Shown: positions 1-50,757 of the stretch, piece by piece
How positions within the stretch are numbered: position 1 is the first letter of the stretch
Layout: the number at the start of each line of letters is the position of its first letter
Assembly (NCBI GenBank): GCA_001938485.1
Contig: MQRK01176686.1
Location: forward strand, 1-50,757
DNA length: 50,757 nt
Reading direction: 5' to 3'
Source: Girardia tigrina
Taxonomy: Eukaryota
The notes under the pieces: model-generated
The model's input: the letters and a program-made list of their open reading frames with translations, nothing else
Database searches by the model: none
Told to the model about the DNA's origin: nothing
Program-made: the position numbers and the translations under genes

Positions 1-378
1 TATGCAACATTTATTGGAAACATCAAAAGTTAAAATGATGAAAGACTTCGAGGAATGGTGGCAAAATGAGGTCAATAGGTTGGAAAATGAAAAAAAAGTT
101 TGTAATTTTATTGTTATGCCTTATATTTTTTTACTAGTTTAATCATTCCATTTTACTATGTGTAAAGAAAACTCCATGCTCATTTATTTTAAACGATCAA
201 GGCATTCAGAAAAAACTTATACTCCGCAAAACGTTTTTTCAAACATTTAAAATTCTTTGAAAGAAAACACTGCAAAATTTATTTTTCAATAACAAATACC
301 TTTCTAATAGATATTGTCTAAACAAAAANNNNNNNNNNNNNNNNNNNNNNNNNNNNNNNNNNNNNNNNNNNNNNNNNN

Positions 379-517
379 TGCATATGTCAATCTTAAAAAT
401 CTCAAAACAGTGATTGAACATATGCAACATTTATTGGAAACATCAAAAGTTAAAATGATGAAAGACTTCGAGGAATGGTGGCAAAATGAGGTCAATAAGT
501 TGGAAAATGAAAAAAAA
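379..517 (+). CDS. KIF6: Kinesin KIF6 internal exon (C-terminal coiled coil); 5' part lost in the N gap; duplicate copy at 1-97
   Basis: YVNLKNLKTVIEHMQHLLETSKVKMMKDFEEWW resembles the KIF6 C-terminal segment (LKxxIEHxQxLxxxxKVKxxKxFExWW); followed by a GTTTGT donor at 518 (phase 0). Confidence 0.8.
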
Positions 518-1061
518 GTTTGTAATTTTATTGTTATGCCTTATATTTTTTTACTAGTTTAATCATTCCATTTTACTCTGTGTAAAGAAAACTCCATGCT
601 CATTTATTTTAAACGATCAAAGCATTCAGAAAAAAACTTATACTCCGCAAAACGTTTTTTCAAACATTTAAAATTCTTTGAAAGAAAACACTGCAAAATT
701 TATTTTTCAATAACAAATACCTTTCTAATAGATATTGTCTAAACAAAAATGCATCCTTATTTTTTCATGTCAAATATGCGTTCATTTTAGTAAATATTTT
801 CATTAAATGTTTTTCAAAACATTGTAAAATATTTAACATGTAACTCTGCCACCAGATTCTGCGTCACTAAAATCAATATCCACTACACACTCGTTCAAAT
901 ATTTCGGTTTTCGTCTTTTCATTTCAGGTCTGTTGCTGATTCCCGATTCACTTTACTCGATTCTTGAAGCTGAGTTATTGTTATTGTCCAACATGTAATC
1001 CGAGTAAGAGTTTCGCGACAGGTCTGGTTGTGTTGGTCGAATATCTGCTATATGCCGTACA

Positions 1062-1782
1062 CCGCAAAAAACCATCACAATTTTCTTATACAGAATCGTC
1101 ACTGGAGACGAGAAATGGTGTCTCTATGTGAATATGAAGCAAAGGAAAGAGTGGGTGAGTCCTGGAGAGAAGCCTAAGCCCAGGATCAAGAAAGACCTGC
1201 AACCGATGAAGACAATGATTTGCGTATGGTTGGATTGGGAAGGTTTAATCCACTTGGAAATGCTTGGAAAGAACATGACAGTAGAAAAGAATCTCTATAA
1301 AGCCCAATTATATCGAATCAAAGAGGCAATTCAACAAAAAAGACCGGATTGACAAGGCCACGTGATCCTCCTCCATGACAATACTCGACCACACACCGCA
1401 AAAACTCCTTCAACATCCTCCCTATACCCCAGACCTCGCCCCGACGGATTACCATCTCTTCCGCTGCCTTTCAAATGAAATGAGGGGTCTTAGCTTCGAG
1501 CCAAATCAGGATCATCTTGAGAATTGGCTCAAAAACTTCTTCGACACTCGACCTAAGGATTTCTGGCGAAATGGAATCAAAAAACTGATGGAAAGATGGG
1601 AAGAAGTCGTGAACAATGAAGGAGTGTACATTATTGATGGAAGTGTTATTATTTTTGTTGTTAAAATTTTATGATTTCATTAAATATATAATTGACTGAG
1701 TCATTATTTTGGTTGTTAAAATTCTTTGATTTCTTTGAAAATAAATGGTTAAAAAACGGCGGGAACTTATGCAACAACCCAA
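1062..1782 (+). mobile_element. 5'-truncated mariner transposase pseudogene with right TIR
   Basis: RIVTGDEKW, ILLHDNTRPH and HPPYTPDLAPTDYHLF motifs; ends ...GAACTTATGCAACAACCCAA followed by TA. Confidence 0.9.
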
Positions 1783-4471
1783 TACATGGCATACTATTTT
1801 CAGGCTTTACTCAGACTAACTGTTGCTCTACAAAGTCGGTATTTACCTTATTGCAAACCGGCTCCCTTTCAATTCTGTTGATTATCTTTAAACTGATGGG
1901 AACGTACTGATAAAGTGCTGAACTGGGTGTCTCATTTCCGTCGGACGGTGTATTGTTATACCACCAGTAGGCTTTCATGATACAGATATTCGATCTAGAC
2001 GCGATTATCTTGATTGTCTTGTGATTTCTCTCTATTATTGCGTTGCAATTTGGTCGATTAATAGCGCGGTATAGGACATGTACATTCCACTTCTCCATCA
2101 ACTTGCTGAATACGGCTGAATGAAATGTCGTATAATTGTCAATAATCAACTCCTTTGGAAATCCACGCTCGCAGAACAAATTCAAAAACTCTAACAATCG
2201 CCTTGACGTCCTCCGTCTTGATCTGTTTTCATACAGCAAATCGAGGGGGACCACAATCAATGATACTTAAGAATTTTTGTTGATCGAATTTTGTGGCATC
2301 CGCTTGAAGTCTTGTCCAGTTTTCATTTTATTGGTGCGGATCGATTGAATGTCAACTTTGACAATTCGAGATCAAAACATTTACAATTTATCGCACAGAT
2401 ATCACATTCTGGTTGTACCTAAATGACATCTGACATAAAATTTCTGTAGTTTGAATAGGTCATCTGTTACAGACAAAAGGTAACTGCTAAGTTTTAGTTG
2501 TTTTGTTATTCTTGTCAGTTCATTAGCCTTGTTGTCTTCACTATTAACAAACTAAATTTTCAAAATTATTTCGTATTCCTGACACAACTCCTTAATCATT
2601 GACAAGCGCCGCCTTATCAAAAGTTCGAAAGAGGCTTTCGTGTGTAATTTATTTCGCTCTGATAGTGCCTCAGTTATCCAAGAAACTACTGATTTGTTAT
2701 CTGATTTTACTACAGCATTTTTTAGCCCCCATATAATATATAAATTACAACTACTTCTAGTTCTGCTACGTTTATGTGCCTAGAGTCCTCAGTTTTCCTT
2801 AACCATGATGCATTTTTTCTTCTATTTCTTTAAACTTCCAACGCTGACCCAATGACTATCGAACTGGCGTCACACCATATTAGGGCTTGCAATTAGACGT
2901 GGGCACGTTTTAAAATTATTTAAACGCTTAAACGGTCTTCGTTTAGCAAATTAAACGTTTAAAATTTTAATTATAAGCTTCATCAAAAACCAATACCTTT
3001 TCTTCAATACAATACATCTCGTTTTTAAAACTTTTTTACTCGAAAAAAATTAGAAAAGGAACAAATATAATTTAAATAATTTTGCGTCTAACAAAAAAAT
3101 TTACTGGAAATTTTGATGCAATTCTCAAATATGATATTAATGCCACTTTTCATATTTTGTATTAGGGGTACCCAAATGTTATATCGTTTTTTTTTGATAT
3201 ATTTTTCTAAATCGTTTAACTGCCGCCTACATTATTTTGACTCTACCATTTTTATTTATTAATTTCAGTTAGTGTATTAACTTTGATTTGTGCCTATTTT
3301 TANNNNNNNNNNNNNNNNNNNNNNNNNNNNNNNNNNNNNNNNNNNNNNNNNNATGACATACTATTTTCAGGCTTTACCCAGACTAACTGTTGCTCTACAA
3401 AGTCGGTATTTACCTTATTGTAAACCGGCTCCCTTTCAATTCTGTTGATTATCTTTAAACTGATGGGAACGTACTGGTAAAGTGCTGAACTGTGTCTCAT
3501 TTCCGTCGGACGGTGTATTGTTATACCACCAGAAGGCTTTCATGATACAGATATTCGATCTAGACGCGATTCTCTTGATTGTCTTGTGCTTTCTCTCTAT
3601 TATTGCGTTGCAATTTGGTCGATTGATAGCGCGGTATAGGACATGTACATTCCACTTCTCCATCAACTTGCTGAATACGGCTGAATGAAATGTCGTATAA
3701 TTGTCAATAATCAACTCCTTGGGAAATCCACGCTCGCAGAACAAATTCAAAAATTCTAACAATCGACTTGACGTCCTCCGCCTTGATCTGTTTTCATACA
3801 GCAAATCGAGGGGGACCACAATCATTGATACTTAAGAATTTTTGTTGATCAAATTTTGTGACATGCGCTTGAAGTCTTGTCCAGTTTTCATTGACGGCTA
3901 GTTGGCCAGTTTCCAATTTTATTGGTGCGGATCGATTGATTGTCAACTTTGACACTTCGAGATCAAAACATTTACAATTTATCGCACAGATATCACATTC
4001 TGGTTGTACCTAAATGACATCTGACATAAAATTTCTGTAGTTTGAATAGGTCATCTGTTACAGACAAAAGGTAACTGCTAAGTTTTAGTTGTTTTGTTAT
4101 TCTTGTCAGTTCATCAGCCTTGTTGTCTTCACTATTAACAAACTAAATTTTCAAAATTATTTCGTATTCTTGACACAACTCCTTAATCATTGACAAGCGC
4201 CGCTTTATCAAAAGCTCGAAAGAGGCTTTCGTGTGTAATTTATTTCGCTCTGATAGTGCCTCAGTTATCCAAGAAACTACTGATTTGTTATCTGATTATA
4301 CTACAGCATTTTTTAGCCCCCATATAATATATAAATTACAACTGCTTCTAGTTCTGCTACGTTTATGTGCCTAGAGTCCTCAGTTTTCCTTAACCATGAT
4401 GCATTTTTTCTTCTATTTCTTTAAACTTCCAACGCTGATCCAATGACTATCGAACTGGCGTCACACCATAT

Positions 4472-5793
4472 TAGGGCTTGCAATTAGACGTGGGCACGTT
4501 TTAAAATTTTTTAAACGCTTAAACGGTCTTCGTTTAGCAAATTAAACGTTTAAAATTTTAATTATAAGCTTCATCAAAAAACCAATACCTTTTCTTCAAT
4601 ACAATACATCTTGTTTTTAAAACTTTTTTACTCGAAAAAAATTAGAAAAGGAACAAATATAATTTAAATAATTTTGCGTCTAACAAAAAAAATTACTGGA
4701 AATTTTGATGCAATTCTCAAATATGATATTAATGCCACTTTTCATATTTTGTATTTATAGTCCCACGAAAAAGCTCAATAGATTGGGACAATGTGTTCTT
4801 TACAAATGAATAGGCCTTAGGTAGCGTGATAAAAGTTTCAAAAAAGTATAACCCATATAGTGAGTTTGAAATACGAACTTAAGAACTATACGCTCGTTTA
4901 TAAATCGCTAAACGTTTAAACGTCTTAAAAATCGAAAACGTTTAAACGCGAAACGTGCCCACCTCTACTTGCAATACCGATATTACCGGTATTGTGGAGT
5001 TTTAAAACCGATATTAAAATTAAGAATTAAAAACTTTTATCTATATACAATATTTTTACACCCTTTAATTATTATTTTTTATTTTTAAATTAATTTTATG
5101 TTCATTGGAAAAACTAATTTTGAAATATTGGTCTGGCAAGAGTTCATAGTTTAATTCGTGCTGTGAAATGTCTTGAAATTTTAAAATTCTAAATTATCTA
5201 TATTCAAACTTTAGTTAGACGATTTTTTTACAACAGATGGTGCATCTGTAATGAAAGAATTAGTACATTGTTGAAAATTGGACATCAGTTTTGCTTTGTC
5301 CATGCAGTTGACTGTATCATATGTTCTGTGTAAAAATTTTATATTATTTTAATAACACAAAGGATGAACATCTATCTTATGGCTGTTTAAAGGAAGATGA
5401 CAATTATGAAGAGATGATTTTAGTGTCTGATGAAACAGAAGAAGTTCATGTGCTGAAAATGAATTCTTCTATTATTCCATTAACTGCAAAAATTCATAAG
5501 CTTGTGAAAATCTCCAACCAGAAATGATATTCTTCAAAATTATGTTACATCCCAATTAGTAAAGAAAAAATGTTTAATACATGATTCTAAAACCAGGTGG
5601 AATACTCTGTTTGATATGCTCGAGAGATTTTATGAATTATATGATTATGTTAGGAATTCTTTGCTAGATGTAAAGGTTTATTTATTATTTTTTGAAGATG
5701 AATTGAGGCTGTATTACCTGTATTACAAAGTTTGGCGAGAAACAAATACCGGTAATACCGGTATTGGAAATATCCGGTATTCTGCATTCCCTA
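4472..5793 (+). mobile_element. Deleted hAT transposon inserted in the Gypsy-like RNase H region
   Basis: Ends TAGGGCTTGCA / TGCATTCCCTA; near-identical 8-bp flanks CACCATAT / CACCATTT; relic motifs TTDGASVMK and DSKTRWNTLFDMLERF; the Gypsy frame resumes after it. Confidence 0.85.
4485..4967. mobile_element. hAT-type MITE nested in the terminus of the hAT element (partial second copy from ~2894)
   Basis: TIRs TAGACGTGGGCACGTTT / AAACGTGCCCACCTCTA; exact 8-bp TSD CTTGCAAT at 4477-4484 and 4968-4975. Confidence 0.9.
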
Positions 5794-6358
5794 CACCATT
5801 TGATACCGTCTTTACAATCATCAATATTCCATATACCTCTACAAGGATCTTCCTCCTTGACCTTTTTCAAAACGAATTTGATTTTCTCAAATAATTTGAC
5901 TTCTATCCTCGCATCCCATTTTCCTTCACTGAGCCTTTTCATGTAGGGACATGATGGACGTAGCCAACCAGCAACAGAGTGGATTCCTACTTAATGAAAT
6001 CTAATCCATCTCACCGAATTTTTATTTCTAAAGACTAACTTTATCGAATTCAAAAACTTATAATTGATCTTATATTCAATAACTTTTTTACAATTTGCAC
6101 TTTGGCTGGATGTCGCTTTTGTCGGGTCTCCAACATTGTCTAATAGAACCTAATGACATTATTGATTTCATAATAATTTTTTCGTTGTATAAGGAATAAA
6201 ACTAATGTCAATTTTACTCTGAAAATGGGAAGTGATCCGCCGAAATTAAGAACTAAAATAAAACTTAAAATTTCGTTCAGAGTTCTGATTTTAATTTTAA
6301 TTTGCCATCATTTTTTGATTTTTTTGCGATGTTTTTGTGAATATCAATTTTTTTTCAG

Positions 6359-6614
6359 AGTCAAGTAACCAGTCAACCTTATTCTAATGAGAAACCCTCC
6401 CCAGTAACAAGTAATTAATAAACTATTGTTTGGGACTACGTACCTAATTATCATTTAAGAGTACCCCTTAATCCAGTCATCTCGTATCGCTTCCTCCAAC
6501 TCCTCCAGTTGGTCAACTTCTCATACAAGTACTGACATTCCCCTAACAGGTGATCCAAAAGTCGATTCTGATATTCAGAAATTCATTGCAGCTCGAAACA
6601 AATTACGCCAATAA
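6359..6614 (+). CDS. KIF6: KIF6 last two exons (6359-6410, 6460-6614; 49-bp GT-AG intron)
   Basis: TTTTTCAG acceptor is phase-compatible with exon 379-517. The spliced product ends TDIPLTGDPKVDSDIQKFIAARNKLRQ*, matching the KIF6 terminal motif IPLTGD..xDxDIxxFIxAR. AATAAA at 6645. Confidence 0.85.
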
Positions 6615-6723
6615 CATTACTACTACTACTACTACTATTGTGACAATAAATCATTCTATTTATAAATAATTTCAGTGAAATAAAATGATAAAATTTATTT
6701 CGTATTTCAGAAAATAAATTCAT

Positions 6724-8325
6724 TCAATCCAAAGACGCCTCTTCATAATCTCTGATCATGTAGGCCAACTCCTCTCGACACAACTGAAACTCTTCTTCTT
6801 CAACTCCTTCTCCGACAAACCAATAGATGAACGCTTTTTTCCGATATAATAGCTCAAATTTTCTAATCACAGTATTCCAGGCGTCCTCTATTGATGTGTG
6901 ATTGGCGACCATACAGCAGGATTTCGGCAACTTGGACAAATCCGATCCGGCGACATGCGCTTGTTTGGAATCATTAATGTCCAGCTTGATTCCCGATGGA
7001 CACCAGCTGGCGAATTTCACTCGAGCCTTTACCAATTGCATCGCTCGACGGGCGTCCAGCAGTTCGACGTCACCACGGTAGAGCAAACAGGCGCTCATGT
7101 ATCGACCGGCCGATAAATCACATTTAACGAAACTGTGATCCCAGCGAAATAAATCCTGAGTTATGTCATCGATTTTCAACATATCGAATTTGGAATTATC
7201 GGTCGTAATAATCGGACTGAATGTGACCAATGGAAAGTGAAGTCTCGGATAAGCGATGAGATTGGTCTGAAATTCAATCATGTCTCCTTGGAGAGCTCCC
7301 TTGAATCTTAAAGGCGCTGTGATTCCGCTGACAACTTGAGAAATGAGCCGATTGATATTGCCGAATGACGGTCTCTGCACACCTAATTTGGTTCTGCAGA
7401 TGTCCCATATTGCCTCATTGTCCATGATGAATGACAGCTCGATGTCGGACAGACTGCACGATGTGGCCAACAAGGAGTTGTAGGGCTCCACAAGAATGTT
7501 TGTCAGTCTCGGGCATGGGAACAGAGTTAGCTGAAATTTGAAGGCTTTTCGGTAGATATGGTTGACGTGCTCAAGAAGAAGAGTAAAAAGTCCCGAGCCA
7601 GTTCCGCCACCAATACTGTGTGTGAATAAAATGCCTTGAAGTCCGCTACATAATTCGACTTGTTTTCTAACTTGTTCGAGAACGGCATCGAGAATTCGTT
7701 CTCCAAATCGATTATGAGCTCGACCGTAATTATTCGAGGAATCTGATATTCCATGAATCAATTGATCTGGATGAAACAGATTTCTATACGAACTTTTCTT
7801 TATCTCATCTGAAAATCAAAGAGAAATTTCATTAAAATTATTGAAGATAAATTATTCTTTTTTACCAATAATCGAAGCTTCTAAATCAATAAATATGCAT
7901 CTTGGAACAAAACGCCCAGCACCAGCCTCATCATAAACAGAATTAGTTGCCAAATCTTTAAAGGCGTGTGGACCTTTAGCTAGGCCTTCAACGTTAATAT
8001 TGTGCTCTTCATTAAATAACTCCCAGTAACTTGTGCCAACTTGACAACCCGCTTGACCAAGATTTATAAAAATAATTTCCTGAGACCTAGGCTATAAAAT
8101 TATGTTTACTAATCCATTTGTTAAATTCTTATAGAATAGATTAATATTATTATAGATTATCCAACTTGGAGTAAATTATATAACTACTATAAATAAACTT
8201 TTATAAAAACTAAATTATCTTGGAAATTACATATTAAGAACATTTAGACAAGTCTCGTTTGAATTTTTATTACAATCACATTTAGAGTCATTTTGACTCT
8301 CAGAAAGTCTTTCATCGTTTGCCAT
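6724..8325 (-). CDS. Divergent alpha-tubulin; exons 8325-8231 (tentative), 8086-7866, 7808-6724
   Basis: LGQAGCQVG, FVPRCIFIDLE, LFHPDQLI, HSIGGGTGSG, VEPYNS, DNEAIWDIC, EFQTNL..YPRLHFP, WFVGEGVEE; GT-AG intron 7809-7865. The first exon is inferred from an open frame and a phase-2 GTAATT donor. Confidence 0.92.
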
Positions 8326-8621
8326 CGTTCTAATTGGTTTTCTTATTTCTATTTTTAATCATGATTATTCGAACAATTTTTCTAAATTATTTTTTAAAAT
8401 ATTTAACCTCTAAAAAATATTTATTAAAAATAACAATTTTGACCATCTCTCAATAAAAACACAAAATTATAAAAATGACATCAAATAATTAAAAATGAAT
8501 TTTATTTAAATTTTATTAATTTTATTTGTATCTAATTAAATGTTTTTTTGTCTTAAAGAAATATTAAACTTAATTTTAATTGTTAACTTAAAAAATGTAA
8601 ACTTATCAAATTATTATTTTA

Positions 8622-9626
8622 TTAGGTGTACAAGTATGAAATGCGGATTTCAGAAAACGGATTGTGCACAATGCAAAAAGTAGGTCAATGGTTAGGCAAT
8701 GATGTCATAATATTGAGTAATTATGTAGTGTNNNNNNNNNNNNNNNNNNNNNNNNNNNNNNNNNNNNNNNNNNNNNNNNNNNNNNNNNNNNNNNNNNNNN
8801 NNNNNNNNNNNNNNNNNNNNNNNGGTACTAATTTTTTGTTACCATCTAAAGAAAACTGCTGCTGAATCATACCGATTACTCCAAGAAGCTTATGGTGAAT
8901 ATGCCCCATCGTAAGATACATGTGAACGATGGTTTCGGCGCTACCATGGTGGTGACTTTGATATTGCAGATAAGGACCATGGGAAACCACGAAAAGGTTT
9001 CGAAAATGTGGAATTGCAAGCTTTGTTGGACGAAGATGATTCGCAAACACAAAACCAACTGGCAGAGCAATTAAGTGTTACTCAACAAGCTGTTAGCAAT
9101 CGCCTCAGGCAGATGGAAAGATTCATAAGATCGGCCGATGGGTATCATATCAATTGAACGATAGGCAGATGGAGAGTCGCAAAACCACTTGTGAAATCTT
9201 GCTTGCACGATACAAAAAATACCTCAAAAAGCAACACAAGGTTATTCTTCTCCATGACAACGCTTCGTCACATACATCAAAACCGGTTCGCGCCATGTTG
9301 GAGGAAATGAATTGGGAAGTTTTACCTCATGCGGCATATTCACCAGACTTGGTTCCTTCAGATTACCATTTGTTTGCATCGATGGGTCACGCACTTGCTC
9401 AGCAGCGCTTTGATTCTTACGAAAATGTGCAAAAATGGATCGATGAATGGTTCATGGAAAAAAAGGAAGACTTTTACTGGCGAGGTATCCACAATTTGAG
9501 ATATAGATGGGACAAATGTATCATTAGTAATGGAGCATATTTTGAATAAAGCTTTTTTTATCGTTCTTTTGTTTTTAACGTATTTCTTTTCAAAATTTAA
9601 TCCGCATTTCATACTTGTACACCTAA
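8622..9626 (+). mobile_element. Internally deleted mariner, mauritiana (Mos1-like) subfamily
   Basis: Perfect 28-bp TIRs TTAGGTGTACAAGTATGAAATGCGGATT with TA on both sides; ELQALLDEDDSQTQNQLAEQL, LNDRQMESRKTTCEILL, HAAYSPDLVPSDYHLF; the region with the first catalytic D is deleted near 9219. Confidence 0.95.
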
Positions 9627-9725
9627 TAATTATGTTCGAATAGTCAATCATTTTAAACATTAAAAAGTACCAATTTCCATCTGGGAGATAGAATCGCCCT
9701 TCTAAATTCAACATATATCATCAAC

Positions 9726-10692
9726 CAGTGTTCTCGACTCGAATCGCGACTTAAGTCTTCAAATCGACTCGACTCGAAAAATTATTAAAGTGATTGGACT
9801 CTCGGACTCATTAAAAACATTGATTCGACTCAATAAAAATTAAACTGACACGAATTTTAAATGTTTCTGATTCACTGGACTCGAATTTATTGACAGACTT
9901 TAAAATTTAGTAAATATTAAAATCAAATTTATAATATTATTAACAGTAATTATTATTGTCAATTGAGTGTATAAATGTTTTAATTTAACTTTATAAAGCT
10001 TCATGTTTTTTTTCATCTTAATCGTACATTTTAGAATTTTAAATTAAAAAAATGTTTTAAAAAAGTTTATTATTTATTTTTTAAGATCCCATGTTGATTA
10101 ACAGTAAGCAAAATCATTAATGTTTACTTGGTTAAACCACGTCTTTCTATCGGAAACAAATTAATTAATAAATATTCATAAATTAATTAATAAATATTTA
10201 TTATCAGAATAAACATTATTAATATTATTTAAATAATACTAATTTGGTTTTCCATAATTTACTTCATCTGTATTTCTTTTATAAAATATTCCAAATTGAA
10301 TGTTATGGAACAATTGTTTGAGTTATTGTATTCCCATTTTATTATTGATTTAGGCGGGATTATTAAAAAAAATTGCCAGACAAATTTATTACATCAAATA
10401 ATATAAAATTAATTAATTAATATTCATAAATTAATTAATAAATATTAGGGTTTGGGTTATGGTTAATATATTTAGTGTCTTTACTTGTGAAATGTAATTA
10501 AGAGTCACTTGACTCGACTCTTTACTCGTAAAACGTTTTAGAGACTCGACTTGTAAAATATGTCAGGTGAATTGACTCGACTCGTGACTCGTAACAAATT
10601 TTAGCGACTCGACTCAAAACTCGACGCGCAAAATATTTAGGGCAACTCGATTCGACTCGAGTAAAGAAAATAGTGACTCGACGACAACAGTG
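9726..10692. mobile_element. Non-autonomous hAT-like element with GACTC subterminal arrays
   Basis: CAGTGTT / AACAGTG ends; 6/8-matching flanks TCATCAAC / GCATCAGC; clustered GACTC(G) repeats at both ends; splits a copy of the repeat also seen at 20268 and 39945. Confidence 0.65.
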
Positions 10693-11242
10693 GCATCAGC
10701 ATTCACACATTCAAACAATTAAAAATATTCCTCACAAATAGGATTTTTGAAACATTTGTCAACAAGTTGATGTACATAACGCCGCACTATGTCGTGTTTT
10801 TCGTCATTAAAACTGAGAGAACTTATATCGGCGCCGCGTGTTAATTTTCACAAAAATTTGTACATGTCAATTATTAACTCAAAAATATAACAAAATATAA
10901 GTTTTAACAAATTTAACAAAGGAAATGTTACTGGCCGAGTTTACATAGTTCTCATAAATCCTTGTGTCCATCAATATGTTAATATCATAATTAAAATTAT
11001 CTTCATAGCGATTCTTATCATAGTCCTCCGTATTTGACATCTTTTCGGGTTAATTAATTTCCTTCCTACAGTTTAGCTCTATTAAGGAAACATTTTTTGT
11101 CTGTGAGCAAAAGTGCCAGATTGGTACATGAATGCATTCGCACCATGTTTCGGACCGAAGCCTTCCTAAACACTGCTGTGGTTTTCATTGGGGTTTACTC
11201 ACGGCCTTACCCTGCACCTATCAATTGGATGATCGTTTTACG

Positions 11243-11575
11243 CTAAGCCCAACACTTATCCTGTGATGATGAGTTCATAGAATTTGAGTGAAACTCTTCC
11301 TCCCATGATGAGTTATTTTCATCCTCACACGAGTCTCCAACCCACCTCCTATATGGGAAAGAGACTTCTTCGTTCTCGGATGATTCATGGCCTTGGATTT
11401 CATCCTCTTCCTCCCCTTGATGCATTTTAATCATATAATTGTGTGATTGTAAGAGTGTATCCAGGGCGGCTGGATCAAAGTCCTCAGTGACCTCAGATTT
11501 CACATGTTCATGTTCCATCTCTTCCATCATGAGCTTTGATTCATGGGGCTCTTTCTTTATTGTGGAAATACCCAC
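11243..11575 (-). other. Orphan acidic ORF within a GC-elevated island (10740-12180) of unknown origin
   Basis: 110-codon E/S/D-rich ORF; TATA-like GTATAAATA on the minus strand near 11767-11775; no recognisable domain. Confidence 0.3.
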
Positions 11576-12199
11576 GACAGTGACCTTTGTTCGTTGTACT
11601 ACCTGTGTGGTAATTAACAGGGACTGCGTAAGTCATCGCCTTGTGATAGAAATACAACTTACTATAATTCAACCTCCCCATAAACAGTGCCATGGAAGGT
11701 AACTGTAGAAATTAGACTTCTCGCAAAGTGACCAGCACCGCTTTGTTTTGTCATTCGTGTGTCCAGTATTTATACATTAATATTCTTAGTGTTCTGAACA
11801 CACTGTCCTTCAGGAGGGTGGAAGCAGTATGTTATAATTCGTTTCATCTCTTATAGTCATAGTCTCCCCATTTGGAAAAGTCCTTTCCAATACAAGGGAT
11901 TGGTGGAGATGAAGACACATTCCTTATTCGTTCTGCATTATACTTACATGAATCTGGTACAGCTTTTTAATCTTATGTATGATGAACTTGATCTTCCCCG
12001 AAGTTGTTCCTGCGTTGAGCCAGTCTAATTCCGCCTCGTTCGACAGGTGATTCAACTTTCGGGACCTGTTGCACCTCTCTGGAGGGAGAAGATCGCCACA
12101 TCCCTTGTGACTCTGTCACAACACGCTATCATCTAGAAACTGTGGGCCAGGGATTGAATCAGGCCCTCATCTAGTACTGATTTTATTCCTAATCCCATT

Positions 12200-12830
12200 T
12201 TCCCTAAAGAATTCGATCTTGAAATCAACAAATACTTTTTAAATTTAAAATATTATATCTTAATCATTTCAAGTTGTAAATATTTTTTTGCAATAAATTG
12301 CATACTCCTTTAGGTTTGTGTTCGGACATGGTGTATCAATACACATGTAACGGTGCAAATGTCACATACATCGGAGAGACTGCCCCTCATCTCGGCAAAC
12401 CAGTCCAATGACACATTCAAAGAGGAAAAAGAGTAATATTTCTGAGAATAAAAATGCGTAACTGTAATATGAGCATAAATGATTTTAAGATTTTGTGCAG
12501 GCATTTTAAAAATGATTGGGAGAGAATGTCATGTGAAGCATTGTTCATAAGATCATGTGATCAAAAATTCCATGTTCAAACAGCCCTCGTTACTAATATG
12601 TTAAGAATTTTCGATTAGACTTACGAAAGCGATTGCATAATCATTCATTTCTTATATAAAAGCAGTAAAAAAGAACATAATCAGTGATCTGATGATGACG
12701 GTTAAACCGTCGAAATATATTATCGAAACATATATATTTTAAATGGCGTTTATTTGTTTTTAAAAAGATTATTGTTTATTATGGATGTGGAAATCTACAA
12801 GAAAACGAGTTTGTATTAATTAGTGGTCAC
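12200..12830 (+). mobile_element. Penelope-like retroelement 3' fragment (GIY-YIG endonuclease plus pseudo-LTR)
   Basis: Degenerate MVYQYTCNGANVTYIGETAPHL ... DFKILC ... CEALFIRS ... HVQ, followed by a hammerhead motif. Confidence 0.8.
12685..12725 (+). ncRNA. Minimal type I hammerhead ribozyme
   Basis: TGAT-CTGATGA-T-GACGG(TTAAA)CCGTC-GAA-ATATAT(palindromic stem III)-T-ATCG. Confidence 0.7.
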
Positions 12831-13164
12831 TACAGAGACATTTTACATTGATTGTTGTCATATATATTTGTTATCTATATGTTTTCATAAATATTATCAG
12901 TTTTCCTGTCACATCTTTCATTCATCTAATTTTAGTATTATTGAAAATTCATGAATTTTTGATAACTGTCAAAATACGTTTTCTAGAGCAATATATAGCA
13001 GTATATTTATAGCATTACATATATATCAGCATTTTATCTTTATAAATAATTTTAAATTTTAATTCATCTATAATATTGGATTTTATATAAATAGTTTGGC
13101 TAATTATCCAATTTAGTGCAAATATTCGTTAAATAATTATATACTTGAAAAAGATCGATCATAC

Positions 13165-13470
13165 ATTACGGGTGCGCTGAAATTTCATCTTTGAAAGTTT
13201 CTACTTTAATTTTTAAATCGTAATTATTGTAATTAATTATTTCGAATTCTGTGTTGATTTAAAAGTCGATCAATTTCATCGGTTAACCGGCGTCTTTCGG
13301 CGAAGGCACTGCACGAAGAGAACCGTCTCGATGCGGGCTATCTAGATTGACCACATCTTTAGGTGGATTCACTCTGGTTTCCTCGAAATTTCACATTTTG
13401 ATCATAGCGTAACCGGCAAACTAACACACACACTTTTTTGACAAATATAATATGTTTAGTTCAATATTTA
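13165..13470 (-). mobile_element. Non-autonomous Helitron family A copy (3' end eroded)
   Basis: Clear similarity to 23682-24062 and 30381-30720 (TCTTTGAAAGTTTCT..., GTCTTTCGGCGAA..., CCGTCTCGATG core). Confidence 0.7.
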
Positions 13471-14004
13471 AGCAAGTGTGATGAATCATCCGGGGATGGA
13501 AAGTTCTAGAAATATTTTACGCTTTCTACCGGATAAAGTCAACAATGTAATTGCATGTGCGCCAATGCAATTTACGTTTGTACAAGTACAGTCGAAGGAG
13601 GCTGATGCTCTACAGTTAAAACTGAAATTTAACTGATAATATGAGCCAATAATTCATCTGGAGAAAATAATAACTGATATATAATTTATAACACTGTAAG
13701 ATCGATTTACTCCAAACAATAAACCTCCAAATTCGCACAATTGCATTCAAATGGAAATATAAATAAATTAACAGAGAAAATTAAAAAAACTGAATAATTA
13801 ACAAAAACGACTAATGTGAATCAAGCTGTAGACTTACCAATTCGATCGACATTTTATCAATAATAAATATATTTTATTGAATATTATGATGAATTATGTT
13901 TATTAATTGTTTGACGTTTATGACTAGCAATTAAATATTAATAGCTGCTTTACTTTTATTATAATCTTCATCTGCTGTTCTTTTCATATTTAACTTACTT
14001 TATA

Positions 14005-14290
14005 TGTATCCATGGAATTTAGAAACCTATTTTTGAAGGCTTTTTAATCAATCAGTTTTCACCAAAATTTGCACACTTACTCATTTTCGATGACAATAAC
14101 TGATGTTTTGAAAATGTGATCCCAAAAACTTTATAAGATCTCAAAATTTGAACAAAACGGTCCCATGAAGTTTCTGAACAATATTAGTATAAAAAGATCT
14201 ACTTATAAAGTATAAGTAGTTTATATTACGCAAAAAAATAAATTGAAAAATAAATAAAGTCCAGCAAACCTATATTAAGTTTAACTAGTA
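14005..14290 (+). repeat. Interspersed repeat family B (Helitron-like); other copies at ~28380-28700 (-) and ~43555-43908 (+)
   Basis: Shared TTTAGAAACCTATTTTTGAAGGC...TTTGCACACTTACTCAT..TCGATGACAATAA; copies end near ACTAG; two copies abut (TA)n. Confidence 0.6.
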
Positions 14291-14415
14291 AATCAAAAAA
14301 ATATTTTTAGTCGTCTAAATCAAAACAGTTAAAACAAGATGCACGAATTTATTTTTAAATAAAACTTTCCTTCCACGTTCCACTGATTAAAACAAATGGA
14401 TATTTATTTTCCTCG

Positions 14416-16551
14416 AATTGAACCTCCCCTTGCCATCAAGGCACACACGAACATGCTATCCATGCACTGGAGGGTCCCTTTGGCCTTCGGTCGCTGTAAT
14501 CCGGAGCATACAAAATCATCGAACCGTTTTAACCGCAAGATCGTCCGATGTGGCCTCTGCTCCTCGTCTCTGCTTCTCAAAATTTGACTGGTCTCCGGAT
14601 CACCTTCCTGCTTGTCCTTCGGCCATTCATCGTCGTCTTCGGAACTATCACTCTAGACTGGTGTTTTCGAGCTCCGATGGCTCGCCCTTGTAATCTTTGA
14701 TTTATAATCTACCGGTTTTGAATCTTCTTTGGGAGCAAACCCGAAATGTGACACGTGGAAGGGAACTCCGTCAATCAATACCTGATGAGACGGCCGGAAC
14801 CCATCTACTACCGCTCGTCTCCACTGGGTTGTGCATCTTGAGTTTGCCGATTTCACAAAAACTGCATTTGTTACTTGCAATTCCGCGTTGTTTCCGATTT
14901 CTCGGATTTCGAGGAACCGGTCTTCAAAATTGATCGATAATGGCAGTCGTCTTTGCTGTGCAAAAACTGTTGATGCCAGAATTATACCGCCTGAATTCGG
15001 GGTAGCATTGTACCATGCCACCATGTCATCGATTTTGTTACCGCTCCGCACCGCCATGCGCTTAATGGTCCGGTGACAGCGCTCGTTTTTGCTCCGCCGA
15101 TTTGCACACCGAAAAAGGACCTCGACCCCCATTTTCGTCAATAACTTCCGAATTGCTGTTCCTCTGTTAGTCGCAAAGTTGTTCATTAGAATTTCCTTTG
15201 GAAGCCAAAAGCACGGCACACATTTCCTTGTCGTTTTCTGCTTTGATTTTTCTCCATACCGTAAACCGGCCCGGTTCGCTGTCGATAATCACTAAGAACT
15301 TCCCCTCTGTGGTATACAGCACATCCGTAGCAAGTCTTTGCCACGCTTTCTTTACTCCAAGTTTGCCTTTTTCCCATTTCATTGGGACAGGATCTATCGA
15401 CGCGCACCGAGAGCATCCTTTTACTACTGTCTGGATTTGATTTTCCGTCTCTTTACCTCATGCACTACTGTTTCTTCGCGAGAAACTTCATTCGTTTCAC
15501 TCCGAAATGGTGAATTTCGTGAAGCTTTTTTAGGATGTCCGTCGATTCTTACTCCCCCTCGATCGCTATTGCTATAATTGACATCGGCTCTTTTACCACT
15601 GTCAACCAGTCACTTGGTACTCGAATAAGACGATCTGCCTTGTTCTCTGCTGAACCGATTATTTTAAACTTTACTTGCAATTCACCTCTTCTATGGTCTT
15701 CTTGGTGGTGCTGATACGTCTTTTCACAAGTAGCTCGCTTATTCCATGAGATATAATCAGCCCGTCTCTTCTCATTGCGTTCGTCATCCATCTGAACACT
15801 GAAGAGGAGTCGGTCATCAGATCGAAATCGTTCAAGCCCCATGCAACTGCAGATTTGATTGCTTCGTTCTCCGCTTCCAGTTCTGCCAAGTTGATATGGG
15901 CTGCATCGTTTTCCTATCCAACCACGAAGCGTCTTCCACCACTTCTCCCCCTATCTCTACAGAGATACCGGTTGCAATAGAGCTCGCGTCGCACCACACT
16001 TTGCCTTGTCTGCAGTCCGGAACGTCCCATTTGTCAGTGACTGGGTCTTCGCTCTCAAGGCGTTTTTTTTAATTTCTCTATGAGGCCAGCACACGTGAAC
16101 CCACAGCGTCATCTCATTCACCGCCACTCGCCATCCTCTTAAGAAAGCTGCATGCAGGCCTCAACCAGCTGCAGACTGGGAAATGTCCGGTCAGCTATCT
16201 GACCCATGAGAAGAGCTTCCTCCGCATCAACTGATCGGACAAACCCGGAACCTTGATATCTCGGGTCCATCGCAACTCACCGTTGGTCTCGCGTACTGCG
16301 AGCCCTAACACTCTTCCTCCTTTGATCTTCACTGGCGGTTTTGTTTCGAGGTCGAAACTATTGAAGACTGCCATGACATGCTCTGCTGGCACATTTCTGG
16401 TGTCAACAATTATGTCGTCGTCATAAAAGTCTGTGGCCTCTGCAACACTCTTATTTGAATATAAAATGTGGCTCATGAGGCACCTCATGATTTTCGGTGC
16501 CATATTTAAGCCAAAATACCATATCATCAAGAGTAACTTTCGTTTCGCCAT
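14416..16551 (-). mobile_element. Gypsy-like pol pseudogene (RT, RNase H, integrase), same lineage as 840-6170
   Basis: FGLNMAPKIM, ATDFYDDDIIVD, GGRVLGL, HFPVCSWLRPACSFLKR, KVWCDASSIATG, HINLAELEA, NKADRL, WQRLATDV, ERCHRTIKR..WYNATP; purine tract GGGGAGG at 14423-14429. Confidence 0.9.
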
Positions 16552-17640
16552 TCGAATCTGTTCCTAATATTCAAAACATAAAGCAAAATATTCGGCGTAA
16601 AAGAAATCAAAAGTTTCGTCCTTGTGCTGCACCAACATCTCTAATAACTCTTGAAATTCCAGAAGAATATAAATTTACATCATCATGGGAGAAATTTTTG
16701 TTCTATGACAGTGGGCTTATGGATGAGCGAATATAAATTTTTACTACTTCGGAGAATTTAAATTTGCTGAAATACTGTCGTTAGTGGTTTTCAGATGGAA
16801 CTTTCAAGATAGCTCCGCCACTTTTTGAGCAGTTATATACAATACAGGGTATCAAATTTAATAATATTATACCTTTGCTGTTCATGTTATGGCCGAATAA
16901 ACGTCATTCAACTTATATTACGATATTTCGGGTGAAAAAAAAATTAGAACCTTTACTCAATCCATTAACCCTGATGACTGATTTCAAAACCGCACTAGTA
17001 ATGCTTTCAAAGATGTTTTTTCTACTGCATCTAACAAAGGATGTTTTTTTTTGCTCTTTGTTCAATGTCTATCGAGAAAACTTCAGTGCAGCAATGAAAT
17101 TATGCAATGGAATATTGGCACAACAAATGTTGACTTTTCACTTAATCTTCGTCAACTGTTAGCTCTACCATTTGTTCGATTGTATGATGTCATCGATTGC
17201 TATGATATTTTTATCAATACAAGATTTTTCAAAGAGAATGAATTACTTTTGCAACCTCTCCTCGATTATTTGGAGACAATTGGATATGACGACTGAACCG
17301 AAATGGTACGAGATGACTTGCAAGATATCTCATTGAGCTGTAGAATGTGTACGATGCTATGGTGAACGATTTGTCTAAAACCAATAATTCAATTGAAGGA
17401 TGACATCGTGCATTTGGTTCAATAATTAGTTTATATCATCCTTCGCTTTGGAAATTCATCGAGGCGATACAAAAAGACCAAAATATGATTAAATTGAATA
17501 ATTTATATCAGGAGTCAATCAAGAAAAATTTATAAGGACATGGCAGAAAGAATTAAATTCGTTGTTCTACAGTACGATGAAGGAAATAAGGACGAATACC
17601 TAAGGGTTATAGCGTAAAATTTCCATCTTCAAGCGTCTTA
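16552..17640 (+). mobile_element. MULE (Mutator) transposase pseudogene
   Basis: FLFYDSG, WFSDGTFKIAPPLFEQLYTI, LMTDF, GCFF..VQC, LLALPFV, KTNNSIEG*HRAF, with stops and frameshifts. Confidence 0.88.
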
Positions 17641-18149
17641 ATTGTGTTATAATAAAACTTTATAATACTATTATGTCTTTTGTTAAAAACGTTTTAAGAT
17701 ATATAGGATATATTTAAGTTATATAGGGCCGATATAAAACTGTTGATATGAATAATGCTGACAAGACAATGCTGCTTTTATATCATTTTGAAAATTCATT
17801 TTCCAGAATTATCCATTTTTTAAAAATTATTGACTGATTCTTATGATTTCAACTTTGGCCTCTTATTCTTAAATGCATTAAATTAATAGAATAATAATAA
17901 TACAGGGTTTCCAACTTAATTTAAGACTGTACGCAAATAATTTAAGCAAATGCGTAAATAATTTTAGCCAAGCCATTGTTTTTACCCTTGCATTTTCAAA
18001 TTAAAAAAATCAGTCGAATACATAAATTATATATTTTACATTATTTCATTTTAAACATTTGTCTTTTTCAAAAATTTTATTATAACAAAAAAATAAATAA
18101 AAAGAGCAGAAATTTAGGCATACAAAAACATTTATAACATTTTACTAAG

Positions 18150-18900
18150 TCTTCTCTACGAATTCCTTTTACACCAAATTCTCGCATATACTAGAAGTAA
18201 TTTTTACATCACTTTCAATTATAAAATCAGTACTACGATTTATCGCCACAAAATGTTCTTCTCTATTTGTGTGATTTGAATTTTAAAATGAATTTTTCAT
18301 TGTCGAGAAAACTTCTTCAATGTGGTACAGTTGTGGACTATAGGATGGCAAATATAAAACATCATGGCCACAAATGTTTATAAAATAAATTATTTCTGTT
18401 CCTTTGTGTAAACTACATTTATCCACTATAAGTTTCAATCCATTCATGTTATTTTCACGCATCACTGACATTAATTCATGCAAACATAGTATAAATCTAT
18501 CTCGATCATTTGATAGATCATCAAATGCACTATTTCTGTTTAAGTTATTGTTGCCATAACAGAGAAATCTTTAGATCTTATCGTCGTTACATTTTTTCAT
18601 CATGTTGATCCACGAACACTGCAGCCACATTTTTGTCGCGTGCGACAACCAATACCAAACTCATCCAAAAACAATATTTTTTCATCTTCCCATGTCAAAA
18701 ATTCGGTGCAATATTCGAATCTTTTTTCAATATTGTTCTCATTATGGCGACGTATTGGTACTGACTCAATTTTTTTGAATGCGTAATTTAAATTTTGTAG
18801 ACATCGGTCAATCGAAGACGTCGATACATTTACATCGGATCATTTTGCTTCCAAATTTTTTAATGAATATTTAAAAATATTGTCTTGGCTTAAATTAAGT
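18150..18900 (-). mobile_element. IS630/Tc1-like (DD..E) transposase relic
   Basis: IVFLDEFG, LIVDKCSLHK and LYLPSYSPQLYHIEEVFS motifs; degenerate. Confidence 0.7.
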
Positions 18901-19165
18901 AGGAATCCTGTTATAATAAAAGTAATATTATAAATAATCTATCATAATATATAATTATATATATATTATAAAAAGCGTTCTTAAAAAATGTATTTTTTAT
19001 TAATTTTACACCTTCCTCGAAGTTACAAGAACCCTAATCGCATTATATTTCTCGATTTGGTTACTTTGTAAATTATAAAAAGAATTTATAAAGAAAGTCG
19101 TTTCATTCAAATAAGTAACTTATTTGTATCATCCTTAAAATATTTTACTCAGTTTTTTAAAGACT

Positions 19166-21329
19166 TCATAAAATATCTTTAAAACAAAGAATATCAAATT
19201 CGTTTCGTATAATCTCTTCTCCGAAATATGGAAATCTTCCAAAAGATTCTCCTTGTAATAATTTACCCACAGCAATTTCATTACCGATGAAACTACGAAC
19301 AATGAAAACCGGCTTCTTCCCGCCGTATCTACCAGCAATCAAAAACTTCCTCGTTCTTGGCAGCTCTCCTTTTTCACAATTAATCCATTGAAAACTGAAA
19401 TTATGATCCATAATTAGAGAAATAAAAATCGGAATAAAATTTTTTCAGTAAATTTAACAGACTTAATATAATTATAAATTACAATTTTATTTAATTTCAG
19501 ACATCGAATGATTAAGTGATCCCTAATATGTTTAGCCGATGAACCCTGTGTAACATTTAGATATCTACCAGTCAGAACAATAACTATCCCATGTCCAGCT
19601 TCAATCTTAAAAATGTAATTAACTATCATTTTACATGGTCCTTCATACAATGATATACAGATTTAGATAAATATAATGGATTAAATCTCTAGATAACATA
19701 AGCCTAGTGGAGATGGAATCGAGTTCTAATAATGTTGAAGGCCATTAAGTGTAGCAGGTATAGAATATTATTAAGATGGAGGTACATATTAATTAATTCC
19801 TAGGTTGCAATACACTTTTGACGGAAACGTTACTAAAAAAATAATCAGATGAAGTCTTTGATATTTGAAAATAACTAAGAGACAGATGAACTTCGCCCAA
19901 TTACTGCTGGTCTAAATAGTTTTAAATTTTTAAGAATTACTTTCTAATTTTTTTGTCCTTATCCAAAAGATATTTTTGCATGAATCTTTCGAAGACTTTA
20001 GAATAAATTTCACAATCAGAAATTCAATTTGGTCATTATCACATAATAAAATTAAAAAGATTATTGTTATCAAAAATCTAAGTTTTCAAAAAAATAAAAA
20101 TAAAGATATAAAACATGACTGAGGGGTTTTTATTCATATTAAAAATTTGTGGTTATCAATAATTATTAAATAATTAAATTAAAAAAAATATTGAAAATAA
20201 GTTAAAATATAAAAAAATCTAATTAAATATGTTGCAGTAATCGCGTGGGAAGAATACATGAATGAGGATTGTGAGGAATATTTTGAATTGTTCGTTGTTT
20301 TATATTGTGCATGTTGTATGTTGATTCGAATTGTGTCTCTCCTACCCAGGTGGATGATTGGTATTTACTTTGATTCCCACTAATTTAAAAAATAATTTAA
20401 TTTAATTTTAAAGTAAAGAGATTTAAAATATTTTTCAAATATAATTGTTAGAAGACAAAAGATCTGCATTAAAATATATTTAAATAAACTAAATCGCAAA
20501 CACACATACATCAGTTATATACAGAATAAATGGAGAGTCAAAGGTTAACTCTACTCTCGACCCCGTAATAGTTATATAATACAAATTTAGAATTATTCTA
20601 AATTTGTTGATTGCATAATATTTTATTTAATTAATTTAAATTTAATTCTATAATATCTCACAATAATATTTAAATTTTCGAACGTAATATTTAGTTTTTA
20701 ATGTAATTTAAAATTTTAAAACATTAATTTATTTAGTACTTTTTTAAAAATGTTTAGAATTAATTTTAACCAATTGGAATCTTTATAATTAATTAATATT
20801 AATAAATATTTTTCATTTATTTTAAAATTTATGATGAATTTTAGTAATATATTAATCAAAAAAAATGTCGAATAATCAAAGTGGTTTGAATAATTATTGT
20901 CATGAAAACTCTGGTTGTGATATTAATAAATGTTTAAAAAATCATATTGATGTTGTTAATAAGGATGAAATAAGTGTTGATTCACTCCTATTTTATATGA
21001 ATATCTTTCAATTAAAAATTCATATTTCTTAACATTTAACAATATTTATTAATTTCAAAGTAAAACATCTCAACTTACGATTTTCCTAAACTTTTTATTG
21101 CCGTAAAACACAGAATTTCAAAACGGGAAAAAATTTCTTCTCTTCCTTTTAATGGAACAAATGCTGCTTGATTATCAGGAAATACTTTGCCAATCGTGTG
21201 TTCGTTGTTAATAAACACTCTGGCAATGTATACATCTTTTCCTGCTTCGAAAGCGGTATAAGGTAATTTAGGGCCATTGCATGGTACCCATGAAAATACG
21301 CATTGGTAACCCGATTTGTATAAACTCAT
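19166..21329 (-). CDS. Tandem DM9-repeat protein (DUF3421, lectin/natterin-type), ~159 aa; exons 21329-21079 and 19394-19166
   Basis: Two DM9 units (WVPCNGPKLPYTAFEAG..VYIARV..GKV..E..FEILC and WINCEKGELP..AG..VFIVRS..VGK..PY.GEE..FDILC) joined in frame by a GTAAGT donor (21078) and a TTTCAG acceptor (19395) with a CTAAT branch-like site. Confidence 0.85.
20268..20365. repeat. Short interspersed repeat (possible LTR fragment); also at ~39945-40022 and split around 9670-10737
   Basis: Shared TGTGAGGAATATTTT; CTCTCCTA..CAG.TGGATGATT shared with the 39945 copy. Confidence 0.5.
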
Positions 21330-21417
21330 TAATACACAGTAAGTGATAATATTCTGCAAAATTAATTTATTATGTAAAGTGTTAAATTATTTGAATAAAT
21401 TTATAAGAATACACATA

Positions 21418-21536
21418 AGGGGTGGCCATAAGTCGCTTTACCCAGTTTTATTATCTAAAATGCTAGATATAGATATTCACTAAATAGATAGTTTATTATT
21501 ATTAAAACTGGGTAAAGCGACTTCGGGCCACCCCTG
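21418..21536. mobile_element. Tc1/mariner-type MITE (~120 bp) just upstream of the DM9 gene
   Basis: Long TIRs AGGGGTGGCC.. AAGTCGCTTTACCCAGTTTTA / TAAAACTGGGTAAAGCGACTT..GGCCACCCCTG, TA-flanked. Confidence 0.85.
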
Positions 21537-21828
21537 TATGTACAAAATAATGCAAATGATTATTTTCATTTGTAATTATCTCTAAAAGTTTCTTGAAGAG
21601 AGGATTCAATCTCTTAAAGCTGAGAATAATTTTGACAATTAATATAAAATTAATTCTTTTCAACAAATTTCCCACCAATTTTTTTAATACTAAACTTCAA
21701 TTAATTAATTATATTAGTTATATTCAATTAATTATAATCATGACAATCATAATAACGTCACTTGATACACTTCAATGTCATTTACCTTTAACTTTACATT
21801 GATTTTACTGTCGCTTTTTACCAAAAGT

Positions 21829-22530
21829 ATGCGCTTAAAAGAATTAGACAAAATTATTGCAGATAAGATGTCGACGGTGGCTTCATACCAACAACATGGA
21901 ATTTTACCAAATGATAAAAGGTGTCATAACGGTCATGTCAAGGTCCTCAAATTAAGGTATTCAAGAGATCTGTGGAGATGTAGTGTCAGAGCTTGCCGTG
22001 AAGATATCCAGCTTAATAATAATAATAATATTTCCTTTAAATATAGTCTTCTTTTTATTTATTTCTGGTCACACGAAATGACTTTCATCGAATTTTGTGA
22101 ATGAGAGTTACAAATCAGCCATCAGACAGTAGTCAATTGAAATAATCACTTCAGAAAGGTGTACACTTGGATATTATTGCAAAATCCACCACGCACAGGA
22201 AGAACTGGTTTGACAGTCGAAATTGATGAAAATCAATTTTCAAAACGAAAGAATAACGTTGGCAGTGTTTCTAACGTCAGTGGGTGTTTGGAGGAATTTG
22301 TATGGAAACCAGTGAACGCGGTCCGAGATCGATCTACATTAACCGTTAGTAAGGTCATTCAATAATCTATTATTCATAGTAGTACTATTTGTTCCGACTT
22401 ATGGAATTCAAGCTCTTGGCTATAATCATATTACGGAAAATCATTGCAGAAACTTTACTGGTTTTGTAAGTGGTGCACACACTCAAACAGTTGAATCAAT
22501 GTGGTCAAAAGCAAAGGTAAGGAACAATTT
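21829..22530 (+). mobile_element. Merlin (IS1016/ISXO2-like) transposase pseudogene
   Basis: Cys-rich N-terminus (KRCHNGH..WRCSVRAC), GLTVEIDENQFSKRKNNVG, QWVFGGIC, ICSDLW, GAHTQTVESMWSKAK. Confidence 0.88.
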
Positions 22531-23681
22531 TTTAACAATCCTTCGTCTCACAGCTGGCTTCTGACCACCCTCGTAATTGGAACTGGTAACTGCTAACCAA
22601 GTTGGTGCCACAAGCCCATTTGGGTATCTCTAGTTTTTAATTTTTATTAAGTTGTTGACGTTAGAATTTTTGTTATAATTGAACCTCCCCCAATCGTAAA
22701 GAATGTTTTTTTATTGATTTTTTGCTTCTATTGTCGAATAAACTCACTTTTAATTGGTTTTAATACAAATCTATAGATAGATGTTAAAATATTTCAAAAA
22801 TTAATCTGGTTACTTACCAGACTAATATTTTAGCATTTGAATTTTATTATGTTTATAATTATTCTTAATTTATGTAGGTAAAATTTAGAATTTAAAAAAT
22901 AGGAGAGCAAATTGTAGAAGAGCCTGGTATGTATTCCCAAAAGAAACACCTCTACATGAACAAATGACTTATAATTATCAAATTCCTAAATCTATCAAAT
23001 TCCGATCGTAAAACTAACATCTCCAAAAAATGTTTACGAATAAGAAATAATTTTAAAGAAATTTAAACATAAATCAAGGAAAATTGTCAAATGATTCTGA
23101 AAACTGTTACAAATTTTAAAAAGTAATTAAAACTTCGGAATCTGAACTGTGAATTAATAATTACCTGAAACTGTTCTTATCGAGCATAATTGAAATATAT
23201 TTATAAATCCAAATAAATTTTATATCGATTAAAATGTAAAGTAAAAATTGAATGTTATATTATCTTTTATATATATAGGGGATGAAGTTAAGACGATGCG
23301 TTTCGAGAAAACAATCCTGTTATCAGGTCAATTCACACCATGTACTAAACTAGCACACTACATGGAAACGTACCAAAATATATAATATATTTGTCTAAAA
23401 TGTTGGTTTTGTCATTCATGCTGTAATCAAAATGCCAAATTGCGGAGTAACTGGGGGGAATCTATTTAAGTAAATGGTCAAACTGGATTGCCCGCATCGA
23501 GAGGGTTTTGTCTGTTCAGCGCCTCCGAAAAACGCCGATGAGTAGACAAAATCGACCGAAAACCGAGCAGGTCGATCGATTGTTAAATCAACACCGATTT
23601 GGATGATTCCCACTAGGAATTTTGTGAAAAAAATTTATGGAAATACTAATAACATATTAATTCAATTGATAAATGACAATT

Positions 23682-24062
23682 TCTATCACTTATTTACTAA
23701 TTATAGTTCTAAAAATCAATTTAGTATACATTTGTGAAATTCCGTTATCATTTCAATCTCGTTTGTCTGTCAAGCTCAAATTTTACTATCATAATATATA
23801 TGCTGACAAAATGCGAAATGGCGGAGGAATCGGAGTGAACCCGCGCAAGGACATATTCAATCTGCGAATTCCGCATCGAGACAGTTCTGTCGGTGCAACG
23901 CGTTCGCCGAAAGACTCAGGGTAACCGACTAAATTGACCGACTGTTAAATCAACACCGAATTCGTAATGATAAATTATTATAATTACGATTTAAAAATTG
24001 AAACAGAAACTTTCAAAGACAAAATTTAGTTCTCCCGTCATATATGACGGGTCTTTTTCTAG
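23682..24062 (+). mobile_element. Non-autonomous Helitron family A (near complete); partial tandem copy at ~23380-23615
   Basis: 3' palindrome CCCGTCATATATGACGGG (24034-24051), then CTAG (24059-24062) followed by T; TC-start AT-rich 5' end (approximate). Confidence 0.75.
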
Positions 24063-25030
24063 TTAAATAATATTTTACCAATAAATTATTGGATTAAAAT
24101 AAATTTACTTAATTTTTCCTAAAGATTAAGCAAATACATTAAACGTGATCAGTTCCATCAATTGCCATTTGAGAAAACTTTTATATAAAAAATTTTTATA
24201 TAAAAAACGTTTTATATAAAAAATTTCTCAATTACGCAATGAAATAGGAGGTTTAAAGAAGTTGTTTCGTCAGAAATGGTAGTCAAATGTAGCAGCTACC
24301 AAAGCAAATTACCGGATAGCTCATATTTTAAGTAAAGGAGCAAAAATATTTTCTAATGGCGAGATGATGAAAAAGTGTATGTTAGCTGTTGTGGAAAAAA
24401 ATGCCCAGGACAGAAAATATTATAATCTATCTTGCATGACTGTTACTAGACGTATTAAAGATTTTGGAAACTATCTCTTGCTACAAATTCGAAAAGTAGC
24501 TAAGATTTTTAAATCATTTTTACTTGTAACTGATGAATTGACAAATAGTAGTGACACTGCACAACTTTTACTATTTATTTTTGGTGTTAACAGAACTTTC
24601 AAAATTACTGTTATGCAAAATTTATACGTTACAATCACTGCACGCGATTTGCTTCTAGAAGTGTTTGTCATAATTAAAAGCTTTGGGCCGTCATGAAATA
24701 AATTAGTAAATGTAACAATGTATGTGGCAAAAAGAATGATAGGAAGAAAAAATGGATTGGTAGCTAAAATTCGTCAAAAGGTTCTTGATTGCAACCGATG
24801 GGGCCAAATTGCATTTTGCACCATCAAAAACTGTATGACAAGGTCCTAAAGTTAGATCATATTTTAAAAGTTGTTACGAAAGTTCTGAACTTAATCAGGT
24901 CAAATACATTAAATCACAAAACTTAAAATGAGTTTTGGAGGGAAATCGATTCAGGATATGAAGACTTTGTGTATCACAATTCGTTAAGTGTAAGAAAAGT
25001 GTTTTGTACATCTAATACATGATATTAATA

Positions 25031-26482
25031 CAGTGCGTTCAGAAAGTCACTGTGCACTTTTCATTGTCTGGTTTATTTTTAGATAATCAGCGTTGTATCA
25101 GACTTTTTAAATGCAAATTTCTATGAAATCGAACTATGAAATAGATTCGTGAACAAAAAACATACCTACACACTTTGACCTTGACACTGANNNNNNNNNN
25201 NNNNNNNNNNNNNNNNNNNNNNNNNNNNNNNNNNNNNNNNNNNNNNNNNNNNNNNNNNNNNNNNNNNNNNNNNNNNNNNNNNNNNNNNNNNNNNNNNNNN
25301 NNNNNNNNNNNNNNNNNNNNNNNNNNNNNNNNNNNNNNNNNNNNNNNNNNNNNNNNAGAAGCAGTGAAGGAAAAATTTGCCGAAAAGTTTCCCGCAACAG
25401 CAATACCTCATCGAAATGCAGTTCGAGCGTTAGTGAACAAGTTCAGAGAAACTGGATCCGTTCATGATGCCTCCGCTCAGGTCGACCAACGATTTTAACG
25501 GAGCAAAAAGTCAATGTAATTTCGAAAGCCATGAGCCAGAGTCCAACAAAGTCAATGCGCCGTTTATCTAAGGAAGTGAGTGTATCCGTTGGAACTGCAC
25601 ATGCCGCCGTGAGGAAAACTTTAAGCTTATATCCATATCGTATTACTTCTCAACATGAGTTGAAAGACACAGACTTTGAAAAGCGACTCCAGTTTTGTCA
25701 TTGGTTCAAGGAAAATCTGAATGAGGATGACATGCTTGATAAGACTTTTTTTCCGATGAAGCGTGGTTTCATTTGTCTGGATATGTGAGTAGCCAAAATT
25801 CTCGAGTTTGGTCCAGTGAAAATCCGCATGAATTTGTTGAGAAGCCTCTGCATTCCTTGAAAGTTGGAGTATGGTGTGCCATGTCCAGGAGGCGTGTAAT
25901 TGGTCCCATCTTTTTTACTGAAACCATAACATCAGAAAGATACTGCAAGGAAATCCTTTCTGCTTTCATCGACCAGTTAACTAAAGAAGAACGATCGACT
26001 GGCTATTTTCAGCAGGATGGTGCAATAGCACATACCGCAAACATTTCGTTTCGTTTTTTGAATGAGATCTTCCCGAAGAGAATCATTTCCAAAGGAATTT
26101 GGCCGCCAAGATCCCCAGATCTAAGTGTTTGGGACTTTGACCTGTGGGGAGCGATAAAGCAAAAGGTTTACCGAAACAAACCACAAACTTTGCAAGACCT
26201 ACGTGATAACATCCTACACCAAATTGAAGCCATCACCCAAGAGGAATTTCATCGAGTGTTCGAAAACTTGAAACGTCGAATTAACGTTTGTATTCACGAA
26301 CTTGGAGGGCATTTCCAGCAGTTGTTGTGACTCTTTTCTTGTTATTTTTAATTAATTAAGAGACGGTCATTGTTCTGCACATAAAATTGACTAGTCAAAA
26401 TATTTTGTTATTGATTTTTAGAACACAGGATATCGTTCTTGTTTTGAAATTGCAGGTGCACAGTTACTTTTTGAACGCACTG
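25031..26482 (+). mobile_element. Full-length Tc1/mariner element of rosa/DUF4817 type (frameshifted)
   Basis: 27-bp TIRs CAGTGCGTTCA(G/A)AAAGT(C/A)ACTGTGCAC with TA TSD; DEAWFHLSGYV..QN.RVW, FQQDGA, WPPRSPDLSVWDF, GGHFQQLL. Confidence 0.93.
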
Positions 26483-27180
26483 TATATTTGTGAGAGATAA
26501 ATAAAAAAGAACATGAGCTTAGTGATTTATCATGTTGTAGAATTGGGAAGTCATATGTGATATTACGAGATATTTGAATGAATTGAACTTTAAAGTACGT
26601 GGGTAAAAATAAACTGATCTAGGACGTACATCAAGAACTCAAGGGTTTTCAAATGACAATGCATAGATTTATCCAGCAAAGTGAAAGAAAACAGTTTGTG
26701 TACTTAACTGGTTGAGGAAAAATGGAAATGGAACTGGGTAATGATTCTTCTAAAGAAAACCCTGGTTGACTGACTAATGTTTTACTGATTCTCACAACTT
26801 TTATGAAGACAATCGATGTTTTGAAAATAAATTTTTGGTAGATCCATCAACAGCGCTGTTACACTACAACTCTTACTTGAATTGCAGCACCACACTTCAT
26901 TTCAAGACAATTTTTTATCAAAATTTGGCAGACTTTTATGCGCAATTGTCATCTGAAGACTTTCCAAATATCAAGAAGGATGTTAGTTTTTGCAAGTTCT
27001 TACATCGATGAATAAACATTTTCTGTATCAAAGCGTGTAAACCCCGACTGAGAAATAGAATAACCGTTTTCTAATTAATTTTTACATTGATGTTGAAAAG
27101 CATCAAATATAGATCTCTAGTAATAGATTGATCTAAAATTGAATATGTATCGCGATAAAAAGCATCTGCATATAACATAT

Positions 27181-27230
27181 ACCACCTTAAGCGATTGATC
27201 ACTCGGCTCACACGTCGATGAAGAACGCAT
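27181..27230 (+). pseudogene. 5.8S rRNA 5' fragment
   Basis: CTTAAGCGATTGATCACTCGGCTCACACGTCGATGAAGAACGCA matches the conserved eukaryotic 5.8S 5' region (GGATCACTCGGCTC..GTCGATGAAGAACGCA); only ~50 nt present. Confidence 0.85.
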
Positions 27231-28704
27231 CATATAACAAATTACTGCATTCTATGTTTCCAATTAATATCTTGAGTTTCGAACTAGATATTCACCACTT
27301 GATTTGTGGTAAAATGCAAACTTCACAGCAATAAACTTATTTTTAAAAAATGTTGACAAAGGGTTAATGTCAAATAAACTAGTTTTTCCTTTTTGTGTTA
27401 TAGTTATTCATTAACAATTAATATTACCCTCAAGTAAATAACAGCATAAATCACATTACTTAGTATATTATGCTCCGGCGTTCGACAATCATCTTAAATA
27501 TTTATGCAACCACTGCCCAACAAATGTTTGGCATGACTGCTTTAACAAATGTTATTATTTTATTTTATTTATATTTATGTTTATCACGATTTCATTCAAT
27601 TAGTAATAATTTTAAAACATGGCCACAAAATTAAACGAATATAATGTTAACATTTTACATACATATTATTCTACCACAAACATAATTCTTAGGGGGAATT
27701 AGGTCCATACTGATACAATGACTGACCAGCGGGATCATACGTATTTATCATTTTTCAAGACATTTTGAGTATCTTCTTTAGATTTTTTACCTCTAAATCT
27801 GCATAACTTTTATTTAAAATTTTTTTAATTATTTATTTGTGATTAAAAGATGTGTTCCATAACTTTCTATCAGTAGACAATTTTCCAAGTTCTCTTGATG
27901 TCTGTATCGACCCTGAATATGTGCATCTTTATAAACTTTAGATAACCTTAGCGTTTAAGAAAGCTTGATTTAATGATTCGGGGATCAAGATGATCGAGAG
28001 GACGTACACAAACATTTGATTTTCGGACAAATAAAATTACTAAAATCAATCAATCTTAACCATCTTTTTAAACATTATCATTTTTAAAACTTTATAGGCA
28101 GAAAATTTTTTAATATTTTAATTTTTAGACACGTAACATCCCTATTCATGAAAACAATAAATGAAAAAACTTTTGTCCAAAAATTGATAATGAATAATTC
28201 CCAAGATATTTATATTAACTAAGAATAATATTTATTAAACAATGAAAACTTTCAAAGTTTAAATTTTTGTGAAACTCTCAATTCATTTCAATTTTTTTAC
28301 TATTTGTAATAAATATTATTGACCAAAATTTATGGTAAGTGAATAATACTTATCACCGTGTTATTTAATTAAATAACCTAATAAATCAAAAAATAAATTT
28401 TTATACCCATTCTTTATGCAGACAGAACTCTACTTTGCCAACAAAGTTTTAATTAAAAATAAAATATTTTCAAAAAAAATACAATAAAAAAATTAATATA
28501 AATTACTTATAATTTATAAGTAGATCTTTTTCAATTAATATTGTTCTGGAACTCCGAATTTTCCGTTTTTTCCAATTTTGGGACCTTAAAAAGTTTTTTT
28601 TGATCAAATTTTCTCATAATTATTTATTGTCATCGAACATGAGTAAGTGTACAAAGTTTGAAGAAAATTGATTAAGTAAAAAGCCTTCAAAAATAGATTT
28701 CTGA

Positions 28705-28717
28705 ATATATTTATATA

Positions 28718-28754
<37 letters not shown>

Positions 28755-28804
28755 NNNNNNNNNNNNNNNNNNNNNNNNNNNNNNNNNNNNNNNNNNNNNN
28801 NNNN

Positions 28805-28835
<31 letters not shown>
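28705..28835. repeat. (TA)n microsatellite spanning a gap; other (TA)n runs at ~37995-38035 and ~43517-43555
   Basis: Direct observation. Confidence 0.95.
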
Positions 28836-28837
<2 letters not shown>

Positions 28838-29217
28838 CTAGAATTGATAATGGCATTTTTAATAATAATACAAACAAAGGTCATTTTTGAATATTAAATT
28901 TATTGACAATACATATGCTTTTCACTATTTCGGCATCTTCAGTGCAATGAAATAAAGTGATTAATTACTATTTATATAGTTGAAAACTATTACATCATAC
29001 GTCTCAAAAACATGCTTCTTTTCTTATTTTTAAAAAAAAGTATTTTAATGATATTTAAAAAACTTTAATATGATTAGATAAATCACCTTGCACGCTTAAG
29101 CATATATGTACTTAGAAAGAAAGCTAATATAAAGAATTGAAAAATTATTAATGATATCTTATCTCAGTCTTATGAAAAATAACTCTACCAAATTATTTGA
29201 TAGTTTCACAATTTATT

Positions 29218-29645
29218 ATGTTGGTGCATAAGTTCGTGCGATTTTATTTATTGTCAAAGAAAAAACACCAACATCTTGTTTTAACTGATTTGAATTATAT
29301 TCATTCAAGTAAAATATCTATTTAAATCATTTTTGACTTTAACTTTCATTACCCTCATTAAAATGGAATGTCAGGTAAATAAAAATGAACATTTCCGGCA
29401 TCTAGTCAATTTGTTATTTTAATCAACATATAAACACTATAATGATTTGTTGTGTATATGTAGAAAAGACAATCAGTGAACAAACAGCATAAAAGTGGTT
29501 TTCGTAATTTAATAGTGGAAATTTTTATTTAAACGATACATATCGGTCAGGCCGACTTAGTGACTTTGATGAAGACTGTTTGAACCAATTGATTCATATT
29601 GATCCGCGTCAATCAATAAGAGCAATTAGATAAGCTATGGTTTGC
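29218..29645 (+). mobile_element. Mariner 5' fragment
   Basis: TIR-like TGTTGGTGCATAAGTTC; MECQVNKNEHFRHL, KWF..F.SGNF.L.D..RSGR, DPRQS; truncated. Confidence 0.75.
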
Positions 29646-30380
29646 AAAGGTCGGCTGTAATTGTGTCGTGACGTGGCTAACATTCCGTTACTTGAAGGCC
29701 AGTAGCAAATCTGAATGTGAAGGCTGTAAGGAGTAGTGACTCTGTGTCGACGGTGAAATAGCATCACAATGAATCACGATGAACCAATCTTGGTTCATAA
29801 AGATTTCGGTTAGCTGTCGGAGCAGTACAATACCAATCCCTGCATAGGGGGAGCGGTATAGAAACGCCATCAGCGTCCCAGGTCTTCTTAAAAATCCTAT
29901 AGGCTTAATACCTTAAAGAAGGAGTGAGGTTCACTTATGTAGTGTTAATTTTGAAAAATAAACAAACATTGAAATGTAGACAATACTATTGAGGGATTCT
30001 TGTGTTTGTACATTTTAATTATAAACAAAAACAAATAATATAAAAATTTTTAATAATACAAATAAATACTTAAAACAAAATGAAAATCAAAGTAATAAAG
30101 AATTTTTAATATTAAAAAACTAATTAAAAAAGGTAAATATTGTTGGGGTTTCGAGAGATGCATGTGAACACTTTTGATAAAATTTTATACTGAAAAAAAT
30201 TTAAAATAATTCTTTTGGTAAAATTAATTTTTTGTTTGATTGATTGTTGCAGGATAAACATATATATGTTATATTATTTATAGTTTTTGCTAACTTTTAT
30301 TGAGTTGGGTCTTTTTTGTGTGTTATTTTTTCTTGTGACAGTTCAGGTCTTAGACCGGTTGTAAGCAGCAATTTAGGTCA

Positions 30381-30723
30381 CTAGAAAAAGACCCATCATA
30401 TATGATGGGTGAGCTGAATTTTCGTCTTTGAAAGTTTCTGTTTTAATTTTAAACCGTATTTTTTATACTTTATTATTTATTGTTTCAAATTCGGAGTTGA
30501 TTTAACAGTCGGTTGATTTCGTCGGCTTCTCGGTATCTTTCGGTGAAAGCACTGCACCGACGGAACCGTCTCGATGAGAGGTATTCAGATTTATCACGTC
30601 CTTACGTGGAGTCGCTCCAGTACCTCTGCCATTTTTCATTTTGATCATAGCTTGACCGACATACCAACAAACAAACTAACATTTTAGACAAATATTAATA
30701 TTTAAATATTTAATTTATTATTA
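30381..30723 (-). mobile_element. Non-autonomous Helitron family A copy; its 5' end appears interrupted by the mariner and may resume to ~32020
   Basis: CTAG at 30381-30384 next to the palindrome CCCATCATATATGATGGG; body similar to 23682-24062. Confidence 0.75.
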
Positions 30724-30725
30724 TA

Positions 30726-31993
30726 TTAGATTGGGAAAAAGAAATTCATTATTTTGGCGAGAAATTCAAAACTTTATTTAACATGTTTCGGATTGTCCTC
30801 TTGGAATCAAATATGTACCGTTTTTTGTATACTTAGTTGCCATTTTGAAGGTAGCTTCATAATGCCTCTCTCGTAGAAGTCTTGGTCCTTATTGTCGAAA
30901 AACTGTAGTAATCGATTTTCACAATCATCTATTGATCCAAATTTCTTATCACTCAGAAAATTTTGCAATGCGAGAAAAAAAAAGTGGTAATCGCTTGGTG
31001 TCAGGTCCGGACTATATGGTGGATGTATTAAAACTTCCCAACCAAGCTTCCTGAGTTTCTGGTGAGTCACTACAGACGTATGTGATCTGGCATTGTCTTT
31101 ATGGAACACAAAACCTCTTCTGTTGGCCAATTCTGGTTGTTTCTCATCAATTTCAATCTTCAAGCGGTCCAGTTGTTAACAGTACAGATCGGAATTTAGT
31201 GTTTGGCCATACGGAAGCAACTCATAATAAATGATTCCTTTCCAGTCCCACCAAATACACAGTAGAACCTTCCTGACCGTTAGTCCTGGTTTGGCGACCA
31301 TTTGAGGCGCTTCATCGTGCTGTGACCACGATCGTTTTCGTACAATATTGTCGTATGTGACCCATTTTTCATCCCCAGTAACTATCCGTTTCAGAAATGG
31401 GTCGATTTCAATTCATTTGGCCAAGGCTTCACAGATGGAAATTCGATCCATCATGTTTTTGGTGTTAATTGGTGTGGAACCCAAACATCAAGTTTCTTTT
31501 TGAATCCTGCTTTGCCCAAATGGTTTAAAACCGTTTTGTGGTTGATCTTCAGCTCCTGTGCGATGCTACGACTACTAACATGCCAGTTAACTTCGATCAT
31601 TGCCGAGATTTTATCGACATTTTCAACGATAGGCCTACCTGTGCGAGGTACATTTTAACATCAAAAATGCCTCCACGGAATCGACGAAACCAAAATTGCG
31701 TGTATTAGCTGTTACAGTATTGGCACCATAAACACCATTCACAATAACAACCGTCTGGCTTGTATTCTCGCCTTTATCGAATAAAAACTGTAAAATGTAC
31801 CGAATTTTTTCTTTGTTGACTTCCATTTTTAACACCCTGTAACTCAGAACTGAATAAAAAAAGCAAAAAATTTTTTGTGAAATTACGGTGAAATGTTACC
31901 TTGACAAAGAGCATAAATTTTAAATTGTTTGGTCGATAAATAATGAATTATAATAATGGATTAAAATAATGGATTACTTTTTCCCCAACCTAA
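30726..31993 (-). mobile_element. Full-length mariner (mellifera-like), transposase with frameshifts and stops
   Basis: ~30-bp imperfect TIRs with TA flanks; MEVNKEKIRYILQF, WVPHQLT, VTGDEKWVTYDN, WWDWKGIIYYELL, FHKDNARSH, HPPYSPDLTPSDYH. Confidence 0.95.
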
Positions 31994-34556
31994 TATATTA
32001 TTAATAATTATTTACAGATTCCTTTTTATTTAAAAATAATTTTGAATTTGTTTTATTAATTATTTTAATTTAAATAATTATTATTTAATTAATTTATTAT
32101 TAATTATTAATAAGTATTTATTCATTCATTTTTATTCATTAATATTTATTAATTTGTTTTTAATAATTATTTTAATTTTTACTTGTAATTAATTATTAAA
32201 TTGATTTTTTAATTTATTAAATTTTAATTTTTTAATTTAATTTTTTTAATTTTTTGTATGTAATAATTCTATTATTATTATCTACCTAGAATTGTAAGTA
32301 GTTGAATTATTATAATTATTAATATATTTATTAATTTTGTAGATATTAATATATATTTTACCACGTTTTTCTTAGCTTGGTTTCTTGTATGTCTGTCTGG
32401 AACAAATCTTGCGATTGATTTTTCGACCACTTTCAGTCATCCAATTGAGCTGAATTTTTTTATACAGGCTTGCTTCTGATGACAATACAATATTTTAAAA
32501 CATTTACTTTACGGATGTACGGAAAAAAATAATAAATTGAACAAATATTGTGAAAATCAAGTGATAATTAAGTGTAAAAGTATTAAAATTAGGTTTAAAA
32601 GTTATTTTGAAATAAAACTTGCTTTTATTAAAATAAAACTTTGTTATTTTGGTTTTATTTTCATTTCTGTTATTCGAAATCAATCGAAAGATTTGAATTC
32701 CTAAATGATAACTAAAAATANNNNNNNNNNNNNNNNNNNNNNNNNNNNNNNNNNNNNNNNNNNNNNNNNNNNNNNNNNNNNNNNNNNNNNNNNNNNNNNN
32801 NNNNNNNNNNNNNNNNGGTATAAAATTTCTCACATGTCTAGAAAAAAATTATTTTCCTCTTTTTAGTGCATTGGTAATGCTTGAAAAACGTGGTTGTTTT
32901 TATAAAAAAAAATTTTTATTAATAATATTATTTTTATTTAATTATCTACTTACAATTTTAAGTAGATTTTCAAGAGTCAGACAGAAACAAACAAACCTTA
33001 GGTAAATATATAAGTTATTATTATTAGTGGAATAAAAGCAAATCATATTGTGTATAATTCTCTGTTAACTGAAAAAAAGAAGCTTTGTAATTCTGTGATG
33101 TCCCATGATCTTATTATTATTTATGATTATATTTTGATTTAATTTAATGAGATTAAATTATGATCAATGTTTGTGTGAACAAGTTTTTGTATCAGGAAAA
33201 ATATATTAGTTTCATCACAAGTTATTGTATTCAAAAAAATTGTTAGTGCTTTTAAAAAATTAAATAATATTTTTTTTATTATTTGTTTAAATGCAAAAAA
33301 GTAGTGTTATTTTGAGTAGTAAGTTGATTTTTGTTATTTAAACGAAATAAAAAGTTTTGATTAGGGCTTGTAACTTTTCGAAATAATATTGCGTTTGGAA
33401 CTTGATAAATACCAACATGGGGTTTGCGATTCCCTGTCTCTAGAAAGCCGGGTTCCATGTGGGTATTGCAGGCTACGGTCGTCTCGGAGAATCGGATCAC
33501 GTGGGAAAACAAATGAGTCAAGACATATTGTTTTCCACAGTTCCCCGAGGCAGGAGCTGCACTGGTTACGCTGCAACTTAAAGATCTTTGTGGTGTTTAC
33601 ATTCATCCCAAGAGTCATGTTCAATTTATTTACGTTTTTACCTTTGTTAATCATCAGCTTAATCTCGGATCTTCATGATTCGTCTCATAGGTTTATGTAT
33701 TTGTTATTTTGTTGTTGATTAGATGTACTTTGGTTTTTTATTGATGAAAAGTAATCCTTCCTTTCCTTCCTTATAATCATAACAGAATTTTTTTAATTTT
33801 TATTTTTTAAATGTGCAATTTCATATGAAAAAAATTAATATGAAAATATGTATATATATGTATATATATATAATCCAATAAACTCAACAACTTTAGTTTT
33901 ACAAATGACATGATCACCCGGAACTTTAGTCCAGTGATGGAAATTATGTAAATTATTGACTTACAATATTATTAATAAAACAATTATGTGGGTCACAGAC
34001 AAATTTGTAGAGTCTCCTTTGTTTTATGTTCTGTGTCTCGGTAGATATGAAAAAAACAGAGACTTTTGCATCTGACAGACAGAACGTTTTGTGGTCATGG
34101 TCCAGACTTTTAGTCGCATGTTTCCAACGACTCAAACCATTCCTGACTCTGGTTTTATACTTTATCGATATCAATTTATATTTTATATATTATATACATA
34201 TATTATTTTTACAGTTAAAATTTTAATCTCCTTAATATAGCACATTTACATACAGAAACTAAGTGGTAATATATAAATTCAGGTTCACAATATTTATTCC
34301 GAACCTCAATTGATGTTTAGGGTGTTTTTATTGTTTTCCTCGTCTACTTGAAGAGAAACTTTATTTTTTCTCGTGCTAAAACAACAAAACATTTTGTCAT
34401 TGGTACTTTATTTATAGATAAAAGTACAAGGGTTACATTAGCATATCATCAATCATCAATGGAAATAAAAGATTAAACACCAATGGTAAACAAGGTAAAC
34501 CATTAATAATAAAACAGGGCGTCGTTATATTTGGATATTTTATCCGTTAAATAATT

Positions 34557-35528
34557 ATGTTTATTTGTTTATATTATATTTTTGCCACATTTATTTTATG
34601 CATGAACGGACTTGGCGATTCCGGTCAAGGTACCGCCCAAAGAAATTTTTTCCGATCTGTTTTATCGGTTAATAAATTTGTGGATTACCGGCGTAAATAT
34701 TCGGGAGGAATACCAAAAATAATACATTATGTGTACCGAACGGCCTACATTCCTAACCAGTATTCGCCTCACATTAGGCATTGTATGGACCTTAATCGCG
34801 ACTCTCAGTTTATATTATGGACAGACTTTTCAGCATATCAGTTTATAATACATCATTTCCCGGATTCTCTTGGCTTATACAGCAGTTATTTCGAGAGGTC
34901 GGCGGATCTTCTGAAAGTTTCCGATGTGATTCGATATTTTATTTTATATAAATTCGGAGGTATTTATATGGACCTAGACACGAAATGTCAGAAATCATTT
35001 CATCAACATCTAATGAATTTATCTTGTATTCTTAGTAAAGAAGTTGAAGAACAATCGAGAATTTTATGGGACGTAAAGTATCTTGCAATGAATAGTTTTA
35101 TGGCGTGTATACCCAATCATGAGTTTTTCAAATATCTCATTAACAAAATTGGAAAGATTGACTCAGGATGGATAGTAGCGACTACAGGTCCATTGTTCCT
35201 GACTAAATTGTTTGACTTGTACAATACTTCTTTACAAAACATTACATATACTCCCCAGAAATCCGTATATGTAGTAGATTCCTATATATTCTCTCCTTTT
35301 ACTGAAACCTTTCTCGAATCAAGATGTCAAGGATCGGTGGTTGGGAGCATGAGAATTTTAGGTTGTAAAAATCTTGCAAATCATCGTAAAATGCAACAAG
35401 AGAAAACAAAAGACGCGATTGTTGTCCATCTATTTATGCATTTGGGTTATCATTTTTTAAAACATTTGATTCAAACAAAGGAAAATGCCTTTATGTCCAT
35501 GGATAATCTGACTGTGGTTTCCACATAA
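34557..35528 (+). CDS. Glycosyltransferase family 32 (DXD sugar-binding; OCH1/SUR1-like), single exon
   Basis: Hydrophobic N-terminus, IPKIIH, SDVIRYFILYKFGGIYMDLD, NSFMAC.PNH.FF, TTGPLFLT; intact 323-aa ORF. Confidence 0.88.
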   Translation: MFICLYYIFATFILCMNGLGDSGQGTAQRNFFRSVLSVNKFVDYRRKYSGGIPKIIHYVYRTAYIPNQYSPHIRHCMDLNRDSQFILWTDFSAYQFIIHHFPDSLGLYSSYFERSADLLKVSDVIRYFILYKFGGIYMDLDTKCQKSFHQHLMNLSCILSKEVEEQSRILWDVKYLAMNSFMACIPNHEFFKYLINKIGKIDSGWIVATTGPLFLTKLFDLYNTSLQNITYTPQKSVYVVDSYIFSPFTETFLESRCQGSVVGSMRILGCKNLANHRKMQQEKTKDAIVVHLFMHLGYHFLKHLIQTKENAFMSMDNLTVVST

Positions 35529-36201
35529 ACATTTGATTTATATTTCCTTTTCTAGATATTATTTTTGTGTTGTTTTTCATGTTTTGATTTATTTGCTTTG
35601 TTTTAATTGACACTTACGTTTTAATTAAAAGAATGTTTTTTTGTCTCTGGTTTTTTTGTTTCAATGTTTGGATCGTCTGGCACCTTTTTTTAAGTTTACT
35701 TGTGTTTTTTTTTAATTTTTTTGTTCTACATTATTCGTGTTTCTATGTACAGTTATGTAATTATTGTTATTACCTTTTATTATCAATGATAGATGCATAT
35801 TTTTGTAAAGTTGTAACTGGTCGATTAATGAACGAAAATTTCACTATTGGATAAAAAAGGATTTAAATAATTAAATAAAGTTAAAAAATAAATAATTAAT
35901 TATTACAAAAAAGTAAAGAAAATATAATTAAAAAAAGAGGGTTTTTACATAAAAATAATAATATTGTTCAGTTTGAACAATTATAACGCTTTGGCCTGTT
36001 CTGATTGGCCGATTTTGGAACGTGATCGAATAGTGAATCAATGGATTTTTTGTTTCTCTGAGAATTTGTTTGAATGAAGTAATTGAATTATTGCGGCGCA
36101 ATTAATTTTCTTGTTTATTATCACAAGTCGCCATTGTAGTTTTGAAATTTTTGGAAAAAAATCATTTTCTGAAAAAAAATAATAAATCTTTTGAAAATTT
36201 T

Positions 36202-36840
36202 ATGCCTTTACCGAACGTTATTTATAGTGTTAATGGGACACCCAAATTCAAAATGTTTCTTAATGACGAATTATTCAAAACGGAACCCAACGAATTATTG
36301 AAAAAAATCAGCGAAGATAAAAAACGAAAAGAAGCAATAAAACACAAACAAAACGCAACGTAAAAAGTCGTCGTGAAACCCTTATCGGATCCTGAACTCC
36401 AAGCAATAATGACGAAACCATCAGTCGACAATCGGAACGAGGAAAAAGCGCCGAGATTTCAAAACACCGAAAAACGATCGATCGGTACGAAACGGCGGAA
36501 TTCAAACGATAAATCGATTCCAGTGAAAATCGAGAGTGGGTTTGAGGATTCGGGAAAGGATAATCGGTTGAAGAAAGTGAAGCGGTTGTCAAAAAATACA
36601 CACGATCGATAATTCGATAGGCACTCTGGATTTGATAAGACTAGTGTAAAAGCAATAGAAAAACGTGAGGGTTCCGGGTCTCATAATTGGGGCGATGTGA
36701 AAGATATCGACTATTTGGATATGGAAATTTTGAATTTAAATAAAGACGACAGTATATCGAAAAAGCCAGCGATGGAATCTGACGTTCCTCAGAATTCCGA
36801 GAAAAAATTAATTGATTTACAATTAATTTACGACTCATAA
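36202..36840 (+). pseudogene. SERBP1/HABP4 (PAI-RBP1, vig) family paralog with in-frame stops
   Basis: [27 protein letters not shown] signature; N-terminal YSV...KF.MFL.DE...P.ELLK; same-frame TAA at 36361, 36610 and 36838; CTGATTGG (reverse CCAAT) at 36001. Confidence 0.8.
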
Positions 36841-37884
36841 ATAATTTAGATGAAGCAAGTAAATGTAGCCGCACCATTCAGTCTGCCCTTTTGGTGCTGA
36901 TTATGGCGCCCGAGGCAGGTGCCCAACCCACCCTCACCTCGGTACGCCCCTGTATTTAAGCTCTATTAAAAGGTTAAAATGAAAAATAAACTCCGTTCTT
37001 TTAGTGCGTGGAGTAACTTAGAGAAAAATTTAAAGAAACAGAGATCGATTTACAGTTTTGGAAGAAAAACTTGGAAGAAAAACTTGGAAGAAGAGAACGA
37101 GGAAGAGCCGACATCAAACCAATCCAATCCTCAGTTGCCGGACGCAACTGTGAGTATGCCGAGGATACAGCCGAACGACGATGCCGAAGAGACGCANNNN
37201 NNNNNNNNNNNNNNNNNNNNNNNNNNNNNNNNNNNNNNNNNNNNNNNNNNNNNNNNNNNNNNNNNNNNNNNNNNNNNNNNNNNNNNNNNNNNNNNNNNNN
37301 NNNNNNNNNNNNNNNNNNNNNNNNNNNNNNNNNNNNNNNNNNNNNNNNNNNNNNNNNNNNNNNNNNNNNNNNNNNNNNNNNNNNNNNNNNNNNNNNNNNN
37401 NNNNNNNNNNNNNNNNNNNNNNNNNNNNNNNNNNNNNNNNNNNNNNNNNNNNNNNNNNNNNNNNNNNNNNNNNNNNNNNNNNNNNNNNNNNNNNNNNNNN
37501 NNNNNNNNNNNNNNNNNNNNNNNNNNNNNNNNNNNNNNNNNNNNNNNNNNNNNNNNNNNNNNNNNNNNNNNNNNNNNNNNNNNNNNNNNNNNNNNNNNNN
37601 NNNNNNNNNNNNNNNNNNNNNNNNNNNNNNNNNNNNNNNNNNNNNNNNNNNNNNNNNNNNNNNNNNNNNNNNNNNNNNNNNNNNNNNNNNNNNNNNNNNN
37701 NNNNNNNNNNNNNNNNNNNNNNNNNNNNNNNNNNNNNNNNNNNNNNNNNNNNNNNNNNNNNNNNNNNNNNNNNNNNNNNNNNNNNNNNNNNNNNNNNNNN
37801 NNNNNNNNNNNNNNNNNNNNNNNNNNNNNNNNNNNNNNNNNNNNNNNNNNNNNNNNNNNNNNNNNNNNNNNNNNNNNATAGAAA

Positions 37885-37926
37885 ATTGCTGATGATGATT
37901 TTTTTAAAAATCGAAACATGTCCAAT
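37885..37926 (+). ncRNA. Minimal type I hammerhead ribozyme (Penelope pLTR type)
   Basis: ATTG-CTGATGA-T-GATTTT(T)..(A)AAAATC-GAA-ACATGT-C-CAAT: intact core, stems I and II, palindromic stem III, GUC site (cleavage predicted after 37922). Confidence 0.85.
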
Positions 37927-38003
37927 AGTTTTATTAAAAAAGCTTTAATCAAATTATATTTTCGAAATACTAAACTTGCGTTCACAAGACTCAATATTAT
38001 ATA

Positions 38004-38039
<36 letters not shown>

Positions 38040-39159
38040 TATAGTGATTAAAAACGAAAATTGCAAACTATAGGGAAAAACATAAAGAACTTCTTGAATC
38101 CGTCGTAAATTATCTTCTATTATTCGAAAGTTAAAATTAATGCAATTACATCGAGGCTGTCACGGAATTCCACAATAAAAAAATAAATTCCTATCGAAAA
38201 ACTCAATAGAACAAATACTTCCAATTGCCGGGGAAACATCGCTGGTTAACGGCTTCATCACTGCAATTTCGTCAAAACTAAAAACCCACGGCCCAACGAC
38301 CGCGTTACCAAAAAAAGATCAAAAGTAATTATTTTAATAAGTTATTAGTTCATTAGTTCTTCTCTCCTAGTGAACAAACTTTTCCTGTGTTCTGTGATTA
38401 AAAATATCTTCTATTTAATCCGTGGTTAATAGATTTTAGTTTACTGAATTTAATGCTTTATTTTTATATATTCTTTGTATAAAGAAGCTCAGGTATCAAA
38501 ATTAAATAAATCTGTTAGCTTTCTTATTTCGTTACATTGATAGTAAAATTGTTAATTAAGTCAACATTTTGGCTGAAGTCCTTAACAAAACGGAAACCCA
38601 GTTTGATTCTGGAAATTCTCCTTCTGATCACTCGTAATTAGACCTAAATTCAATATTTAAAATATACAGCAATTGAAATGTATCACTCTTCCATACATTC
38701 ACAATCACTCCATAACATTCACAATCAAAACCGTAAAGACGACCAACTATTATTCGGGCACCTTCAAAGGACACACTCGACTAACGGTTCGAATTTCAAC
38801 TATAATGAGGACGACATTTTTCATCATGGAAATTAACCGCAACATGTCGAAAATATTTCGTTTCATGAAATTTTTATATATATTAATGATTTTTTATAAT
38901 TTAAGATGGGATGATTTTACTTTTTCTACGAAGAAAAAAATACCATTGTTACACGAGTTTCACCAATCTTTACTCCCCAGTTGACAGGGCAGCTTGATTA
39001 CCCCCAAGGGATTTTTATAACATGAACTGTCATAAATTTAAGATATAGTTATAAAACGTTTAGTTTATTCATTTATTTCAATTGATTGGTATATAAAATT
39101 ATTAAAAGAAGCAATGATTATAATTAAATAAATAAAGAAAAAAATGACAAATCATTGAA

Positions 39160-39600
39160 ATTAAAATTAACAAGCCAATTAAAATGACGGATTAACCGTC
39201 ATCTTCAGAACAACTGATTTTTAAAAAAGAAAGTTATTTATATACTATCGATAATGATTATGTAATCAATGCGTAAACAATAAATCATTTAAAACTCTTA
39301 ATAAAGTTGTCTAGACTCTAGACTCTAGAGTGCATTTTGAACGTTTATTTTACAGTGATGCGTGAAGCGTTATATATAAGATCTTTGGATCCTAAAATTA
39401 ACGTTCAACATGTACTGTCGACAACTTTATTAAGGGTCTTTAAGTGATTTATTACTGACGTATTGATTACATAATCATTACCGGCAATATATAAGTAACT
39501 ATTCTATAAAAATCAGTTGTTCTGAAGATGGCAATTAATCCGTCGAAATTAATAAATAGTTTAAAACATTTTAATTGACTTGTTAATTTTGATTATTATT
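39160..39600 (+). mobile_element. Penelope 3' fragment with inverted pseudo-LTR
   Basis: MREALYIRSLDPKINVQ..LLRVFK* (GIY-YIG end); 39160-39275 is the reverse complement of ~39458-39590; both copies carry CTGAAGA hammerhead cores. Confidence 0.8.
39517..39559 (+). ncRNA. Degenerate minimal hammerhead ribozyme
   Basis: TTGTT-CTGAAGA-T-GGC...GTC-GAA-ATTAAT-A-AATAG; stem II partly mutated compared with the inverted copy (GACGG/CCGTC). Confidence 0.6.
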
Positions 39601-41028
39601 AAGAACACCAATTTGACTTTTCATATTTTTATGAACACAACAAGTTTGATTGTCCTTAAGACAATCTTTGTCAAAGCTTTCGTACGAGTATATTCTAACT
39701 AAATTGATTAATTACTTAATTCTTATTATTTTTAACAAATGGAGAAATAAATAATTTATTAAAATATTTTTTTCAAAACTTATTGGATAAAAATTAAAAT
39801 GATTATTAATTATTTAAAAAATATTAATTTGATTTATTTATTAAAAATTATAAAAATTAATTAACTTATTTAAAATTTTACAATTATTTTAAATTAAAAA
39901 TAAATTTAAACATTACATATTTTGAGATAATAAGAATTAAAATAGTAATCATCCATCTGATTAGGAGAGATGCATACACATTCAAACACGAAACATCAAG
40001 TATTCAAAATATTCCTCACAATTATAATGAAATAGTAAATTTATAATTAAACATTAAATATACTTATTAAAATAAAAAATGACTTAAAGTCTGATAGAAA
40101 AAGGATTAAAAGATAATTAAGTTGCTCAGTAAATAGCATTGTAAAATAAAATTCTAAAGTCAATTTATTGTAACTGTACTTATCTTTTTAGAAAACTCTT
40201 TCCAGTCAAGCCACAAAAATATGGATATTATTCTATACAAAGATTGTCTCTTTTCCATACCTATTGCATTTCGTTTTCTAGCAATCTAATTTCTCTTTTA
40301 TTCACCTATTCTCCATATACAAATTAGTTTATCTTGCTGAAATACAGTTATCTCTACATCGTATTTTGTTTTCTGCAGTCGCCCATCTACTATTGTTATT
40401 AGCTAAGAGGAAGGTATAATATGACTTTTTCAATTCAAGTAAAACTATTGCATTACAGTCCCTGTTTAAGATAAATGTTTTGTAGTTGTTGAGTTATATG
40501 ATAATTTTCTAAAATAACTTTATATAAAATATATAACATGTTTGTGTAGGCCAATAAACTACAGATAATTTGCTGGAAATTTCTTTGTGAAAAAGTAAAA
40601 ACAGTGTATTGGAATCTTGTTTTTAGTTATGTTCACTCTTTTGTATACTTGGTTGCTAGGTGTTTACCATTGATAAAATACTATATTATTTATATGATGA
40701 TAGGATAAGAAATTCTGTTTAACTTTCACTAGAAAAAAATAAAGGCTAAAAAGTAATTATCATTATTTGTAATATAAATTTCAATTTATGTTGAATTAGG
40801 ATTGAGTCCTTTGGAAGGTTGTCTAACCTTTTATCATTTGCTACTCCATGCCTCTCCTCAGTTACATTTACGATATTTCCTTATATTAATGAAATTTCTT
40901 CAAAAATATTAATTTTAACCGTAATTAGACAAAAGAAGTGTTTGCAATTTTTAGGATATTTTTTTAGTCTAATGAACAACAATTTGAAATTTTCAGAAGG
41001 ATAATTTTTTAAGTTTTTTTAAATCATC

Positions 41029-41071
41029 GTTGGACATGTTTCGATCACAATCTTTGATCATCTTCAGCAAC
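41029..41071 (-). ncRNA. Minimal type I hammerhead ribozyme
   Basis: Reverse strand reads GTTG-CTGAAGA-T-GATC...GATC-GAA-ACATGT-C-CAAC; lies downstream of a GIY-YIG relic on the same strand. Confidence 0.88.
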
Positions 41072-41110
41072 TTTATTTGTGTTTTTTAATTTAGTTTTTC
41101 ATTTTATTAA

Positions 41111-41373
41111 CACTAGATTTACGAACTGAGCCAATTTGACTCATTTAAAATTATATTGCTATATATATAAAACTGAAATATAATTTTTTTAAATACATAT
41201 GATGGTTTTAGTTAAGTAATGAAATATAGGTTACTCCACTCTTCAAATTCCCTCATTTCGCATATTTGAAAGTGGTTTACATATTTCTACGGCTATGAAG
41301 TCACTTGTTATATGAGTCAAATTGGCTCACTTCAGTAAAAATAGGTATATAATCAACCATCGTATATCTAGTG
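41111..41373. mobile_element. piggyBac-type MITE
   Basis: TTAA on both sides; TIRs CACTAGAT(T/A)TACGA; internal inverted repeat TGAGCCAATTTGACTCAT / ATGAGTCAAATTGGCTCA. Confidence 0.88.
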
Positions 41374-41445
41374 TTAATTTATTTAATTTTTATTGATGAA
41401 TATTTTTGTTTTTAAATATTAATTTTATTTAAAGAAATTTAGTAT

Positions 41446-41860
41446 TTATGCTAATTTGCTTTTCCCATTTTGGATATTAATCAATTGGTTATAATGTCTT
41501 ATTAGAAATGATTCACAATACAACATCTTAAAATGTGAATCGAAATTCTTCTGAAGAATAGAAAATTCATCTTTTGAAATTGACGAAGTTCTATATTTAC
41601 GATATCTGCATTGATTAAGAACCTTACTCGATATAATCGACTGATTCACTAATCTATTCACTATTCAAACGTTTCCTAAGAATTTCAAGTCCGCAACATC
41701 CGCTTACAAAGGTTGAGGAAAGATTCCATATTTTATGAATTAAACCCTTGATAATACTATTTTTTATCTCTCTTCACTGAAACATTTTGAACGTTTTATA
41801 AATTAATGTGTCAGTTACCTTTCCGTACTAATCTTTTTCATATTTACTATAAAGAGTTAG
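41446..41860 (-). mobile_element. Penelope RT C-terminal / GIY-YIG relic
   Basis: KNSIIKGLIHKIWNLSS (post-RT helix) and EFSILQK...CESFLIRHYNQLINIQ (GIY-YIG end), internally deleted. Confidence 0.7.
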
Positions 41861-43510
41861 TTTAAATTTGCATTTTACCAAAATAGTTTATTATTTTTTT
41901 ATTTGAATGTTTAAAAAAAGTAAATAAATACAAAACTTTTAAAATTGAAAAAGATATTATAAAGAAAACGATTAAAAATAAAAAAATGTTTACAGTTACA
42001 ACAATTGATATATTTTTAATAAAAATTTTGAAATAAGAATTTTAAAATACTTAACGGATTAAACTTAATAATATTTTAAGAAATAATTTGTAAAATAAAA
42101 GACTTATGGTAAATTTAAATTAATTAGTTTTAGGATAACATTTTATAAAAATTTTTAGTTATAATTGAAAATTAATTTTATTAATTTAAAGTTTTAAAAT
42201 TTGTAAAATTTTACAAATTGAATTAAAAAAATTCAATAGATTGATTTTGGTGGAATAATTGAATTAACAAGGAATTTGTTTAATTATGTGAATTATTTAG
42301 TTAATAAAATTTTGTGTTAAATTATGAACCTTGAATCTAGTGAAAATGAAGGTGATATAAACGCTACTTACATTTACAATTGATTATTTTAACAAAAACA
42401 TCCAAAATGATGTTGTCTGTTGTTACCATTATGATTTATAAATGTTTGTTTTAAACTGACAACTTAAATTTTAAATTATTTATTTAACTTTGAATTTGTT
42501 TTAGGTTTAAAAAGTTTTTTTCGATATTTTAAAATGAGATTAAAATTTAATTAAGTTTAAAAAATGAATGAAATTATTTAAGCAAAATTAAATCATGAGG
42601 AGTCAGTTAAGTTTCTTTTTGCTGACAAATTTCAATAATTCAAAAATGATGAAGATTTTAAAACAATTTCAATTTTTTTAATATTTTAAATCTAATTTCG
42701 ATTAATAATTGAAATAAATTATTTTTTAAATTATATACTAAACTTTTTTAAGAAATTGATTATTGAATATGTTTTAGAATTTCGTATTTAATCATCAGCA
42801 ATTATAATTGAATTTTTGTTCCTTTTAATGTTTGTTTTATAAAAAGTTATTTTTTAACGGAATTATTTTTATGATTTATTTTAATTAATTAAGCTATTAT
42901 TAAATAATAATGGCAAAATGTTTTGAAATTTAATAAAAGATTTAAAATTATATCCACTAATTTGATATTTTGGAAAAATAATTTAGTTAAAGATTTTTCA
43001 ATTTTCATTTTAATGGAAAATTTAGAAGTTCATATTTATTAATTCAAGATATATTATTTCTTTATTAATTTTCGAATTTTTATGTATTTGTTTTAATTAT
43101 CATATATAATTTGGGAAATGACTTAATTGGTATTTTCTTAATTTCACTTTTTTAATGTAGTAAATATTAATAATTTTCGTTATTAATTTTTGATACATTT
43201 AATTAAAATTTTTGTCGAATAAATAATTTTACGAATTCAGCACAATTTAATTTATTAGACGGAATCTGCTGTATTAATAAAATATCCCGATTATGTTTTT
43301 TGTCTCCTTCCTAGAGAATGTATTGAAATCTTAATTAATGTTATGTCACAACTTTTCTTGAGGACCTCAAATTAGTACAGAAAATTATTCACTACTTCCG
43401 ATTTTCCATCATTTCGCTGATTTGTTTGACAAAGTTTTCAGTTCAACGAAATTTTGTAAAATTAATCAAAATAGTCGCGAATATATAATTTGCCATTCTT
43501 TTTATTAGCT

Positions 43511-43556
<46 letters not shown>

Positions 43557-46082
43557 TTATGTGTATGTATATATGTAATTTAGAAACCTATTTTTGAAGG
43601 CCTTCTACTCAATCGATTTTCTCCGATATTTGCACACTTACTCATTCTCGATGACAATAAATGATTATGTGAGAATTTGATCGAAAAAAACTTTTTAAGA
43701 TCCAAAAATGGGAAAAACGGAAAATTCAGAGTTCCCGCACAATATTAATTGCAAGATATCTATTTATAAATTATAAGTAGTTTATATTGTTTTTTTAATT
43801 AAAATTTTTTAAATCTTAAATTTTTAAATTTTAAAAACTTCGTTGGCAAAGTACAATTCTGCCTGCATAAAGAATGGATATAAAAATTTTATTTTTTTGA
43901 TTTACTAGCTTTAAAATTAAATGAAATTGCACTTAAATTTTCTGTTTGAAATGAAAGAAGAATAAATAAAACAAAATTGAGAATTATTTTAATCATTATA
44001 ACTAATATTCAAATTAGTTAAAAATATTTTAAAAAATGGAATAAATGTCAAAAATATGTGATTACTACAGTTTTGAAAAATCGTGTTAAATGAAAATATT
44101 TTTATAATTGTTTACTAAGAAAAATTCTATGAAGAGAAATTGAAAATAATTTGAATTTTTAAAAAAATGATTTTTTGTTACAAATCGATATCTGATTTTC
44201 GAAGGCATTAAAACTTCTAAAAATAAGTAACTTATCTACTGCTAATTTGTTAATAAATTATAATTGTACGAGCGTTACACATCAATAAACCGAGTAACTG
44301 ACACAAATGGGATTTTATAAATATTATTTTATTTTTTATTATATTATTATTATGGAGAAGGTTTGTTAAGATTTAGAAGTTACATTTTTTGATTTTGGTC
44401 AAGTAGTTTCGGAGTTTTGTTATTTTCCCGTAAGGGAAACATATAAATTTAATTTTAAAAAAGTAAAGTTTTTGTTTGTATTGGATCGGAGCAGGACAAC
44501 TGACCACAAGATTTAGTTTATAATTTTTTTAAGGATTATTTTAGGATTGTAGAAAATTTTAATTAATTAATTCACAAAGATCAAATATCAAGTTTGAACA
44601 CAATGACAAAAATAAAATTTTAAGGATTAGTAAATTAAAGCTCGTATTTTTATCTAATTAAATGTTTAATCATAAAAAATTAAAGTTATGAGGAATTAGT
44701 TAATCTTCGAAATTTAATTATTAATTGAATAAATTATTTGGATTTAAAACCAAATTTATTTTAAATTTTATGTTAGCAAAAAATGAAATTTAGTGTTTAA
44801 AGTAGAATAAAAATGTAACGGAAGATGGTGACAAATAATAAAATTAATTTAAAAATTATAGTCACCAATTTTTACAATAAAATAAAAACAATTATAATGA
44901 CATAAAATTGAATTTGTGACGAGTTATCGCGTACCCGTACAATTGATTTGTAAATAATAACTCTGATGTCACTCATTTAATAAAATTTTAAAATTATATA
45001 TTGAAGAGTTAATTCTTTTCGTAATTTATATTCTTTAATTATGAATTTTAATTAAAAAGAAGAATATGTTTAATATTTTATGAATCATTTTATTAATGTT
45101 TTAATTATGTGGAATTAATGCGATTATTATTCTTTCAGCATTGTAATTCTTTTTTTATTTGTAAAACTTGTAAAATTGAATTTAAATTATCATTTGCAAT
45201 GAAATTAAAATTTGATTTTTCAACTTTCTTTTGTTTTAAATTGTGTTTAAAACTAAATATATTTTATATTTATAATTTTTTAAGTATCAAAGCATCGATG
45301 TAAAAACATTCGTTGTCCCTTTGAAAAAGAGTGATGGGGGGCTTCTAAAAACAATTTTTTCATTGTCCTTAGGCAATTATAACTAATGTTTGAAATGTTT
45401 TGTGTGAAATAATTGATTGTTGTTGATTAAATTCGTTAGACCTTGCACAATATCACGCTTTTTCTAGATATTGTAACCAGTGCCACATAATTGTTACAAC
45501 AAACATAAAAGAAAAACGAACTTGATAAACAAAATAACAAAAAAATTCAAATATCATTTATCAAATCAAATCTTGTCGTAACGAATTACATGTCACGTAT
45601 AATGCATTCAATAACACAAAACATTTCAAATGAACACAATATACCGGTTATTACCAACAATTGAGCATAGGCACCCTTTGATACTTAAAAAATTATAAAT
45701 TTAAAATATATTTAATTTTAAACACGATATAAAACAAAAACAGAACGAAAGTTGACAAATCAAATTTTAATTTCATTTTCAAATGATAATTTAAAAATAA
45801 ATAAATTCATAATTAACAAATTTTTAGTTCTCTTAATATTTTAATTTTTAACTTTCTACAAAACTGTCAAATATTTTTAATTAATCAGTTGAAAACGATT
45901 ACTTTTTTATATTTATTTTTTAATATAAGATTTACTCTTTTCTTCTTAATTTTATACTTTAATAATAATTGAAATAACGTTTAAAAATGCTATTAAAAAT
46001 AAATGAATTTTAAACCAATTAAAATATTTGGTAATAAATTAATTATCAAACTAGTTGTCATATAAGTTTTATCGCAATAATT

Positions 46083-47753
46083 ATGTATAAAATGTCTGAT
46101 TACAAATTAGAATGTTCTATTTGTTTGGATTCAATGGACCAGTTTAAAGAAACAGCAACGACTGAGATATGTCAACACTTGTTTTGTGTCTCTTGTTTAC
46201 AACGATGGTTGATCGAAAAGCCGCTCTGTCCTCTTGATCGGATTGAAGTCTCAAAAATTAAAGTTTTCAACACAGAATTGGATATGTTTGAATATATTCC
46301 TTTGAAGTCTTTCATTTTATCACACTACTTAGAAACAAAACAAATAATATTTAAAAGTTATATGAAAACCTTTTCTGGAATTATTATAGAATTCAGAAAA
46401 TCTTTAAAACAGTTACAAGCACTAAAAGAAGATTGTGAAAAACTTTACTCAAAATATGGAAAAAAACAATTTCACTTGGGGATCGATTCTTGTTCTTTAG
46501 AGTCAGAGAGGAAGCTGGAAGAGTTTCTTTCTTCTCTCAAACAAATTATATCAAAAAATGATATTTCTGTGAATACTTACGAGAAAGAAATCTATTCGAA
46601 TAGGAAATATTTAAAGGAAGAAGAAAAAAATTTAAGTAATCATTATATTAAATATTTTTCAGGTGATAATTTATTTGAGGCGTTCCACTCAAATGTGATC
46701 ACCTTTGTAGGATTTATCAACTTGTTGGACGAAGTAAATAAATATTTAAATCAAATTGAAGGATTTTCCAAATTGGTTTTAAAAACTGTTTGTCATGAAG
46801 ATTTGAGAAAGAAAGATCAAAGGTCAATGGAAGGTCTGTACGAAGAAGCGGAATATAAACTAATTAATCTAGTTGATCTTAGTAGTCGTTATATAAAATT
46901 CATAAGATCAATCTTTTTAATAAAAACCATTCAAGAATGTGTTGAAGTAGATTGGTCGGACGTGTTTGAAGATTGTGACAAGAAATGTTTGGTTTGTGAG
47001 AATGTGGAAGAAAATTCCGAGTGTCAGTTTGAGAATTGTAATCATAAAATATGCTCTCTATGCTCGACGATTTTCGATGTAAAAAACATTTATTGTCCCT
47101 TTGAAAAGAGTGATGGGGGGCTACTAACATCGAATGTCGTGAAGAACATTGAGACATTTTTAATTGGCCAGCATCATTCCTTGATCAAAGACTCAGTTGA
47201 CATTATTTTAGAGTTTATCTGTTTCATAATAAAATACATGTCAAATATAATCATCAACAATAAATTAAATGTATTTTTATCTAATATTCCAACATTTGGC
47301 AATTTGTTAAAATTAGTGTCAGTAAAAATAAGCCTGAGGTATCTGAAAATGATTAAACTATTTATATGTCAAAAGTTAAATTGGAAACGATTGTCATTAA
47401 AATCTCAAATAAAAGTAGAGTCATTGTTGAAAGGGACAATGTTTTTTGGGATTTTATTAAATGATGTCCATAAGAAGTTAAATAAACTATCGAAATTTGA
47501 AATTGCGTATTTAGAAAATAAGGACGTTGACATTCAAAATCAATATGAACAAATGTTTAAAGATTTAGAAAGAGAAATAAAGGAAAGTTGTGAGAAATAT
47601 TTTGGAATGATCTATGAAGTATCTGAAGCATTCGGCTTTTATTACGAATTTACGTTAACACAAAAAATACAAGGTGCTTACTTTAATTTTTTAAGTTTTG
47701 TAAACCCTGCTCAATTTTCGATACTATCAGAACTAAATATTTCAGAAGTTTAA
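46083..47753 (+). CDS. Single-exon protein with two RING-type zinc fingers, each followed by a helical region (putative E3 ligase), 556 aa
   Basis: CSIC..CQHLFCVSC..W..CPLD at the N-terminus and CLVC..CNHKICSLC..CPFE mid-protein; long intact ORF in very AT-rich DNA. Confidence 0.85.
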   Translation: MYKMSDYKLECSICLDSMDQFKETATTEICQHLFCVSCLQRWLIEKPLCPLDRIEVSKIKVFNTELDMFEYIPLKSFILSHYLETKQIIFKSYMKTFSGIIIEFRKSLKQLQALKEDCEKLYSKYGKKQFHLGIDSCSLESERKLEEFLSSLKQIISKNDISVNTYEKEIYSNRKYLKEEEKNLSNHYIKYFSGDNLFEAFHSNVITFVGFINLLDEVNKYLNQIEGFSKLVLKTVCHEDLRKKDQRSMEGLYEEAEYKLINLVDLSSRYIKFIRSIFLIKTIQECVEVDWSDVFEDCDKKCLVCENVEENSECQFENCNHKICSLCSTIFDVKNIYCPFEKSDGGLLTSNVVKNIETFLIGQHHSLIKDSVDIILEFICFIIKYMSNIIINNKLNVFLSNIPTFGNLLKLVSVKISLRYLKMIKLFICQKLNWKRLSLKSQIKVESLLKGTMFFGILLNDVHKKLNKLSKFEIAYLENKDVDIQNQYEQMFKDLEREIKESCEKYFGMIYEVSEAFGFYYEFTLTQKIQGAYFNFLSFVNPAQFSILSELNISEV

Positions 47754-48627
47754 GTTCTATGTAGATATTGCGTGGGAACGAAAGTTTTGTCAGTTATTGA
47801 AAAAACTTTAAATAATTTTTTTTATAATTTGATTTTATATATTATATATTCTAAGGAACATTTTGATATATTATTTGCATTGTATAGTTATTTGTGTTAG
47901 GAACAAGTTAAAAATGCCAAAAAACGTGAAAGTTCACTGCACCCAGTTGTGGGTAGGGGGAAAGTGTATTGTGTGCTAAATAAAACTATTTTAATATTGC
48001 GGATTAGACGGGCGAATTGCAGTTAATTATGGTGTAAATAAATTTTCATTCGTTTCAAACCGTCCTTTCAGAAAAAATCAAATATTTATAATACATTTAT
48101 TGGTTTCACAATTTGAATTGTCACTCGGACAATTCTCCACAAAACTTGCGTAGCTAGTCATCGTTCATGACACATTTTTTAATAATATTTGTAAACGTCT
48201 TATTATTCAAACAAATTTAAATTATAATTTATTTACAATTCGATTTCAATAAAATTTATCATTTAAATTACAAAGTAATTTGAATTACTTTAAAAAATAT
48301 TTTAAATATGATATATTCATTTAATTTTAAAGTGAAATTAAATTTAATAATTTTAATAATTAAAAAATTTAATAATTTTAATTTAATTTTAAATAAAATT
48401 ATTTTCAACTTAAAATCTACAGATTTGCACAGTGTAAGTGTTGTTGTTTAAGACTAGTCACAAAATAATAGAGAGTCATACTTCTTCATTTTACAATGCA
48501 TGGTGTGGATTGCATTTGGTATTTCACGTCTAATCAGTAGTGTAAAAATGGGCATTCGGCATACATACCCCCCCCCCNNNNNNNNNNNNNNNNNNNNNNN
48601 NNNNNNNNNNNNNNNNNNNNNNNNNNN

Positions 48628-49272
48628 TTTTAAGTTTTGTAAACCCTGCTCAATTTTCGATACTATCAGAACTAAATATTTCAGAAGTTTAAGTTCTATG
48701 TAGATATTGCGTGGGAACGAAAGTTTTGTCAGTTATTGAAAAAACTGTAAATAAATTTTTTTTATAATTTGATTTTATATATTATATATTCTAAGGAACA
48801 TTTTGATATATTATTTGCATTGTATAGTTATTTGTGTTAGGAACAAGTTAAAATGCCAAAAACGTGAAAGTTCACTGCACCCAGTTGTGGGTAGGGGGAA
48901 AGTGTATTGTGTGCTAAATAAAACTATTTTAATATTGTGGATTAGGCGGGCGAATTGCAGTTAATTATGGTGTAAATAAATTTTCATTCGTTTCAAACCG
49001 TCCTTTCGGAAAAAATCAAATATTTATAATACATTTATTGGTTTCACAATTTGAATTGTCACTCGGACAATTCTCCACAAAACTTGTGTAGCTAGTCATC
49101 GTTCATGATACATTTTTTAATAATATTTGTAAACGTCTTATTATTCAAACAAATTTAAATTATAATTTATTTACAATTCGATTTCAATAAAATTTATCAT
49201 TTAAATTACAAAATAATTTGAATTACTTTAAAAAATATTTTAAATATGATATATTCATTTAATTTTAAAGTG
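48628..49272 (+). repeat. Near-identical duplicate of ~47689-48334 across an N gap
   Basis: Direct sequence identity with scattered SNPs and indels; same pattern at 1-328/421-749 and ~1790-3163/~3356-4755. Confidence 0.9.
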
Positions 49273-49355
49273 AGTTATTTAAATTTTAAAATTGATTAAA
49301 TTATCCGACGCTCAGAACAGTTCTCTACTTTCAACTTCTAGAAGAAAATCAAAGA

Positions 49356-50540
49356 AAATAAAATTATTTTCAACTTAAAATCTACAGATTTGTACAGTGT
49401 AAGTGTTGTTGTTTGAGACTGGTCACAAAGTAATAGAGAGTCATACCTCTTCATTTTACAATGCATGGTGTGGATTGCATTTGGTATTTCACGTCTGATC
49501 CATCGACAAGTCCCAACAAGGGTAGTTCGCTTTGCCTTTAACTCCTTCCAGAGGGCTAAGGAGGTGAAAAATTTATCCGCTGTTACGTTGTGTCCTTTGC
49601 CTACATACAATCTGATTAGCTCCGTTGTTACGTGATGACTGAGTTGTTTGTTGGGTGACATGAAGCTATCTTTTCCCAAGTATGGTTGAGCATTCAATAT
49701 GTACTTAGTTCCTGTATCACACAAGAGCCTAAATTTTATCCCAAACTTTTCGGGCTTATTGCTCATATATTGTATGAACGGACAGCGGCATTAGTGAAGC
49801 AAGAGATGTTCATCGATCGTAAGCTCCACACCTGGATAAAAAGAAGATTGAGAATTTTCTATGAATCGATCAAAAGCCATGAAATCATGGTGAAGTTATC
49901 CTTTTTCTATCTTTCGCTTCATGTAGATTTGTCATCAAAACATCGATATCGCATTAAATCTTTGAATCGATCGCATGACATGGTTGAAGAAAAAGTTGCC
50001 ATTCCCAATTTCCTGTTCCACAATTTGGTTATTGGAATGTTGGAGGCACAACATGCACCGCGAATGAACAGCAAGCCAATAAATGCTTGTAATTCGCCAA
50101 TTGAAATTCTCCAAGTGCCAGCTCAAAGTTGTCTTTGTGCTTCTCTCTCTATGCATTTTGAAACGTGACGCAGTACGCTGTCATCAAATAAAATGTTAAA
50201 ACACTGTATTCTTCAGAAGGATTGATAGAACGGAGGGTTTTTGGGTGTGTATCCACTTTTTCCAGTGAAACATTGTAACCCGTGATTCTACCACTCACTT
50301 TGTTATTCATTGTTACCGATTTCCAGAGATTTCCATCTTTCCCTTGCATTTCTTCTGTGAAAATTGTCTCTTCTAAACACGAGTCGCTATCGTCCACACT
50401 TTCATCATTCTCTTCAAAATCGCTACTGTTTGATTTATATACGTTTCCTTCACAGCTATTATCTGTGCTAAGATAATCGTCACCTGACTCATCATCTTTT
50501 ATATTCCATAGTGAGCGTAAGGCTTTATAAAACTTCAATA
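49356..50540 (-). mobile_element. piggyBac transposase pseudogene, 3'-truncated (partial duplicate at ~48395-48540)
   Basis: Acidic N-terminus; MSCDRFKDLMRYRCFDDK, IDEHL..CRCPFIQYMSNKPEKFGIKF, PYLGK, VTADKFFTS, LVGTCR. Confidence 0.9.
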
Positions 50541-50757
50541 ATCAATAAATGTTTGAAAATTAAATTTCATCCATGGATCAATAAAAATATTTTTGACAAC
50601 AATAATTAACGAATCATGTTATTCATATAATTGATGTTGTGTTCCCCTTTGTTTCAACATTTCTGTAAGCTCAGAGCTCACATCCGTTTTTTAGTTAAAC
50701 GGCAACTCCATTACACAATTTACGCTTCAGTATCTTAACACTACATTCATGGGGAAC

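Follow-up and report, generated by a model that had tools for sequence, protein, structure and literature searches.

An expressed, tail-less alpha-tubulin gene of Girardia tigrina and the divergent family around it

Few animal proteins are as conserved as alpha-tubulin. The window analysed here, a stretch of 50,757 nt from the flatworm Girardia tigrina (contig MQRK01176686.1, assembly GCA_001938485.1), encodes an alpha-tubulin that shares less than half of its residues with a canonical paralogue and ends before the acidic tail. Is this gene a duplicate in decay or an isotype in use, and does it stand alone in its genome? A preliminary description, made from the letters of the window, had read it as a specialised isotype that escapes the tubulin code. 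Nature here offers a test of the purpose of the tail: an isotype without one that is expressed and constrained at 46% identity.

Gene model and neighbourhood

The gene has three exons on the minus strand and a product of 441 residues with the N-terminus MSIEL. The features of the window are:

13838..13864, minus strand: exon 1, with at least 12 nt of 5' UTR, the ATG at 13852, five codons and a GTAAGT donor; placed by 26 letters of the X1 contig
8092..13837, minus strand: intron 1, 5,746 nt, phase 0, with transposon remnants inside
8232..8621, no strand given: dispersed repeat of about 390 bp within intron 1, including the earlier-proposed start at 8325
7866..8091, minus strand: exon 2, canonical residues 2-76, T1 nucleotide-binding loop retained, rewritten K40 loop at 7954-8007
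7809..7865, minus strand: intron 2, 57 nt, GT-AG, phase 1, in codon 76; joint 7808-7866 in 4/4 runs (X1-X4)
6724..7808, minus strand: coding part of exon 3, with GGGTGSG (7591-7611), E254 (7273-7275), H11-H12 and the stop (6724-6726) at canonical residue 438
6681..6723, minus strand: 3' UTR, 43 nt, AATAAA at 6694-6699, poly(A) site at 6681
6359..6410 and 6460..6697, plus strand: last two exons of a convergent kinesin-9-family gene, stop at 6612-6614; joint 6410-6460 in 3/4 runs, poly(A) at 6697 in X3
19166..19444 and 21075..21386, minus strand: DM9-repeat frames (Pfam PF11901)
34551..35528, plus strand: single-exon DXD glycosyltransferase (PF04488)
46038..47753, plus strand: RING-finger frame of 571 residues (PF13639)

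The spliced tubulin contigs come from runs X1-X4, which belong to one sample of one study; their RNA nature is presumed and backed by splicing and poly(A). Run X5 added a single 239-nt piece at depth 2.3, and run X8 exon pieces without a tubulin joint. These contigs replace the single intact reading frame of the preliminary description by a spliced gene. The 57-nt intron is removed in all four runs, the minus-strand open frame at 6724-7815 holds 363 residues, and the tubulin N-terminus sits in a separate upstream frame.

The start moved as well, from 8325 to 13852. An ATG at 8325 would give a 31-residue extension; it was rejected as lying inside the repeat and outside the tubulin contigs, which stop or leave the window sequence at 8091-8092. 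The repeat has 1,356 first-look candidates genome-wide (40 scored, 81-93% identity) and a very high summed read depth. The contigs of X3 and X4 end at the edge of exon 2 and that of X2 extends 7 letters past it. The 26 letters of the X1 contig beyond exon 2, the sole basis of the joint between exons 1 and 2, match exactly once in the window. A trans-spliced leader as the source of the start was discarded because these 26 letters map to the genomic exon at 13838-13864.

Both intron positions correspond to those of canonical paralogues, where a phase-0 acceptor immediately precedes codon 2. The site of intron 2 is identical, and intron 1, measured from the conserved core, is shifted three codons upstream. 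The gene is thus a genomic duplicate and not a retrocopy.

The 3' end decides whether a tail is added at the RNA level. Poly(A) at 6681, just behind the AATAAA, was present in two of the four runs (X2 and X3, as poly(T) loose ends), and the contigs of X1 and X4 continue into the transcript of the convergent neighbour. None of the four runs (X1-X4) contained a splice joint inside exon 3, and the 824 nt downstream held no acidic frame ending in Y or F. With both introns spliced and poly(A) 43 nt past the stop, the transcript gains no tail exon. The contig ends, the poly(A) and the downstream frame scan rule out a tail acquired by splicing or read-through. The preliminary description had named missing transcripts and a spliced-on acidic tail as its critical points: spliced, polyadenylated RNA contigs exist, and they carry no tail exon.

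At their poly(A) ends the transcripts of the tubulin and of the kinesin-9-family gene share 17 nt (6681-6697), and 109 nt separate the two stop codons. The kinesin assignment comes from an upstream exon, with its end at 517, that matches Pfam KIF9 (PF23735, E 1.4e-13). In run X4 only, splicing links this exon end to an AG acceptor at 6711 on the plus strand. The joint would give a 14-codon alternative last exon antisense to the last 10 codons of the tubulin; seen in one contig, it could be mis-splicing. The kinesin exon region is also duplicated (1-290 and 421-710) on both sides of an N gap, which is probably an assembly artefact.

Protein anatomy and constraint

The protein is an alpha-tubulin by domain content and by all trees built, in which it clusters with alpha-tubulins. 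Pfam assigned Tubulin (PF00091, E 3.4e-28 and 2.8e-13) and Tubulin_C (PF03953, E 3e-32). The 60 best PDB matches displayed were all tubulin chains, alpha-named except two rows named only 'tubulin'. Identity is 46% (200/434) to the canonical alpha paralogue L010 and 33% to the beta-tubulin L070. The GGGTGSG motif is exact, and the DMIEFQTNL segment keeps the alpha-specific catalytic glutamate, both as first described; beta-tubulin has a lysine in place of this glutamate. Among the residues that we take to form the N-site, 18/27 GTP contacts are identical to canonical, including Q11, D69, E71, D98, N101, E183, N206 and N228.

The modification sites have gone. The protein stops at DYEEASLD, six residues after Y432 and 13 short of L010, without acidic tail or EEY; this end, canonical residue 438, is also that of many tail-less constructs in the PDB list. 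The K40 loop, in which canonical alpha-tubulin has PSDK, is two residues shorter than canonical and has no lysine at position 40, while two lysines are kept at other positions. The MREC N-terminus of canonical alpha-tubulin is the TTC5 motif. Its absence, noted before the start was corrected, holds with MSIEL and an N-terminus that is 7 residues longer.

The surfaces differ in how far they have changed. In the residue sets that we take to form each surface, identity to L010 is 16/34 for the intradimer face, 19/38 for the interdimer face, 11/32 for lateral contacts and 16/35 for the outer motor face. Longitudinal changes include P325L, K326L, N329R, T349S, H406Y and a 2-residue deletion near 338. 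With half of these longitudinal residues changed, assembly into a normal lattice is not assured. The M-loop shares 2/13 residues with canonical. An AlphaFold2 model of exon 3 alone (43 sequences, mean pLDDT 50, pTM 0.33) was uninformative because the first 80 residues were absent from it.

Polymorphism and an orthologue show how the sequence is maintained. All six coding differences between runs X1-X4 and the genome are silent; as 22-31% of random changes would be silent, the probability of 6/6 is 1e-4 to 8e-4. A seventh difference, from the one depth-2.3 contig of X5, is a non-synonymous D to N change, and 6/7 silent still has P 6e-4 to 4e-3. The orthologue P0001, recovered from Logan, is 79% identical, retains E254 and is likewise tail-less, ending DYEEASEN at the same residue. 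Of 379 hits drawn from 2,736 candidates, no other protein exceeded 50% identity. No second orthologue was among the 150 matches listed by a search of 1.84 billion representatives, and the trees contained no trematode protein grouping with the gene.

The two orthologues have in common 133 of the 191 positions that differ from canonical. Between them T3 (10/10), T4 (9/9), T7-H8 (23/24, with 8 shared derived residues) and H11-H12 (32/39) are conserved; variation is greatest in the M-loop (5/13), H9 (8/13) and H3 (13/21). Constraint thus appears to act on nucleotide binding and head-to-tail contacts, with the side contacts relaxed or changed. The end branches of the gene and P0001 (0.12 and 0.15) are similar to those of other orthologue pairs. 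A broken frame, lost introns and neutral change, as expected of a pseudogene or retrocopy, were all absent. As far as sequence comparison can tell, purifying selection maintains this gene, an intact duplicate of genomic origin. Transcripts, the lack of a tail exon and 6/6 silent polymorphisms support the earlier term 'specialised isotype'.

A large family of divergent alpha-tubulins

The gene is not alone. A genome search with exon 3 scored 113 of 424 candidates; all matched, and stops lay inside 8 of the 113. Loci were obtained for 86 of the 113 places, the 27 omitted having the same score as a fetched place. Alignment over more than 300 residues succeeded for 77/86 loci and gave 62 distinct cores. 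After removal of four beta-tubulins and three partial or duplicate cores (L036, L064, L076), 55 alpha cores were left. The genome therefore encodes at least 55 distinct alpha-tubulins, 10 near-canonical and 45 less than 60% identical to L010; the frame of one divergent member, L080, is broken. Pairwise identity among the 45 is at most 87%, which argues against haplotype copies. Further intron-rich alpha paralogues and divergent beta-tubulins are present, so these counts are lower bounds.

The divergent members vary at two sites of functional weight. E254 is retained in 14/45 and absent in 31/45, where it is replaced by Q (14), V (8), H (2), a gap (2) or A, N, I, D or S (one each). Tails of 30-731 residues after Y432 occur in 41/45, as measured on genomic stop-to-stop frames without RNA check. 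Proteins from other records match several of these extensions (P0288 and L065, 66% over 930 columns). The six residues of the gene studied here form the shortest tail of all 55, followed by L071 with 9 and L012 and L015 with 11. L012 (G000:C53583) is otherwise a near-canonical alpha-tubulin (74%) with E254S and a basic end of 11 residues.

The claim of an escape from the tubulin code stands as a description of the protein and falls as a trait of this gene alone. Of 28 different exon-2 sequences in the genome, 10 begin with REC and 8 have a lysine at position 40; loss of MREC and K40 is thus the rule among divergent members. The missing tail alone sets the gene apart from its paralogues, some of which bear K40 and EEY. 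M-loop variation is common among them. Divergent beta-tubulins (L090-L095) are 47-82% identical to the canonical L070, and L090 and L091 have extended C-termini; they are possible partners of the divergent alphas.

FastTree trees of 80 and 96 rows contained supported E254Q-rich and E254V-rich subfamilies (loci in the range L022-L081) and many one-to-one pairs between paralogues and proteins from other records. L048, L057 and L065 formed a clade (support 100) with proteins of 956-1,052 residues from Calicophoron, Fasciolopsis and Paragonimus. The gene was put among the long branches. A mixture-model tree of 40 chosen rows united 16 long-tailed paralogues and three trematode proteins in one clade (SH-aLRT 96). 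Outside these 19 rows lay the gene and P0001, whose stem measures 1.2 changes per site; they share an open fork with L012, L019 and a starfish sequence. L012 has the top share of derived residues (10/70) and was considered as sister, but was not accepted given this fork.

The genome also holds 31 scattered COX1 matches (L087-L089 and 28 places). Most are interrupted by stops or frameshifts, as would be expected if they were copies of mitochondrial DNA in the nucleus. Compared by eye with conserved COX1 residues, they fit table 9 best, in which AAA encodes Asn and ATA encodes Ile. This code and the grouping of the divergent tubulins with trematode proteins mark the genome as that of a flatworm, and nad4 adjoining cox1 makes a triclad likely.

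Nine alpha-tubulin genes are listed for humans (PMC12838686) and five alpha-tubulins are reported for Fasciola (PMC4404566). In openly accessible papers, supplements aside (planarian testis transcript lists there may name many tubulins), the literature search met with no account of the gene and with none of a large family of divergent alpha-tubulins among free-living flatworms. The same search gave no report of an animal with 45 or more strongly divergent alphas, nor of E254 being lost widely in nature. Each loss has a precedent; within this literature, the large divergent family and the widespread E254 loss appear new. Engineered tubulin with E254A or E254D forms very stable microtubules (PMC7018511). 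Set against such engineered mutants, a family in which 31/45 members naturally lack E254 carries more weight than the single gene.

Proposed role and known systems

With gene structure, expression, constraint and family established, we infer pairing, polymerisation and tissue as follows. The gene rather probably encodes a tissue-restricted isotype that pairs with a beta-tubulin and becomes part of a specialised array of microtubules, with the male germ line as its most likely site. The near invariance of T3 and T7-H8 across the orthologues suggests a product that would stack head-to-tail and could still prompt its beta neighbour to hydrolyse GTP. Side-to-side contacts would be rewired or relaxed. 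Having no tail, the protein would go unseen by detyrosination, glutamylation, glycylation and CAP-Gly readers, so that these signals would be diluted or blanked where it is built in. The sperm reading draws, indirectly, on two features of flatworms: six planarian TTBK paralogues are testis-enriched, with TTBK-d acting in sperm and cilia (PMC6743461), and the sperm have 9+'1' axonemes and peripheral microtubules (PMC5811217).

A somatic isotype, in motile cilia of the epidermis or protonephridia or in neurons, is an unlikely competitor. The gene lies tail-to-tail with a member of the kinesin-9 family, which has a ciliary role; this adjacency is no evidence of shared function. Motile axonemes normally rely on K40-bearing, tail-modified tubulin, and paralogues with K40 and EEY are available for them in the genome. 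One forkhead-like motif precedes the ATG by 52 nt, no more than chance would give (0.21 per strand in 548 nt). The promoter scan contained no exact X-box and one match with a single mismatch, again at chance level. The service of TTBK-d in cilia as well as sperm speaks for the somatic reading (PMC6743461).

Slightly less credible still is a tubulin-fold protein outside the normal 13-protofilament lattice: a cap, a scaffold of single protofilaments or sheets, or a part of a sperm structure peculiar to flatworms, for instance the central core or intercentriolar body. The M-loop (2/13 with canonical, 5/13 with the orthologue), longitudinal loops frozen in a derived sequence and the stem of 1.2 changes per site would fit such a role. 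M-loop variation is however widespread among the paralogues, and H11-H12 is conserved (32/39 with the orthologue), as expected of a lattice surface that faces motors and MAPs.

A relaxed duplicate drifting towards a pseudogene, suggested by 46% identity, several lost conserved sites and broken tubulin copies elsewhere (8/113 matches with stops), is highly improbable and largely refuted by the intact 441-codon frame, canonical splice sites, poly(A), 6/6 silent polymorphisms and a 79% identical orthologue with ordinary end branches.

On the reading as a tissue-restricted, array-forming isotype, enzymes appear not to be alone in setting microtubule surface and stability in this lineage: the choice among genes, from tail-less to 731-residue extensions and with E254 kept or lost, appears to do so too. 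A wider and more tentative proposal, plausible although less than evenly so, is that flatworms have replaced much of the enzymatic tubulin code by a genetic one, in which dozens of alpha genes hard-wire tail chemistry and GTPase state. The two-thirds without E254 would build lattices that are GTP-locked and hyperstable, probably for 9+'1' sperm and their cortical microtubules. Among animals they would be the first large family of natural origin to do so. The gene described here would be its tail-less, still-catalytic member. Flatworms are amenable to RNAi and single-cell work, which makes the multi-tubulin hypothesis and the make-up of 9+'1' sperm directly testable.

Known systems share parts of this picture. 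Canonical alpha-tubulin (TUBA1A/1B type; L010; PDB 3j8x_A and 9eok_A) has the same Pfam domains Tubulin and Tubulin_C, GGGTGSG, E254 and intron sites, and aligns to residue 438. The gene is 46% identical to it and differs by rewritten lateral loops and the lack of tail, EEY, K40 and MREC. A Caenorhabditis alpha-tubulin (P0002) likewise does not start with MREC. TUBAL3 of the tenrec Echinops telfairi (P0040) also ends just past H12 (DYEEVGQSF) without an acidic tail, but is far less divergent (branch 0.21 compared with about 1.3 for the gene). It is sister of the gene in no tree, which argues for convergent tail loss.

The 'divergent group' of ciliate alpha- and beta-tubulins likewise combines lineage-specific long branches with a conserved ancestral set (PMC11321004). 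These are protists, and the account of them in PMC11321004 that we draw on reports neither E254 loss nor tail remodelling at this scale.

Other likenesses come from flukes. Fasciola hepatica alpha-tub5 has Asn at position 40, lacks the terminal Glu-Tyr and the E445 glutamylation site and has a 5-residue N-terminal extension (PMC3820024). Compared by this description, it shares with the gene the losses of K40 and of the terminal EY and an extended N-terminus. The fluke set described there comprises five alpha isotypes of 72-95% mutual identity, not dozens (PMC3820024). Long-tailed trematode alphas from Calicophoron (CAL8104465.1, CAL8087692.1), Fasciolopsis (KAA0185139.1, KAA0189647.1) and Paragonimus (KAA3680494.1), related genes that have so far not been studied, cluster with the divergent paralogues of this genome. 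They carry 63-594 residues after the core, whereas the gene is tail-less and lies outside their clade in the mixture-model tree. Their clustering indicates that part of the radiation is common to parasitic flatworms.
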